Virus record (IMG/VR): IMGVR_UViG_3300031669_000031
Location: 1 to 58,575 of that record
Source: a virus
Lineage: Duplodnaviria; Caudoviricetes
Strand: one strand, 5' to 3'
DNA: 58,575 bases
The notes beneath the pieces are model-generated. The model was not told the origin of the DNA, ran no database searches, and saw nothing but the letters and a program-made list of their open reading frames with translations. This document shows, in pieces, positions 1 to 58,575 of this stretch (positions are counted from its first letter, which is position 1; each line of letters starts with the position of its first letter). The translations under genes and the position numbers were made by a program.

Positions 1-1
1 A

Positions 2-307
2 AGAATGTGGTATAAGCGTTCTGGTGATACTTTTCTTGGTGGACATGCTATGTGTATCGTTGATTACGATGATTCAAGAGATGGATTTATAATACGTAAT
101 TCATGGGGTGATGATTGGGGTGATAGTGGCTATACTCTTATGAAGTATGAAGATTTTAATCTTGCTTATGAGTTTTGGACAACTATAGATGAAAAATCAA
201 ATCCTGAACCAAAACCTGAACCTGATAAAAAAACATGGATTGAAAAATATTGGTGGATAGTATTAATTGGTGTAGCAATAATTTTTTTAACTTTTTTTAT
301 ATTGTGA
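2..307 (+). CDS. Papain-like (C1 family) cysteine peptidase, C-terminal part, with C-terminal membrane anchor (5'-truncated by window)
   Basis: GGHAMCIVDYDD...FIIRNSWGDDWGDSGY contains the catalytic His and Asn (NSWG) motifs of C1A peptidases; a PEPKPEP linker leads to a hydrophobic tail WWIVLIGVAIIFLTFFIL. Confidence 0.8.
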   Translation, partial: RMWYKRSGDTFLGGHAMCIVDYDDSRDGFIIRNSWGDDWGDSGYTLMKYEDFNLAYEFWTTIDEKSNPEPKPEPDKKTWIEKYWWIVLIGVAIIFLTFFIL

Positions 308-933
308 AATTATCAGGAATATATAAGATTCAAAGTATTATAAAATCAAATAGATGTTATATTGGTAGTGCTGTTGATATAAGTGATAGATGGAAAGTTC
401 ATTTATGTTTATTACGAAAAGGAAATCATCATTCAATTAAATTACAAAATCATTATAACAAATATGGGGAAACTGATTTTCATTTTTCAATATTACTAAA
501 CTGCGAAAAAGAAGATTTAAAAAAGGTTGAACAATATTTTATTAATTCGTATTTACCTTGGTTTAATATCAATAAAAATGCAGATAATCGATTAGGGACC
601 AAACAGTCAGAAGAATCGAAAATGAAGAGTTCAATTTCAAATAAAGGGAAACATAGCGAGAAAAAAGGCCCTCAGTCTATAAAGCATAGACAAAATATAA
701 CTAAATATGCAAGTAGTCGTCCAATTGAACATAATTATAATATAAGTAAGGGAAGAATAGGTATCATCCCTTGGAATAAAGGGTTGACTAAAGAGACTGA
801 TGAAAGGATAAATAAACAAAGTGAAACACAAAAAAAATTAATAAGAACAGAAGAACATTGTAAAAATATAAGTAAAGCAAGAATGGGTATTATACCTTGG
901 AATAAAGGATTGAAAATAAAATTATGTTCGTAG
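304..933 (+). CDS. GIY-YIG homing endonuclease with NUMOD3-like repeats
   Basis: SGIYKIQS...CYIGSA...RW, EQYFI catalytic motifs; two HxxNISKxRxGIIPWNKGL repeats; probable GTG start at 304 overlapping the upstream stop. Confidence 0.9.
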   Translation: MKLSGIYKIQSIIKSNRCYIGSAVDISDRWKVHLCLLRKGNHHSIKLQNHYNKYGETDFHFSILLNCEKEDLKKVEQYFINSYLPWFNINKNADNRLGTKQSEESKMKSSISNKGKHSEKKGPQSIKHRQNITKYASSRPIEHNYNISKGRIGIIPWNKGLTKETDERINKQSETQKKLIRTEEHCKNISKARMGIIPWNKGLKIKLCS

Positions 934-955
934 TATAAACTTAATAATTAAAATT

Positions 956-1336
956 ATGTCAAATCAATTTTTCAAAAACTTATTAATGGTACTAATGTCG
1001 GTAGTCGTAACAGCATTCAGTACAACTCCGCTTGACACAGCATTATTGATTATATCTTTAATCAGCGCAACACTTATTTATGTTGGCAAAAATGCTTTTT
1101 TACCAGCATTAACATCGGTTACGGCATCCGGTACATGGAACTGGAAAAACGTACTTTCAGGATTGTTAATTGCAATTGGTAACGGCATTCTTGACGGTGC
1201 GGCAATGATCATTCTTAATGGGGTGATTGATGTAAAGAAATTATTATTATTGACTCTGTCAATCGCACTTACTTATTTTGGTGCAACTGTATTTAATGGA
1301 CCTACCAATCAAACAAAAATTAAACTTGCAGCTTAG
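956..1336 (+). CDS. Multi-pass membrane protein, holin candidate
   Basis: 126 aa with four hydrophobic segments in an apparent internal duplication; next to a peptidase and a lysozyme-like gene. Confidence 0.55.
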   Translation: MSNQFFKNLLMVLMSVVVTAFSTTPLDTALLIISLISATLIYVGKNAFLPALTSVTASGTWNWKNVLSGLLIAIGNGILDGAAMIILNGVIDVKKLLLLTLSIALTYFGATVFNGPTNQTKIKLAA

Positions 1337-1384
1337 AGAAATATTATTTAACTTAGCGGTATAAATTTTATAAAATTAAGCAGC

Positions 1385-1897
1385 ATGAAAAAAATTCTAA
1401 TTTTGGTTGCTATGTTAACGATTACGTTAACAAGCTATTCTCAGGAATCCCTTCGGTCATTCCATCCATTTAGGACAGTAGAACCATTTCCGGTCATAGA
1501 CCAGGGTCAGGGAAGAAGTATGGTGTATTCCGATGTGACAGAGAAGCCTTTCAAATGGGCTTGGCGATTTGATGCTACTATGGCAGTTCAGGAAGTAACT
1601 CGTAATACTATTACGAAAGAGTGGACTACCACAACATTTAGTGCGATAGGGCCAGCAATAGGCGTCCAGAAGCTTATTCCTCGATCTAAGACAGATCCTA
1701 CTCCGGTTAATGTATTCGGTGCTAGTTTGGGTCTTGCTTTAGGTAGGAATATTCTCGAACCAAATGTTGCAGAATTAAAAGGAATACTGGCTTTGAGTAT
1801 ATGGGAATATCTTAAACTTGGAGGCACATACACAGCGAATCCCCCTCCAGATATAGGGAAACTTGGTTTCTTTGTTGGAGGAGGTATAACATTCTAA
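1385..1897 (+). CDS. Secreted protein, probable outer-membrane beta-barrel
   Basis: Sec signal MKKILILVAMLTITLTSYSQ; alternating beta strands; C-terminal GFFVGGGITF ending in Phe (BAM-type signal). Confidence 0.55.
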   Translation: MKKILILVAMLTITLTSYSQESLRSFHPFRTVEPFPVIDQGQGRSMVYSDVTEKPFKWAWRFDATMAVQEVTRNTITKEWTTTTFSAIGPAIGVQKLIPRSKTDPTPVNVFGASLGLALGRNILEPNVAELKGILALSIWEYLKLGGTYTANPPPDIGKLGFFVGGGITF

Positions 1898-1915
1898 TCA
1901 GAGTTTGCTACAATG

Positions 1916-1946
1916 AAAAAGCCAGGCCGTTAAAGCCTGGCTTTTT
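1916..1946. terminator. Bidirectional intrinsic terminator
   Basis: AAAAAGCCAGGC-cgttaaa-GCCTGGCTTTTT, a perfect inverted repeat with A/T tracts between convergent units. Confidence 0.9.
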
Positions 1947-2000
1947 GCTTAACATTCTGACAAATGTTCCACTAAGATCGAGTGGACGATTTAACCTCTG
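1916..2000 (-). ncRNA. Candidate ~85-nt small RNA
   Basis: Lies between the promoter at 2005-2035 and the terminator at 1916-1946, with no ORF; hairpins TCCACT/AGTGGA and AACATT/AATGTT. Confidence 0.5.
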
Positions 2001-2004
2001 ATCA

Positions 2005-2035
2005 CAAAGGTATGAATAGTATCGGAATAATCAAA
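2005..2035 (-). promoter_or_regulatory. Bacteroidota sigma-A type promoter
   Basis: Minus strand TTTG (2035-2032), 19 nt spacer, TACCTTTG (2012-2005); matches the -33/-7 consensus. Confidence 0.75.
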
Positions 2036-2050
2036 TTATTTTTTTAACAT

Positions 2051-2524
2051 TTATTGCAACTGTTTTTGAATTAAATCCCAATACTTTTTTGTGGCTTTTT
2101 TCTTCATGCCTTTTGCTCCACCATTCCACTCTCTCGAAATTCGCTCTGAATCCCGGTAATCAAGCTGGCTGGCATAGTGCATAAATACCTCTCTCGAATA
2201 TTCCTCAACCCACATGAAAGTAACATTATACTGTTTCCCTGTTTGTTGGTAGTAATCATTGAGTCTGTCTTGTCGCACCTGTACTCTTCCGTAGCTATGC
2301 TGTTTCAAATTCTTATCACCAATGGCATTATCATCAAATCTTGATTCAACGTAGCCAGTAGCATCCCAAATCTTTTCATAAGGATTGATTTGAGGTAGTC
2401 TCTCAATATATAGCACATTACCTAAGGTAGGTGCAAATAATTGAAAGCTAAATAGTGATATAAAGATCATCATTAACATTTTCATCATATTTAATTTGGT
2501 AAATACTATGGAGTTATAAACCAC
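2051..2524 (-). CDS. Lysozyme-like/transglycosylase-fold protein with N-terminal hydrophobic signal (endolysin candidate)
   Basis: VESRFDDNAIGD...SYGRVQVR and WNGG motifs typical of the lysozyme-like superfamily; true start probably at the MMKML run. Confidence 0.7.
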   Translation of the reverse strand: MVYNSIVFTKLNMMKMLMMIFISLFSFQLFAPTLGNVLYIERLPQINPYEKIWDATGYVESRFDDNAIGDKNLKQHSYGRVQVRQDRLNDYYQQTGKQYNVTFMWVEEYSREVFMHYASQLDYRDSERISREWNGGAKGMKKKATKKYWDLIQKQLQ

Positions 2525-2586
2525 AAGGACTGTGGTGAAGTATATTAAGATGATGCAAGATAACCATTATTAATTAAATGACCAAA

Positions 2587-2934
2587 TTAAGGGGCAGGAG
2601 GACCAAACAGGATATCTCCAAGCTCTTTTATTATTTCCTTGTAATGCGAGCTCGGATCTCTGTCTGCTCTTATATCTAATTCATGCTGTATCTCCCTGAG
2701 CCTTTTCATGTCATCATGCTTCAGGACATAGCCGGTGAGACTGAATTCAACATGATCAGGCCGGGTAGGATTATCATGAAATGCAGGTTTCTTCTCCTCA
2801 GACATTTTAAGATGATCATCCCCGGTTAATGCTTTACCCCATTTAATGTATAGCTCTTTTTTGATTATTTCAGGCAGCTCGGGAATTTCCATCTCGGTAG
2901 CTGTCAATACGTGTGTTGCTGTTACTTTTTTCAT
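2587..2934 (-). CDS. Hypothetical protein
   Basis: ORF track, in leftward operon. Confidence 0.6.
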   Translation of the reverse strand: MKKVTATHVLTATEMEIPELPEIIKKELYIKWGKALTGDDHLKMSEEKKPAFHDNPTRPDHVEFSLTGYVLKHDDMKRLREIQHELDIRADRDPSSHYKEIIKELGDILFGPPAP

Positions 2935-2938
2935 GATA

Positions 2939-3043
2939 CTATTCTTTATCGGTTACATAATCCCAAACGTCCCAGGCTAATAATATCAGCCCCCATACAA
3001 ATATGGCAACTATAGGCCAAAGTTTTACAAATAATCCTTCCAT
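2939..3043 (-). CDS. Small membrane protein (34 aa, not in ORF track)
   Basis: MEGLFVKLWPIVAIFVWGLILLAWDVWDYVTDKE fills the gap between neighbouring genes. Confidence 0.5.
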   Translation of the reverse strand: MEGLFVKLWPIVAIFVWGLILLAWDVWDYVTDKE

Positions 3044-3049
3044 GATAAT

Positions 3050-3595
3050 TTATTTATTGGTTAGTACAAAATCATATTTCCATACCCAGGGGTTCTCTGT
3101 CCATGAGGAGAATCCATGTATCTTAATCCACCAGTTCTCAAATTCTGCCCTGTCCCTGCATCCTTCCAGTACTGCATCAGCCTCTGTTATGTCATGAGCC
3201 CTCTCTACAGATACTTCTTTGATCTTGGTAAAGTATCGGGCATACATCTCTGGCATGAATAATTTGTTCTTCCAATGATAGGTATTCTTTGAATTAACGG
3301 AAGAACCATAAAGGTACTCTACATTCTTTACTCCTCTAAGAGTTTCTATCACATGAATATTCGGAGCATACGGCTCCTTCAGGTAAACGATCTCCCCGGG
3401 CCGGTACCTTGGATATATAAATTTACGATTGTACTGATCATTAATAACCAGTAAAGATGGACCCTGTGGAGGTCCGCATGGCCCACTCCTTTCGTATTTA
3501 TATCCTTCTGGTATATTAACCAACCTCCTCGTCTGGATCTTCTCCCCTGACACAACCTTGTTGAACAGGGGCTCTTTGTAGCAAATACCTTTCAT
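3050..3595 (-). CDS. ASCH/PUA-like domain phage protein
   Basis: GEKIQTRR, GEIVYLKEP, WKNKLFMP, VERAHDITEADAVLEG, F..WW..IHG..SW..NPWVW motifs; start at MKGICYK overlapping the upstream stop. Confidence 0.75.
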   Translation of the reverse strand: MKGICYKEPLFNKVVSGEKIQTRRLVNIPEGYKYERSGPCGPPQGPSLLVINDQYNRKFIYPRYRPGEIVYLKEPYAPNIHVIETLRGVKNVEYLYGSSVNSKNTYHWKNKLFMPEMYARYFTKIKEVSVERAHDITEADAVLEGCRDRAEFENWWIKIHGFSSWTENPWVWKYDFVLTNK

Positions 3596-4125
3596 TGCTT
3601 TATAGGGATTGGATGAAAGAGACGATCCCAAAAGTTTTGCTTTGCTATCTTACTGAGCTGAGTATTAAGATCATTAACCTGTTTTTGCAGACTGCCAATA
3701 ATATTATCTTTGGTATTTTCTTTCTGCATATTTGTTACAAGTTTAAGCTTGTGCTCGTATTCTGTTTTAAGGGTCTTTATCGCCTCGTCCTTCTCGCTAA
3801 GCTTCTTGCGATAATCAGTGATCTGCCGGTCTCTCTCATTTAACTGATCCTGTACCTTTCTGCTTTCTTCTGATCTAATGGGGCCAATCACATCTTCTAA
3901 ATTGATATATGTATGAGGGTATATTGACCAATCTTTCCGGGGATCTATTCTATTCATCCCTAATCTAACATCATAGCTTTCTTTATAAGCAGCTACTCGT
4001 TCCCGAACCTCTACCTTAATCATCTTTTGTGAAGTTTCGAGTACTGATACCTTGTATTCCTCTTGCTCTAGCTTTGTTCTCAGGGCATCAAGCTCTGATA
4101 ATGGCATTGTTACATCTGCATTCAT
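3592..4125 (-). CDS. Coiled-coil hypothetical protein
   Basis: Heptad-rich C-terminal half ending in the common FWDRLF tail. Confidence 0.65.
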   Translation of the reverse strand: MNADVTMPLSELDALRTKLEQEEYKVSVLETSQKMIKVEVRERVAAYKESYDVRLGMNRIDPRKDWSIYPHTYINLEDVIGPIRSEESRKVQDQLNERDRQITDYRKKLSEKDEAIKTLKTEYEHKLKLVTNMQKENTKDNIIGSLQKQVNDLNTQLSKIAKQNFWDRLFHPIPIKQ

Positions 4126-4165
4126 AATAATAGATTTAAGTAAATAATTAAATTATATGTCATTC

Positions 4166-4372
4166 TTAATGATTTAATAAATAATGCTCAAATGCATGCT
4201 GAGTATCTTCTGTGACATTTATTAATTGTTCTATCACAAGATAAGGGTCGTCTAACCTCACCAGCATCTGCACTACCTGATGAAACAGAGCAGATTGTTT
4301 GTATTTTTCTTCTCCATTCGGGAATTTTGCTAAAATCTCGTTTGTTTTACGGTATTGTTCTTCTCGTGTCAT
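4166..4372 (-). CDS. Hypothetical protein
   Basis: ORF track, operon context. Confidence 0.6.
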   Translation of the reverse strand: MTREEQYRKTNEILAKFPNGEEKYKQSALFHQVVQMLVRLDDPYLVIEQLINVTEDTQHAFEHYLLNH

Positions 4373-4407
4373 TTCGGAAACTCTTTACATTTATTGATTT
4401 AGTTCAT

Positions 4408-4614
4408 TCATTTTAAAATAGTTTTAATTATATTAATAACTCTATCTATGCAAGTACCAAGCAGGGCTGCAGAGCCCAGGAAAGCGAGGATTGAAGGAAT
4501 CCCATTTAAGGAATAGGTTATATCCATTACGAATATAAGTAGCAGAAATAGTCCCAATAGGACTACAAGTGCCATGAGTGCTATAATAAGTATTGCCGGT
4601 AGTAGTATTTTCAT
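4408..4614 (-). CDS. Small two-TM membrane protein
   Basis: Two long hydrophobic segments. Confidence 0.6.
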   Translation of the reverse strand: MKILLPAILIIALMALVVLLGLFLLLIFVMDITYSLNGIPSILAFLGSAALLGTCIDRVINIIKTILK

Positions 4615-4623
4615 AATTTATTT

Positions 4624-4992
4624 TTAATTGAACTCCATAGTGCCTTTCTCCGGCTTTTCATTTGATTTTGGTATCTTACCGTCACGCATGGCTTTTGCAC
4701 CGATTATTTTTCCTATTGCAATTCCCCTTTCATAATCCCCACATATATTTTGTTCTGATTCATCATAAGCCCATTTCTCAATATCCTCATCGCTTACAAG
4801 TTCTACTGGCTTGAGATACCAGTCAATAGTAGCCATCCAATCAGCTATTGATTCAGGATCATAAGGATTATATTCAAGATACATTACGCATTTACCATAT
4901 CTGCTTTTATCAAAAACAATATATGTTGTATGTTCTTTCGGCAAATCAGCCTCGGTTTTGATAAAGACTTTTTTGTATGTTTCTTCTTTCAT
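4624..4992 (-). CDS. Hypothetical protein
   Basis: Starts at the shared TAAGCCATGAAAGAA junction. Confidence 0.65.
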   Translation of the reverse strand: MKEETYKKVFIKTEADLPKEHTTYIVFDKSRYGKCVMYLEYNPYDPESIADWMATIDWYLKPVELVSDEDIEKWAYDESEQNICGDYERGIAIGKIIGAKAMRDGKIPKSNEKPEKGTMEFN

Positions 4993-5159
4993 GGCTTAAT
5001 AATTAATCTTATTTCTGCGATACTTAAATCATCCAAAAGTCTTTCAATCCTTGCGTCTGTTAATAATACAGGCACAGTAAATTCATTCTTTTTGTAGTCG
5101 TAATACCTAAATTGATATTCACAATTATTTTTCATTGCTAATAGTAAAAGTTCTTTCAT
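4989..5159 (-). CDS. Hypothetical 56-aa protein (not in ORF track)
   Basis: MKELLLLAMKNNCEYQFRYY...RLIIKP; begins and ends in the repeated 15-nt junction. Confidence 0.55.
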   Translation of the reverse strand: MKELLLLAMKNNCEYQFRYYDYKKNEFTVPVLLTDARIERLLDDLSIAEIRLIIKP

Positions 5160-5452
5160 GGCTTATGTTTTTTAAGTTCTTCTCTACGGCGGTGCATTGC
5201 TTTATGTGTTTTATATCCCCATTGATGATATTCTTTCTTACAAACAGGACAAGTAATAAATTCTTCTTGCGCTCTCTCACGCTCAAATAATATCTCTATC
5301 ACCCACTCTGTATTCTTTACATCTACTGGGTATTCTTTTATTTTTTTACCATATAGAATAACCCTCCACCCTAACCGACCTTCTTTATTAAGCATTTCAA
5401 CTAAACTTTCCTCAACACTGATTAATTCAATTTTATATTCGTATTCTTTCAT
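5156..5452 (-). CDS. DUF4177-like protein with C-terminal C2H2-like zinc finger
   Basis: YEYK...LN..G..GW N-terminus; CPVC-x11-H-x3-H. Confidence 0.55.
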   Translation of the reverse strand: MKEYEYKIELISVEESLVEMLNKEGRLGWRVILYGKKIKEYPVDVKNTEWVIEILFERERAQEEFITCPVCKKEYHQWGYKTHKAMHRRREELKKHKP

Positions 5453-5464
5453 GGCTTATAGTTG

Positions 5465-5680
5465 TTAATTCTCATATCCCTTTAAAGCATTGTATGATTT
5501 AATCATATCAATAGTATCATTTTCTGACATTGCTTTCTCTGCATTAATAACATCTAACTTCATCATGGTAGCTGCAAATAAACCCGCATTTTTTGGTAGG
5601 GATTCATATTCAGGAATCATTTCCCGAACTCTCTGAATTTCTTTAAGTAATCCACTAATTAAATTTTCTTCTTCTTTCAT
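5465..5680 (-). CDS. Hypothetical protein
   Basis: ORF track; probable start MKEEENL overlapping the upstream stop. Confidence 0.6.
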   Translation of the reverse strand: MKEEENLISGLLKEIQRVREMIPEYESLPKNAGLFAATMMKLDVINAEKAMSENDTIDMIKSYNALKGYEN

Positions 5681-5817
5681 TTCGTCTCTCCTTTCCATTC
5701 CATAAACATCTTGAAATCAGAGGCTAATTCTTCGGCAATCTGACTTTTAACTATTGCTGGCACATTTACCATTGATTCAGATGACATACTTAATATGTTA
5801 AATATATGTTCTTTCAT
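5677..5817 (-). CDS. Small hypothetical protein
   Basis: 3' part of track ORF 5677-5934; probable start MKEHIF. Confidence 0.4.
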   Translation of the reverse strand: MKEHIFNILSMSSESMVNVPAIVKSQIAEELASDFKMFMEWKGETK

Positions 5818-5866
5818 CGCATCTGTTTTTGAATTTTCTGCCAGTAAATCTTTGTAGCCTTTAATT

Positions 5867-6250
5867 TTAACGTGAGTGTTCCTGAAATCCTGTGAACTCT
5901 TTAAACATTGTAATTTCTTCTTTTTTATTATCAATATTTATAAGTATTTTGTCTTTACTCAACATAAATGTATATCCGCCTGCTGTATGATGTTGCCCTC
6001 TTAATACAAATCGAATAAGACGTGAATGAATACCTAAACAGCGTGATGCTTCCCGAATACTTTTAAATCTCCCTTTCTCAACTCCATTGCGAGTCATTGC
6101 AATTATTTCTTCTGAATCCTTTGTAAAGTGATTAATCCCAATATCCAGGGCCTGACGAATGAACCACCGGTAAGTATTTACATGATCTATCTCACCTGTT
6201 ACCTTAACCATTTCAAAGGCTAATTTATTTATAACTTCCATGTGTGTCAT
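5867..6250 (-). CDS. NUMOD1/IENR1-type HTH DNA-binding protein
   Basis: FKSIREASRCLGIHSRLIRFVLRGQHHTAGGYTF matches the NUMOD1 pattern; no nuclease motif seen. Confidence 0.7.
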   Translation of the reverse strand: MTHMEVINKLAFEMVKVTGEIDHVNTYRWFIRQALDIGINHFTKDSEEIIAMTRNGVEKGRFKSIREASRCLGIHSRLIRFVLRGQHHTAGGYTFMLSKDKILINIDNKKEEITMFKEFTGFQEHSR

Positions 6251-6768
6251 TTCTTTGAATTTTGATGTGGATATACTTTATGAGTAACTGCCATAGTAAC
6301 TGCTTCCAGTTCTATTGCTGGTTTCGGGAAGATTACCTCTTCTTTAGCTATAAGATCTAGTACATATTGGGCCCTGGTCATATAATCTTTCTCTGATTTC
6401 ATGTGCTCCTGTGCCTTTGTGCTGGCATACCTCATTGCTGCAATCTTGCGACCAGTAATCTTAGTGAGCTCTCTCCAGCTGTATTTCTTGACCTTAATCA
6501 TCACATAGAAATAAAACTTTCTGGCATTTGCATACGGTACTTGTCTTTCCCCTGGTATCCGGGGCCTCGTCCATTGTAATGAATTGGTGCCCACATATTC
6601 TTTATCAACGATATCAGTGCTACCAAGAACCATATTTTCGGGTATTTCCCATGCCTCGGCTATTATCTCCGTTATTCTCTTTTTCCCTTTAACTCTGAGA
6701 AAAGGATATTCAAGCAGAGGCACCACGTATGCGCTTGGTCCTGATTTTCGATTAATTTGCTCATTCAT
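6247..6768 (-). CDS. DnaA C-terminal-like HTH protein
   Basis: ANARKFYFYVM...YSWRELTKITGRKIAAMRYA resembles the DnaA domain IV HTH. Confidence 0.45.
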   Translation of the reverse strand: MNEQINRKSGPSAYVVPLLEYPFLRVKGKKRITEIIAEAWEIPENMVLGSTDIVDKEYVGTNSLQWTRPRIPGERQVPYANARKFYFYVMIKVKKYSWRELTKITGRKIAAMRYASTKAQEHMKSEKDYMTRAQYVLDLIAKEEVIFPKPAIELEAVTMAVTHKVYPHQNSKK

Positions 6769-7142
6769 CCTATCATAATTTTTAGTGGAATTGGAATAGT
6801 CTGTTCTATTGGCCTCCATAAGTGAAGTACATATGGATGTCGATTAACGTATTCACTCTTCGAAGGATGATATTGGATAACACAATCCTCATCATCCCAA
6901 AATAAAGATTTAATATAGCACATTTCATCCCAAGACGGACATCGAATCACTATTTTCCTTTCAGGAAGTGATAAACTAACGGATACATGCTCCCATCCCA
7001 TTCCATCAGAGGCTAATGTCCTATATTGAAGCACATTCTTTTTATGGTATGGAATTATAAATAATCCATTATTCCCATAGCTTTCATCCGATTTGTAAAC
7101 TGGATCAGTCGTATTTCTATATTGATTTGGTACGTGAAACAT
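6765..7142 (-). CDS. Conserved phage protein (WEHVSVS / HLWRP family)
   Basis: GWEHVSVS...RCPSWDEMCYIKSLFW...QYHP..SEYVN.HP..LHLWRP, a pattern I recognise from many phages; function unknown. Confidence 0.75.
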   Translation of the reverse strand: MFHVPNQYRNTTDPVYKSDESYGNNGLFIIPYHKKNVLQYRTLASDGMGWEHVSVSLSLPERKIVIRCPSWDEMCYIKSLFWDDEDCVIQYHPSKSEYVNRHPYVLHLWRPIEQTIPIPLKIMIG

Positions 7143-7144
7143 TT

Positions 7145-7789
7145 TTACGGTCTTAAACTATTTCCTTTAAACTCAATAATCTTGCATAGCCGGTTAAGCC
7201 GGTCTATAGTACGATCCCCATACCTCTGTATGAATTGTACTGAGGACAGGTTAGAGGATATGATCAGGATATTAAGATCCTGCTCAGCAACATTGATGAT
7301 CTCATTGAATGATTCAAATTTCTCTCCGTAATTATTGACCATTGACTCAGTGCCAAGCTCATCTATATACGAGAACTTCCATTTCCGGTATAACTCGTAA
7401 TTCCAATTATCATGAATCGGAGATTTAGAGGGGAGCAGTGATGCATGGAATCCCGGAAGGTATTTTCCTGCTGCAATAAAAACAGGTATGAGTACTCCCA
7501 TTATGATCTTGCTTTTTCCTCTGCCACAGTCGCCAAACATAAATAATCCCTTCCCCTGATTATCTGCCATCCAATCAAGTACCTTTTCATACTCTGACAG
7601 CCACAGTAGAGGGTGCTGCTTGGTTATCGTTTTGTCATACCTTGTAAAGCATTCAATGAATACAGGCTTCATCATATCCCTTGATCCAAGAGATATATTT
7701 GTTGGTCTGCACTCATAGGGTCCGTTCTCGGACAGCCTTGCAAATGCCTTGTTGATTTTATCTAAGTGTTTCGGGTCAATAGGTTCCAT
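7145..7789 (-). CDS. DnaC/IstB-like AAA+ ATPase (helicase loader)
   Basis: Walker A GDCGRGKS, Walker B YIDELG, ISSNL...YGDRTIDRL; follows the initiator; probable start MEPIDPK. Confidence 0.85.
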   Translation of the reverse strand: MEPIDPKHLDKINKAFARLSENGPYECRPTNISLGSRDMMKPVFIECFTRYDKTITKQHPLLWLSEYEKVLDWMADNQGKGLFMFGDCGRGKSKIIMGVLIPVFIAAGKYLPGFHASLLPSKSPIHDNWNYELYRKWKFSYIDELGTESMVNNYGEKFESFNEIINVAEQDLNILIISSNLSSVQFIQRYGDRTIDRLNRLCKIIEFKGNSLRP

Positions 7790-7790
7790 A

Positions 7791-8489
7791 TTACTCTGTT
7801 TTAAATTTTGCTGGTACTTTCCCTGATACAAAGTTTTGCCCGGGATGCTGGCCTCGTTCAATACCTTTCTCTTTTTTCTCTTTCCTTTCTCTGTCCTCCC
7901 AGGTATGCACAGCTTTTTTCCAATCCTTAATTGGATGGCGTGATTTTCCATATACCCAACCTACCGTTTCATAGTGATTAAGGAAAGCGATGGGATCAAC
8001 TTCGTTTTTTCTCTCATTACAATACGCTGCAACCTCCTCAACGCTTGGAGGTTTAAAAACTTTGGCCTTGGGTGCTTTCTTCTTTCGAATATTCGATTCT
8101 CCGGGGGTTGAGGTACCATCTGGAACCGGTTTCCCGGGTTTTTTACCTGATTTCTGCTTTTCGCCATTTATGGTTTTTGGGTCTTTACCGTAATAAATGC
8201 CAAGATTCTTTGCCCTGGATTCTTTGAATCTACTCTTTTTTATCATCTCATGATCTAATCTCGTATTGTAATACAAACCATGTTCATCTATTGATAATTT
8301 TTCGAATACCTTTGGGTAATTATGCCCTTCACAGAATGTAATTACTTCATCATGCGTTAAACGACCAGTTTCAAAGATCATAGCCAGAACGTCAATATAG
8401 GCTCCTCTCTCCGCTTGTGTCATCTTTCTGGTACTTGTATAGTAATTGCCAAAATAAAAAGGTATAGATGGATCTTTTAGCTTTGTCAT
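7791..8489 (-). CDS. Phage replication initiator (DUF1376/YdaU-like N-terminus; lambda O-like role)
   Basis: PFYFGNY...MTQAERGAYIDVL, YYNTRLDHEM; C-terminal FKPPSVEEV..YC..R...DP..F..HY...GW...IKDWK.AV.TWE. Confidence 0.75.
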   Translation of the reverse strand: MTKLKDPSIPFYFGNYYTSTRKMTQAERGAYIDVLAMIFETGRLTHDEVITFCEGHNYPKVFEKLSIDEHGLYYNTRLDHEMIKKSRFKESRAKNLGIYYGKDPKTINGEKQKSGKKPGKPVPDGTSTPGESNIRKKKAPKAKVFKPPSVEEVAAYCNERKNEVDPIAFLNHYETVGWVYGKSRHPIKDWKKAVHTWEDRERKEKKEKGIERGQHPGQNFVSGKVPAKFKTE

Positions 8490-8517
8490 AAACCTGTTTT
8501 TAGTTCAAAAACTACTT

Positions 8518-8565
8518 TGCTCCCCGGGCCTGAATCGAACAGGCAAGAGCTCCTCCCCGGGGATA
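8518..8565 (-). other. tRNA-like minihelix (acceptor-like stem plus canonical T-arm)
   Basis: Minus strand UCCCCGGG...GCCUG-UUCGAUU-CAGGC-CCGGGGA-GCA; no D or anticodon arm. Confidence 0.5.
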
Positions 8566-8569
8566 ACCA

Positions 8570-9304
8570 TTAAACTTCTATGATCAGAAGTTCAGGCATG
8601 GCCTCCTGAATCTTCTTAATCTGCTCATCAATGATCTTATTCTTTTCTACAGCAATATAATCATTGACCTCCGGGGATATCAGGCTGCAATTAAGGCTCT
8701 CTGCATTGATATTTATTTCAACCTCAAAGGTAATGGCTGGTTCTCCTTTAAAGATAGGCACAACGAGCTGAAAAGATGCAGGGATGTTTGAATCTACGGC
8801 CTGTGATTTGTGCATGGTGTAGTTTGCACGATCATCTGAATGCTTCTCAACTTCCTTGTCAACCTTTGCTTTAAAACTTCTCAGTTCCTTTACAAGCTTC
8901 ATTGCAGTCTCCTTATCCTTAAAGGCAGACCGGTTCATCTTGAACAGTTCAGCTAGGGCAGTAGTCGTTAACTCTTTCCCGGAATTAATGCCAAACTTGA
9001 CAAAATCCTCATGTAGTTCTAATTTCCCGATTATTTTATCAGGATCTTCACTTTTCGGATCGACAAAGAGTGCGATTACCATATTCTCCCGATCAATCGC
9101 GATATGTGCTTTTAAAACAGATTTACCCTCAATAGATCCATATTTAGGGAAATAGGCTTTCTGCTTCTCAATGTACCGAAATGGAGTATCAATATTCCCG
9201 GATAGATTCATAGCAGGAGCAATAAACTCATCTCTTGCTGTACCTTCCCGGAGAATGATCTCATTGCCGGTTAGTCCATTAATTACAATTTGTTCTGTTT
9301 TCAT
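8570..9304 (-). CDS. Conserved phage protein (possibly DUF2303-like)
   Basis: 244-aa ORF; NIPASFQLVVPIFKG resembles the DUF2303 C-terminal pattern. Confidence 0.5.
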   Translation of the reverse strand: MKTEQIVINGLTGNEIILREGTARDEFIAPAMNLSGNIDTPFRYIEKQKAYFPKYGSIEGKSVLKAHIAIDRENMVIALFVDPKSEDPDKIIGKLELHEDFVKFGINSGKELTTTALAELFKMNRSAFKDKETAMKLVKELRSFKAKVDKEVEKHSDDRANYTMHKSQAVDSNIPASFQLVVPIFKGEPAITFEVEININAESLNCSLISPEVNDYIAVEKNKIIDEQIKKIQEAMPELLIIEV

Positions 9305-9313
9305 ACTTTATTA

Positions 9314-9733
9314 TTAGTCGTTAGTACCTTCTCTATTGATAGAGAATATTGTTTTCTGCCTTTCGCCTGGCAGGATCGGCCTCTGATAGACAAGTTCCCC
9401 ATCAGCATTGTAATAGCCCACTTCATCACCTTCAGTTATGATAAAGCATTTCTCATTAACAAACTCAGCCTTGTTTTTGATGTTCGTTAACAGAAGCTTA
9501 GTTTCATCTTTTAAGGGCTTCATCCTTTGCTTGAATGAATCCTTAATAGTATTCAGCTCATCCTCCAATGCATTGTAGTCAAGCATTGTCGTTGAAAGAT
9601 CATCCTTAAACACTCGGATCTGCTCCGGAGTGAAAGGCTTAGTGTAGGAAAAGTTCTCAATCCTGTCGGCTGAGCTTTCAAGAGTCTCCTCCCTTTCCTT
9701 GGCACCTACGTTTTGTAACAATCGTTTTTCCAT
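9314..9733 (-). CDS. Conserved Bacteroidota phage coiled-coil protein
   Basis: Central coiled coil; VGYYNADGELVYQRP...ERQKTIF tail. Confidence 0.65.
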   Translation of the reverse strand: MEKRLLQNVGAKEREETLESSADRIENFSYTKPFTPEQIRVFKDDLSTTMLDYNALEDELNTIKDSFKQRMKPLKDETKLLLTNIKNKAEFVNEKCFIITEGDEVGYYNADGELVYQRPILPGERQKTIFSINREGTND

Positions 9734-9755
9734 ATAAATAAAAGTGTATTAGTGA

Positions 9756-10067
9756 TTAAAATATTGGTTCCTGATGGATCGGCTTCCAGGATTTCTGTTT
9801 CTTCTTCTTGTCAAACCGATGTTTTAGCTCGTAAGGGAGATATTCCCCAAACTCCCTTATCATATTAACCTTGGCAAGTTTATGATGTTCTGCTTTCACA
9901 TCAAAATCCTTTGCCAGTATGTTCCATGCTGTTCCCCGGCTTATTCCTTTATTACATAAGCTTGCTCTGGTCCAGTTCGTAATGCTGCTCTTGGCATTAT
10001 CAAACATTTGCTTCAGTTGATCATTAGAGACCACATCTGCTATCTGCCTTGCGAGTGGTCTGTTCAT
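9756..10067 (-). CDS. Hypothetical protein
   Basis: ORF track, operon context. Confidence 0.6.
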   Translation of the reverse strand: MNRPLARQIADVVSNDQLKQMFDNAKSSITNWTRASLCNKGISRGTAWNILAKDFDVKAEHHKLAKVNMIREFGEYLPYELKHRFDKKKKQKSWKPIHQEPIF

Positions 10068-10070
10068 GGC

Positions 10071-10304
10071 TTACTCGCAATAAGAATAGTGACAATGAGG
10101 GCAGCCTGTAATTAATTCTGAAGAAGCCCTTTCAACTGAATAACCGGATTTATATTTATCTCCCCATTGGGTATAAATATTTCTATGGCAGTTATAGCAT
10201 GATCCATTCCCCGGGGCGAAGTGAGGATAGTCCTTTTCTTTGCAATAAGCTTTTTGTGCCTCACACGCTTTTTGCACATCAAATGTTTCTGTTTTTGTAC
10301 TCAT
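10071..10304 (-). CDS. Small zinc-ribbon protein
   Basis: CYNC...ITGCPHC; probable start MSTKTE. Confidence 0.6.
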   Translation of the reverse strand: MSTKTETFDVQKACEAQKAYCKEKDYPHFAPGNGSCYNCHRNIYTQWGDKYKSGYSVERASSELITGCPHCHYSYCE

Positions 10305-10317
10305 AATCAATAAGGTG

Positions 10318-10800
10318 TTAAGTTTTGAAATTAAGGTTTGCGAATTCTCCATGATATTGCTTGGCTGCTATATCATAGGCTCTGGCAGCATCTTCTTCAA
10401 TCATAAAGAATCCTAAATGAATTCTTCTGCCTTTAATATAAATACATGCTCTGAATTTAGATTTATATTTCTTCCCCGAAAATGTTACTCCGAGATATTT
10501 AGAATAGCCATAAGGAGTTGTATTTATCCGATTCTGCGAATGAGTAGCATTCCTAATATTGTGCCTTTGGCAGTTTAATCCGTTGTGATCCTGATGATCT
10601 GTTAATTTTCCTTTGGGCGTGTTAAGAATTTCTCGGTGCATGTAAATAGTCTTTTGCTTCCCATTAATTCGCTTAGACGCCCTCGTTGCATAATAAGTAT
10701 TTTTAAACCTACTTGCGCACCACTTCCAGACATTCAGCCAATCATAGTCTGCATCGTCAACTTGGGCAAATTTGCCTTGAGATAATGTAATAAGTTTCAT
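10318..10800 (-). CDS. HNH-AP2 homing endonuclease
   Basis: MHREIL...DHQDHNGLNCQRHNIR (HNH) plus SKYLGV...HLGFF..EEDAARAYD.AA...HGEFANLNF (AP2); start MKLITLSQGK. Confidence 0.9.
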   Translation of the reverse strand: MKLITLSQGKFAQVDDADYDWLNVWKWCASRFKNTYYATRASKRINGKQKTIYMHREILNTPKGKLTDHQDHNGLNCQRHNIRNATHSQNRINTTPYGYSKYLGVTFSGKKYKSKFRACIYIKGRRIHLGFFMIEEDAARAYDIAAKQYHGEFANLNFKT

Positions 10801-10902
10801 ATTGTCGAACATTTGATAAATCCGAACGAAAAAGAATTGGAAGGGGCGTTCGGTTCCCCTTATCAGCAAGTAGCTAATCTTGCCTATCCAATTCCAAAGG
10901 TA
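10801..10902 (-). promoter_or_regulatory. Promoter -7 box plus structured 5' leader of the HNH-AP2 gene
   Basis: TACCTTTG at 10902-10895; stems GAATTGGA/TCCAATTC, GCAAG/CTTGC and AAGGGG/CCCCTT. Confidence 0.6.
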
Positions 10903-10919
10903 TAAAGAATTATCCATCT

Positions 10920-11660
10920 TTAATACGGTAGATGATTAAAATCAATCGTCAGTTCTTTGTCTGCTGCAATGGTAGTTTTGCAGAATTCGCCAGAGATCTC
11001 TGTAACGAATCGGGCTTCATCCGAATTTGCAGAACTTAAATGGAGAAGCACAATGTTCATTACATTTGATAAGTCCAAAGAGCGAAGTATATTTTTGGCT
11101 GTCTCCAATTCTAAATGTGTATAAAGCAATCGAGGTCTCATAACAGGGCTTAATCTGCCATTAATAATATTGTTTTCAAGAATCGAATCTTCGTAATTCA
11201 CTTCCAGGAGGATCTGATTAAGGTTCTTAAAAGTATATGGAACCGTATAGGTATCTGTGACAAAGAGTATATTTCCGGAAGAAGGATGATTAATGTGAAA
11301 ACCTAAGCAATAACAATCATGTTCAACTTCAAATCCAATAATTTTAAAGTTTCCCATCTTGTATCCTTTTTCGGGAATGACAACTTTTGCCCGGAAATGG
11401 GAGATTGGAATATTGTGAGAAGCAAACACATCTTCACTTGATAATACCCTGATTCCCGCAGCCATAACGTCTTTAATGCTTTTAGAATGATCCCTATGCC
11501 TATGAGTTGATAAAGCCCCCACTACTTTAGCTATGTTATAATTCAATGCCTTCTTAATTTGATTAAAGGGGACACCGCATTCTACTATAAGTGCTTCATC
11601 TCCTGCATCTAAAATGTAACAATTACCGACTGATCCCGATGAAACTATTTTAAGAACCAT
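10920..11660 (-). CDS. Metallo-beta-lactamase-fold hydrolase (phage exonuclease-type, RecT partner)
   Basis: SSGSVGNCY, THRHRDH, HD, TDT, EVNY, HL, LLHLS motifs. Confidence 0.9.
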   Translation of the reverse strand: MVLKIVSSGSVGNCYILDAGDEALIVECGVPFNQIKKALNYNIAKVVGALSTHRHRDHSKSIKDVMAAGIRVLSSEDVFASHNIPISHFRAKVVIPEKGYKMGNFKIIGFEVEHDCYCLGFHINHPSSGNILFVTDTYTVPYTFKNLNQILLEVNYEDSILENNIINGRLSPVMRPRLLYTHLELETAKNILRSLDLSNVMNIVLLHLSSANSDEARFVTEISGEFCKTTIAADKELTIDFNHLPY

Positions 11661-11663
11661 GAT

Positions 11664-12215
11664 TTAGTCATTAGTAAATTTCCATTTATATCCATAAGCT
11701 GATTTGCGCCAACCGCGACAACAGGCATATACGTTTCTAAAGTCAAAACCAAGAGCCTGCTGAATAGAACGAGAATTATCCCACTTACATAAAAACTCTC
11801 CAGATAGCAATAGTTGATTTATCTCTCTTGATTTTGGATTATCTTTGCCAACCCTTCCCGTCATTGTTCCGGGTTGCCCAAGCACCCTGTGTTTATGGGT
11901 CTCGTTCTCTGACTTAGTGGCCCATTCTAAGTTGGTTACATAATTATTACTTTTAACCCCATCTTTATGGTTGGTTGCATACTTATTTTCAGGATTAGGT
12001 ATAAATGTAAGTGCTATTAATCTATTAACTCTATAAAGTTTTGGTTTGTCATTACAAAGATGAAGAATTAGATAACCTTGTTTTTGTTTAGATTGTTTAA
12101 GAATGCGACTATGAGATGAATTTCTAAATCTTAATGACTTAATTCGACCCTTTGTTGAAGCCTGGTACCTTCCGTTAAATCCCGGAATCTCTTTCCATAT
12201 TTCCTGTTTCTCCAT
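11664..12215 (-). CDS. NUMOD4-HNH homing endonuclease with C-terminal NUMOD1
   Basis: EIWKEIPGFNGRYQASTKGRIKS (NUMOD4); VNRLIALTFIPNP...NHKDGVKSNNYVTNLEW (HNH); SAYGYKW; probable start MEKQEIW. Confidence 0.9.
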   Translation of the reverse strand: MEKQEIWKEIPGFNGRYQASTKGRIKSLRFRNSSHSRILKQSKQKQGYLILHLCNDKPKLYRVNRLIALTFIPNPENKYATNHKDGVKSNNYVTNLEWATKSENETHKHRVLGQPGTMTGRVGKDNPKSREINQLLLSGEFLCKWDNSRSIQQALGFDFRNVYACCRGWRKSAYGYKWKFTND

Positions 12216-12345
12216 TGCATTAAATAATAAAGCCCCTACGGTAGAAGGCTTATCGGTCATACCTTGCGGGATGATCGCAACTACTTTCAGGGCGTTAATA
12301 TTTCTTTTTTTGGTCATGATATAACCGATAAGCGGTACAAATATA
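12216..12345 (-). promoter_or_regulatory. Promoter -7 box plus structured 5' leader of the NUMOD4-HNH gene
   Basis: TATATTTG at 12345-12338; 14-nt complementarity GCTTATCGGTTATA / TATGACCGATAAGC. Confidence 0.6.
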
Positions 12346-12357
12346 AGCAATTTTGGT

Positions 12358-13365
12358 TTAATATCCTGGTTCTCCCGGTCCTTTGTCTTCCTGTTCTGCG
12401 CTGTGAGATCCTGAATGCTCATTATGTCGAGCTTCATTCTCAAGATCAGAAAGGTTCCCCTGTCGTCCTGGGGCTTCTTTCATCTGTTCGAGCTGTTCTT
12501 TTGGAACATTATCATTAACCTCCTCAAAAGTAGTATCGTGAATATCGAGCTGCTTCTTCCCTGATCTCTCTTTGATAGCCTCATCCCTCTCTTTTACCGG
12601 CCTGTTTTGATCATCCTCTGATATTATCTCGGAATCATCACTTGAACCAATCAGGTTATTGGTTGCCCTGTTGATTACTGTTCTGCGGCACATACGATCA
12701 GTGAATCCTTTATGTGCAGGTGAATCTCCTTTTGTCGCTCCCATCATCCATGCCTGTTTGAGCTGAACAATGGTCATGATCTCTACACCGGTTGAACCAT
12801 CATTGAAGACAACAACAGCGTATGCACCTTTGATCTTTGCAATATCCTGATTGTCGAGACTTAGTGCATGCTTGATAATTCTTTGTCTGCCATTGGTGAT
12901 ATCTACCTCATATTGAAATTCATCACCTTCATAGATACATTGGGCATTGACCTCTTTCACATCAGCATCACGCCTTGCCAGAAGGATATGTCCCCGGTAG
13001 TCAGGCTGCCATTTAAGTTCAAACTTGTCAGTAGCCTTGTTTTTGTACGGGATGAAATAGCCCTGCTTCTTCCATATGCTGAGGCCATCAATGCACATCG
13101 CCATGATTGAATTGGCAATAGAGGGCAGGGTACATTTATCAATAAGGTATATTCCATCCTTATCGGCAGCCTCTGCCAGAAATAGCATAGCTCCTTTTAC
13201 CGCATTCTCCTTTGAGTAATTTGGAGGGAATGTAATATTTCCGGTTTCCTCCAATGTCTGAAGATGCTCAAGAGTCTTAACTGCTACCTCATCCAATCTT
13301 TGTTTCCGGTTGGATGGGGGTGTACTTGTTGCAGGTACGCTCCCTGCTGTTTTTTTGTCTGTCAT
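12358..13365 (-). CDS. recT: RecT/Redbeta-family single-strand annealing protein
   Basis: GLS..KKQGYFIPY, YRGHILLA, IYEGDEF, IKGAYAVV, MCRRTVINRA motifs; sits between an SMC-like ATPase and an MBL nuclease. Confidence 0.9.
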   Translation of the reverse strand: MTDKKTAGSVPATSTPPSNRKQRLDEVAVKTLEHLQTLEETGNITFPPNYSKENAVKGAMLFLAEAADKDGIYLIDKCTLPSIANSIMAMCIDGLSIWKKQGYFIPYKNKATDKFELKWQPDYRGHILLARRDADVKEVNAQCIYEGDEFQYEVDITNGRQRIIKHALSLDNQDIAKIKGAYAVVVFNDGSTGVEIMTIVQLKQAWMMGATKGDSPAHKGFTDRMCRRTVINRATNNLIGSSDDSEIISEDDQNRPVKERDEAIKERSGKKQLDIHDTTFEEVNDNVPKEQLEQMKEAPGRQGNLSDLENEARHNEHSGSHSAEQEDKGPGEPGY

Positions 13366-13387
13366 AATATTAAATGTATTAAATGGT

Positions 13388-15382
13388 TTATCCAAATATC
13401 AATGGGTTATCCAAAGTTACGTATAATTTCACCATCTGAGCCTTTGTAGCGATAAACTCATTGGTGCTTTCAGCGTTATCAATAAAGATAGGGGCAATGA
13501 TGCCATGAGCTCTTGACATGGTGTTAATAATATCAAGTCCGATGTTGATTTTTGCAGCTCTGTTAAGATCTGAATAGGGTACCCCTTTATAAGATACTTC
13601 GCAAGTCTCGACAAGCTGACCATTGACCTGTAAATCAAACATCTTGAATTTAGCATGATCAAACAGGCTGTTTATCTGCTCCTCGAGCATGGTGATCTTA
13701 CGAAATATAAAAGCATCAATGGTAAACTGCATCTGTTCCAGATCAGCGATCTCCTGAGAGAGCTTTGTCTGCTGTCCTTCCAGTTCTGCTCTTCTGCTTT
13801 CAGCTTTTTGTATTGCATCACGCTTTGCGAGCCTTATTTTCTTATCGTCTAAAGAGTTACGAGCAAAGACGATCTCTTTCTCAATATCAGAAACATCAAC
13901 AGCTTTGATTTCCCCAAGCTTTTTAAGGGTGCTTTGAAACATTTCTAAATCAGTCACCATCTGTTGGTATTCTGCATGCGCTGCAAGCCTCTCCTCCACT
14001 GTGCCGGTTTTTAATGGCTGGTCAGCCTCTGTTAGTCGTATGCGCACAGCTTCCCGGTCCGTATTCAGCTTATCAATTTTTTTAGTCAGCTCGTCAATCT
14101 GAGTTTGCTTGCTTTCGATCTGGCCTTTGATCTTCAGGCCCTTTTCTTTATTCTGAGCGAGAGCGGAATTCTTTTCCAGGTTAAATTTGGCAATAGCTTC
14201 TTCTGTGCTGCTGTTTAACATATCTTCAGGCAGTATCTGATGGCAATTAAAGCAAAGAGTATTATCCTCACTGGATTTAAAGACTCTTTCATTGATAGCT
14301 TTCCAATCATCGATCAGGATGTTGCGCTTAGCCTGTAGCTCTGCAAGTTCCTCTTTATTATCTGCCAGGGTATTGGTAGCACGTCCAATCAGCCCTTCAT
14401 AGTCAGCCAGGTTGTTCTTGATCTCCTGTACTTTCTGCTGATGGGTATGATATTCTGATCTTATGGAATTCTCGATTTCATTCTTAATGGCAGTCATGCG
14501 CTGGCTCCAGGTATTTATATCGGATTGCAGGTCTGCCCGCTTTGTTGACTCTCCTTCCACACTGGCAAGCTTATCAGTCTTTTCAGTCTCTTTGCGCCTG
14601 ATGAATGCTTCTGCTGCCGATATGCTTACTTCAAGATCAGTCCAGTTTTCAGCCTCCGGCATTCCCCTGTTCACTTCATCCACTCTTGCAGGTATAAGAT
14701 CAAGTTCCTCTTTCAGTTTACGTTTTTCGGAAGCTATCTGTTTCATGTAGTCCTCGATAGTCTTATCCCGGGTTATAATCTTCATCAGCTCATCAAATTT
14801 GCCCTGCTGCTTCGTTTTAAGGGGTATGGATTCAATGATGCCCTCATTTGTTACTTCCGGTATCAATGCAAAGAGTGAAGCCCTCTGAGTAGTCCAGTCA
14901 AGGCCAGGGAAGTAATTAGGGTTAGTCAGTAGTTTGAACAGTGCCTCAGGGCATAAACTATCAATCTTATCCATGTACTCTTTCTGAGTGCATGGCACCC
15001 TATCGACATTATAGATTGTTTCATTGCCGGTAAATTCAGCCTGTGCCTTACCCCTGGGCTTCTCCCATTTCTCCCGGAAGGTTCTTTTCAGGATCATGGT
15101 CCTTGGGACTTCATTGTCCTCCCCATGCCAGACATGAAGCTTTCCGATTACTTCATGGTCCAACATTGGAATTACTTTCCCATTTTCATCAAGAGTCTTT
15201 ATCCCGAACTTTTTCCGGTCAGTAGAATCCTTTCCGAACATCAGCCAGAGCCATGCATCAACTACAGTTGTTTTGCCGGTCTCGTTTTCACCTTTGATGG
15301 TGGTGTCATCCGTAAAATCAATAGACAAAGACTTTAAGCCCTTGAAATTGACGATAATAAGTTGCTTTAATTCAATTTTCAT
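13388..15382 (-). CDS. SMC/Rad50-like AAA ATPase
   Basis: NFKGL, Walker A GENETGKTT, long coiled coil with CFNC hook, signature LNRAAKINIGLDII, PIFIDNAES. Confidence 0.9.
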   Translation of the reverse strand: MKIELKQLIIVNFKGLKSLSIDFTDDTTIKGENETGKTTVVDAWLWLMFGKDSTDRKKFGIKTLDENGKVIPMLDHEVIGKLHVWHGEDNEVPRTMILKRTFREKWEKPRGKAQAEFTGNETIYNVDRVPCTQKEYMDKIDSLCPEALFKLLTNPNYFPGLDWTTQRASLFALIPEVTNEGIIESIPLKTKQQGKFDELMKIITRDKTIEDYMKQIASEKRKLKEELDLIPARVDEVNRGMPEAENWTDLEVSISAAEAFIRRKETEKTDKLASVEGESTKRADLQSDINTWSQRMTAIKNEIENSIRSEYHTHQQKVQEIKNNLADYEGLIGRATNTLADNKEELAELQAKRNILIDDWKAINERVFKSSEDNTLCFNCHQILPEDMLNSSTEEAIAKFNLEKNSALAQNKEKGLKIKGQIESKQTQIDELTKKIDKLNTDREAVRIRLTEADQPLKTGTVEERLAAHAEYQQMVTDLEMFQSTLKKLGEIKAVDVSDIEKEIVFARNSLDDKKIRLAKRDAIQKAESRRAELEGQQTKLSQEIADLEQMQFTIDAFIFRKITMLEEQINSLFDHAKFKMFDLQVNGQLVETCEVSYKGVPYSDLNRAAKINIGLDIINTMSRAHGIIAPIFIDNAESTNEFIATKAQMVKLYVTLDNPLIFG

Positions 15383-15392
15383 ATTTTAAATT

Positions 15393-15632
15393 TTAATACC
15401 TTATTTTAAATCCTGTCTTAACCTGAATCCCTGTCATCAGTGCGGCCTGTTCTACCTTCAGCCTGATGGGAGGGAAGGTATAAATTACTTTCCTCTTGCG
15501 TATGGCAACATAATGGCCTACAACAGTATCAACTGCGATCTCGTCTATCACAAAACGGATCTCGTCAAAGGTAAGCCGTTGTCCCTTTGGCAGTATCTTA
15601 CGAACAGCGATTGTTATATCTTCACTCTGCAT
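15393..15632 (-). CDS. Hypothetical protein
   Basis: ORF track, operon context. Confidence 0.55.
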   Translation of the reverse strand: MQSEDITIAVRKILPKGQRLTFDEIRFVIDEIAVDTVVGHYVAIRKRKVIYTFPPIRLKVEQAALMTGIQVKTGFKIRY

Positions 15633-15639
15633 TTTAAAG

Positions 15640-16161
15640 TTAATGTATTAGTGCTGCATGACATAGAAATATATCGGGAACCATTTCTTTTAGATAGGTC
15701 AGGTCAACAATAATAAACCTGCTTATTTCCCCTGAGGAGGTTTGTAATAGTAGAATGTCACCAAGAGTAAGTCTCCGGTTTTTAAGAATCCCAACAATAT
15801 CATAGACCAAGCCATTTCTTAATGTTGCTACTATTTTGGCAGATCCTTTATCAGTTGAGACAGTTAAGTCAATTTCCTGAGGATATTCCTTCCTGATCTG
15901 GCTGATGTACGTGGATAACTCGCTCTCGTTGCATCTAATGAGGAACTGGAGCAGGTTTTTCTCCGGGGATGGTCTCCTGTCAATTAACCAATACGGTAAG
16001 TTTAAGATCAGGACAACAGCTAATCCAAATAAGATTGTAAAGATACATAAGGATCGTTCAAAAACAGACACCTCTGCAAATTGAAGGATCAATAGTATTA
16101 CAATCACTAGACCGCCCCAAGCATACAGGGCAGTCAGTCTTAATGATTTGTCGTCTTTCAT
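15640..16161 (-). CDS. Membrane protein (two N-terminal TM helices)
   Basis: Two hydrophobic segments followed by a soluble domain. Confidence 0.6.
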   Translation of the reverse strand: MKDDKSLRLTALYAWGGLVIVILLILQFAEVSVFERSLCIFTILFGLAVVLILNLPYWLIDRRPSPEKNLLQFLIRCNESELSTYISQIRKEYPQEIDLTVSTDKGSAKIVATLRNGLVYDIVGILKNRRLTLGDILLLQTSSGEISRFIIVDLTYLKEMVPDIFLCHAALIH

Positions 16162-16511
16162 CCCTCGTCCTCCACTTCTTTATCTTCTTCTTTTGCCGGG
16201 ACCTGGTAATCATCATTCAGATCTTCGAATTCCTCTTTAAGTTTATGCTCAAAAGTATCACAATGACGTTTGCACCTTTGCAGGAAACGAATAGCCTCCT
16301 CGTTGATCTGTGTCTTTAGCTTCTCTGGGATTTTGTTATTGCCACTTTGGTTGGTTCTTGATCCATTTTCAGGATAGATATCAATTACACTGCCTCTGTT
16401 TGGTGCTACTAATTCGAGATTGTTTATAAGGCCAAACTTCTCTTTTAGTTTCTGCACTGACTCAACTTTCTCTGTCAGGTCAAGCCCTTTCATAAATGCT
16501 TCTTTTTTCAT
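16158..16511 (-). CDS. Hypothetical protein
   Basis: Probable start MKKEAF; acidic tail. Confidence 0.6.
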   Translation of the reverse strand: MKKEAFMKGLDLTEKVESVQKLKEKFGLINNLELVAPNRGSVIDIYPENGSRTNQSGNNKIPEKLKTQINEEAIRFLQRCKRHCDTFEHKLKEEFEDLNDDYQVPAKEEDKEVEDEG

Positions 16512-16515
16512 ATGG

Positions 16516-16956
16516 CTATTTATAAAGTGGTAACAGACCATCAATAAGGTTCAAGCGCATCTGCATCTGGTTAATTTCCACCTGAAGGCTTGCTTTTTCT
16601 TCTTCCAGGAGAGTGACAAGTTTTGGATATTGTGAAGAATCCTTGACAGTTGGAGGTATTTCTTCTTTCTTGTCTGGCTCTTTTGAAATGGTAATCTCGG
16701 TATGTTTGGTCTCAATTGGAAGATCATGCTTCTTTTTGCAATACTCTTTGAGAGATAATCCTGAGTTTATCCACTTCAGTACTTTACCCCATACGGTATT
16801 CCCTAATCGGGCCCAATAGTTCTTATTAAAAAGGTAAGATACCTGTACCGCAGTCAGCCCAATGCTGTCTCCTGCTTCTTTTTTTGATAAATGTTCTTTC
16901 TTTAATGCCGAAAGAAACTTATCTGCCGTAATTTGTTTTGAAATTTCATTCATCAT
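16516..16956 (-). CDS. Probable Cro/C1-like HTH transcriptional regulator
   Basis: LKKEHLSKKEAGDSIGLTAVQVSYLFN HTH-like pattern; C-terminal coiled coil. Confidence 0.5.
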   Translation of the reverse strand: MMNEISKQITADKFLSALKKEHLSKKEAGDSIGLTAVQVSYLFNKNYWARLGNTVWGKVLKWINSGLSLKEYCKKKHDLPIETKHTEITISKEPDKKEEIPPTVKDSSQYPKLVTLLEEEKASLQVEINQMQMRLNLIDGLLPLYK

Positions 16957-16987
16957 AATAAAGTATTAATTAATAAGCGGTTATAAT

Positions 16988-17197
16988 TCATTTCAATGCT
17001 ATTAACCATTCCTGATAACCTGCATTGAATGCTATCGGATCATTTGTCCGCATCCATGTACCCCAATGGATTGTGGAGGCAGGAATCCTGCCTCCATTAC
17101 TCCATTTATCGTCCTCCGGAATGCCTAACTCGTTCAGGTATTCCTCATAAGCTACCCTTGTATTGGGTGCTGTCTTATATTCCAGTGGTCGTGCCAT
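16988..17197 (-). CDS. Hypothetical protein
   Basis: WGTWMRTNDPIAFNAGYQEW; small phage-type ORF. Confidence 0.6.
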   Translation of the reverse strand: MARPLEYKTAPNTRVAYEEYLNELGIPEDDKWSNGGRIPASTIHWGTWMRTNDPIAFNAGYQEWLIALK

Positions 17198-17207
17198 TAT
17201 AATAGGT

Positions 17208-17867
17208 TTAAAATGTTACTCCAAATATAAATCCACCTTCCCATTTAATAAAATCCATAGTGAATCCGACATTGAACCATTTGATTCTTGCTCCAACTCC
17301 CATGTCAACGGAGAGTGGGAATAAAACCTTTCTATTAATGTCATCAAAGTATTGCGTATTGCCATAATGATGATATGACAGGCCAATGGAATACAGCAAT
17401 GTTGTGCGATTCATTGTGTCTGGTACATACCGGATAGCACCTGCTGACAGCTTAATGTGGTCGTCTATGCGCTGAACGTCATCAATCCGGTAGTTGCCAT
17501 AGCTTACTCCGGTATATAGCCCTAAATTGCTTATTTGCCTGTCATAGCGCAAGCCCAAGGCCATATCTGTAGGATTATGAGTCAGCCAGAGGGTATTCCT
17601 CTGGCCTGTTGCCTGTAGGGAGGCAAATAACAGTAGTATAAATAAGAAGTGCTGGTAAGCTCCGAATACTCTTATCATCTGCTTGCGCTCTTTCTCCCTT
17701 ACAGCTGTTGCAATGGGGGATAAATCATCGGGCTCTGATAGATCAATAGTCTCAGGATCGTCTTTCAGGTTGAATACTTCCTTCGGTTTGAAGTGATCAA
17801 ACGCCTCCTGAAAGTGCTTGTCTGTCCGGGTTCTCGAACTTTCTTCTTTGAATGCTTCTTTTTTCAT
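17208..17867 (-). CDS. Probable outer-membrane beta-barrel protein with internal signal peptide
   Basis: FLFILLLFASLQATGQ signal after ~65 charged residues; amphipathic strands; ends GGFIFGVTF. Confidence 0.6.
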   Translation of the reverse strand: MKKEAFKEESSRTRTDKHFQEAFDHFKPKEVFNLKDDPETIDLSEPDDLSPIATAVREKERKQMIRVFGAYQHFLFILLLFASLQATGQRNTLWLTHNPTDMALGLRYDRQISNLGLYTGVSYGNYRIDDVQRIDDHIKLSAGAIRYVPDTMNRTTLLYSIGLSYHHYGNTQYFDDINRKVLFPLSVDMGVGARIKWFNVGFTMDFIKWEGGFIFGVTF

Positions 17868-17876
17868 TTGTCTGAT

Positions 17877-17959
17877 GCTTTAATTGGTTTACATTACTCC
17901 CGGGGACTCGCACCCCGGCTCCTCTGTATTTCTGCGGACTTGTCACCGCCAATTAAAGC
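17877..17959 (-). other. Multibranch RNA-like structure upstream of the beta-barrel gene
   Basis: 11-bp outer inverted repeat GCTTTAATTGG/CCAATTAAAGC enclosing GCGG-TGACAAGT-CCGC and CCGGGG-TGCGAGT-CCCCGG. Confidence 0.55.
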
Positions 17960-18154
17960 CTATACCAATTTGAAAACATTCAGGCCTACCTTTATTATAG
18001 CCCCTCCGTCAGCCTCATCCGATTTTAAACTCTGATTGCCCTCTGTCGAAGCAATTACAATGATCTTGCCTGATTTACTCATTTCACCCTTCTCAGTTAA
18101 ATCAACTGTGATCGTCAGGGTGTCCGCTGTTCTTTCCATTCTTACGTTTCTCAT
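17960..18154 (-). CDS. Conserved small beta-rich protein
   Basis: LTITVDL...SKSGK..VIASTEGN...VGLNVF, a pattern I recognise from small bacterial/phage proteins. Confidence 0.7.
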   Translation of the reverse strand: MRNVRMERTADTLTITVDLTEKGEMSKSGKIIVIASTEGNQSLKSDEADGGAIIKVGLNVFKLV

Positions 18155-18167
18155 TTTGTCAGTGTGT

Positions 18168-18440
18168 TTAGTTTATACTTATTGGTGAAATTACTCGCTT
18201 AATTACGTTGTATAATACCCCTGCCGCTGTTTCTTCATCCTCCGCACTTATTACAGTCCATTCAAAACCTATTATCTCTACAAACTCCCTGTGAATCACT
18301 AATTCAAACAATGGCCATCTTAATCTTTCAGGATGATCTTTGCATAAATGAGCCTTGATTGATTTCATATCAGAACCAGAATATTGCTTTAATATTCCGT
18401 AATTGCTTAATTCCCTGTGTGTTATGCTTTTTGATCCCAT
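18168..18440 (-). CDS. Hypothetical protein, first gene of leftward operon
   Basis: Directly downstream of the promoter at 18461-18492. Confidence 0.6.
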   Translation of the reverse strand: MGSKSITHRELSNYGILKQYSGSDMKSIKAHLCKDHPERLRWPLFELVIHREFVEIIGFEWTVISAEDEETAAGVLYNVIKRVISPISIN

Positions 18441-18460
18441 TTGTCAGATGCTTTCGAGTA

Positions 18461-18492
18461 CAATACTACGAAATAATTAACTGCCAAACAAA
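18461..18492 (-). promoter_or_regulatory. Promoter of leftward early operon
   Basis: TTTG (18492-18489), 20 nt spacer, TAGTATTG (18468-18461; one mismatch to TAnnTTTG). Confidence 0.6.
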
Positions 18493-18527
18493 CATTTTAA
18501 CAACTATTTTTTCAACATATGTTAGTA

Positions 18528-18824
18528 TGACATAAAATGACATTTTTATAAAGCCCTTTAGTATCACTCATAATATACTGTGTATTATATAGGTTACAAA
18601 ATAAGTGTTGAGTAATTCAACACTTTCAAAATGCGATTGTCACAAACGGAGCAAAATCGTTTGTCATTTTTTTGTCACAAATGACATTAAATCGTAAAGT
18701 GTTAGATATCAGGCATGTTTATTGGCACAAAATGACATAAAAATGACATAAAAAATAATAGGCTGTCACAATAACCTTTGTAATGGATTGATTGATATAT
18801 TCATAGCGTGTGACAAAAATGACA
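18528..18824. repeat. Cluster of 11 TGACA/TGTCA pentamers plus a palindrome in an AT-rich non-coding region
   Basis: Copies at 18528, 18538, 18638, 18662, 18673, 18682, 18733, 18744, 18764, 18811 and 18820; AAGTGTTGA-n5-TCAACACTT at 18603-18625. Confidence 0.8.
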
Positions 18825-18978
18825 AACAGAAATGAAAAGTATGTTTTGATATTCCGGCCTGTTATTGTGAAATAACTGCACAATAAAACAGCTCTTTTAT
18901 ATAATTTTCATGATGTGTTATTGATAGTTTTTATACTCTTGTATGTATATTAGAATCAGCTATTTATAAATGCAGTCC

Positions 18979-19096
18979 CGCAAGTGCGATACGCACCGTT
19001 TTTTTTACGCACAAAAAAAGAGAGCAAAAAGGTCAATTTTGGGCAAAAATCCCGGCACTTGCGATACGCACTTGCGAACCGCACTTGCATTACGCA
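18979..19096. repeat. Three tandem 13-mers (GCACTTGCgatac) plus an inverted copy
   Basis: 19055-19067, 19068-19080 and 19081-19093; CGCAAGTGC inverted at 18979-18987. Confidence 0.85.
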
Positions 19097-19236
19097 TATG
19101 TATCATTAGATATATATAGTTAATAATAGTTATTATTCTTCTTTTTAAGAAATGATTATAAGAGTAATTAATTACAATAGAAGTTTTGAATTTGTTTTTT
19201 AACTTTGTGATGATATCAAAACATAAATTTACAGTC

Positions 19237-19479
19237 ATGACTAAAAAGAAAACAAAATCGGAAACAAAATCCTCAGTTGAGGTTTTAGAATCTCCTCCTG
19301 TTGGACCGACACAAGCTGAAAAGGATTTACAGCTGCTGAAAGCTAAGCTGAAGAAGAAATATCATCTTCTGACGGATGAAGATCTGAAATATGATGATAA
19401 AGAGACTCTATTGAGTCATGTATGCCTGGTTCTTGGTCTGCCAAGGCCGAAGCTTGATTGGGTATTGATTGACCTGTAA
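19237..19479 (+). CDS. CsbD-like small protein
   Basis: LKAKLKKKYHLLTDEDLKYDDKETLLSHVCLVLG resembles CsbD (LKGKLKQKYA.LTDDDL); TAACTTTG -7 box at 19200-19207. Confidence 0.55.
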   Translation: MTKKKTKSETKSSVEVLESPPVGPTQAEKDLQLLKAKLKKKYHLLTDEDLKYDDKETLLSHVCLVLGLPRPKLDWVLIDL

Positions 19480-19484
19480 GGGGC

Positions 19485-19685
19485 TTATTTGCCCTTTCTG
19501 GAAGCATGATGTTGTTTCAGGTGATCACCAGCGAAGTCATGCTTCTTTTTTTTCTTAGCATGTTCCGGGAGGTCCTTACCCTTTGATTCTTCATTCCAGT
19601 GTTCTACATTAACACCTTGCTTCTCCAATTCTTTCTTATGAATATTAAAATAGGCTCGCTGGGCCTCACTTACATATGGACACAT
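19485..19685 (-). CDS. Small basic phage protein (PYVSEAQR type)
   Basis: PYVSEAQRAYF...W..E..GKDLPEH pattern, which I recognise from small phage proteins. Confidence 0.6.
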   Translation of the reverse strand: MCPYVSEAQRAYFNIHKKELEKQGVNVEHWNEESKGKDLPEHAKKKKKHDFAGDHLKQHHASRKGK

Positions 19686-20136
19686 GATTAAGTTTGTTAT
19701 TAAGTTCAGCTAATGCTAATTTTTCTTTGGAGTTATTATGTGAATCTCCGTATTTTTCATAGAAAGATATTAATAGATCAGCCTGTTCAGCTTTCACTCT
19801 TATATATGGGCGCAATAATTTAATAACTTCATACGCTTTTCTGTCTCCATAATTGATATTCCAACAGTCTTTTTTTATTTTTCTCCGGTTTTCTTTCTGA
19901 TAAATGAGATTAATATTGCCTATATTCAATGTTTTAAGAATCCATAGTAATATTTCCTTATTAGCTTGTGTTATTATAAGCATAGGTCGAATATAAGGTT
20001 GTTTCCTATCTCTCCGTATGTGCATAATTATAGAACCTTCTCCATCAACAAACCCTGCAATATAAGCTAAGTCTTCATTCACTTGCGACATTATCTTAAA
20101 TTTTTGGTAAAGTTTATATATCTTACTGCATTTCAT
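19666..20136 (-). CDS. Free-standing single-motif LAGLIDADG homing endonuclease
   Basis: DLAYIAGFVDGEGSI, ITQAN, LRPYIRVKAEQA; start may be 20091. Confidence 0.85.
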   Translation of the reverse strand: MKCSKIYKLYQKFKIMSQVNEDLAYIAGFVDGEGSIIMHIRRDRKQPYIRPMLIITQANKEILLWILKTLNIGNINLIYQKENRRKIKKDCWNINYGDRKAYEVIKLLRPYIRVKAEQADLLISFYEKYGDSHNNSKEKLALAELNNKLNHVSICK

Positions 20137-22757
20137 TAAGTTAGCTTCATAGCGTAACGCTTTTCAATATCAGCGATCAGGCCTGAAATGTATGAATCAT
20201 CCTTCACTGCGCCACCTATCACGAATATAAACGATCTACAGCTGAATGAGGATCTCCCGGTTATTACCTTTTCTCCCGGAGAGACAACATGACTTGCACT
20301 GTGAACGAACCAATGTTCTCCGTCAGAACTACCAAACAGGTAAAAGGTGAAAGGTTTCATGTCTCCCGGGTTAATCCATCCATACAGGATCGATCTCATT
20401 ATCTTTTTAAAGCTTACCATTTCACCAAACTTAACAGGCCTGGTCTCTGCATGTATCATTATCTCCTGATCAGTTACAGCGAGCTCTTGCGTTATATCAT
20501 ACAGGTTGAATAATGAATTGGCATAATCAGTCCCATATACAGTCGGGAAGTCATGTATAAACGTCACCCAGGACTGAGTAATCCGAAACCACGACTTCGA
20601 TGTCAGGTTATATACATACGAGTAATTATACTCTGGATTACTTACAATGATCTCTTTACGCTCTGTTGCATTAAGCAGATTAACATTAACAAATGCTACA
20701 TTGGCATTCATTGCATACGTCCCAAATGGATCTTCATCAGTGAACAGGAGTGGGCGATACACATTTGGATCGTTCATTATCTTATCATACGAATTCAGGC
20801 CGATCAATGGCGATGCTGCCGGTCCAATGGCTTGATCACTTATCCCAATAGGATCTCTCCCTGCCAATATCATCAGGCCTTCATTACTCAGGAATATAAC
20901 CCCTCCATCAATACCTAGGATGGACTTAGCATTAATACATACAGTGCCTGATAATGGCCTGACACTTTGAATCAGTATATCTCCATCGCCTATATCAAGT
21001 GTCCAGATACCTCTGGTGGTAAAGGTGAAAATAGGGAACTGCCCAAACTGGCCCTGAGAGAGAGGTATTACATTGGTAGCCATTCCCATTATGAAACCGT
21101 CCACCCGATATGAGTTGATAGCAGGAAAGTAAAATGGGTTCTGGAATTCAGTAGCTTGTACCCTGTCTCCATCCCAATATGTTGCAGATACCTCAGGAGA
21201 ATCGATTGAATAGCCGGTATATGGTCCAATAACCTTAGGAAAGCCAAGGCCAGTATCAAGTGTGAAATAATTAACCGGCATAGCAAAAGAGAAATTCATG
21301 CCGAATACCTGGTTCATAGGGATTGTCTTTATATGCCTAATATCTGCTCCTATTTTGAACCACATATCACATTGCTTGCATCTGGCATCAGGATAACCAA
21401 TAAAGTCACGCAACGTAAACTGGAAATAATCAGGGTTTCCACCACCATCATCCCGATAATACGTGCATTCCTCCCACTCTGTCAATACACGCTTAGTACC
21501 TTCAGCAGTATCAATATCGTAAGAGATAGCTATAGAGTAAGCTGGGCCAGTTACATTATTGGTTCCTACATATAGTAACCCATGTAATGACTGTCCCTGA
21601 TATAAGGTATTTTTAATATTCCCCATGAATATCCGTTGATTATAGCTGAATAATCTTTTACCAAAGAGTCTGTGTATAGAAAAATTACCAGCAGGCATTA
21701 CATCACCCGATGATAACAAAGAAACATCAGATATAGCCACATTAGCAAATGTCTCAGCAGTAAGACTATCAATTCCGATTTTTCTTAGTTGAAAATAAAA
21801 TATCTCATTATTTATCCAGCTATTAGTCATGCCTGTAGTATATCCGGCAGGAAGTGTCATTGAATAATAATCGTCATCAACCATCAGAATCTTTTGTAAT
21901 TCTTCCAATGGTGCATGGTTTGTTATGTAGATGTTAAATGACTTAACAATGCCTTTGTATTGGGTTTTCAGGGCTATAAGGTCAGCAGATGATATGTTTA
22001 TTTTGTATTGAATGTCATACCCTGTAAATTTAACAGTAGTCCAATAGCTTGCTCCTGCATGCCATTTTCCATCAATATCACTTCCGACAATAAATGCAGG
22101 CACAGTATGCATCACGATAGAACCATCAAATAACTCCCATGCACAACGGACCAAGTATTTGCCTATCAAATAACCCTTCCTCACCATCCGTTTCCATTGA
22201 TCTTGTGCCGATCCCTTTAATGCAGTATCAATTGCATCATCAGTAGATGCAGCATCCAAGGTAATTACTTTTGTCTCATCATCCGTAGTATTGGCAACTC
22301 GCTGGAACTGGATAAGCGGCATGTCCGGGAGGAACCCATCAAAGGAACGGTAGTCTTGTGTATCAGGGTCATATAGCATCACATAGGTCTTTTCTCCCTC
22401 CTGATCACTGATCATACAGGCATTCCCTACATGACTGAAGGCTGCCTCACCTGTGATAGTTTGTAATGCTAAGTTCTGTGTTACAAGTACATCATTCTGG
22501 TATATGGCATAGGCAAGGTAAGATCCTGATGTTCCCCAAAAGGAATATACAGTCTCTGATATGATATGCTTATACATTAAGCTGAATTGTGGAGAGTCAG
22601 GAACCAGCACCTTTCCCGGGACAGGACGTAAGGCTCCATTGGTAAAGCGCATATTTATCATGTCAAGCAATGCACCATCAGGAAGGGCATCATTAGGCCT
22701 CCGGTCAATCCCCTTCAATGATATCGGCATCCGTAACTGGTTTTCCTTGGTAGCCAT
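20136..22757 (-). CDS. Tail tubular/stabilisation (nozzle) protein, podovirus-type
   Basis: 873 aa, beta-rich; DMINMRF N-terminus, SQGQFGQFPIFTFTTRGIWTL, SYVYNLTSKSW, ETRPVKFG; resembles P22 gp10/T7 gp12-type nozzles. Confidence 0.65.
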   Translation of the reverse strand: MATKENQLRMPISLKGIDRRPNDALPDGALLDMINMRFTNGALRPVPGKVLVPDSPQFSLMYKHIISETVYSFWGTSGSYLAYAIYQNDVLVTQNLALQTITGEAAFSHVGNACMISDQEGEKTYVMLYDPDTQDYRSFDGFLPDMPLIQFQRVANTTDDETKVITLDAASTDDAIDTALKGSAQDQWKRMVRKGYLIGKYLVRCAWELFDGSIVMHTVPAFIVGSDIDGKWHAGASYWTTVKFTGYDIQYKINISSADLIALKTQYKGIVKSFNIYITNHAPLEELQKILMVDDDYYSMTLPAGYTTGMTNSWINNEIFYFQLRKIGIDSLTAETFANVAISDVSLLSSGDVMPAGNFSIHRLFGKRLFSYNQRIFMGNIKNTLYQGQSLHGLLYVGTNNVTGPAYSIAISYDIDTAEGTKRVLTEWEECTYYRDDGGGNPDYFQFTLRDFIGYPDARCKQCDMWFKIGADIRHIKTIPMNQVFGMNFSFAMPVNYFTLDTGLGFPKVIGPYTGYSIDSPEVSATYWDGDRVQATEFQNPFYFPAINSYRVDGFIMGMATNVIPLSQGQFGQFPIFTFTTRGIWTLDIGDGDILIQSVRPLSGTVCINAKSILGIDGGVIFLSNEGLMILAGRDPIGISDQAIGPAASPLIGLNSYDKIMNDPNVYRPLLFTDEDPFGTYAMNANVAFVNVNLLNATERKEIIVSNPEYNYSYVYNLTSKSWFRITQSWVTFIHDFPTVYGTDYANSLFNLYDITQELAVTDQEIMIHAETRPVKFGEMVSFKKIMRSILYGWINPGDMKPFTFYLFGSSDGEHWFVHSASHVVSPGEKVITGRSSFSCRSFIFVIGGAVKDDSYISGLIADIEKRYAMKLT

Positions 22758-23220
22758 CGTCTATTAATTTTTGGTTGAAAAACTGGAATATATTTGCAGT
22801 ATCGACATTAACCCCAGGCATATCGCTGTCTTTGGGATTGCCAATATTTTCGAGTTCACTTAGTGTTTTAAGCGTTTTTTGCAGTGCATCGATATTTCTG
22901 GTGTCCTTTGCGACTCTTATTATCCGTTCAAGTATCAGCTTCTTAGCCCTGAACATATCTTTCATGAACTGAGCTCGTTCATGTAGTGCAATATTGAGTT
23001 CCTGTTCAGGGGTATGGATAATTGCTATCTTGTCATTGTCAACATGAGGCATTAATCCATCTTTGATCTTGTTTGTCTGGTCCAGATATTGCTGATATTT
23101 GCGATAGACAGTTCTTAAATTGGCACCGGATGACTTGGCAGCATCCTGTACTGTCATGTTCTGCTCAATGATATAGAATAATGCTCTGTCAAGGGCTTTC
23201 CTGTTAGTGAATTTTGGCAT
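22705..23220 (-). CDS. HTH protein, possible terminase small subunit
   Basis: MTVQDAAKSSGANLRTVYRKY HTH followed by a helical oligomerisation-like region. Confidence 0.45.
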   Translation of the reverse strand: MPKFTNRKALDRALFYIIEQNMTVQDAAKSSGANLRTVYRKYQQYLDQTNKIKDGLMPHVDNDKIAIIHTPEQELNIALHERAQFMKDMFRAKKLILERIIRVAKDTRNIDALQKTLKTLSELENIGNPKDSDMPGVNVDTANIFQFFNQKLIDDGYQGKPVTDADIIEGD

Positions 23221-23353
23221 GTCACTATATGTTTTTGCAAAGTTTATAATAAATACTCATGTAATAGCGACAAAATGACAGAAACTTGCGCCAAAAAAAC
23301 GCTTTACAACGGAGAAAAACTTATAAGTTTACATTTTACAAAATCTACCAGAT

Positions 23354-23914
23354 ATGATTGGCACAGCATTGGCTATAGCTTCACTTGCCGGGACAGTGCT
23401 CTCACAGGCAGAATCTGCCGCAGCTAACAAGCGAGCAGAAAGAGAACTGGCACAACGAAGGCAAGAGCTTGATCTTGAAGTCAAGTATGACTACAATCTT
23501 GACTTCCTCAATACTCCACAGGCAAAGTCAGCACTCAGCCTCCTTACTCAGAAGTATATAGAGAACACTAAGAAGGTAGCCCAGGGATCAGTAATCTCCG
23601 GGGCATCGGATGAGAAAACCGTTGCAGCCGCAGAAGAAATGCAAAAGCCCTATGTTGGTGCAATAACGAGTCTTGCCGGTTACGGACAACAGAGACAGGA
23701 CTATCTCAAAAGAAATCAGCTCAGTATGGATCAACACCTTGCAGATCTCCAATACTCTAATACACTTGCAAAAGGACAGAACTGGTCAAATCTTGGGACT
23801 AATGCCCTTAATGCAGGTATCGGATTCGCTCAGGCAGATGCTACCGGAGCATTCGAAGATATGGATAGCTGGTTTAAAGGACTTGGAGCAAAAGGCCGGG
23901 TTAAAAAGATATAA
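23354..23914 (+). CDS. Internal virion/ejection protein
   Basis: Gly/Ala-rich hydrophobic N-terminus then coiled coil; first of three co-oriented ejection-type genes. Confidence 0.6.
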   Translation: MIGTALAIASLAGTVLSQAESAAANKRAERELAQRRQELDLEVKYDYNLDFLNTPQAKSALSLLTQKYIENTKKVAQGSVISGASDEKTVAAAEEMQKPYVGAITSLAGYGQQRQDYLKRNQLSMDQHLADLQYSNTLAKGQNWSNLGTNALNAGIGFAQADATGAFEDMDSWFKGLGAKGRVKKI

Positions 23915-23969
23915 TCGGCAATCCCGGTAGCTCAATGAATAAGGCTCTCAACTATAATCTCAGAAATTA

Positions 23970-25208
23970 ATGGCACGATTAGACCTGGAAGAAAAACCAC
24001 CTGCTACACCAATAGCAAAAGGACCATATTCTGCACTGTTTGATTGGGAAAAAGAGACCGATACAGCAAAACAGGACTTGGAAAAGAAACAGGGAGTACA
24101 AAAAAAGATCATGCGGACCAATGCGCTTGGTGAGGCATTCAGGCTATTGGCTGAAGGAGTAGGCGCAACACAAGGCTCCACAATAACACCACGCAATGTT
24201 AATCCCGGCATCCTGTCAGCAGTTAATGAGTATGGCAAGAATGAGACCGAATACATGCAGAAGATGGCAGGAATCGATACTAAAAAGCTTGCACTGGCAT
24301 CAGAGGATCTCAAATATAAGCTTGGCACCGAAGCCGCAAAAGCAGACAGAGCGTTCAAAGAACAGGAAGCAGAGAAGGACAGAGCAGCTCAGGCAGAAAA
24401 AGAGCTAAATAACTTCATTAAAGAGCAGGAGCTATTAGAGAAACAATACAGGCTCAGAGGGATGGAGAATGAGGCAGAGGGAGCCCGAAAGATTCGTCAA
24501 ATGGCAACTGATGCAGCCCTTGGCATTGAGAGAGACCGTAAGAAAGCACAGTTCGAGAGAGGGCTTGATCTTATACCAGGTCAGGGATTAACGACAGGGA
24601 TAGATATACTCACCCCTCCGCAAAAAGGAGATAAAGGCTCCATGCAGTTTATTACACCAGACACACACCAAACCATATACCTTACCCCGGGACTTATCAA
24701 TTATATTTCAACTCAGTTATCGACAGGAAAAAGTCAGTATGACCAGACAATACCAAGAGTATTGAGGGATATTATGGCTAACAAGAATCCTCAACCAGAG
24801 GCATTAGCCAAAGCTTTTACGGATAATTGGGATTTTATAAGGGACAATATATTTGCCCCTGTTCCTGATCTTGCAGCACAGATAGGACTAAAGCCGGGAG
24901 AGGCTCCTCCTCCTTCACAATCTGCCTCATCGGCACCAACACAACAAGTAAAGGATGACGGAAGCGTAACGCTTGACGATGAATCCCAGGTTCAATTACA
25001 AATGAGAATTACTGAAATTTTAGATACCAACCCCTCCGATATGAGCGACAAAGCCATAAACGAGAAAATAAAGAAAATTGCTGATCTTAAATACACAACT
25101 CTTACTACAGCAGGATTGCCAGTAACTAAAAATGAAGCATTAAAGACAGCAATGAGTGATGTTGGGGAGTGGAGGGATGAACAAAGGAAACAGAATTCTG
25201 GTAAGTAA
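23970..25208 (+). CDS. Internal virion/ejection protein (coiled-coil)
   Basis: Helical, charged, NALGEAFRLLAEGVG motif; precedes the giant protein. Confidence 0.55.
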   Translation: MARLDLEEKPPATPIAKGPYSALFDWEKETDTAKQDLEKKQGVQKKIMRTNALGEAFRLLAEGVGATQGSTITPRNVNPGILSAVNEYGKNETEYMQKMAGIDTKKLALASEDLKYKLGTEAAKADRAFKEQEAEKDRAAQAEKELNNFIKEQELLEKQYRLRGMENEAEGARKIRQMATDAALGIERDRKKAQFERGLDLIPGQGLTTGIDILTPPQKGDKGSMQFITPDTHQTIYLTPGLINYISTQLSTGKSQYDQTIPRVLRDIMANKNPQPEALAKAFTDNWDFIRDNIFAPVPDLAAQIGLKPGEAPPPSQSASSAPTQQVKDDGSVTLDDESQVQLQMRITEILDTNPSDMSDKAINEKIKKIADLKYTTLTTAGLPVTKNEALKTAMSDVGEWRDEQRKQNSGK

Positions 25209-25222
25209 TTAAACTGATCAAA

Positions 25223-28200
25223 ATGACAGTCGATGATGTAGTTAAAGATAAGCCAGCTACTAAACAGAAGGTCTATATTCCTTCATATAAAGAGATGAAG
25301 GAAAAGGCAGAGGCACTATCCATGAAGGGAGAGCCTGATGTTATTGGCCCATATGCCAAGCAAACCGAAGAAGCAAGGCTGAAAGAAGAACAGTGGCAAC
25401 AGAAAAACGCATTTCAGAAGTTCGGGGCAGGTGCAAAAGCCGGAGGATTAGGTATGGCATCCGGGGTGGAATCATTCATTGGAGAGATGCTTCCATTACT
25501 GAGTTCAGCTTCAGGTATGGCAGGATGGCAGCCAGATGCATATATAGCCAGTAAGGTACTTCAAAACAAAGCCAGAGAGACACTTGCCAATCGAAAAGAA
25601 ATATACGGTCATGGAACTATGTTCGAATTTGGAACAATGGCTCCGCTACTTGCAGGTATTGTCGCATCAGGAGGCGCAGGAGTAGCAGGGGCAGGTCTGG
25701 CAGCCTCACTTATCGGAGAGGGAACACTGGTTGCAATGACAATGGATGTATATGGAAACTCAATACTCGAGCAGGAACTATACCAGGAGGAAACAGGAAA
25801 AGAGATCAGTGAATTACAGAAGCAGGCAGTAGCACTCGCATCAGCGGCAGCCATGCTTGTTGCCGGGAAGGTTGTAGGAAGTGGTGTGAAAGGAGTCAAT
25901 AAGATCCTTGGGGAATCCATATCAGCAACTCTTAAAGAATCCCCGGATATTGCAACTAACATTCTCAGGCGATATATCGCAGATACCCCGGCAGCAGTAC
26001 AGAAAATAGGCAGGCTGGCATGGGAGACATCAAAAGAAGCCGGGAAATCAGGTTTAATATTTGGCGCAATGACAACAGCGCAGGATATACTTGCCAACCT
26101 GAATAAATACCCTGAAGATCGCCTGCTATTTGAAGAAGTAGTTACAAATACTCTCCAATCAATCAAGATGGGAGGCATGTTAGGTGCATTCCTTGGACCA
26201 TTTGCCGCAGGACAAAGTGAAGTGTATCACTATATGAGGCGCAAAAAATCAGGGTTTAATATCATTCAGACAAAGGACGGACAGACATACGAGAAAGTAA
26301 GCGACCATCCCCTTGACCCTACAAAGGTAACGGTACTTGACCGGAAGATGAACATCAAAGATATCAACCGGGAGGATATTGTGGATCAGGTATCGATGAC
26401 TGCACCGGAGAAAGAACAACTACTCGATGCATGGAAAACAAATCAGGATGCACTGCCGGAGATTGAGAAAGCTATCCTTACCAACAATACCAGACGAGTA
26501 CTTACCGACCTGACTAACAGGGTTGCAGAGATACATCCCAAGACAGGACAGCCGGTATCAGTTAATATGATGACTGATAAGGATGGCAATGGCTATTTCC
26601 GTAAGGTCACAAAGGAAATGGGTGACGGTACCTATGCCATGATGAGCAAGATTGAGCGCAGTCCTGATGGCTCTATGACGGTCAACGACATAATGGTCAA
26701 GATACTTGATCGGGAAGGCAATCCTGCTAATGGCTGGCGAACAGATAAGACATTGACACCTGAGGAGTTTATTCAGATGGGAGTCGATGCATACAGGGGA
26801 AAGAAAGGCTGGATTCCGGGAGTACCAGGTCAGGAACCAATAGTTGATGCAAAGACAGGCGAGCCAGTGGACCCTGTTATAAGACAAGCAAATCAGGATG
26901 CAGCCAATAAAGTTGCCAAGGTAGGTGATGAGATCAAATACATGGGCCGGGATTGGGAAGTGCAGGAGGTAGGATTCGATGGAAGTATCAAGATAACAGG
27001 ACTTAAAGACGGTGAGTACACAGGTGAGGAAATGAGCATCCCTCCTGAAAAGATATCAGAGGTCAATAAGGATATCAAAGAGCCTGAGGTTGAAATGGTC
27101 AAGGTTGACGGAGTAGAACAGGCCGCACACCAGGGACCACCTTCATATGAGAAAGACGGTAATTCCGTATCAAAAGGTTATATCAGGGGAGCCATCCGCA
27201 CAGCAAAGTCACCAAAGGACTTATACGGTCTGAAATGGGAGAATGACGAGGAGCTCAATCAGATGTATAAAGCCAAGTTCCCTGAAATGGTGCAAACCTA
27301 CATGATCGGAAAGGATGAAGTGGAGAGGGATGAAGTACTTGGAGCTATCAACCATGCATCAGATCCGGCAGGCCTGACAGATATCAAGATCAATCTTGAC
27401 ACCGAATTGCAGGGAATGCTCGATGCTAAGCTGGCATCATTGGGAGTAGTGCCTGAGGTTGCCCCTGTTGAGGGGGAGACAGTTACGGAGAAAGGCTCCG
27501 AAAAGCCCCAAAAAGCCCCGGAGAAAAAACCGGCACCCGAGAAGGAGATTACACAAGCACCGTCGAAGCCAGCGCCTGAAGAGAAAAAGCCAGCTATAGA
27601 TCAGGAAGGGTTAAAATCAAGACATCAAACATTTGCTAACTGGTTTGAATTACAATATCCTCAATACAAAAATGATTATAAACTAAATACATTTGTTGAT
27701 GGTGATGTTTATATTCATGTTCCGGGAACCGCTATTCATATAAAAGAATCTGAAATGCCTGATGAGGATTTGATGAATAAGCGATTGAAAAATAAAAATA
27801 TTACAGAGAAAGAAAGATTAGAAATTCAAAATGAATTAAATCTACTAAATCAAGCTAAAGAGGTCGGACAGCCGGAGACAGAAGTAGTTAGTGGGTCGGG
27901 TAAAACTGATATTGGTGAATTTACAGTTGAGTCTTTGAATAAAAGAGCAATTCAGTATGGTCTTATAAGTAGGGATAGAGGGACTGATGTGATTGATATA
28001 ATTCTAAATGGAATGGAGACGGGACTTGCTCCAGACATAGCGAAGATACCTAAGAAAGAATGGGATCAATTACGATTAGATGCCTTTGATATAAGAAATA
28101 ATTTATCAAGAAGAATTGAAGGAAAGGAAACAGCACCGGCAGAAGCCCCTGCCTCAACCAAGCCGGAGAAAGCGCCTGAAGTAGTTGAAGGAGGGCGCAA

Positions 28201-31200
28201 GACCGCAGACAAGATCAGCACAGAGCTCACAGAGGCCGGTAATGAAGTTGAGCCAAGACCAACAGAAGCACAGATAGAGGCTGGCAATTATCCGAAAGGG
28301 CATATCTCAATACTTGGAATGAATATATCCATTGAGACAGCAGCAGGGGGGATAAGATCAGGCACTGATCCCTCAGGAAAGAAGTGGAGTATTATGATGA
28401 ACCATGATTACGGTCACATTCTTGGCACTGTATCTACTGATGGAGAGCCGGTTGATGTATTCATTGGGAAGATTGAACCGGGGCAGAAGGTGTATATTAT
28501 TTCTCAGCTAAAACCAGAAACAGGAGAATTCGATGAACTGAAAATAATGCTCGGATTTAATTCTGAATTTGATGCCAGAGCAGGATATCTCTCTAACTAT
28601 GAACCAGGATGGAAGGGATTAGGTGAAATTACAACCATGAGGTTATTAGACTTTAAAGAAATTGTCTTTACAAAGAACCGAACTCAAAGACCTATAGCTA
28701 CAGCAGGATGGAAGGAGATTGATGGCAAATATATCAACAAGGAGTGGTTATCTAACGAAAAGACTTATGGCAAGGCAGAGCCAATCGTATCAACCGAAGG
28801 AATAACTTCTCCTGGCATCGACATAACAAAGAAAGAGTTTGCTGTACTGGATATAACAAAGGGCCTTAAATCAGCATATCGCAGACAGTATCTTGATAAG
28901 TTGGGCATTGATGAGGCTGAATATGCTGCTATTAAAGAAAGCCTGTATAAGAAAAAGTTATTGCTTGCTAATGGAGGAATTGAAGGAATAGGCCGGGCAG
29001 TAGTAGCAGGATTATACAAGAGAGCAGGAGGGAACGCTATTAGTGGCGATGCTTATAGAGATCCTAACAGTAAAGTATGGAAATTATGGGACACACAACT
29101 TAAAACTGATGAGCAAGGACAAACTGAAAAACCGATTCAACCAGACATTACTCCAGAGGGCGAATTCGCAGGGGATATCGTACCAGGAGGCACAGAAACA
29201 GGCATTGGAGGAACTGAAGCGCAAGGTGAGCCAGAACCTGCAAAACCACAATTCGCAGGGGAAAAGGTAAAGTACACTCCCTTTGATGAATGGGACAAAA
29301 GCCTGATCAAAGCCCGGGACTATGCAAGGCACATCTTCTCTACAGAGGAGCTTGATGCATTGCAGGCATCCGGTGATCTTGTATGGAATAATACTGAGAG
29401 TATCGTTAGTGTTATCAATAAGAAGCTTAGCGAGGTTGAGCCGGAAGTTACTGTAGAGAAGCCCAAGCCTGCATTTGCCGGGGAAGTAGTAACGGTCAAA
29501 AAAGAAACTAAGAGTGTTGTCACAAAGAAACTTGATAAACAATCAGCAATCAAAGAGGATAAGATATTTAAGGAGCAGAAGAATCAGTTACTCGATGACT
29601 TGATTGCCGCAGAAGACTTACTGTTGGGGAGTAATAAAGAGAAAGTCCGTACTAAAGAACAAGAATTAAGGAAAGAGCCTGAGATAGATGAAAGTACTGT
29701 TGATGGTTACATAGTGAGTGAATATGAATACAAACTTGATTCTCTCCCTAAAAAAATCGAAGCTAAGTTAAATAAGCTCGGAATAAAGGTTAATGACGGC
29801 AAATTAATTATTGATATCTACAAGGATGGCACTGTAGAGGTTGGCGATATTCGGACAGCATTGAGAATAGTTGACAAGGGATTTCCGACACGGTTAAAGG
29901 AAAAAAAATACACTACCGGGCCGGGGAAGATTGGTAAATCACAGTATTGGGATAAAGCTGTATCATATGGCAGTTTAAAGGAGTCTGAGAGGCGTGTGGC
30001 CCTGGCAGAGGAGAACTTATCAAATGCAGTTAAAAATGGCAACAAGGGCCTTCAGAAAGTCATGGAGGAGCAATTAGCCGAAGTCAGAGCTATTCATGAA
30101 GTAGCAAAGAATGTTGACTATGAAAGATTAGCAAAGCAGGATAAGATTAATGCAGACGTAGAATTCAATGCCTTATGGGAAAAGAATGCTCAACAATACG
30201 ATTTTGATAATGTTCGAAAAGAAGAATTATTTGATATTCTTGAAAAAGAAGGTCGCCCCACTGAACTTACTTATGAATCAGTACAGCCATTGGTACTAAG
30301 GACACATCTGGTGAAAGAGGAAAAAACTGTTAAGGAGAAGATTATAGAGAGTAATACTAAATTACATGAGCTGAATCTGGAATTATCTGAAAAGTTTTCT
30401 CGCAAAGATGGTAAGGGTTTGAAGTTACCTAAAACACAATCAGAGACATTTACTTTAAGATCGCTACAAAATCAGATAAGGCATCTCGAACATGAAATTG
30501 CTGATCTGAAAAGATATGAACCTGAAATAAATAAACTGAGCGAAGAGCCAGCTGTACCAAAAGAGGAGAAACCTGTTACAGAAGCCCTGAAGGTAGAGAC
30601 ACCTGTAAAAGAACTCCCCACAACAAAGGATAAGATAAAGTTCACAAGAGGAGGAAGGGAATGGACGGCTGATGTTGAGCATGTATTTCCTGATGGCAAG
30701 GTGCAGGTAGATGTGTTTGGGAGGAAGATTGTCAATCCGGGAGAATACATTATTGTCGGAAAAGAAATGCCTGTAGATGGGATTATCTTTAAAAACAAGG
30801 TTTATAAATCTATGGATCAGGTTCTCGAGGCCATAGACAAAGGGGAAATAGGATTTGATGAGTCTAAGCAGTTACGAGAGGATATAAGCAAGGTTGAAGA
30901 TATTCCTAAAGTACAAGGCCCGGTTCCGGAGTTTGCAGGTAATGCAGTTGAGCCTAATCCTATTGCGGAGATCCAGGAATTACCCCCTGCAGAAAAAGAA
31001 GATGAACCCACTATCGAAAGAGAAGTTGAGCAGCTTGAGGATCCGGAAGATGCGCCTGAAGATAAGCCAATGACAGAGAAAGATGCTAAAGATGAGAAAG
31101 TTGATTTCGATGAGGCTGATCAGATTATTGAAAAGGTTGGGCCAATAACAGACTTCGGGGAGAAGATCGGGGGAGCAAGAAAAGATGAAGCAGAATCAGG

Positions 31201-34200
31201 ATTCACGAGAGGCTCAAAAGAGAAGAAAGAGAAAGTTCCTGCATGGATGTCAGGATTCACTATACTCACCGAATTGGACAAATTTCGTCCAATAAAAGCT
31301 CATGGTCAGTTTATAATATGGAAATCTAAAGATGTATTTGATAGTGAAGCAGAGGCTATAGACCGCATCAAGCTGGTAGTAGTCGGGAGTAAGTTTAAAA
31401 TAGGCAAGGTAGGCGAGAAGGGTGATGACACTTATCATGTTTACCGTAGAGTAACAGATCGTAAGAGATATTCACTTAAAGGAGGATTTGCTGATGAGAA
31501 GGAGGCAATGAAATGGCTGATCGAAAATCAGGAGTACCTACTCAACTACAAACCATCTTTCCCTGTCAGACCGCACATTGAGAATCTTGAAAGAACAGGA
31601 ACTGTATATAGGCCAAATAATGAGAATATCACTACTGATCAATTCAGAGAAACATTTGGATTCACCGGTGGGGAGTTTGGTAATTGGGTGCCGCAGGATG
31701 AGAGACAGCGTATATTGAACATGGCATACGATGGCCTAATGGATCTTGCAAGGGTGCTTAATGTACCTCCAAGAGCATTATCATTGAATGGTCAGCTATC
31801 CATTGCCTTTGGCAAAAGAGGGCAGGGGTTGCAAGGAGCCTCAGCACATTATGAGCCAGCAAGAGCAGTATTTAATCTTACAAGGATGAAGGGAGCCGGA
31901 GCCGTTGCACATGAATGGTTCCATACACTTGATCATTATTTTGGAAGACTTGCGGAAGGGTTGCCGGGAGAAAAGACCCCGGGAGAGCAGTACGAAAAAA
32001 GAGGAATATTCCTTTCAGATACTGTAAATTATCGAATGAAAGGAGTAAGAGATGAACTAAAGAATTCATTTAATACATTACTTGAAGGGATATTTAAACA
32101 GCCAAAAATCATTGAAGTCTCAATTGAGCATTATGCCAAGACAGTAAAGAGATATGAAGATAATCTCAATTATTACCTTACAGGAGCCAGGCAGTCAATA
32201 GAGAGAGGTAAATGGTATGGTAATAAAACAAAACCAGGAGCTACCCCGGAACAGCTAAAACAATGGGATGATCTTGCGGCAAAGATTCAGGCAGGAGATT
32301 ATGGAGAACCAGTCCAGTATGAAACGAAAGAGAAAGGATGGAAGGGGTCAGTCGTTACAAGAGATAGTTTTACAAACATCATTGCATTAGATGAGATCGC
32401 AAAAAAGGTTCTCGGAAGAAGTTTTCTGACCAAGAATAGTAATTTAGCTACAGTAAGTCAAACAGCAAGGTTTACCATAGGCGCAAAGGAGCAACTTGCA
32501 AGATATGAGATTGATAACAAAGAAGAGCGAGACACTCCAACAAGATTCTACTATGATGCTAAAGACCTTGATAAGTTGAGAGTATCGGATTACTGGACCA
32601 CGAATCCCGAAATGCTGGCAAGGGCATTCGAGGCATTCGTTGAGGATCAGATATCAAAAAGGGGGAATGTAAGCCAGTATCTTGTTCACAGCACCGATAA
32701 TGAGAATTACAAAGACCCATTATTTGGCGATCAAAGGCCATATCCGGAAGCCGCAGAAAGAGAGAAATTTAATGAGTTATTCCAGAAGTTTTTCGATGTA
32801 ATGATGTCCGAGGAGAAAGGTGGTAAAACAATATTATACAAGAGAGATGTCCCTCCTATTTGGGACAATCCCAACTACCCGAAGTATAATTTTGAAAACA
32901 AAGGTTGGGCCGGTGACGAATTGGATGTAATGTTCGAACATGAGATGATGCGCAGGGCAAGAATAATGACAGATCATACCGGGGTACCTATTATTGTGGT
33001 CAGGACAAAAAATGATCTTCCTGAAAGAATTAAAGCGGATATGATCAGGCGATTCGGAAAGGTTGAAGATGCCGGAGTCCCTGCATTGTATGACAAGGTT
33101 ACAAATACTGTATATGCAGTACTTGAAGATACCAGGACAATAACAAATTTTGTCAGTAATATGGCTCATGAGATTATTGCTCATCATGGATTGCCTGCAC
33201 TGCTTGGAAATGAAGCTTACATAAATGTATTGCAGCTTACATATAGAGGTATGTCTCCGGTTGATATCATCAATATATCAGAGAATTGGAACGTCCCTGA
33301 GAGCGATTGGAAAACTATTGCAGAGGAATATATCGGGGAGATGGCTGGTAATGGACAGATGAATCCTAATCTTTGGCAGAGAATACTTTCTAAGATCCGG
33401 GAATGGATAAGGAAACTATTCAATATATCCATGTCCAAGGCAGAGATAATGAACCTGCTTCGTAAGTCCAGGGAAAACCTGCAGAAAAATAAGCCAGAGT
33501 ATCAAAATGCAGGGGAATACCTTGATGCCCTTACAGCCTATACAGCAAAACCGGAGCAGGCTAAAGGTAAATTCGGATATGGCATTCATGTTGGAGAGGC
33601 CAAGGTTATAACTGAATCCGTAAGCAAGGGGAATCTTGACTACCGGACATATTTTACCGTTGCTGAAAGTGTAATAGGAGAAAAACCCTCCGGATGGATT
33701 GAAAAAGCATTGATAAGCAGTAATTTTAATTACGAGGAGGCACTTGATTACCTTGATACAAAGATGGTCCAGTATTTTAAATCCGGGAAACAATATGATA
33801 TGGTCAGAGCAGCTCGTAATTACCTTGAATCATCACCTCCTAAGAATCCTGAAGGTCTATACAAGGTGCTTGTAGGTAAAGGCAAGTCGCCAGAGGAGCT
33901 TAACTTTCTCTCATGGGAGGATTCTGTTGAGCTAAACCAACAGGAAAGTATAATGAATCAACTGGATATTGAAGGTAAGTATGATTATTCAATACAAAAT
34001 GCTTTTAAATCCGGGAAGGATCTTTATAATAAGGCTGTTAAAATATTTGGTAGCGACAGAGAAGCTTCATTATTCTTATCCCGGGCAGGCATTGACGGCA
34101 TGGCTCATTCTGAAAGCAATCTTGGACCATTTGGCACTACTCATGGAGATAAGCAGTATGTTATCTATGACAATACTCCGGTTGAGATTATTAATGAGAT

Positions 34201-37183
34201 TAGGTATAAAAGGTCTCAGAAACCAAAATTTGTTGGGGATCATCTTACTACTGCAGGTGAACGATATACTGACAAGTCTATAACAAAACGTAACTGGTCT
34301 GAAACAATGCAGGGGATAAGGGAATACTTCCAGGATATGGTTCTTCCTGTCAGGCGTTTTGAGGAAGAAATAATTAGAAGGGGAGGATTGCAGCCTAACG
34401 ATGCCAAGCCATATAGGGATATAAGCTTGTCGTTTGGCAGACAGGAAACGCTCTATAAGGATTTTCTTAATACTAAAATGAATCCTGTAAAACAGACAAT
34501 AACAAAGATTACAAAAACAGGCATGCCAGTTGAAAATGTTTTACCATACATTATCAGTAAGCATGCAATAGAGAGAAATATGGTATTTCGTGCCAGAGAA
34601 CTTGAGGAATTTGAGAATAGGCCAACACCCAATGATCCTACTCAGGACGAGATAGATGAATTTATGGATTCTATTGCTGATAAGGATTATTCCGGAGTAA
34701 TGGCATTTGATGTTAATAATGAATTTACAAATCCTGATGTGCTTGCTCAGACTATAGTGGATGAATTTGAAGCAGCAGTTCCTAAATCGCTCACAGATGA
34801 ATTATGGAACAATACTCGAAATGCCTCATCCGAGATACTCAGTATATGGGAGGCAGGGCAACAGATATCGCCAGAGCAAAAACAGGAATATCTTGATAGG
34901 TTCAAATATTTTGTTCCTCTCAGAGGATGGAGGGATGGAGCTGGAGCAGATTTAGTATATACAAAGGGAGAAGGATTCAGTAAATCCCTTATGCATGCAG
35001 AAGGCAGAAAGTCACTCGCAGAGAACCCCCTGGCTTATATGCTAAGTACAACCTTTCAAGCTATTGGAGAGCAGGTTGATAATGAGGTTAAAACATCAAT
35101 GCTGAATCTTCTTATGCGTAACCTGACAGGAGCTTCTTTATACGATCTGGCAACTGTTAAAAAATTGTATTACGTGAGGATTGATCTGCCTGATGGAACG
35201 TATGAATACGAGCCAACAATAGAACGTCCTGCCCCTGATTTATGGGATGAGCCTGGCAGAGTAACTACAAGAATATACCGGGAACACCAGAAATTAAGAT
35301 CTCCAAAACAAACAAGAGAACATGAGGTAACGGTACGCAGGCGAGCCGGGGATGTAGTGATGGTATTTAAAGGAAAAATGTTGCCGGTTGCGCAGAGCAT
35401 GAATAAGAGAAATTTCATGTATCATAATATTTTTGGTCAGGTAAAGGATGCCAGGATAATGAATAAAGCATTCACAGGACTTTCTCATGTGAATAACTTC
35501 CTAAAAGCAACTTATACTTCATTCAATATAGTTTTCCCATTAACTAACTTCATGCGTGACCTGCAGGAAGCCTCTATTACTCAGCTCATCAAAGGAGAGG
35601 CAGGTCATAAAGTTATTGTTAATTATCATAGGTCATTCCCTTCCATAATACGGTTCCTCAGAGGGAAGCTTGATATGAATAATCCTGATGATGTTAAACT
35701 CCGGGATTTCTATATGACAGGAGGAGCAACAGGATTTACACATCTCAAATCTGCAGAGGATCTTGAAAAAGAACTTATGTCTGAGATAAATCGTATGATT
35801 GGCAGAGGTACGGTAAGAGGAGAAATAAAACATTATGCGAAGCAGGTAGTCGAGATCATATCAATGTGGAATCAGGTATTTGAGGATGCAACAAGATTCT
35901 CTGTTTATCTTACTTCTATTGACCTTGGCAAATCAAAAGAAGATGCAGCCTCTGATGCAAAAGAAGCCTCTATAAACTTTAACCGGAAAGGAAAATCGAG
36001 CAAGTTTTATGATTCTATTTATGCATTCTGGAATGTAGCCCTGCAGAGTCTTCAGAAAAACTTCAAATTGTTTAAAGATTATTCAAAAGCATTCGGGGCA
36101 GTTGCCGCATCATTCATGGCTTTTGGATTTTTGGAAGCATTAATGAATCATGCAACAGATGACGAGGACCCTGAGAATGACTATTACAATATTAATCCCT
36201 GGATGAGAGAGAATTATCTTATCCTGCCAAACCTACCAAAGATTATATCAGGGGAATCGAAAGGCGATAAATATCTCAGCATTCCACTTCCTCAGTTTTG
36301 GAGAGGATTCAAGAGTATTGGTTCGTTAGCTTATGATCTTACCCAGGATAAGGTAACTGTAGGGAAAGCAATTAGCCAGTCCCTGCTGAATTTCGGAGCT
36401 TCTTTATCACCTGTTGACCCCGGGGGATTCGTCAGGGATGGAGAATTTAGCTTAGCGCCAATGGTACCTACAGTATTTAAACCATTCTATGAGATTGCAA
36501 CAAATCATAATTACATGGGTTATACTATAGCAAGGGAGCCATTTGATAAAGCACAGAAGAAATTATTAGCTAATGCTCGCTTAGGAAAAGATAACGTCAA
36601 TCCTGCAGCTAAGTTTTTTACGGATATGTTATTCCGTTGGGGAGGAGGCGATAATGCCTCAAAATATTATATTTCTAAGTCAGGAGAGGAAAAGAAAGTA
36701 CCGGGGTTCCTTGATATTAACCCTTCATTTATTGAGCATCTGTTTAAAGGTTATACGGGGGGGACTGGTATGGTATTTTCAGATCTGATTACTACTATAT
36801 CACAAGTTTTGAAGTCAGATGAAGAGATTAACTTCAAGAATGTTCCCTTTGTTAACCGGTTTATAAGACAAACACCGGAGGAAAAATGGAACATAATCTC
36901 TGAATATTATAACCTGAAAGATGTTGTTGCAATCCATAAAGGGCTCAAAAGGCAATATACCAAGCAGGCTGAGGCCGGTGGCGATACTTCACAGATTGAG
37001 AAAACCGAAGGATCGGGTTATTATGAATCTTATCAAAGCATCCTCGACAATTATGATAATGATATATCAGAAATGTCAAAAGAAATTGATTTTTCGGATA
37101 TTGAGGGGAGTGTGCAAATTTACGAACTAATGAAACAATGCATTAACGATATTGATTCACTTAAAAAAGAATTTAATAAGTAA
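25223..37183 (+). CDS. Giant (3986 aa) polyvalent ejection-type protein: InPase-like, LPD5/LPD1-like, zincin-like, ART-like, LPD38-like domains
   Basis: PTEAQIEAGNYPKGH...DYGHI..T...DGEPVDVFIG (~28260-28680); ITDFGEKIGGARKD (~31146); AHEWFH (~31907); EMLARAFE (~32610); AHEIIAHHGL (~33164); ASLFLSRAGIDG...YVIYD (~34060-34170); IPLP...PTVFKPFYEIATN.NYMG (~36280-36520). Confidence 0.8.
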   Translation: MTVDDVVKDKPATKQKVYIPSYKEMKEKAEALSMKGEPDVIGPYAKQTEEARLKEEQWQQKNAFQKFGAGAKAGGLGMASGVESFIGEMLPLLSSASGMAGWQPDAYIASKVLQNKARETLANRKEIYGHGTMFEFGTMAPLLAGIVASGGAGVAGAGLAASLIGEGTLVAMTMDVYGNSILEQELYQEETGKEISELQKQAVALASAAAMLVAGKVVGSGVKGVNKILGESISATLKESPDIATNILRRYIADTPAAVQKIGRLAWETSKEAGKSGLIFGAMTTAQDILANLNKYPEDRLLFEEVVTNTLQSIKMGGMLGAFLGPFAAGQSEVYHYMRRKKSGFNIIQTKDGQTYEKVSDHPLDPTKVTVLDRKMNIKDINREDIVDQVSMTAPEKEQLLDAWKTNQDALPEIEKAILTNNTRRVLTDLTNRVAEIHPKTGQPVSVNMMTDKDGNGYFRKVTKEMGDGTYAMMSKIERSPDGSMTVNDIMVKILDREGNPANGWRTDKTLTPEEFIQMGVDAYRGKKGWIPGVPGQEPIVDAKTGEPVDPVIRQANQDAANKVAKVGDEIKYMGRDWEVQEVGFDGSIKITGLKDGEYTGEEMSIPPEKISEVNKDIKEPEVEMVKVDGVEQAAHQGPPSYEKDGNSVSKGYIRGAIRTAKSPKDLYGLKWENDEELNQMYKAKFPEMVQTYMIGKDEVERDEVLGAINHASDPAGLTDIKINLDTELQGMLDAKLASLGVVPEVAPVEGETVTEKGSEKPQKAPEKKPAPEKEITQAPSKPAPEEKKPAIDQEGLKSRHQTFANWFELQYPQYKNDYKLNTFVDGDVYIHVPGTAIHIKESEMPDEDLMNKRLKNKNITEKERLEIQNELNLLNQAKEVGQPETEVVSGSGKTDIGEFTVESLNKRAIQYGLISRDRGTDVIDIILNGMETGLAPDIAKIPKKEWDQLRLDAFDIRNNLSRRIEGKETAPAEAPASTKPEKAPEVVEGGRKTADKISTELTEAGNEVEPRPTEAQIEAGNYPKGHISILGMNISIETAAGGIRSGTDPSGKKWSIMMNHDYGHILGTVSTDGEPVDVFIGKIEPGQKVYIISQLKPETGEFDELKIMLGFNSEFDARAGYLSNYEPGWKGLGEITTMRLLDFKEIVFTKNRTQRPIATAGWKEIDGKYINKEWLSNEKTYGKAEPIVSTEGITSPGIDITKKEFAVLDITKGLKSAYRRQYLDKLGIDEAEYAAIKESLYKKKLLLANGGIEGIGRAVVAGLYKRAGGNAISGDAYRDPNSKVWKLWDTQLKTDEQGQTEKPIQPDITPEGEFAGDIVPGGTETGIGGTEAQGEPEPAKPQFAGEKVKYTPFDEWDKSLIKARDYARHIFSTEELDALQASGDLVWNNTESIVSVINKKLSEVEPEVTVEKPKPAFAGEVVTVKKETKSVVTKKLDKQSAIKEDKIFKEQKNQLLDDLIAAEDLLLGSNKEKVRTKEQELRKEPEIDESTVDGYIVSEYEYKLDSLPKKIEAKLNKLGIKVNDGKLIIDIYKDGTVEVGDIRTALRIVDKGFPTRLKEKKYTTGPGKIGKSQYWDKAVSYGSLKESERRVALAEENLSNAVKNGNKGLQKVMEEQLAEVRAIHEVAKNVDYERLAKQDKINADVEFNALWEKNAQQYDFDNVRKEELFDILEKEGRPTELTYESVQPLVLRTHLVKEEKTVKEKIIESNTKLHELNLELSEKFSRKDGKGLKLPKTQSETFTLRSLQNQIRHLEHEIADLKRYEPEINKLSEEPAVPKEEKPVTEALKVETPVKELPTTKDKIKFTRGGREWTADVEHVFPDGKVQVDVFGRKIVNPGEYIIVGKEMPVDGIIFKNKVYKSMDQVLEAIDKGEIGFDESKQLREDISKVEDIPKVQGPVPEFAGNAVEPNPIAEIQELPPAEKEDEPTIEREVEQLEDPEDAPEDKPMTEKDAKDEKVDFDEADQIIEKVGPITDFGEKIGGARKDEAESGFTRGSKEKKEKVPAWMSGFTILTELDKFRPIKAHGQFIIWKSKDVFDSEAEAIDRIKLVVVGSKFKIGKVGEKGDDTYHVYRRVTDRKRYSLKGGFADEKEAMKWLIENQEYLLNYKPSFPVRPHIENLERTGTVYRPNNENITTDQFRETFGFTGGEFGNWVPQDERQRILNMAYDGLMDLARVLNVPPRALSLNGQLSIAFGKRGQGLQGASAHYEPARAVFNLTRMKGAGAVAHEWFHTLDHYFGRLAEGLPGEKTPGEQYEKRGIFLSDTVNYRMKGVRDELKNSFNTLLEGIFKQPKIIEVSIEHYAKTVKRYEDNLNYYLTGARQSIERGKWYGNKTKPGATPEQLKQWDDLAAKIQAGDYGEPVQYETKEKGWKGSVVTRDSFTNIIALDEIAKKVLGRSFLTKNSNLATVSQTARFTIGAKEQLARYEIDNKEERDTPTRFYYDAKDLDKLRVSDYWTTNPEMLARAFEAFVEDQISKRGNVSQYLVHSTDNENYKDPLFGDQRPYPEAAEREKFNELFQKFFDVMMSEEKGGKTILYKRDVPPIWDNPNYPKYNFENKGWAGDELDVMFEHEMMRRARIMTDHTGVPIIVVRTKNDLPERIKADMIRRFGKVEDAGVPALYDKVTNTVYAVLEDTRTITNFVSNMAHEIIAHHGLPALLGNEAYINVLQLTYRGMSPVDIINISENWNVPESDWKTIAEEYIGEMAGNGQMNPNLWQRILSKIREWIRKLFNISMSKAEIMNLLRKSRENLQKNKPEYQNAGEYLDALTAYTAKPEQAKGKFGYGIHVGEAKVITESVSKGNLDYRTYFTVAESVIGEKPSGWIEKALISSNFNYEEALDYLDTKMVQYFKSGKQYDMVRAARNYLESSPPKNPEGLYKVLVGKGKSPEELNFLSWEDSVELNQQESIMNQLDIEGKYDYSIQNAFKSGKDLYNKAVKIFGSDREASLFLSRAGIDGMAHSESNLGPFGTTHGDKQYVIYDNTPVEIINEIRYKRSQKPKFVGDHLTTAGERYTDKSITKRNWSETMQGIREYFQDMVLPVRRFEEEIIRRGGLQPNDAKPYRDISLSFGRQETLYKDFLNTKMNPVKQTITKITKTGMPVENVLPYIISKHAIERNMVFRARELEEFENRPTPNDPTQDEIDEFMDSIADKDYSGVMAFDVNNEFTNPDVLAQTIVDEFEAAVPKSLTDELWNNTRNASSEILSIWEAGQQISPEQKQEYLDRFKYFVPLRGWRDGAGADLVYTKGEGFSKSLMHAEGRKSLAENPLAYMLSTTFQAIGEQVDNEVKTSMLNLLMRNLTGASLYDLATVKKLYYVRIDLPDGTYEYEPTIERPAPDLWDEPGRVTTRIYREHQKLRSPKQTREHEVTVRRRAGDVVMVFKGKMLPVAQSMNKRNFMYHNIFGQVKDARIMNKAFTGLSHVNNFLKATYTSFNIVFPLTNFMRDLQEASITQLIKGEAGHKVIVNYHRSFPSIIRFLRGKLDMNNPDDVKLRDFYMTGGATGFTHLKSAEDLEKELMSEINRMIGRGTVRGEIKHYAKQVVEIISMWNQVFEDATRFSVYLTSIDLGKSKEDAASDAKEASINFNRKGKSSKFYDSIYAFWNVALQSLQKNFKLFKDYSKAFGAVAASFMAFGFLEALMNHATDDEDPENDYYNINPWMRENYLILPNLPKIISGESKGDKYLSIPLPQFWRGFKSIGSLAYDLTQDKVTVGKAISQSLLNFGASLSPVDPGGFVRDGEFSLAPMVPTVFKPFYEIATNHNYMGYTIAREPFDKAQKKLLANARLGKDNVNPAAKFFTDMLFRWGGGDNASKYYISKSGEEKKVPGFLDINPSFIEHLFKGYTGGTGMVFSDLITTISQVLKSDEEINFKNVPFVNRFIRQTPEEKWNIISEYYNLKDVVAIHKGLKRQYTKQAEAGGDTSQIEKTEGSGYYESYQSILDNYDNDISEMSKEIDFSDIEGSVQIYELMKQCINDIDSLKKEFNK

Positions 37184-37191
37184 CTTTAGGT

Positions 37192-37896
37192 ATGAAAATA
37201 ACAGGCATATATAAGATTCAGTCAAGTTCTAAACCTGAAAGGGTTTATATTGGAAGTGCTGTAAGCATACAACGCAGAAGGTATGAACATTTGTACAAGT
37301 TAAGAAAAGGGAAACATGATTCCCCAAAATTTCAAAACCACTACAATAAATACGGTGAATCAGACTTGGTATTTAGTACTATTGAAGAATGTCTTCCCTC
37401 CCTGTTAATTATCAGAGAACAATATTTTATTGACACACTAAAACCTTGGTTTAATGCTCGTTTGATAGCTGAAAGTAATTTAGGGATAAAATGGTCCGAA
37501 GAATCCCGAATAAAGATGATCGGTAATAAAAATGGTGCAGTAAAACGATCACTAGGAACTTGTGAAAACATTAGAAAATCGAAACTTGGAAATAAAAACG
37601 CAGAGGGAGCGATCCGATCAAAAGAAACCAGACAACTAATGGGTAATGCTAAGGTTGGGAATGAATATGGAGTAGGGAATAAAAGCAGAACAGGGCAAAC
37701 TAATTCTAAGGAATCAAACGAAAGCAGGAGTAAATCAATGCAAGGGAAACGTAATGCATTAGGAAGCGTACCTTGGAATAAGGGCAAAACTGGAATGTAT
37801 TCGGAAGAAACTCTTAATAAAATGAGGGGAAATAATAATGGGATGAAAAAAAAGTCTCTAATGAACAGAGAGTTAAAACTTAAAAAATCGGCATAA
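37192..37896 (+). CDS. GIY-YIG homing endonuclease with NUMOD3-like repeats
   Basis: TGIYKIQS...VYIGSA...RR, REQYFID; repeated GNKN motifs and PWNKG; stop overlaps the portal start. Confidence 0.9.
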   Translation: MKITGIYKIQSSSKPERVYIGSAVSIQRRRYEHLYKLRKGKHDSPKFQNHYNKYGESDLVFSTIEECLPSLLIIREQYFIDTLKPWFNARLIAESNLGIKWSEESRIKMIGNKNGAVKRSLGTCENIRKSKLGNKNAEGAIRSKETRQLMGNAKVGNEYGVGNKSRTGQTNSKESNESRSKSMQGKRNALGSVPWNKGKTGMYSEETLNKMRGNNNGMKKKSLMNRELKLKKSA

Positions 37897-39902
37897 TGAT
37901 ACGGACAACAACAGAGGAGCTGGTACGAAAACGTACAGTCTCTAAAATAGGAAACACTCAGCAACAAGTATTACTCCCTGCAGACCCTGACGATATGAAG
38001 GTGATGACGGAGAATATGCGTTTGCTTGAGATCTGTCGAAATGATTGGGAGTCCCTTCGTGATTTTCGCACAAGAAGAAAGAGAAACCGCAAGTACTATC
38101 GTGGTGATCAATGGTCCGACCTGGTAACAGATCCTGACAGTAAAACGCTGGTCACCGAAGAAACATATCTGAAAAAGCAAGGAAAAGTCCCGTTGCGCCA
38201 AAATCAGATTCGTCAGCTCGTAAAGAATCTTATAGGGCAATATCGTTCCAATCCTTCAAAAGCTGTAATCATAGCAAGAGACAGGGATGATGCAAAGATC
38301 AGTGAAATGCTTACCAATGCTCTGCAGGCCGCAGAACAGACTAACCGTATTGAGACACTTGATGCAAGGTTATTTGAGGAATTTTCTCTCTCTGGAGCTC
38401 CAATACAGAAATTAAGCTACCGGTACATGAGGGAAAGAAACAAACCGGATCTATATATTGAGAACGTAAATACAAACAGGATATTCTTTAATTCGGATGT
38501 TTCAGATGTACGGCTTAACGATCTTCGAAGGATTGGAGAGATCATAGACACTACACTGGATGATGTTGTGGCTACTTTCGCCAAGTCACCTGCAGAGGAA
38601 GAGCGTATTCGTAAATTATACAGGACAGTAATTACCCCTGACTTTCTGGTACAGAGTGGTCTTGATGCAACTAAGATCGATAGCCTGGACTTTTTTATTC
38701 CCAGGGACCCAAGTAAATGCCGGATCATTGAAGTTTGGGAATTAAAGGGCGAGTGGCGCACCTATGCTCATGATCTGATGGATGGCTCCTATGCTATAGT
38801 GAAAGAGACAATGAAGGAAATAGCAGCAATGAATCGCCAGAGGCTTGACTTCGGGAGATCCGTAGGTTTGCCGGATGAGGAAATAGCACTGATCGAAGCT
38901 TCCAGTAAATTTGAACAGTCATGGTATGTTAAATTCCTGACTCCATACGGACATGAGCTCTTTAAGTCAGAGACTCCGTATGATCATGAGTCGCACCCAT
39001 ACTCAATAACACTATACCCGCTACTTGATGGTGAAGTTTGGGGATTCGTTGAAGATATTATTGATCAGCAGAGATATATCAACCGGCTTATAATCTTAAT
39101 GGATTTCATTATCAGTGCCTCAGCGAAAGGAGTCCTGTTGGTTCCTGAAGATGTTATCCCTACAGGCATGAGTCCAAAAGATTTTGCTGATGAGTGGACC
39201 CGGTTCAATGGAGTGATTATATACAAACCTAACGCAGGACATTTGCAGATACCTCAGCAGATAGCAAGTAATTCTACAAACATTGGTATTCATGAAATGC
39301 TTGCCCTGCAGATGCAGCTTATTACCCAAATATCAGGTGTTCATGAAGCTATGCAGGGACAACAGGCTAAATCCGGGACTCCGGCATCATTGTACGCACA
39401 GGAAGCGCAGAATGCCTCTCTCAATACGCTGGATTACATGCAGACCTTTAACCACTTCATACAGGACAGGGACACTAAGGCTTTAAAAATAATATGCCAG
39501 TACTATAAAGAGCCCCGGTTCCTTGCTGTATCAGGGAAGAACTACAGTCAGGAAGCTAAGATGTGGGACCCTAAGAAGATTGCGGATATTGAGTTTGACC
39601 TGGTAGTGACAGCCGGTAATGACACTCCGGTTTACAGAAGCCTGATTGACCAGACACTACTTGAAATGTTACAAGGTCAACTTATTGATCTTGAAATGTA
39701 TCTTGAAAATACTACACTTCCTTTCGCAGATAACCTTCTTGAAAGCATCAGATCTAAACAACAAACTGCATCAGAAGGTCAGGTCCCGGGAGTAGAGGGT
39801 GATGATCCGCTGGCAATACAGGCAGCAAAAGCTAATCCTGCAGCGATGGCAAGGCTTGGTCCTGCAATGTCAGGCAAGGGAGGAAAGTATGACAACTTAT
39901 AG
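37896..39902 (+). CDS. Portal protein (P22-like)
   Basis: YYRGDQW, NQIRQLVKNLIG, GFVEDIIDQQRYINR, QISGVHEAMQG motifs; 668 aa. Confidence 0.85.
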   Translation: MIRTTTEELVRKRTVSKIGNTQQQVLLPADPDDMKVMTENMRLLEICRNDWESLRDFRTRRKRNRKYYRGDQWSDLVTDPDSKTLVTEETYLKKQGKVPLRQNQIRQLVKNLIGQYRSNPSKAVIIARDRDDAKISEMLTNALQAAEQTNRIETLDARLFEEFSLSGAPIQKLSYRYMRERNKPDLYIENVNTNRIFFNSDVSDVRLNDLRRIGEIIDTTLDDVVATFAKSPAEEERIRKLYRTVITPDFLVQSGLDATKIDSLDFFIPRDPSKCRIIEVWELKGEWRTYAHDLMDGSYAIVKETMKEIAAMNRQRLDFGRSVGLPDEEIALIEASSKFEQSWYVKFLTPYGHELFKSETPYDHESHPYSITLYPLLDGEVWGFVEDIIDQQRYINRLIILMDFIISASAKGVLLVPEDVIPTGMSPKDFADEWTRFNGVIIYKPNAGHLQIPQQIASNSTNIGIHEMLALQMQLITQISGVHEAMQGQQAKSGTPASLYAQEAQNASLNTLDYMQTFNHFIQDRDTKALKIICQYYKEPRFLAVSGKNYSQEAKMWDPKKIADIEFDLVVTAGNDTPVYRSLIDQTLLEMLQGQLIDLEMYLENTTLPFADNLLESIRSKQQTASEGQVPGVEGDDPLAIQAAKANPAAMARLGPAMSGKGGKYDNL

Positions 39903-39907
39903 AAAAA

Positions 39908-40687
39908 ATGCCACAAGATCCAGATAACGCTAATTTTGTATTGTATAATAACCTTATAGAGCAGGGATTATACACTAAATCCTATGATGAATTTCAGCAG
40001 CAGTTTTCAGGCAAAGAAAGAATTATGAAATTATTCTCTGCCATGAAAGCAGATGGTCATTACACGAAGTCAGCTAATGAATTTGAGAAGCGATTTTTTA
40101 GTCCATTGCCCGGAACAAAGAAAAATCCTATTGATCCTGCCGAGCCAAAGAAGGTAAAGATACAGGATGAAAGACAGGAAGAAAAGGCAACAGGAGTTCC
40201 TCTTTCTGATAAGTTCCGGTTCCATGCAGAAGTTGATACGCAGCACATACAACAAGTAGTTGCAACAGCAAGGAAGCATGGTGTAAATCCATATACTGCA
40301 CTGGCATTGAATCTCGCAGAAACAAGGTTTGACCCTGAATGGAAAAGTAATCCTTTCCATATGAGTAATTACGACCAGTATGGGGATATCATTGATGAGT
40401 CAATACAATTCTTTGCAGAGAAACAGAAGTATGCGCAAAAGATCGGCAAGAAAGATGAGGCAGACATTATCCAGGCATGGAATGGCTATGGCACTATTAA
40501 GGATAGAGGATATTTGTATGGGATAGATACCGATACAACCCCTATTAACATGAATGAAGATCCCATCTATGGTAAAAGAATAATTGATTTAAGAGAAAAT
40601 GTAATCAAAAAGAATCCTGAGGTTACAAGTATAGTAGATCAGGTTATGGCCTCTAACCCTGAATTAGACCGGCAGTTCTATAAGTAA
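39908..40687 (+). CDS. Virion-associated lysozyme-like (SLT-type) protein with N-terminal tandem repeat
   Basis: Two LY..L...G.YTKS.DEF..F repeats; ARKHGVNPYTALALNLAETRF (catalytic Glu candidate)...IQAWNG. Confidence 0.6.
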   Translation: MPQDPDNANFVLYNNLIEQGLYTKSYDEFQQQFSGKERIMKLFSAMKADGHYTKSANEFEKRFFSPLPGTKKNPIDPAEPKKVKIQDERQEEKATGVPLSDKFRFHAEVDTQHIQQVVATARKHGVNPYTALALNLAETRFDPEWKSNPFHMSNYDQYGDIIDESIQFFAEKQKYAQKIGKKDEADIIQAWNGYGTIKDRGYLYGIDTDTTPINMNEDPIYGKRIIDLRENVIKKNPEVTSIVDQVMASNPELDRQFYK

Positions 40688-40705
40688 AAGAAATCTGAAA
40701 ATAAA

Positions 40706-40737
40706 TTTGTTTTTGTCATAATAGTATTTTACCTTTG
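40706..40737 (+). promoter_or_regulatory. Bacteroidota sigma-A type promoter
   Basis: TTTG (40706-40709), 20 nt spacer, TACCTTTG (40730-40737). Confidence 0.8.
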
Positions 40738-40740
40738 GTA

Positions 40741-40811
40741 TGCACTTTTTTCATGGTACATAGGTTTAGTTATTAGTTAATGGAAGGCAGCTCAGAAATG
40801 GGCTGCTTTTT
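40741..40811 (+). ncRNA. Candidate ~70-nt antisense-type small RNA
   Basis: Consensus promoter, ~43-nt U-rich unstructured body, then a terminator; no ORF. Confidence 0.55.
40784..40811 (+). terminator. Intrinsic terminator
   Basis: AAGGCAGCTCA-GAAA-TGGGCTGCTTTTT. Confidence 0.8.
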
Positions 40812-40833
40812 AAAAGTTCTTTAAAAATCTTAT

Positions 40834-40906
40834 TGCATCGTAGAGCAGAGGCCAGCTCGTTAGGCTCATAACCTAAAGGTCACAGGTTCGAATCCTGTCG
40901 ATGCTA
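40834..40906 (+). tRNA. tRNA-Met(CAT), initiator-type; CCA not encoded
   Basis: Full cloverleaf: TGCATCG/CGATGCT acceptor with 1:72 mismatch, GAGC/GCTC D-stem (A11-U24), TTAGG-CTCATAA-CCTAA, ACAGG-TTCGAAT-CCTGT; boxA-like GTTCTTTAAAA just upstream. Confidence 0.93.
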
Positions 40907-40923
40907 CAAACAACCCGAGAGAA

Positions 40924-41005
40924 AGGACTCTGAAAGTATCAAGTAATTATCCCAATTACAAGATATTTTCCGGTGGGATGAATGCAAAAACGGAATAGGA
41001 GTCCT
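40924..41005 (+). ncRNA. Candidate three-way-junction RNA with loop-loop pairing
   Basis: P1 AGGACTC/GAGTCCT; P2 TATC..GTAATT/AATTAC..GATA with loop ATCCC; P3 TTCCG/CGGAA with GGGAT in its loop. Confidence 0.45.
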
Positions 41006-41020
41006 GAAGAAATCAATACT

Positions 41021-41095
41021 GTGCTGGCAGTAACAATTAATATAAACCTATTAGGGAGTAAGGGCCAGCACCCCGAAACCTAATAGGTATTTTTT
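41021..41095 (+). promoter_or_regulatory. Structured leader of HNH-AP2 gene
   Basis: ACCTATTAGG/CCTAATAGGT stem plus T-run ending at the ATG; its loop GCCAGCAC is complementary to upstream GTGCTGGC. Confidence 0.6.
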
Positions 41096-41605
41096 ATGAA
41101 AGAGATTAAACTAAGCCAACGAGGAAAAAACAAAGATAAATTTGTTGCATTGGTAGATGATGAAGATTTTGAATACCTTAATCAATGGAACTGGTGTGCA
41201 GCAAAGAATGGGAATACTTATTATGTTCAAAGAAGCATAAGAACTAAAGATAAGATAATAACAGTAAAAATGCATCGTGTGATTATGAACACTCCTAATG
41301 GAATAAAAACAGATCACAGAGATCGGAATGGGTTGCATTGTGAGAGGCATAATTTGAGGAACTGTACTAATGCTCAAAATGGAGCAAACAGACAATCATG
41401 GGGGAGATCGAAATATCTTGGCGTAACTTATCAGAATGGAAAAATTAAAGCCCAAATTCAAACGAATGGAAAGACAACTCATTTAGGATATTATAAAACT
41501 GAAGAATTGGCAGCAAAAGCTTATGACACAAAAGCGCAGGAGTTATTCGGAGAATTCGCTAATTTGAATTTTAAGGAGCCTTTTTTAAATAAGGCAGCAG
41601 TGTGA
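41096..41605 (+). CDS. HNH-AP2 homing endonuclease
   Basis: MHRVIM...DHRDRNGLHCERHNLR plus SKYLGV...HLGYY..EELAAKAYD...LFGEFANLNF; paralog of 10318-10800. Confidence 0.9.
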   Translation: MKEIKLSQRGKNKDKFVALVDDEDFEYLNQWNWCAAKNGNTYYVQRSIRTKDKIITVKMHRVIMNTPNGIKTDHRDRNGLHCERHNLRNCTNAQNGANRQSWGRSKYLGVTYQNGKIKAQIQTNGKTTHLGYYKTEELAAKAYDTKAQELFGEFANLNFKEPFLNKAAV

Positions 41606-41996
41606 GTAACTGTCCATGGTGCTCAAGCGGGCCAATGAATCTGTCTATTGAGAAGAAATCAGGGAATGTAATTCCTAACATTGAGTAGTTATTTCCCATT
41701 TGCCCATAGTAGGCCAAATCAATTCTCCAAATTATAAATAGGCACTCGTAGAATCGTGGAAGATACACAGCCTCATTGGGCTTATTATCGAAAATGTCAT
41801 GACACTCATGGTGGCTTAACATTGTGTTTAACTTCAATGTCTGTAACTCTCTACTGGCTGAACGTCTGATCAGGTGAGCAAGTTCTCCGTAACCATCCTT
41901 TACTCTGTGCCCACAGAATCCGCAAAGAGGATAATTTTGCTGATACCAGTTTTTAATGACTGATAGTTCGTAATCTATTTGAGATTGATAACCCAT
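41571..41996 (-). CDS. HNH/NinG-like zinc-binding nuclease
   Basis: CGFCG...AHLIRRS...N..LSHHECHDIFD. Confidence 0.6.
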   Translation of the reverse strand: MGYQSQIDYELSVIKNWYQQNYPLCGFCGHRVKDGYGELAHLIRRSASRELQTLKLNTMLSHHECHDIFDNKPNEAVYLPRFYECLFIIWRIDLAYYGQMGNNYSMLGITFPDFFSIDRFIGPLEHHGQLLTLLPYLKKAP

Positions 41997-42163
41997 TCCA
42001 AGGCCTTTATTTGTCCCAGGAGAATATTTGTCTGCTCCTGATTTTTTGCCCCTTCACCAGATTGCATGTCTATCTGATGCATGGCGCTGTACTGCTCTTG
42101 AAGTTTCTTAACTTCAATTATACATAGATTCTTCTTTAATACAATTTCAGCAAGTCCTTTCAT
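41975..42163 (-). CDS. Hypothetical protein
   Basis: GQIKALEWVI tail; operon context. Confidence 0.55.
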   Translation of the reverse strand: MKGLAEIVLKKNLCIIEVKKLQEQYSAMHQIDMQSGEGAKNQEQTNILLGQIKALEWVINLK

Positions 42164-42353
42164 TTCTTTACGTTTTATAATTCACAAAATAGCTACCAAA
42201 ACAAACCTCTGTATAGATATTTAATTGAAAAGAATATACTTATTGCTTTCCAAAAACTTCGGCACTGCCTACCAATTATTAATGACGAGATGCCTCCGTT
42301 ACCTTTATGTAGTGCGGTATGCCATTCGTTTTTTACTTTTTCGATTTTTGCTT

Positions 42354-42743
42354 TCATCCTTTCAGGTATTTATCAATTATTTCTTTACACTCATCAAAAC
42401 CGACTCCGAATACAGCTAAGTAGCCTCTTCTCCAAAGAGCATCAAGGAAGACGTCTTGTTCATTAATATGGGCATCCGTAATTTTACCATCCTTGTTGTA
42501 TATTTTTGTTCCTTCTGCCTTAATCTCAATGAATAGTCCCTTAAAACCACCACCTAAGTAACCAGTCTGCTCAATAATGAACAGGTCAGGATAGCCCTTC
42601 CCTCCCTGTATAGATTTGAGTATGCCTGACTGAGTTTTAGTCAGATGTAGTCCTGTCGGGTCAAAATGATATAAGACCTTTGGGTATTGCAACTTTAAAT
42701 ACAAAGCAATGTCTCTGTAGATTTGCGTTTCTCTATATTCCAT
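42354..42743 (-). CDS. VRR-NUC (PD-(D/E)xK) nuclease / resolvase-like
   Basis: ETQI...GYPDLFI...LFIEIK...Q...L...GY motifs. Confidence 0.85.
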   Translation of the reverse strand: MEYRETQIYRDIALYLKLQYPKVLYHFDPTGLHLTKTQSGILKSIQGGKGYPDLFIIEQTGYLGGGFKGLFIEIKAEGTKIYNKDGKITDAHINEQDVFLDALWRRGYLAVFGVGFDECKEIIDKYLKG

Positions 42744-43174
42744 TATATCTTTTTAGTTTGGTGTCTGAATTTAAGTTCATTGGTAAATGCCTCATTAGGT
42801 AAGGGAATGCAAATGTGTAATTCAATTTCGGCCCATGCCCGGACCTTCATGATATAATCCCAAAACTCATACATGTCAAGTCTGGTAGTTGAAGAAGTCC
42901 CAATGTAATATTGCATTTTCATTGTTTTTGGATTGTAGCGAAATTCGGGTTTAAAATTAAACATACGCTTAAAGGATTCATGTACTTCGTCAGCTGTCAT
43001 TCCAGTTTCTAAAGCTACGGCCTGATATACCACACCCCACATGTAGTCATTAGCCTCTACACTACGCAACGGGAAAACCTCTTGCAAATAAATTTTAAGA
43101 GGTAAACTCCGATGTTTGAGTAATTCATAAAGTTCATCCAGTTTTTTCTTGCTCCTGATGACAAAGTAGTCCAT
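42743..43174 (-). CDS. NinB/YbcN-like recombination protein
   Basis: RSVEANDYMWG...TADEVHESFK...SSTTRL...EF..YI..V..WA. Confidence 0.7.
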   Translation of the reverse strand: MDYFVIRSKKKLDELYELLKHRSLPLKIYLQEVFPLRSVEANDYMWGVVYQAVALETGMTADEVHESFKRMFNFKPEFRYNPKTMKMQYYIGTSSTTRLDMYEFWDYIMKVRAWAEIELHICIPLPNEAFTNELKFRHQTKKI

Positions 43175-43736
43175 TATGCTGTTTTAATTTTCTAATTACC
43201 CATTTATCTCTTAATTTGCGTTTTGTGTCCTCAGAAGCACGACTACCTTTTGTCCAAGTATTTACCCCCTTCATTCTTTCACTCTTTTTCTTAACCGATT
43301 CTTCTGATTGCTTCCAATGCTTGCCAAGAGTTTTGGTATTTCCTATTTGGGACTGCCTTATATTTTCTCTTGTTTCTTCGGAACGTTTTCCGGATGCATT
43401 CTTGTTACCAATTAATTTCTTGCAGCTTTCTTCTGGCCATTTTACACCCAAAGTATTTCCTGCAATCTTACAGATATTAAACCAAGGTTTAAGTATCTTA
43501 AAATAATATTGTTCTTTGATCGTAAGAAACATTGGGAGACATGGTTCAATGGTAACAAAAATTAAATCAGATTCCCTGTATTTATTGAAATGGTTTTGAA
43601 GTCTTGTAGAATGGTGTCTATTTTTCCTTAGATCGCATAAATGATGATCCCATCTTCTTTTAATGTTTGCGGCACTCCCGATATAACACCTCTCCGGCTT
43701 GCTTACCGACTGTATTTTATAGATGCCTTAACTCAT
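43134..43736 (-). pseudogene. GIY-YIG homing endonuclease with a stop at codon 3
   Basis: ATG AGT TAA then GIYKIQSVSKPERCYIGSA...RRW...KEQYYF, in frame with track ORF 43134-43532; the ATG overlaps the upstream TGA. Confidence 0.8.
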
Positions 43737-44020
43737 TTTCGTACCTTATACTCATACTGTTTCTTATACTGCTCAGTAGTGGTGATATTAATTTTCTCAC
43801 CTGATTGCAGAGCTTCCCATGCCTCCTTGGTCATAATCAGGGAAGCTGTATGATCATTGCCAATACCTATAAGAACTTCAATCGATTCTACTAAATATTC
43901 TTTCTTATAACCAGGATTCATGACGATAATGTGAGCCTTTGGGGTGATTTTAATTTCCTTACCAAGTCTCGAAGGGTAAAAGACAGGTTGATTCGTAATG
44001 CTCTTAACAAATGTTTCCAT
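43733..44020 (-). CDS. Hypothetical protein
   Basis: Follows the promoter at 44046-44077. Confidence 0.6.
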   Translation of the reverse strand: METFVKSITNQPVFYPSRLGKEIKITPKAHIIVMNPGYKKEYLVESIEVLIGIGNDHTASLIMTKEAWEALQSGEKINITTTEQYKKQYEYKVRK

Positions 44021-44045
44021 AATAGTAAATATATTAATTAATATA

Positions 44046-44077
44046 CAAAAATACTAATTAAGTGATAAATAAACAAA
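44046..44077 (-). promoter_or_regulatory. Bacteroidota sigma-A type promoter for nin-like operon
   Basis: TTTG (44077-44074), 20 nt spacer, TATTTTTG (44053-44046). Confidence 0.7.
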
Positions 44078-44101
44078 TCAATTTAAGAAATTGTAATCTG
44101 T

Positions 44102-44527
44102 TCATGACGATATTGCTATATTACCAAACCACTGAGGAGATCCAGCAGGATATGCATTGACTTTAATGCATTCATCCGGTTTAAGCAGAGGATGCTTTAC
44201 TACTCTCATCCCTCTGAAGTGTCCAATTGTGGAAAGCATGTAATCTGGCATATCTATTTTTCCCGATTGTAAGGATTGAAAGCACATATCCTGAAACTGT
44301 TTATATTTATTCTCTCCCATATATAGAGCAGGAGAAGAACTATGGAAAAACATTCCAGTATTATTCCATTCGTTTAAAAAATCCTTTGGTGTTATCCCTT
44401 CAGGGACAAATAAAAGGCCTCTTGGAGGATTGACTGTTTTTTTAGTCGTTTCAGCTAATACTTTCGGTGCCACGACTGCCGCAACACTACCGAAGCCAAG
44501 CAGTCTAAGAAATCTTTTTCTGTTCAT
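44102..44527 (-). CDS. Protein with Tat-like N-terminus
   Basis: MNRKRFLRLLGFGSVAAVVAPKVLA. Confidence 0.55.
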   Translation of the reverse strand: MNRKRFLRLLGFGSVAAVVAPKVLAETTKKTVNPPRGLLFVPEGITPKDFLNEWNNTGMFFHSSSPALYMGENKYKQFQDMCFQSLQSGKIDMPDYMLSTIGHFRGMRVVKHPLLKPDECIKVNAYPAGSPQWFGNIAISS

Positions 44528-44711
44528 TGGTTTTCATTTTATGGTATTCTTCAATAATGTCATAATCCTCATCAGTAAGATTCTGAAGCATTTTCCAAAT
44601 TAATCCTTTTGATAAGTTTTTTAGATCAACCGGGACTCCGATCTGCATTAAGCCTCTTGTCATATTCTGACTACTAAGCCATTCCATTGATACATTACCT
44701 GTTAGATTCAT
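44505..44711 (-). CDS. Hypothetical protein
   Basis: ORF track; overlaps neighbours in operon fashion. Confidence 0.45.
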   Translation of the reverse strand: MNLTGNVSMEWLSSQNMTRGLMQIGVPVDLKNLSKGLIWKMLQNLTDEDYDIIEEYHKMKTNEQKKIS

Positions 44712-45066
44712 TATTAATAGATTTTATTGTTTCGACATAAGATTTGCGTATAACATTGTTCTTAGTGATAACAGCGAAACACTGTCTAAGCATCTGATTG
44801 TAATCCTGATACATAGGGAAGTACCTAACCTTTTTTGCTCTGAGGTTTTTAAGATCAATAGAGTTCACTTCATCAAAGCCGCCACCTACATTTTTGAGGA
44901 TATAGTAGGTCCTGCCATCATTGGCATTTTTCATTTTTGCCCTCTTGATGGCTCGCTCAATAGCTTTCCGATCACGCTTTACATTCCAGACGGATTGACG
45001 GTAGGCTCTCCATTCTATCCAATCGATCCTGATCTTGGTTTTTAAATCTGTTAAGATGTTTGACAT
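44695..45066 (-). CDS. Basic hypothetical protein
   Basis: RAIKRAKMKNANDGRTYYIL; operon context. Confidence 0.6.
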   Translation of the reverse strand: MSNILTDLKTKIRIDWIEWRAYRQSVWNVKRDRKAIERAIKRAKMKNANDGRTYYILKNVGGGFDEVNSIDLKNLRAKKVRYFPMYQDYNQMLRQCFAVITKNNVIRKSYVETIKSINNESNR

Positions 45067-45566
45067 AATTTTATGTATTTTCCGTTAATTATAGATTTAG
45101 ATAACCGTTTGTCTGCCTCTTTCCCATAGGCTATCAATACTGAAGGAGCTCCTCCATTCCATTTGGCCTTCTTGCCTGATACGCTGAAAAAGCTTAACCT
45201 TCCTTTGATAAACAAAACAGAATAAGCATTAGGCCAGACATATTGGAAAAACATCTTAGTCTCTGTGCGAGCAAAGATAAGTGCAATTCCATTATTATGT
45301 ATTGCTAATCTATTGAGCCAAAATACTGTTTCGTTCCCATAAGGAGGATTACACCAGACAAACCCTTCCCAAGGCTGTAACAATCCATTATCTTCAGTAG
45401 TAAAGTGTTTTTTTGCTGTTGCCCAAGGGCGAATAATTGGAGCACAAGGATCAAGATCAAAAGGGCCTAAGTCCAGAATAATATCCGGAGGAGTAAGCCA
45501 TTCATCGCTTATCATTTTTGTTGACTGATGAGATCCCATTCCATTCATAACTATCATTTTATCCAA
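45051..45566 (-). CDS. Phage DNA N6-adenine methyltransferase
   Basis: DEWLTPP, FDLDPCA, WCNPPYG (catalytic), ARTET, GRLSF motifs. Confidence 0.9.
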   Translation of the reverse strand: MDKMIVMNGMGSHQSTKMISDEWLTPPDIILDLGPFDLDPCAPIIRPWATAKKHFTTEDNGLLQPWEGFVWCNPPYGNETVFWLNRLAIHNNGIALIFARTETKMFFQYVWPNAYSVLFIKGRLSFFSVSGKKAKWNGGAPSVLIAYGKEADKRLSKSIINGKYIKLCQTS

Positions 45567-48500
45567 AACTCGCTTCCGAAATTATAATATTTTTGTTTGT
45601 CGTAAATGGTTTACTTACTACAGGCAGTGGAAGATATTTTAAACTCATCCAAACCACCCCGGCTGTAGTAATCGCCACATCATCATGGCATCCATCCACT
45701 GCTCCGATAGTGCCATCAATTTTATATTCAAGAGTGTCCATTTCGTCACACGCTTTATCCCATTTCTCAACATAGAGGTTATCCCTGAGTGCTGCATTAA
45801 GTGTATTTATAATAAGAGACTTAGTTCCTGAATTAGTATGAAATCCATACTTTATAGGTACTTTCATTCTGATCTTTTCAGGGTCTGTCCTTGAAAACAT
45901 ATTAGTATAATACGGAGCAATCTCATCAAGTATAGTTATGAAGTGATCTCCCTCTGTAGATTTTTTTGTTCTCAGTGAATTTGTCTCTATTGCAAGCAGG
46001 GCAATACCATAAAACATGCCAAGCTGTGCTGATATCCATGCAAAGATGTCCTGGTCGCAGTTATGAACAACGTAACAAGCTGTTGAGTATGAATTATCTT
46101 CTTCAACTTCTAAATTATACACGAACCCCGAATACGGCTGACTTGTTTTTGTTTTGACCTTATAGGCTATATTATTTGCATCTTGAAGTAAGGAATACTT
46201 CTTGATTTCCGATACAGTCCATACTATATTGTATCTTGGCCTTTTGCTTTTTATATAGCTATTTTTAGTTTTTGCAATTACCCTGTATATTCCAGGGCGG
46301 TATCCCAGCAATATTAGAATATCCCTTATCTGTCTCGCAAGAATGGGAGATACTGTTGATGCCGAATGTGTTATTGTTTGATCTGTATTGTATGTAGAAC
46401 CATCCCCCTTCCAGTAGCTTTCCAGTAACTCGGATAATAATTCTTTTGAGGATTCTAAAACGACTGAACTTATCTTTTTCTCCCATGAGTGCTCTCCACA
46501 TAATTCAAGAACAAGCGATGCAAGGTGAGTATCACAAACTCTCACCCTGCAAACTCCGACATCCTTATATTCTATGATAGAGCTTTTAAACCCAAGTTTT
46601 AAAAGTTTTTCATAACAGTCTTTTGCTACAGTTTCTCTTTCATAATATGAAAATGAGAAATATACACCATAAGGTTTTTTATTCTTACCCTTATGGTTTA
46701 TATGGCCCTCGGCTAAATAATAACCAAGAATAGAATAAAAGACTTTCAGGTCTGTTATTTCACGAACTGTATCTTTCGACTTACCTCCATTATATTTATT
46801 GATAATGAATGAAGGATTAAATTCTACTCTATTTTTAGAATATGCAATGTATTGTAAATTATTAGCTTCAATCCATTTAGGGTCTCCAATACATTCTTTT
46901 TTATTGTATTGATAACGATTTCTCCAAGGTACTCTTTCAATTTTATTTACAACATTATTGCTGTAAAACGGATGTTCAGGAGTACAGGTAACTGTTTCGT
47001 AATTTCCTTGCGATCTTATTGAAATGACTTCTCCACTATAGTTATTTTTATATGTTTTGATGACTTTTTTGAATCTGTTTTTATGTGTCCATACAAGATC
47101 GCCTACCTTAACATCTTTAATTTGCTTAAATCCATCAGATGTATATATCAGTGTGTCAGGGACAAAGCAATGGCCCCACCAGGTAGCAACAATCTCAGGT
47201 CTGCCTCCATCCATCATCCAGTATCGATCTATAACCCTTAGGCAAGAATAGTCAGCAAGAATAGTCCTTCCTCCAACGTCCCCAAAGATAGCATACCTAT
47301 CAGTGATATCTTCTGTTATATCCGGCATACTCCATATAAGCAGATTCCCTCTTGGATTTTCAAGAAACTTTATATTCTTCAGGCTATCGGGGCCAACCTG
47401 TGCATCTCCTTTTAATTCTCCGACATAGACAGGTTTCACGCAACCATTGCGCATGTTAAGTACATATTCTGGTGAAAATACCCTTCTTCCTGTTGAGGCG
47501 AATGCTTCTTTATCGTTACTTGGAAAATCTTCATTCATCCTCCATGTATCGTAGTTCTCTCCTATCTTAGTATCAAAATACCATTTGATACCTTCCAGGG
47601 TAGCTCCTATGCTCCAAAGATATTTTGCATAGCCTGTAGTTTCCGCAAGCATCCATTCAATGAACTTAGGTAAATCATTCTCTTTTATTGTTTTCTGATA
47701 TCTCTCTATCTCAAACCATGCGACAAATACAGGATCATACGAGCTCTCTCCTTTTTTTGCAGCCTGCCATTCCCTGTGAAAAGCATTGCCTACACCTTTA
47801 GCTGTGGATTCAAGGACTATAATAGAGTCAGGTGCATTGGGGACTGTTGACCGGAGATTCTGCAGAAGATCTTCCGTTGACCGCTGTGGAGTTGATTTGA
47901 ACTTCCCAAGCTCCGAAACATGAAGCATTGCGAAGTCATAAGATGCAAGGCTTTCCGGCTTCTGTGCAGAGCCAACTCCAACAATACAATTTCTCTCTTT
48001 GATCATCTTAGTCTTGCTGGACCCTTCATATGGCACGAATGTTATTGTTCCGAACTGTTGCGGATATAACCTTCCGAGCCTCCGGTACATACCTCTTATG
48101 TTTCTGGCCTGATCATCTACATCAGCAATGATAGCAGAATGCCAGTTGGTTTTTAGTACTCGCTGAATCCATGCCATATATATTTGAACGAGAGTCGATC
48201 CTCCCCATTGGCGAGCTTTAAGAAGTACAATCCTGATCGGCACTCCTTCGGTACGCATTTTTTCAAGACGGCTAAGTAATTTTCTTTGAGCCCTGTTAAG
48301 GATGAATGGGATCTCCTGCTTGGTTACCTTATCCTGAATCTTCGCACATACAAAGGCCCAAAATTCAAAGTCATAATCAAATCGTTTCTTACTTAAATCG
48401 TTTATGATAGCCTGAGTTGTAAGAAAATCATTTGTCCCTACAGCCTTTTCTACCGATCCCTCATCTCTTATCTTTTGGAGTATTGGCAGATCATCGAACA

Positions 48501-48666
48501 TTTGTTTTGGGAAGTAGATAGAATAATTAACGTCTGCATGGGAAAAATCTACTTTGATTCGCTTTAAAGGAGAACCTAACCCGGTTGCAGGGTTATAGGG
48601 AGTATTCAATTTATCCCTACGAATCTTGTTTTCAGCAAGGATCTTATCTAATTGATCACTTGGCAT
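45559..48666 (-). CDS. terL: Terminase large subunit containing an intein
   Basis: LNRAQ, LKARQWGGST (Walker A), LHVSE, ESTAKG, GDVGG and HDD nuclease motifs; ~665 aa after splicing. Confidence 0.92.
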   Translation of the reverse strand: MPSDQLDKILAENKIRRDKLNTPYNPATGLGSPLKRIKVDFSHADVNYSIYFPKQMFDDLPILQKIRDEGSVEKAVGTNDFLTTQAIINDLSKKRFDYDFEFWAFVCAKIQDKVTKQEIPFILNRAQRKLLSRLEKMRTEGVPIRIVLLKARQWGGSTLVQIYMAWIQRVLKTNWHSAIIADVDDQARNIRGMYRRLGRLYPQQFGTITFVPYEGSSKTKMIKERNCIVGVGSAQKPESLASYDFAMLHVSELGKFKSTPQRSTEDLLQNLRSTVPNAPDSIIVLESTAKGVGNAFHREWQAAKKGESSYDPVFVAWFEIERYQKTIKENDLPKFIEWMLAETTGYAKYLWSIGATLEGIKWYFDTKIGENYDTWRMNEDFPSNDKEAFASTGRRVFSPEYVLNMRNGCVKPVYVGELKGDAQVGPDSLKNIKFLENPRGNLLIWSMPDITEDITDRYAIFGDVGGRTILADYSCLRVIDRYWMMDGGRPEIVATWWGHCFVPDTLIYTSDGFKQIKDVKVGDLVWTHKNRFKKVIKTYKNNYSGEVISIRSQGNYETVTCTPEHPFYSNNVVNKIERVPWRNRYQYNKKECIGDPKWIEANNLQYIAYSKNRVEFNPSFIINKYNGGKSKDTVREITDLKVFYSILGYYLAEGHINHKGKNKKPYGVYFSFSYYERETVAKDCYEKLLKLGFKSSIIEYKDVGVCRVRVCDTHLASLVLELCGEHSWEKKISSVVLESSKELLSELLESYWKGDGSTYNTDQTITHSASTVSPILARQIRDILILLGYRPGIYRVIAKTKNSYIKSKRPRYNIVWTVSEIKKYSLLQDANNIAYKVKTKTSQPYSGFVYNLEVEEDNSYSTACYVVHNCDQDIFAWISAQLGMFYGIALLAIETNSLRTKKSTEGDHFITILDEIAPYYTNMFSRTDPEKIRMKVPIKYGFHTNSGTKSLIINTLNAALRDNLYVEKWDKACDEMDTLEYKIDGTIGAVDGCHDDVAITTAGVVWMSLKYLPLPVVSKPFTTNKNIIISEASFG
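46060..47169 (-). mobile_element. 370-aa intein with LAGLIDADG homing endonuclease
   Basis: N-splice GH|CFVPDTLI, block B TCTPEHPF, LGYYLAEG and YWKGDG motifs, C-splice VYNLEVEEDNSY...VVHN|C. Confidence 0.93.
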
Positions 48667-48853
48667 TATCTTTCTCCCGGAATTTCTTAGTTATTATTTT
48701 ACAGACATATCTGTTTGAATAATTAGTTCTTCGGGCAACCTCATCATACATTGACCCTTTTGATTGAAATCGGGCATCTTTTCCTTTTTCTAATATTACC
48801 TGTGTATATACACTAAATATCGCTTCATGCCTCTGTTTAGTGTTGTCATTCAT
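48656..48853 (-). CDS. Small HTH-like protein upstream of terL
   Basis: MYDEVARRTNYSNRYVCKII; probable start MNDNTK; TATATTTG -7 box at 48883-48876. Confidence 0.55.
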   Translation of the reverse strand: MNDNTKQRHEAIFSVYTQVILEKGKDARFQSKGSMYDEVARRTNYSNRYVCKIITKKFREKDNAK

Positions 48854-48875
48854 CGAAGAGAGGTATTGGTTTGAG

Positions 48876-48947
48876 CAAATATAAGACAAAAAGACAGATA
48901 TTAGCGACAATTTGCGATTAATTTACAAACATAAAGGAGTAGATTTG
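48876..48947. promoter_or_regulatory. Divergent promoters (terL operon leftward, head operon rightward)
   Basis: TATATTTG on minus (48883-48876) and TAGATTTG on plus (48940-48947); -33 boxes not clear. Confidence 0.5.
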
Positions 48948-48984
48948 AACTTATTATTTCATAAACCTAAAAAACATATTTAAT

Positions 48985-50091
48985 ATGGCAGAAGGTGGGA
49001 GTTCAAATTCAGGCGCAAGCGCAGGTGCAGCAGGCAGTTCAGATGCAGGAGCAGGAACAGCCGGGACAGCAGTAAGTACCGAAGCGGCAGCTGTAAAAAG
49101 CGAAGGAACAGAAAGCAGCGAGTCAGCAAAAGAGTTATCAGATGTATTAACCCAGGATGAAGAAAAAGCCTCTAAAGTAGAAAAGCCTCCGGAAACAGAG
49201 AAAGCCCCGGAGAAGGTTGGAAAGATAATTGATGATAAGCCGGTAACGGTGCAGGAGGTAAAGGATAAGACAACTATTGACAAAGATCATGTAGTGGGCG
49301 AAGAAAAGAAGCCCGAGGAAAAGAAAGAAGAAGTTAAAAAACATAAATATCACGACAGGTTGATTAAAGAATTTCCCGACAGGAAGTTCGCCTCTGATGA
49401 TGAGTATGAAGCATCACATGAGGAATATGTTAAGAACCTTGAGGGATATAGAGAACGAGGGACGATAGCTAACCAGAAGTTAGTAGCGTTGTTTGAAGCC
49501 GAGCCACAGATAGCAGATGTTGTATCAGAGATGATCAGAGGAGCAACTATGCGGTCCGCATTGGCAAGGCACATTGGAGCAGAGGACTTAGTTCCGGAGG
49601 AAGGGGACCCTGATTATTCCGTTTGGGATAAAAACACAAAAGAGAGACTTGAAAGGATTGAGAAATCAAACAAGTTCAATCAGGAGTTCAATGAGAATGT
49701 TGAATTTTCAGTTAAATCGATACATGAATTCGCTGAAGAAAACAAACTCCCTCCCGAGGAAGCAGAGAAAATCTTAGGAGAATTTAATGATATGCTCAAA
49801 GACATTTATCGTGGAAAGATCACGAAAGAGACTCTCACCAAAATTACGAAAGCAGTTAAGCATGATGAGGCAGTAAAGGAAGCAATTAAAGATGCTAAAG
49901 AGGAGGGTGAAATAAAGGGAAAGAACGAAGCTGTCAAAGCAAAGAAGGAAGTAGAATCGCTTAAAAAGGATGATGGAATCCCGGCTCTCAAAAAAACAGG
50001 TGATACCATAGAGGAGACACCAGAAAAGCCCGAACAGGCTCAAATCATAGATCGCATATTTGGCGCAGCCAAGAAAAGATCAAACTTTTAA
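48985..50091 (+). CDS. Capsid scaffolding protein
   Basis: Low-complexity acidic N-terminus, helical charged body, immediately upstream of the capsid gene. Confidence 0.7.
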   Translation: MAEGGSSNSGASAGAAGSSDAGAGTAGTAVSTEAAAVKSEGTESSESAKELSDVLTQDEEKASKVEKPPETEKAPEKVGKIIDDKPVTVQEVKDKTTIDKDHVVGEEKKPEEKKEEVKKHKYHDRLIKEFPDRKFASDDEYEASHEEYVKNLEGYRERGTIANQKLVALFEAEPQIADVVSEMIRGATMRSALARHIGAEDLVPEEGDPDYSVWDKNTKERLERIEKSNKFNQEFNENVEFSVKSIHEFAEENKLPPEEAEKILGEFNDMLKDIYRGKITKETLTKITKAVKHDEAVKEAIKDAKEEGEIKGKNEAVKAKKEVESLKKDDGIPALKKTGDTIEETPEKPEQAQIIDRIFGAAKKRSNF

Positions 50092-50120
50092 AAATTAATA
50101 TAAACTAAAAAATTCTTCAA

Positions 50121-51500
50121 ATGAAAAACAATATTTTTTATCACGCATCCAGAATATTCGGAATAACATTGGCAATCGCCATGCTATTCGTATTCAATGG
50201 ATTTATTGCTATGGGCTCAGGAATAGCCTATGCCGTTGCTACCGGTGCAGTCGTTGCCGATGATCCGGTAACTGTTGAGGATGTTAAGGCCGGAAGTACT
50301 ATCGACAGAGATTATGTGTCGAAGAAAATAACCGACATGCGGCCTGCCGCTACTCCACTGGACACGATACTTCGTACTATAGAGAACCAGGTTACAGTAG
50401 CTTCATTCAAAACAGAATTCTATGCTGTCAGTTCCAGGGATCTTGTTGATACTGTAAATACAGCTTTCACAAGAGACACAGACGGAGTAAATAGTGTTGC
50501 TCTTAAAGTGAATAACATCTCAGCATGGACTCCCGATGATACACTCATGGCATATGGGGTTACAAGTGGGGCAGTAGCATCAGGTTATAGCGATGGACTC
50601 GATCTTGTTTGTTTTGTTGTGTCACGAGATGTGTCTGCAGAAACAATACTTATTCAACCGCTTAACGGACCTGAAGGATTAAATGCAAAAGCAGGAACGA
50701 TGGTTCTTCCGTCCATTCCAATCAACACCAAGCTCGTCAGGATGGGAACCTGTAAAAATGAACTCGATGCTCAGACATCGCCTTACGGAATTGTACCTGT
50801 CAAAGATTACAACTATCTGCAGATATTTATGGCTCAGGCAGAAGAAGGAACATTCCAGAAGCTGCACGAAAAAGAGGTTGAATTCTCATTCAGTGATTAT
50901 GAGGCTCAGAACATATATGACATGAGGGCAAGAATGGAGTATTCATTCCTGTTTGGAGCTAGAAAATTATTTACTGATGTTACGAATGCAAAAACAAGAT
51001 ATACAACCGGTGGACTTACAAGGTACATTACAAGTGCTCTTGAATATGGAACAGGAGGAGCAGATAGGGAGATTGATAATACAACCGTCATTAACTGGAC
51101 CAAATCAATATTCAGAGGCAATTCCGGATCAGATCGAAGAGTTATGTTTATGGGTGATGGGTTTGCTGCCTATATGATGGCTGCAGATACAGTTCAGAGA
51201 CAGATCGATGCCAAGAAAACCGAGAGAGTGTATGGAATAACATTCAACCTGGTTGAAACTAATTTTGGTCAGCTTCTTTGCAAACACCACAACCTGTTAG
51301 ATTTAGCAGGATGGGGAGAAAAGGCTATTGTTCTTGATCTTAACTATGTTGAGAAGCACACATGGAAGCCGATGGCTGTTCGTCAGCTTGACTTAAAAGG
51401 TTCAGGTCAGAGGAATGTAATTGCAACCGTCATAGAGGAAACAGCAGGAGCAGTTCTGAGGTACCCTGGCGTTCATGCAATAATCGGACCGGCTGCTTAA
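50121..51500 (+). CDS. Major capsid protein (HK97-fold, SU10/DUF5309-like)
   Basis: PAATPLDTI, YNYLQIF, MEYSFLFG, RYTTGGL..YI, ETNFGQL motifs; follows the scaffold and is followed by a terminator. Confidence 0.85.
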   Translation: MKNNIFYHASRIFGITLAIAMLFVFNGFIAMGSGIAYAVATGAVVADDPVTVEDVKAGSTIDRDYVSKKITDMRPAATPLDTILRTIENQVTVASFKTEFYAVSSRDLVDTVNTAFTRDTDGVNSVALKVNNISAWTPDDTLMAYGVTSGAVASGYSDGLDLVCFVVSRDVSAETILIQPLNGPEGLNAKAGTMVLPSIPINTKLVRMGTCKNELDAQTSPYGIVPVKDYNYLQIFMAQAEEGTFQKLHEKEVEFSFSDYEAQNIYDMRARMEYSFLFGARKLFTDVTNAKTRYTTGGLTRYITSALEYGTGGADREIDNTTVINWTKSIFRGNSGSDRRVMFMGDGFAAYMMAADTVQRQIDAKKTERVYGITFNLVETNFGQLLCKHHNLLDLAGWGEKAIVLDLNYVEKHTWKPMAVRQLDLKGSGQRNVIATVIEETAGAVLRYPGVHAIIGPAA

Positions 51501-51509
51501 AGAATTATC

Positions 51510-51545
51510 AGGGAGGAGAAGTATCTTTTCCTCCCTTAATTTTTA
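51510..51545 (+). terminator. Intrinsic terminator after capsid gene
   Basis: GGGAGGAGAAG-TAT-CTTTTCCTCCC followed by a T-rich tract. Confidence 0.75.
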
Positions 51546-51567
51546 TACCACTTAATAATAAATTCCA

Positions 51568-52014
51568 ATGGAAAGAAAACAAAAGACTTATCAGTCAGTT
51601 CATTTTGTTCAGTTAGATACTTATTTAAAAGTTAAGGGACAAAGGACATTGATTGAATTTCGTGGAGGCACATTAGAACCAAAAAGGAATGGTACTTATA
51701 ACTGTACTGATCCTGATATTATCGAGGCACTGGATGCGAATATTAAAAGAATAGGGCAGAAATGCTCATACAAGTGCATTCACGAGGAGATCCTTTTCGA
51801 AGATGATTCACCTCAAAAAAAGAAAGGTAATTCTGTTATGAGGGATGTCCCGGAAATCAATACCGTTACCGCAGGCAGAGAATGGCTTATTAATGCATCA
51901 GCCGAAGGTCAGATTGAAGAAGGGATAACTCCGAGCATGATTAAGAATAGAACGGATGTTTTGCGTATTGCGGAAGAAAACGGAATCCGTTTTGTTGACC
52001 TGCCAGTAAGTTAA
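51568..52014 (+). CDS. Hypothetical head-module protein
   Basis: IEFRGG...GTYNCTDPDIIEAL; C-terminal small helical domain. Confidence 0.65.
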   Translation: MERKQKTYQSVHFVQLDTYLKVKGQRTLIEFRGGTLEPKRNGTYNCTDPDIIEALDANIKRIGQKCSYKCIHEEILFEDDSPQKKKGNSVMRDVPEINTVTAGREWLINASAEGQIEEGITPSMIKNRTDVLRIAEENGIRFVDLPVS

Positions 52015-52032
52015 TTTGAAAAATGGAACTAA

Positions 52033-53205
52033 ATGGACAGAGAGGGCATATTAACAAAGGTTCGTATCAAAATGGACGAAGCCACTCCCCCGGGAGTAGA
52101 GTTGCCCTTTGATGACTTTATTGGACCTATCCTTGACGAATGCGCCAAGGAAGTAGCTCAAATTGCCCCACTCCATTTACTTTCTCCATTATCAATGATT
52201 AACAGTTCTCTTACAAGAATGATGGATGGGAATATTGCCACTATTGGATTAGGCATACATCCATATCAGGTTGGAGATTCTATTACAGTATCTGGATTCC
52301 CCACAGCAGAAAGTTATTATAATGGCGATTTTATTATAACAGCCATTACCTCAACATCAATTTCATATCCTGTTACTCCTTTAGTTGTTGCAACAGAATG
52401 GATTTCAGAGAGTGGGTTTGATGTATTTACAAATACAGGACTTGAGATAAGCGTTGCTCAGAATGCTGCAGGCATTTGTTCTGCAGAAAGTGATATTCAA
52501 TTTGCTACGGTTGCAGGTACAAAGATCAGGGTCCAGGGAACCTTAGCACTAAATTCAGCCCCGGGAACAGAACCGGTAATATTCATTGATAATTCTGATA
52601 TAAAAACATTGGCAGTAGGAGTAAATGACATTGAATTAGTCGCGACTACCTCTATTCCTTTAGGGATAGCTACTATTTATCGGAACGGAGCAACAGATTA
52701 TACTTTTACAGGAGTTTCAATAACAAAAACCACAGATCCCATCAAGGATTATACTTCTGGACTGGTAACATTCAAAACGATATCTGTTAATGATCTGACT
52801 TATATTACTAAACCATTAAATTTTCTAAGGCTTTACGAGATGAAGTTCCCATTATGGGTTAAGCCTGTAAGGGAAACGACAAAGCCTGATTCTGATGGCG
52901 GGAAAATACAGGATAATCCTTATCTCGCATCAGGGATCGGGAGACCCTCTGTAGTTCTTAAAACTACCAGGCCTACCGGTGGATCGCTTGGAGAATATCT
53001 TATATGTGGCAAAGTAACATCATCCTCAATCCCCACAGCTCTTTTTGTTAAAACACCTAAACCTGAGGACCTTCCTGATCTATTGATCGATTCCTTGACC
53101 TGGCTTTGTTCTTCGAAAGTATTACAGATATCAGGGTACGGTGATAAAGCGCAGGGCGCAATGCAGCAATACCAGCTCACATTAACACAATTAGCACAAG
53201 CATAA
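52033..53205 (+). CDS. Head-tail adaptor-like protein with inserted beta domains
   Basis: Helical N- and C-termini (VRIKMDE; LIDSLTWLCSSKVL) and FLRL..MKFPLW..PV core, interrupted by beta-rich inserts. Confidence 0.6.
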   Translation: MDREGILTKVRIKMDEATPPGVELPFDDFIGPILDECAKEVAQIAPLHLLSPLSMINSSLTRMMDGNIATIGLGIHPYQVGDSITVSGFPTAESYYNGDFIITAITSTSISYPVTPLVVATEWISESGFDVFTNTGLEISVAQNAAGICSAESDIQFATVAGTKIRVQGTLALNSAPGTEPVIFIDNSDIKTLAVGVNDIELVATTSIPLGIATIYRNGATDYTFTGVSITKTTDPIKDYTSGLVTFKTISVNDLTYITKPLNFLRLYEMKFPLWVKPVRETTKPDSDGGKIQDNPYLASGIGRPSVVLKTTRPTGGSLGEYLICGKVTSSSIPTALFVKTPKPEDLPDLLIDSLTWLCSSKVLQISGYGDKAQGAMQQYQLTLTQLAQA

Positions 53206-53244
53206 ATAATTTCTTAATATTAATTTATTTAAATCCTTAAAACG

Positions 53245-54009
53245 ATGATTACAGATCGAAATCTCAAAATTAAGAAATGGTTGCCAGAATTGATATTACA
53301 TTCAACAGATCCTGACAAGCATATTGCCAATCTTAGTGTTGGCGCAACTCAACTTCTACATGAAGGAATTGCATTCTCTAACTTAAAAACCGTCAAAAAA
53401 CTTATCGGGGCAGTAGGTGTGGAAGATTGTGATTTCAACTTTGCGACAGCAAATAATGTAACAGAGCAACCTATTGATTTAGGAGCAATAGTCCCTGCCT
53501 TTGCCAGGGTACTTGATGTCAAGACAGTAACCGAAGCAGCTTTTGCTGCCGAAGCAACAGCAATAGCATCATGGTCAGTAGATACAAATGTTTGCACTAT
53601 TATAACAGCAGCAAATCATGGAATTGTTTCTACCAACTCTGTTGTTATCGCAGGTATGACTGAGACAGCAATTAATGGCACTCATACTGCTACAAGAGTT
53701 GATGATACTACATTTACTATTCCATTGACTCATGCTGATGCAGGAACAACCGCAGATATTACAGGAACAGTAGTCCATACAGCCATGACTCTGGTTGCTG
53801 AAACAGGTAATGCAACATCAGGAGCTCAGTTTATTGCCAGTGCAACTATTAAAGCCCTCAATGCCATTACTGCAGCCAATCTCACTACAATGAATGTTGC
53901 ACCATCGGCATCAGCAAGTCATGTTTGGGTGTCAGCAACTCCTGAAAGTAAATGGGATCATATTACAACCGGCCAATTAGCTGTCTATGTAAGTTATCTT
54001 GAGATCTAA
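53245..54009 (+). CDS. Virion structural protein
   Basis: Thr/Ala-rich beta protein; contains the NV.TI...HG...V.I.G...NG insert domain. Confidence 0.6.
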   Translation: MITDRNLKIKKWLPELILHSTDPDKHIANLSVGATQLLHEGIAFSNLKTVKKLIGAVGVEDCDFNFATANNVTEQPIDLGAIVPAFARVLDVKTVTEAAFAAEATAIASWSVDTNVCTIITAANHGIVSTNSVVIAGMTETAINGTHTATRVDDTTFTIPLTHADAGTTADITGTVVHTAMTLVAETGNATSGAQFIASATIKALNAITAANLTTMNVAPSASASHVWVSATPESKWDHITTGQLAVYVSYLEI

Positions 54010-54020
54010 TACTTCATCCG

Positions 54021-54416
54021 ATGAGCATATTTGCCGGGAGTACACCGAAATATCGCATTCGTCTAAAGGATGAGGCAGGCACACAACTTAACCCGGAAGA
54101 TACAGGACAGATCCTTGAAGTAAAAATCTGGATTTATAATAGTATCTCCGGGGATGTTGTAGCAAAATTCTATTTGAATGATGCTCCTGATCCTATTGGC
54201 ACATGGAGGCAGGCAGGTATTAAGGAAATTGTTCCAGGAGATAAGCAAGTACATATTTATCTTACAACTTCTGAGACTGAGGAGGCTGCTCCTGATATGA
54301 ATATAATGCAAGTCGCAGTGACAGTTCCTGATGCTGATTTTGCTGATGGCAAACGCATTATTGTTAAGAAAGGCCGGTTTCATGACATTAAATACGCAAA
54401 ACTAATCCTAAGTTGA
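54021..54416 (+). CDS. Structural protein (Ig-like/BppU-N-like)
   Basis: Beta-rich 131 aa directly upstream of the tail spike. Confidence 0.45.
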   Translation: MSIFAGSTPKYRIRLKDEAGTQLNPEDTGQILEVKIWIYNSISGDVVAKFYLNDAPDPIGTWRQAGIKEIVPGDKQVHIYLTTSETEEAAPDMNIMQVAVTVPDADFADGKRIIVKKGRFHDIKYAKLILS

Positions 54417-56296
54417 TGGAAACAATAGATCTCGATGTAATTCTCGATGGGACGGTACTATTTCAATTAGGGTACAAAGCATCCAATTATGCTAATCTTC
54501 CTGCAGCGATAGCTGCTATTAGTACTACTCCCGGTACTCTATATATTGATTCTTCGCAGTCAGTAACTGACGATTTAGTAATCCCTGAAACACTATCAGT
54601 TGTTATTTTAAAACCAGGACTGCTAACGATTAGCAGTGGAAAGACATTAACCATAAATGGACCTTTTGATGCCGGAATTTATCAGGTATTTTCAGGAGCA
54701 GGATCTGTTTCTTTCAGTGGCAATAAATATTTACAAGAAGTTTATCCTGAGTGGTGGGGAGCTATTGCTGATGGGATTACTGATTGCACTATTTCAATTC
54801 AGGCAGCAGTGGATTCCTTTGATAGCGTTTGCTTCTCTGAAGGAACTTATCTAAGTGATACCGTAACCTTGAACGAAAACAATTCTCTTTATGGGCGGGG
54901 ATCTCTGTCAATAATCAAGCAGAATGCCATTACAGGAAGTAGTTACGGAACACTATATGTAAATTCCGGTTCATCCAGTACATATATTGACAATATTTCT
55001 ATTAAAGATCTGCAGGTATTGGGAAATGTAGCAGTTGATGGGTTTTCTCAGTTTCAGCATTTGATAAGTCTGAATGGAGTTAGCAATGTGAATATCAAAA
55101 ATTGTCTCATTAAAGGATTTCGGGGTGACGGTATATATATAGGATCGGGTGTAACCGGTGGTGATGAAAGGCATAATAAGAATGTAAAAATTGAAAATTG
55201 CACTATTGACGGAGTTAATAAAGACAATCGAAATGGAATCAGCGTTATTGATTGCAATAACTTGATCGTACAAAAGTGCATATTTCAGAATTGCACAAGA
55301 GCTGATATGCCCGGGGCTATTGATATTGAACCAGATAATAATGTATTTCATATAGCAAAAAATATTAAAGTTATAGGTAACAGCTTCTATAACATCGGTG
55401 GCAATGTGGCGATTGTCTCATTGGTATTTAATCTTGCAACCTTTACAGTACAGCCTGAATTATTTGTTGTCGCAGGTAATACTTTTGATGATTCAACAGC
55501 CTTATGTGCTGTCGGCTTTTTTAATAATGCCATTTATGCCAGACCATTTAATCTCTCTATTATTGGTAATACTTCTCGTATTGCATTATTTCAGGGATAC
55601 ACTTATCTCAGAGGCCTTTCAATCATTGGGAACACAATGTATAAAGCCGATTGCTATTTCGGGTATAACTCCACTGATATTTGTAATAACATGGTATTTA
55701 GTGGAAATGTTATTTACGGAAATGCCTCTGGAAGTGGAATGGTTATAAGGGGTGCTGATGGAGTAGTAATTAATAATAACACTTTCAATTATATAGTTGA
55801 CTATGCAATTCAGATAGGTCATGCTACTGATGCAGTTGTCACAAATTGCAATATCTCAAACAACATATTCTTGAATATTACAGGCACTGGTTATGCAGTT
55901 CTCACAAACGGAGGAGTAAGCGGAGCATCTTGCGTATATAAAAATAATATTGGAGGGGCTGCTCATAATTTCCCTGCTTGGCTCAATGATGATTGTGGAG
56001 TGGTCATAAATGGCACTTCTGCAGTATCTTTTAATAGCGCTACTTTGCCAGATTCATTTCCAGTGGGAATATGTACTTGCATCATTAATGGAGACACAGG
56101 AGTACCAAGCACAGGAGCCTATCAGGGGACTTTAATAAATTATCGCTTTGCATGGAGTGGAGGAGCGTATGAGAAATTTACATACCAGCATTACTATTCT
56201 GCAAATAATTCTGTTGACCCTGACAGTTTCTATATCAGAAAACGAAATGCAGGAGCTAATACATGGACTGCATGGTATAAAGTAACTGGAGTATAA
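54416..56296 (+). CDS. Tail spike / polysaccharide depolymerase (right-handed beta-helix)
   Basis: PEWWGAIADGITDCTISIQAA pectate-lyase-3-like start; repeated I.NC.I, GDGIYIG, RNGISV, IDIEP, I.GN.F beta-helix rungs. Confidence 0.85.
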   Translation: METIDLDVILDGTVLFQLGYKASNYANLPAAIAAISTTPGTLYIDSSQSVTDDLVIPETLSVVILKPGLLTISSGKTLTINGPFDAGIYQVFSGAGSVSFSGNKYLQEVYPEWWGAIADGITDCTISIQAAVDSFDSVCFSEGTYLSDTVTLNENNSLYGRGSLSIIKQNAITGSSYGTLYVNSGSSSTYIDNISIKDLQVLGNVAVDGFSQFQHLISLNGVSNVNIKNCLIKGFRGDGIYIGSGVTGGDERHNKNVKIENCTIDGVNKDNRNGISVIDCNNLIVQKCIFQNCTRADMPGAIDIEPDNNVFHIAKNIKVIGNSFYNIGGNVAIVSLVFNLATFTVQPELFVVAGNTFDDSTALCAVGFFNNAIYARPFNLSIIGNTSRIALFQGYTYLRGLSIIGNTMYKADCYFGYNSTDICNNMVFSGNVIYGNASGSGMVIRGADGVVINNNTFNYIVDYAIQIGHATDAVVTNCNISNNIFLNITGTGYAVLTNGGVSGASCVYKNNIGGAAHNFPAWLNDDCGVVINGTSAVSFNSATLPDSFPVGICTCIINGDTGVPSTGAYQGTLINYRFAWSGGAYEKFTYQHYYSANNSVDPDSFYIRKRNAGANTWTAWYKVTGV

Positions 56297-56315
56297 ACGA
56301 TTAACAAATATTATA

Positions 56316-57050
56316 ATGGAAGCAAAATTTAACATTAATCGATCAACACTGGTAGATGTAACTGGTCACGATTTTATCGATTACCTGGTAGCAAAAACAC
56401 TGACCAAAAAGATTGATACTAATGTGGCAACAATAACTTGCGACAGGGCACATAAGCGGATTCCCGGGGATGTGGTTTTTATCTTTGGGCTTACTACTAC
56501 TTTGGAGTATAATGGTTACTTTAAAATCTCAGCTGTATCAGCAGATGGATTAGCGTTCTCATATGCACTAACTCATGCTGACGATGCCGAGAATGTTGAT
56601 CTTGGAGGAGAGATACATGATCCTATTGGTAAAGATGGGAAGACATTCTTCATAAGATCGGCTGCAGGGAATATCTGTTATAGCCTTGCGGGGAATATAG
56701 CCATAAAGACAGCAACAAAGAAGATCATATCAAATGTTGCGACCATCACTACACAGGGACCTCATGGCTTGCATGTAGGGAATACGGTTATGATAAGCGG
56801 ATTGGGTGGAGATCATGCTGCAGATTATAATATCTACGCAACAGTTACAGCTGTCTCTGCACCTAACTCATTCTCATATGCACTAACTCATGCTGACGAT
56901 GCCGAGAATGTTGATGCAGGAGGGTGTGTAGATGAATGCGTTTTAAAGACTGTAGCAGCACAGGTTAACTACATTGATCCTGAGATTTGCCGCAAAATAT
57001 TTAAAACAGGAACTACAGCAACCGGGATTTATGTAGGTTATGGGATATAG
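56316..57050 (+). CDS. Structural protein with two copies of an inserted beta domain
   Basis: Two NVATIT...H....G..V.I.GL.....YN...SYALTHADDAENVD units; C-terminal RKIFKTGTTATGIY. Confidence 0.7.
   Translation: MEAKFNINRSTLVDVTGHDFIDYLVAKTLTKKIDTNVATITCDRAHKRIPGDVVFIFGLTTTLEYNGYFKISAVSADGLAFSYALTHADDAENVDLGGEIHDPIGKDGKTFFIRSAAGNICYSLAGNIAIKTATKKIISNVATITTQGPHGLHVGNTVMISGLGGDHAADYNIYATVTAVSAPNSFSYALTHADDAENVDAGGCVDECVLKTVAAQVNYIDPEICRKIFKTGTTATGIYVGYGI
56556..56915 (+). repeat. Exact 45-nt direct repeat
   Basis: TTCTCATATGCACTAACTCATGCTGACGATGCCGAGAATGTTGAT at 56556-56600 and 56871-56915. Confidence 0.95.
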
Positions 57051-57052
57051 TC

Positions 57053-57226
57053 ATGGAGTTGATTAATAGTTGGAGGTCAACTGTAAAACAGGGAGGCAAG
57101 ATCTCAGTGAAAGTCAGGTTTGGAAAGATTACGTTTTTTGATATATATATTGACAAGCCAAAGAAACGATGGGGCATAACGATATTAAACATTGGGATTA
57201 AAAACAGTTTGCAAAAACAGAAATAA
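57053..57226 (+). CDS. Small basic protein (57 aa, not in ORF track)
   Basis: MELINSWRSTVKQGGKISVKVRFGKITFFDIYID...; fills the gap with 2-nt spacing on both sides. Confidence 0.6.
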   Translation: MELINSWRSTVKQGGKISVKVRFGKITFFDIYIDKPKKRWGITILNIGIKNSLQKQK

Positions 57227-57228
57227 AG

Positions 57229-58062
57229 ATGGCAAATTACATTTATGATGCTGATGAGCAACTTTATCATAACTTGCAGGAGTTTGTTGATGCACTTGCC
57301 AGTGAGACCGGAGATACCTATCTAATGTTATTTGCCCTTCCAATAGAAGCTCTGTTTGAGAAGATTAAGAGAAGGTCCGCACTTAGAGGGAAATTAGCCA
57401 TAGACAACCAGGGTAAGTCACAGCTTGAACATTTCCAGATCACAGAAGATGAGAGAGACATTTACCTTGACTTTCTTCAATCAGGATCAGCGAATATATT
57501 TAAAAGCATATCAGGATTCTCCAAAACCCTGCATGGGGCATTCCGGTTTAATGCAAACTTCGGAGATCCCGAATTTGGAGGGATCATAACAGCAGTCAGC
57601 ATAGATGGGCTAACAATTACTGATAGTACTCTATCTATGGTAGTGAACGAATATGCCGGGATGAAACTTGTTATCGCCAGTGCAGGGATATACGAGAATA
57701 TGGAGAGAACTATTGTTTCAAATACTGCAACAGAATTTGTTATTAACGAAGCATTCCCGGCGAATCTTACCACTTATGAATATTTCATAACAGCACAGAC
57801 GGAGAAGTGTATATTGATATATTCGTCAATGGATGTAGAGCAATTTGATACTAATGTAATTATTGGGATTGAAGCATTACTGGAAAAGACACTGATTGGG
57901 ACTGTACTAAGAGATTGGTACCTGATTAATCGATTCATGGATGACTATGGAATTGAAGAAGGGTTACTTAAAAATGACATCTCTGATCTGAGGATGCATT
58001 ATTTCCAAAGCAGGAAACCGGCCAGGGCAACAGAATTTTTTAATGATAACGATATTGATTAA
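57229..58062 (+). CDS. Structural/adaptor-like protein with beta insert
   Basis: Helical flanks around a TITDSTLSM..NEYAG..L.I......ERTIVSNTAT beta module. Confidence 0.6.
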   Translation: MANYIYDADEQLYHNLQEFVDALASETGDTYLMLFALPIEALFEKIKRRSALRGKLAIDNQGKSQLEHFQITEDERDIYLDFLQSGSANIFKSISGFSKTLHGAFRFNANFGDPEFGGIITAVSIDGLTITDSTLSMVVNEYAGMKLVIASAGIYENMERTIVSNTATEFVINEAFPANLTTYEYFITAQTEKCILIYSSMDVEQFDTNVIIGIEALLEKTLIGTVLRDWYLINRFMDDYGIEEGLLKNDISDLRMHYFQSRKPARATEFFNDNDID

Positions 58063-58068
58063 ACGGAC

Positions 58069-58401
58069 ATGAGTATAACAGGAGTCAGATGTTCATTAAG
58101 TACCCTTGATACTCTCGTCAGATACAGACCAGGGTTAATAACATATACAGATGAAGAAATGAAATATCCAATACAGACAGTCGATCTTGAAGCTGATGTT
58201 GTACTCCCTGTCTCTACATCGATTACAACTAAGCCATATAACATCTTTCTTTTCCTCTTTAACGCAGGTACGGAAAGATGGGATAATATTACTCAGAGTG
58301 TTGATATCTCTGTTGCAATCCCCGAAGGAGAGACAACTTATACCGTTTACATCTTATCCGGAGCTCCGCTATCTAGTGTTGACCTTTTAATTCTATACTA
58401 A
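58069..58401 (+). CDS. Hypothetical structural-module protein
   Basis: ORF track; beta-rich. Confidence 0.55.
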   Translation: MSITGVRCSLSTLDTLVRYRPGLITYTDEEMKYPIQTVDLEADVVLPVSTSITTKPYNIFLFLFNAGTERWDNITQSVDISVAIPEGETTYTVYILSGAPLSSVDLLILY

Positions 58402-58575
58402 TGAAAAAATTACAATTAATAATTATATTTCTGGTTCTTGCGGTATTCTGCTATGGACAAGTTCCGCTTTATAAAAACCTTGAGATAAGAAAACCAGCTC
58501 CTCAATTTTGGGGAAATGGTACAGGAGCACAGCTTAAGTTATATAATTCTACAATAACTGAAAGTGACGGCAAAT
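58401..58575 (+). CDS. Signal-peptide-bearing protein, 3'-truncated by window
   Basis: MKKLQLIIIFLVLAVFCYGQ; start overlaps the upstream stop. Confidence 0.6.
   Translation, partial: MKKLQLIIIFLVLAVFCYGQVPLYKNLEIRKPAPQFWGNGTGAQLKLYNSTITESDGK

Follow-up and report, generated by a model that had tools for sequence, protein, structure and literature searches.

A candidate FopS-like small RNA gene behind the portal module of a tailed phage from soil

Short RNAs of enterobacterial phages, such as lambda OOP, P22 Sar and DicF, block translation by pairing with their targets either in antisense or in trans. The element described here would resemble these RNAs in its pairing design, whereas its sequence, host and chaperone dependence are unrelated. 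A closer counterpart is FopS of Bacteroides thetaiotaomicron, which PMC11697453 presents as a set of paralogous sRNAs of 65–70 nt that are transcribed from canonical promoters and consist of an open 5′ stretch followed by a terminator. According to the same paper, FopS blocks translation of susC-like (TonB-dependent transporter) mRNAs through pairing beside the start codon, and RbpB counteracts FopS, so that this repression is relieved (PMC11697453). GibS (RF04182) is alike in having a long open 5′ seed across start codons but is longer (ca. 145 nt), carries a second seed and uses a different promoter type (PMC7366714). In the literature searched on FopS in Bacteroides and on phage sRNAs and SusC, including a 2026 review, FopS RNAs have so far been described on the chromosomes of gut Bacteroidaceae, where they regulate the uptake of glycans, and phage FopS is treated only in one passing sentence of PMC11697453 on a FopS sequence in a Caudovirales phage.

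Anatomy of the unit and its relation to FopS

The window, i.e., the whole stretch of DNA analysed, is an entire IMG/VR record of 58,575 bp from a tailed phage (ca. 90% complete). Portal, terminase-like, RecT, SbcC-like and tail-spike genes were recognised in it, and the host of this soil phage is probably a member of Bacteroidota. The features of the locus are as follows.

39908–40687, + strand: gene encoding a protein of 259 aa, function not assigned (no PHROG or Pfam family), upstream of the sRNA unit
40706–40737, + strand: promoter of the Bacteroidota sigma-A type (−33 TTTG at 40706–40709, 20-nt spacer, −7 box TACCTTTG at 40730–40737)
40742–40811, + strand: predicted sRNA of ca. 70 nt, with both ends inferred
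40742–40780, + strand: single-stranded 5′ part and putative seed, with the core TTTTTCATGGTA at 40747–40758 and then CATAGGTTTAG
40781–40812, + strand: intrinsic terminator hairpin and T-run (14 pairs, 5 of them G-C, loop of 4)
40813–40833, + strand: spacer of 21 nt before the tRNA, with AGTTCTTTAA in common with the tRNA leader of the relative L452
40834–40907, + strand: tRNA-Met (CAU), for which no separate promoter was recognised
40908–41005, + strand: conserved non-coding fold following the tRNA, with AGGACUC/GAGUCCU as its closing stem, at the end of the conserved block
41096–41605, + strand: HNH homing endonuclease gene, absent in the relative L089
2922–2939, − strand: candidate own-genome seed site at the start of gene 2587–2934 (16 contiguous pairs, the best by contiguity)

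A sequence-only reading had taken 40706–40811 for a promoter, an unstructured stretch and a terminator without an ORF, and pattern counts, folding and an ORF scan bore this out. The promoter has the form TTTG-N20-TAccTTTG (TTTG-N20-TACCTTTG at 40706–40737), which is that of the sigma-ABfr promoters of FopS. The wider pattern TTTG-N17-23-TAnnTTTG occurs six times in the window against 2.47 expected, a count reached in 4 of 100 shuffles, and three of the six matches are located in non-coding DNA, which by the gene set of this analysis makes up ca. 4% of the window. On the model of bacterial FopS-like genes, the 5′ end of the sRNA was placed 5 nt past the −7 box; the 3′ end was set within the T-run, and the core begins 9 nt past the −7 box. 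The RNA fold of 40740–40815 has an energy of −20.9 kcal/mol (z −3.51), equalled in none of 200 shuffles, and its first ca. 40 nt are predicted to be essentially open. No ORF of at least 20 aa was found on either strand of 40688–40903. In size and build, the predicted 70-nt RNA, with its open 5′ part, 14-pair hairpin and T-run, would correspond to FopS. The complement of the open 5′ part reads as a Bacteroidota start region, …CUAAACCUAUGUACC AUG AAA AAA GUG, just as the earlier reading had described the reverse complement of the body as an A-rich leader followed by ATG-AAA-AAA-GTG.

The 12-nt core UUUUUCAUGGUA is identical to the FopS core and has a single match in the window, where 0.01 matches would be expected and 1 of 100 shuffles reached that count. 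At the level of sequence, it is this core that appears to carry weight for the link to FopS, the Rfam scores alone being noise. The FopS family RF04319 aligned over the full model (1–71) at 40740–40816 with 18.5 bits, below the gathering score of 56; the E value was 2.2 in an all-family scan of 40650–41110 and 0.066 as a single family over the genome, where this was the top match. In a control region with another promoter-terminator unit, 32 Rfam matches appeared at E up to 10, which shows the noise level of such scores. GibS (RF04182) had no match in 40650–41110 at E up to 10. With a model built on 67 bacterial FopS-like genes (R1), the sRNA unit was the best match in the window (15.6 bits, E 0.21), which is not significant, nor were the nhmmer results on the unit (E 1.2–3.2), and the ungapped 22-nt bacterial consensus with up to three mismatches gave no match to the window element. 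Over the R1/R1′ seed of FopS (positions 1–21), the 12-nt core is identical and the remainder aligns only with an offset of 7 nt.

The element differs from FopS in its unrelated hairpin, its offset and dissimilar post-core sequence and its soil rather than gut origin. It also differs in copy number, with a single phage copy in the 58.6-kb record compared with the 12–15 copies per bacterial genome of the multicopy FopS. By score, the element lies outside RF04319; judged on the whole analysis, it is a real and conserved element that would most likely work like FopS. The reading we prefer for the RNA is a divergent, phage-carried relative of the FopS/GibS class. With moderate confidence, we propose that the unit encodes a regulatory RNA of this kind that acts in trans.

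The element in related phages

Locus scans with a single protein (the 259-aa protein or the portal) found nothing, exact stretches of the unit occurred in 0 viral contigs, and blastn against deposited phages returned tRNA matches only. A viral scan with 16 portal sequences yielded 48 loci, 44 of them informative. Behind the portal module and on the portal strand, an element consisting of a U-run, CAU, (U)AGGUU repeats, a hairpin and a T-run was present in 26 of the 44; in 22 it begins 1–16 nt past the portal stop codon, and in the other four it is found at a greater distance downstream. The window has the order portal, 259-aa gene and element, all on the same strand, so that the element is again situated behind the portal module and ends in a terminator. 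Portal identities across the loci with an element range from 44 to 83%. Of 21 distinct elements, 20 have the hairpin and T-run, and the stem sequences bear no relation to one another; CAU is found in 14 and missing from 7. A match of the terminator alone, in L162, was rejected as coincidence, the body being absent there.

When the 44-nt 5′ part of the window element was aligned to the elements of 11 relatives, 9 of the alignments had P < 0.05 (1000 dinucleotide shuffles), and for two of the relatives (L446 and L437) the alignment was reached in 0 of 1000 shuffles. A sequence-only profile of 19 relatives' elements (R2) ranked the window element third in the window (5.0 bits, E 2.3). When R1 was run over 492 kb, phage elements topped the hit list (best 27.0 bits, E 0.0089). 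RF04319 itself matched three of five relatives' records with per-genome E values of 3.7e-5, 2.6e-4 and 0.0016. The elements scored 32.2, 30.5, 21.6 and 13.1 bits, none of them reaching the gathering score, and one of the five had no match. Conservation in related phages, on which the sequence-only reading had made its proposal depend, is seen in 26 of the 44 informative portal loci. A small ORF in antisense was considered and rejected, as the ORFs from ATG are 6–40 aa long and mutually unlike in 10 of 10 cases. Between flanking UA and U, the terminator loop reads CGAGU in L452, L434, L440, L444 and L437 and CGAGA in L442, on stems that differ; the kept loop in these six relatives hints that the loop has a role.

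A promoter in front of the element is present in 2 of the 21 distinct elements, those of the window and L089 only, and is identical in both. The other 19 have no promoter in front and directly follow a stop codon, at an mRNA 3′ end, as does FopS-14, a 3′-UTR-derived member of the family (PMC11697453); in contrast to FopS-14, the window copy has its own promoter, and the parental mRNA is the phage portal/late mRNA. In L452 (portal identity 83%), the portal stop codon is followed by the element with its terminator, a homologous promoter, a 17-nt leader with AGTTCTTTAA, tRNA-Met and a folded stretch. Because the window element lies between a promoter of the L452 type and the leader, the putative stand-alone gene is, as far as the order of these sequences indicates, a derived form of the portal-module 3′-UTR element, a relationship that the sequence-only reading had not recognised. 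Similar promoters occur after the 259-aa homologue in L103, L087, L098, L093 and L008/L009. With a promoter in front of the element, the RNA would be made as its own transcript in the window phage and also in L089, while in most relatives it would form the 3′ terminus of a late mRNA. No terminator was found between the 259-aa gene and the sRNA element, and late transcripts may therefore end in the element in the window phage as well.

Without a promoter of its own, the tRNA-Met downstream would depend on read-through of the terminator, by which we suppose it to be made. In the window, the 14-pair terminator sits between the promoter and the tRNA-Met, so that the intervening sequence is not a plain tRNA 5′ leader, whereas in L452 the promoter directly precedes the homologous tRNA and such a leader is present. 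A strong terminator in this position is odd if the tRNA matters, and this counts against the reading of the unit as a regulatory RNA gene. The tRNA itself has a non-standard U1-U72 pair (cmscan alignment), A11:U24 and two G-C pairs by the anticodon loop, features by which it would lean to the initiator type. The folded stretch at 40908–41005 shows one difference in 98 nt from L089 and has no Rfam family; positions 6685–6810 of L452 appear by eye to be its counterpart, with a different closing stem. A general linkage of sRNA and tRNA was considered and rejected, since among the FopS-type sites listed 6 of 84 in bacteria and 2 of 80 in viruses have a tRNA no more than 400 nt away.

L089, a metagenome contig, carries a nearly unchanged sRNA unit, with five flanking segments 88–94% identical to the window. 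Its allele of the mosaic 259-aa gene shows only 40% aa identity. The portal-sRNA-tRNA module is flanked by GIY-YIG-like and HNH homing endonuclease genes, and 37192–37896, 39908–40687 and 41096–41605 form a mosaic neighbourhood. Across 40687–41005, there are 5 differences from L089 in 319 nt, with none in the promoter and none in the tRNA: three are in the seed (40755, 40756 and 40760), one is in the stem and one is after the tRNA. The stem change, A40784G, keeps the pairing with U40809 as G-U in the predicted fold. Movement of a 319-bp block between unrelated phages was rejected as an explanation, given the similarity of the L089 flanks, among which the 259-aa gene alone is a distant allele. 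Three changes in the 39 nt of the seed region, compared with ca. 7% elsewhere between the two phages, correspond to about the background rate, a level as compatible with an absence of constraint as it is with retargeting. The runs listed as containing the sequence were six from soil DNA, with no RNA run among them. Two of the soil runs yielded the 319-nt block as a contig of its own, which carried the L089 allele and was deeper than flanks identical to the window, and another run contained a 788-nt contig with the window allele. This suggests that both alleles circulate on one backbone, with the caveat that minor variants are dropped from contigs.

These data bear directly on the best-surviving alternative, which we nevertheless consider unlikely, namely that there is no regulatory RNA at all. 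On this view, the late (portal) operon would simply end at the hairpin, with the U/G-rich stretch as its 3′ UTR, and the promoter would serve the tRNA, into whose leader a local rearrangement had brought the terminator. Such an arrangement would account for the 19 promoterless elements directly after stop codons, for the homologous promoter that in L452 follows the terminator and directly precedes the tRNA, for the background rate of seed changes between the alleles and for the non-significant profile scores in the window. A plain 3′ UTR, however, would not be expected to retain U-run-CAU-(U)AGGUU at portal identities of 44–83% alongside hairpins whose sequence is replaced altogether, nor to match the FopS model as the relatives' elements do (E 3.7e-5 and 2.6e-4), and a promoter whose transcripts end before the tRNA would be a poor tRNA promoter. 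That the element is instead a DNA-level site, whose (T)AGGTT repeats bind a phage packaging or transcription factor, is suggested by the short direct repeats close to the portal gene but is extremely improbable, since the element is always on the portal strand and just before the terminator, and the terminase gene is located elsewhere.

Candidate targets and mode of action

If the unit encodes a trans-acting regulatory RNA, the RNA would, by analogy with FopS, pair across the start codon of target mRNAs and block initiation. Within the window, bases 3–18 of the sRNA pair with GUAUCAUGAAAAAAGU at the start of gene 2587–2934 through 16 contiguous pairs, one of them G:U. The sequence-only reading had pointed out this match and allowed for chance; the match proved to be real. 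An 18-nt target-like pattern with up to three mismatches occurs in the window only at the start of this gene and as the self-antisense, against 0.03 expected, and two matches were found in 0 of 100 shuffles. The 16 pairs at an own start have a P of 0.006 against 500 seed shuffles. Runs of at least 11 contiguous pairs were found at 8 of 75 own start regions and 4 of 123 internal windows.

These counts and the presence of the target-like pattern at gene 2587–2934 would suit an RNA that times the phage's own genes, for example gene 2587–2934 and the small genes at 4624–5452, rather than acting on the host. We consider this very unlikely: duplex energy ranks the site only about fifth or sixth in the genome, and an L089-type allele would cut the pairing there to 11. 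Own-genome sites with up to three mismatches were found in neither of the two complete or near-complete genomes of relatives (L452 and L446), and a local search at the loci of eight relatives turned up a single start-like site, which lies in L446. Duplex scans, for their part, revealed no outstanding target. Because the relatives hold no own-genome site, host mRNAs (SusC-like or those of other exported proteins) appear the likelier target class for the proposed regulatory RNA, with gene 2587–2934 as a second candidate.

Three seed-like matches in bacterial genomes, each with an extra base, were examined as possible sRNAs and rejected, as they are the antisense of real gene starts. All three starts belong to genes other than envelope genes, two of them for unknown proteins and one for a BlaI-like repressor, and matches of this kind at the starts of unrelated genes imply that the seed mirrors a generic start region. 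The earlier proposal, a phage RNA directed against translation starts of host envelope mRNAs that might bring about superinfection exclusion or host remodelling, stands in part. The ORF-less promoter-to-terminator unit with an anti-start 5′ part corresponds to the published FopS design (PMC11697453), has the FopS core and is conserved in relatives, whereas the three non-envelope starts lend the envelope targets no support. A crude pairing comparison with SusC genes failed its positive control: across the 30 such genes taken from a Parabacteroides genome, the canonical seed native to it scored 9 of 30 against 29 of 120.

The RNA might also act on a protein. As a FopS mimic, it would titrate the host RRM protein RbpB, or a similar protein, the factor that counters FopS. 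RbpB binds both FopS and GibS by way of a long motif within their single-stranded 5′ part and relieves FopS repression (PMC11697453); moreover, the U/G-rich (U)AGGUU repeat, and not CAU, is the most conserved feature of the phage elements. We nonetheless regard this explanation as very unlikely. A more far-reaching form of the regulatory RNA reading would have a family of soil and freshwater Bacteroidota phages hijack the host FopS/RbpB circuit, with a FopS mimic, supplied late in infection with the portal mRNA and in the window phage also from its own promoter, shutting off translation of outer-membrane transporters, possibly the phages' own receptors, and with the clustered seed differences reflecting arms-race retargeting. 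This scenario is speculative and, taken as a whole, quite unlikely.

FopS-type genes in bacteria and other phages

A search pattern combining the Rfam consensus with the window sequence matched at least 120 stretches in prokaryote genomes. Among the matches listed, nearly all were from Bacteroidales, reaching well beyond Bacteroidaceae to Paludibacter, Dysgonomonas, Muribaculaceae, Prevotella-like bacteria and Parabacteroides. At the 76 usable bacterial FopS-like sites among these listed matches, a TAnnTTTG box lies just upstream in 73 and a T-run follows 40–85 nt on in 71. In an even sample of the phylum, the seed pattern was found in 10 of 401 genomes, compared with 1 of 401 for the reversed control. 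FopS-type genes were present in 3–5 copies in three bacterial genomes examined, and one FopS-type copy in Segatella copri (L238, 4635–4696) lies between tRNA genes and has no promoter box.

A near-canonical FopS seed was also found in at least 108 IMG/VR stretches, with 24 variants of 75 nt among the matches listed. The main viral type sits among replication, RecT, resolvase and repressor genes, and a −7 box was seen at 1 of the 78 usable viral sites among the listed matches. The Bacteroides phage BF1-TP2 (PQ571263.1) has a related copy after gp7 at ca. 3750–3830, overlapped by a gene annotated as ‘hypothetical protein’. These canonical-seed copies, in IMG/VR and in BF1-TP2, share with the window element a phage location and a FopS-type 5′ part, although most of the viral copies lack the −7 box. 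They also differ in being near-canonical and in belonging to replication and recombination modules of gut-type phages, whereas the window element is divergent, lies behind a portal module and belongs to another phage family.

Here, the FopS design is seen outside Bacteroidaceae, in these viral stretches and in one cultured Bacteroides fragilis phage, where it is unannotated, and as a divergent syntenic element in a family of environmental phages. Should phages employ anti-start-codon RNAs of the host type, this would provide a testable route to the reprogramming of the Bacteroidota cell surface or nutrient uptake, and BF1-TP2 with its cultured host is a tractable experimental system.

Three further observations concern other parts of the window. 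An ORF of 1035 aa at 45559–48666 (− strand) has weak PHROG matches to the terminase large subunit and to a ribonucleotide-reductase-like protein and is possibly a terminase carrying an insert. A second ORF-less promoter-to-terminator unit occurs at 2035–1912 (− strand), with TTTG-N-TACCTTTG at 2035–2005, ca. 85 nt including two small hairpins, and a strong terminator (fold −29.5 kcal/mol, z −4.73); its Rfam matches were at noise level only. Finally, a Type-P3 twister ribozyme was identified at 17880–17956 (− strand) with 45.6 bits, above the gathering score of 39.9 (E 1.3e-6).
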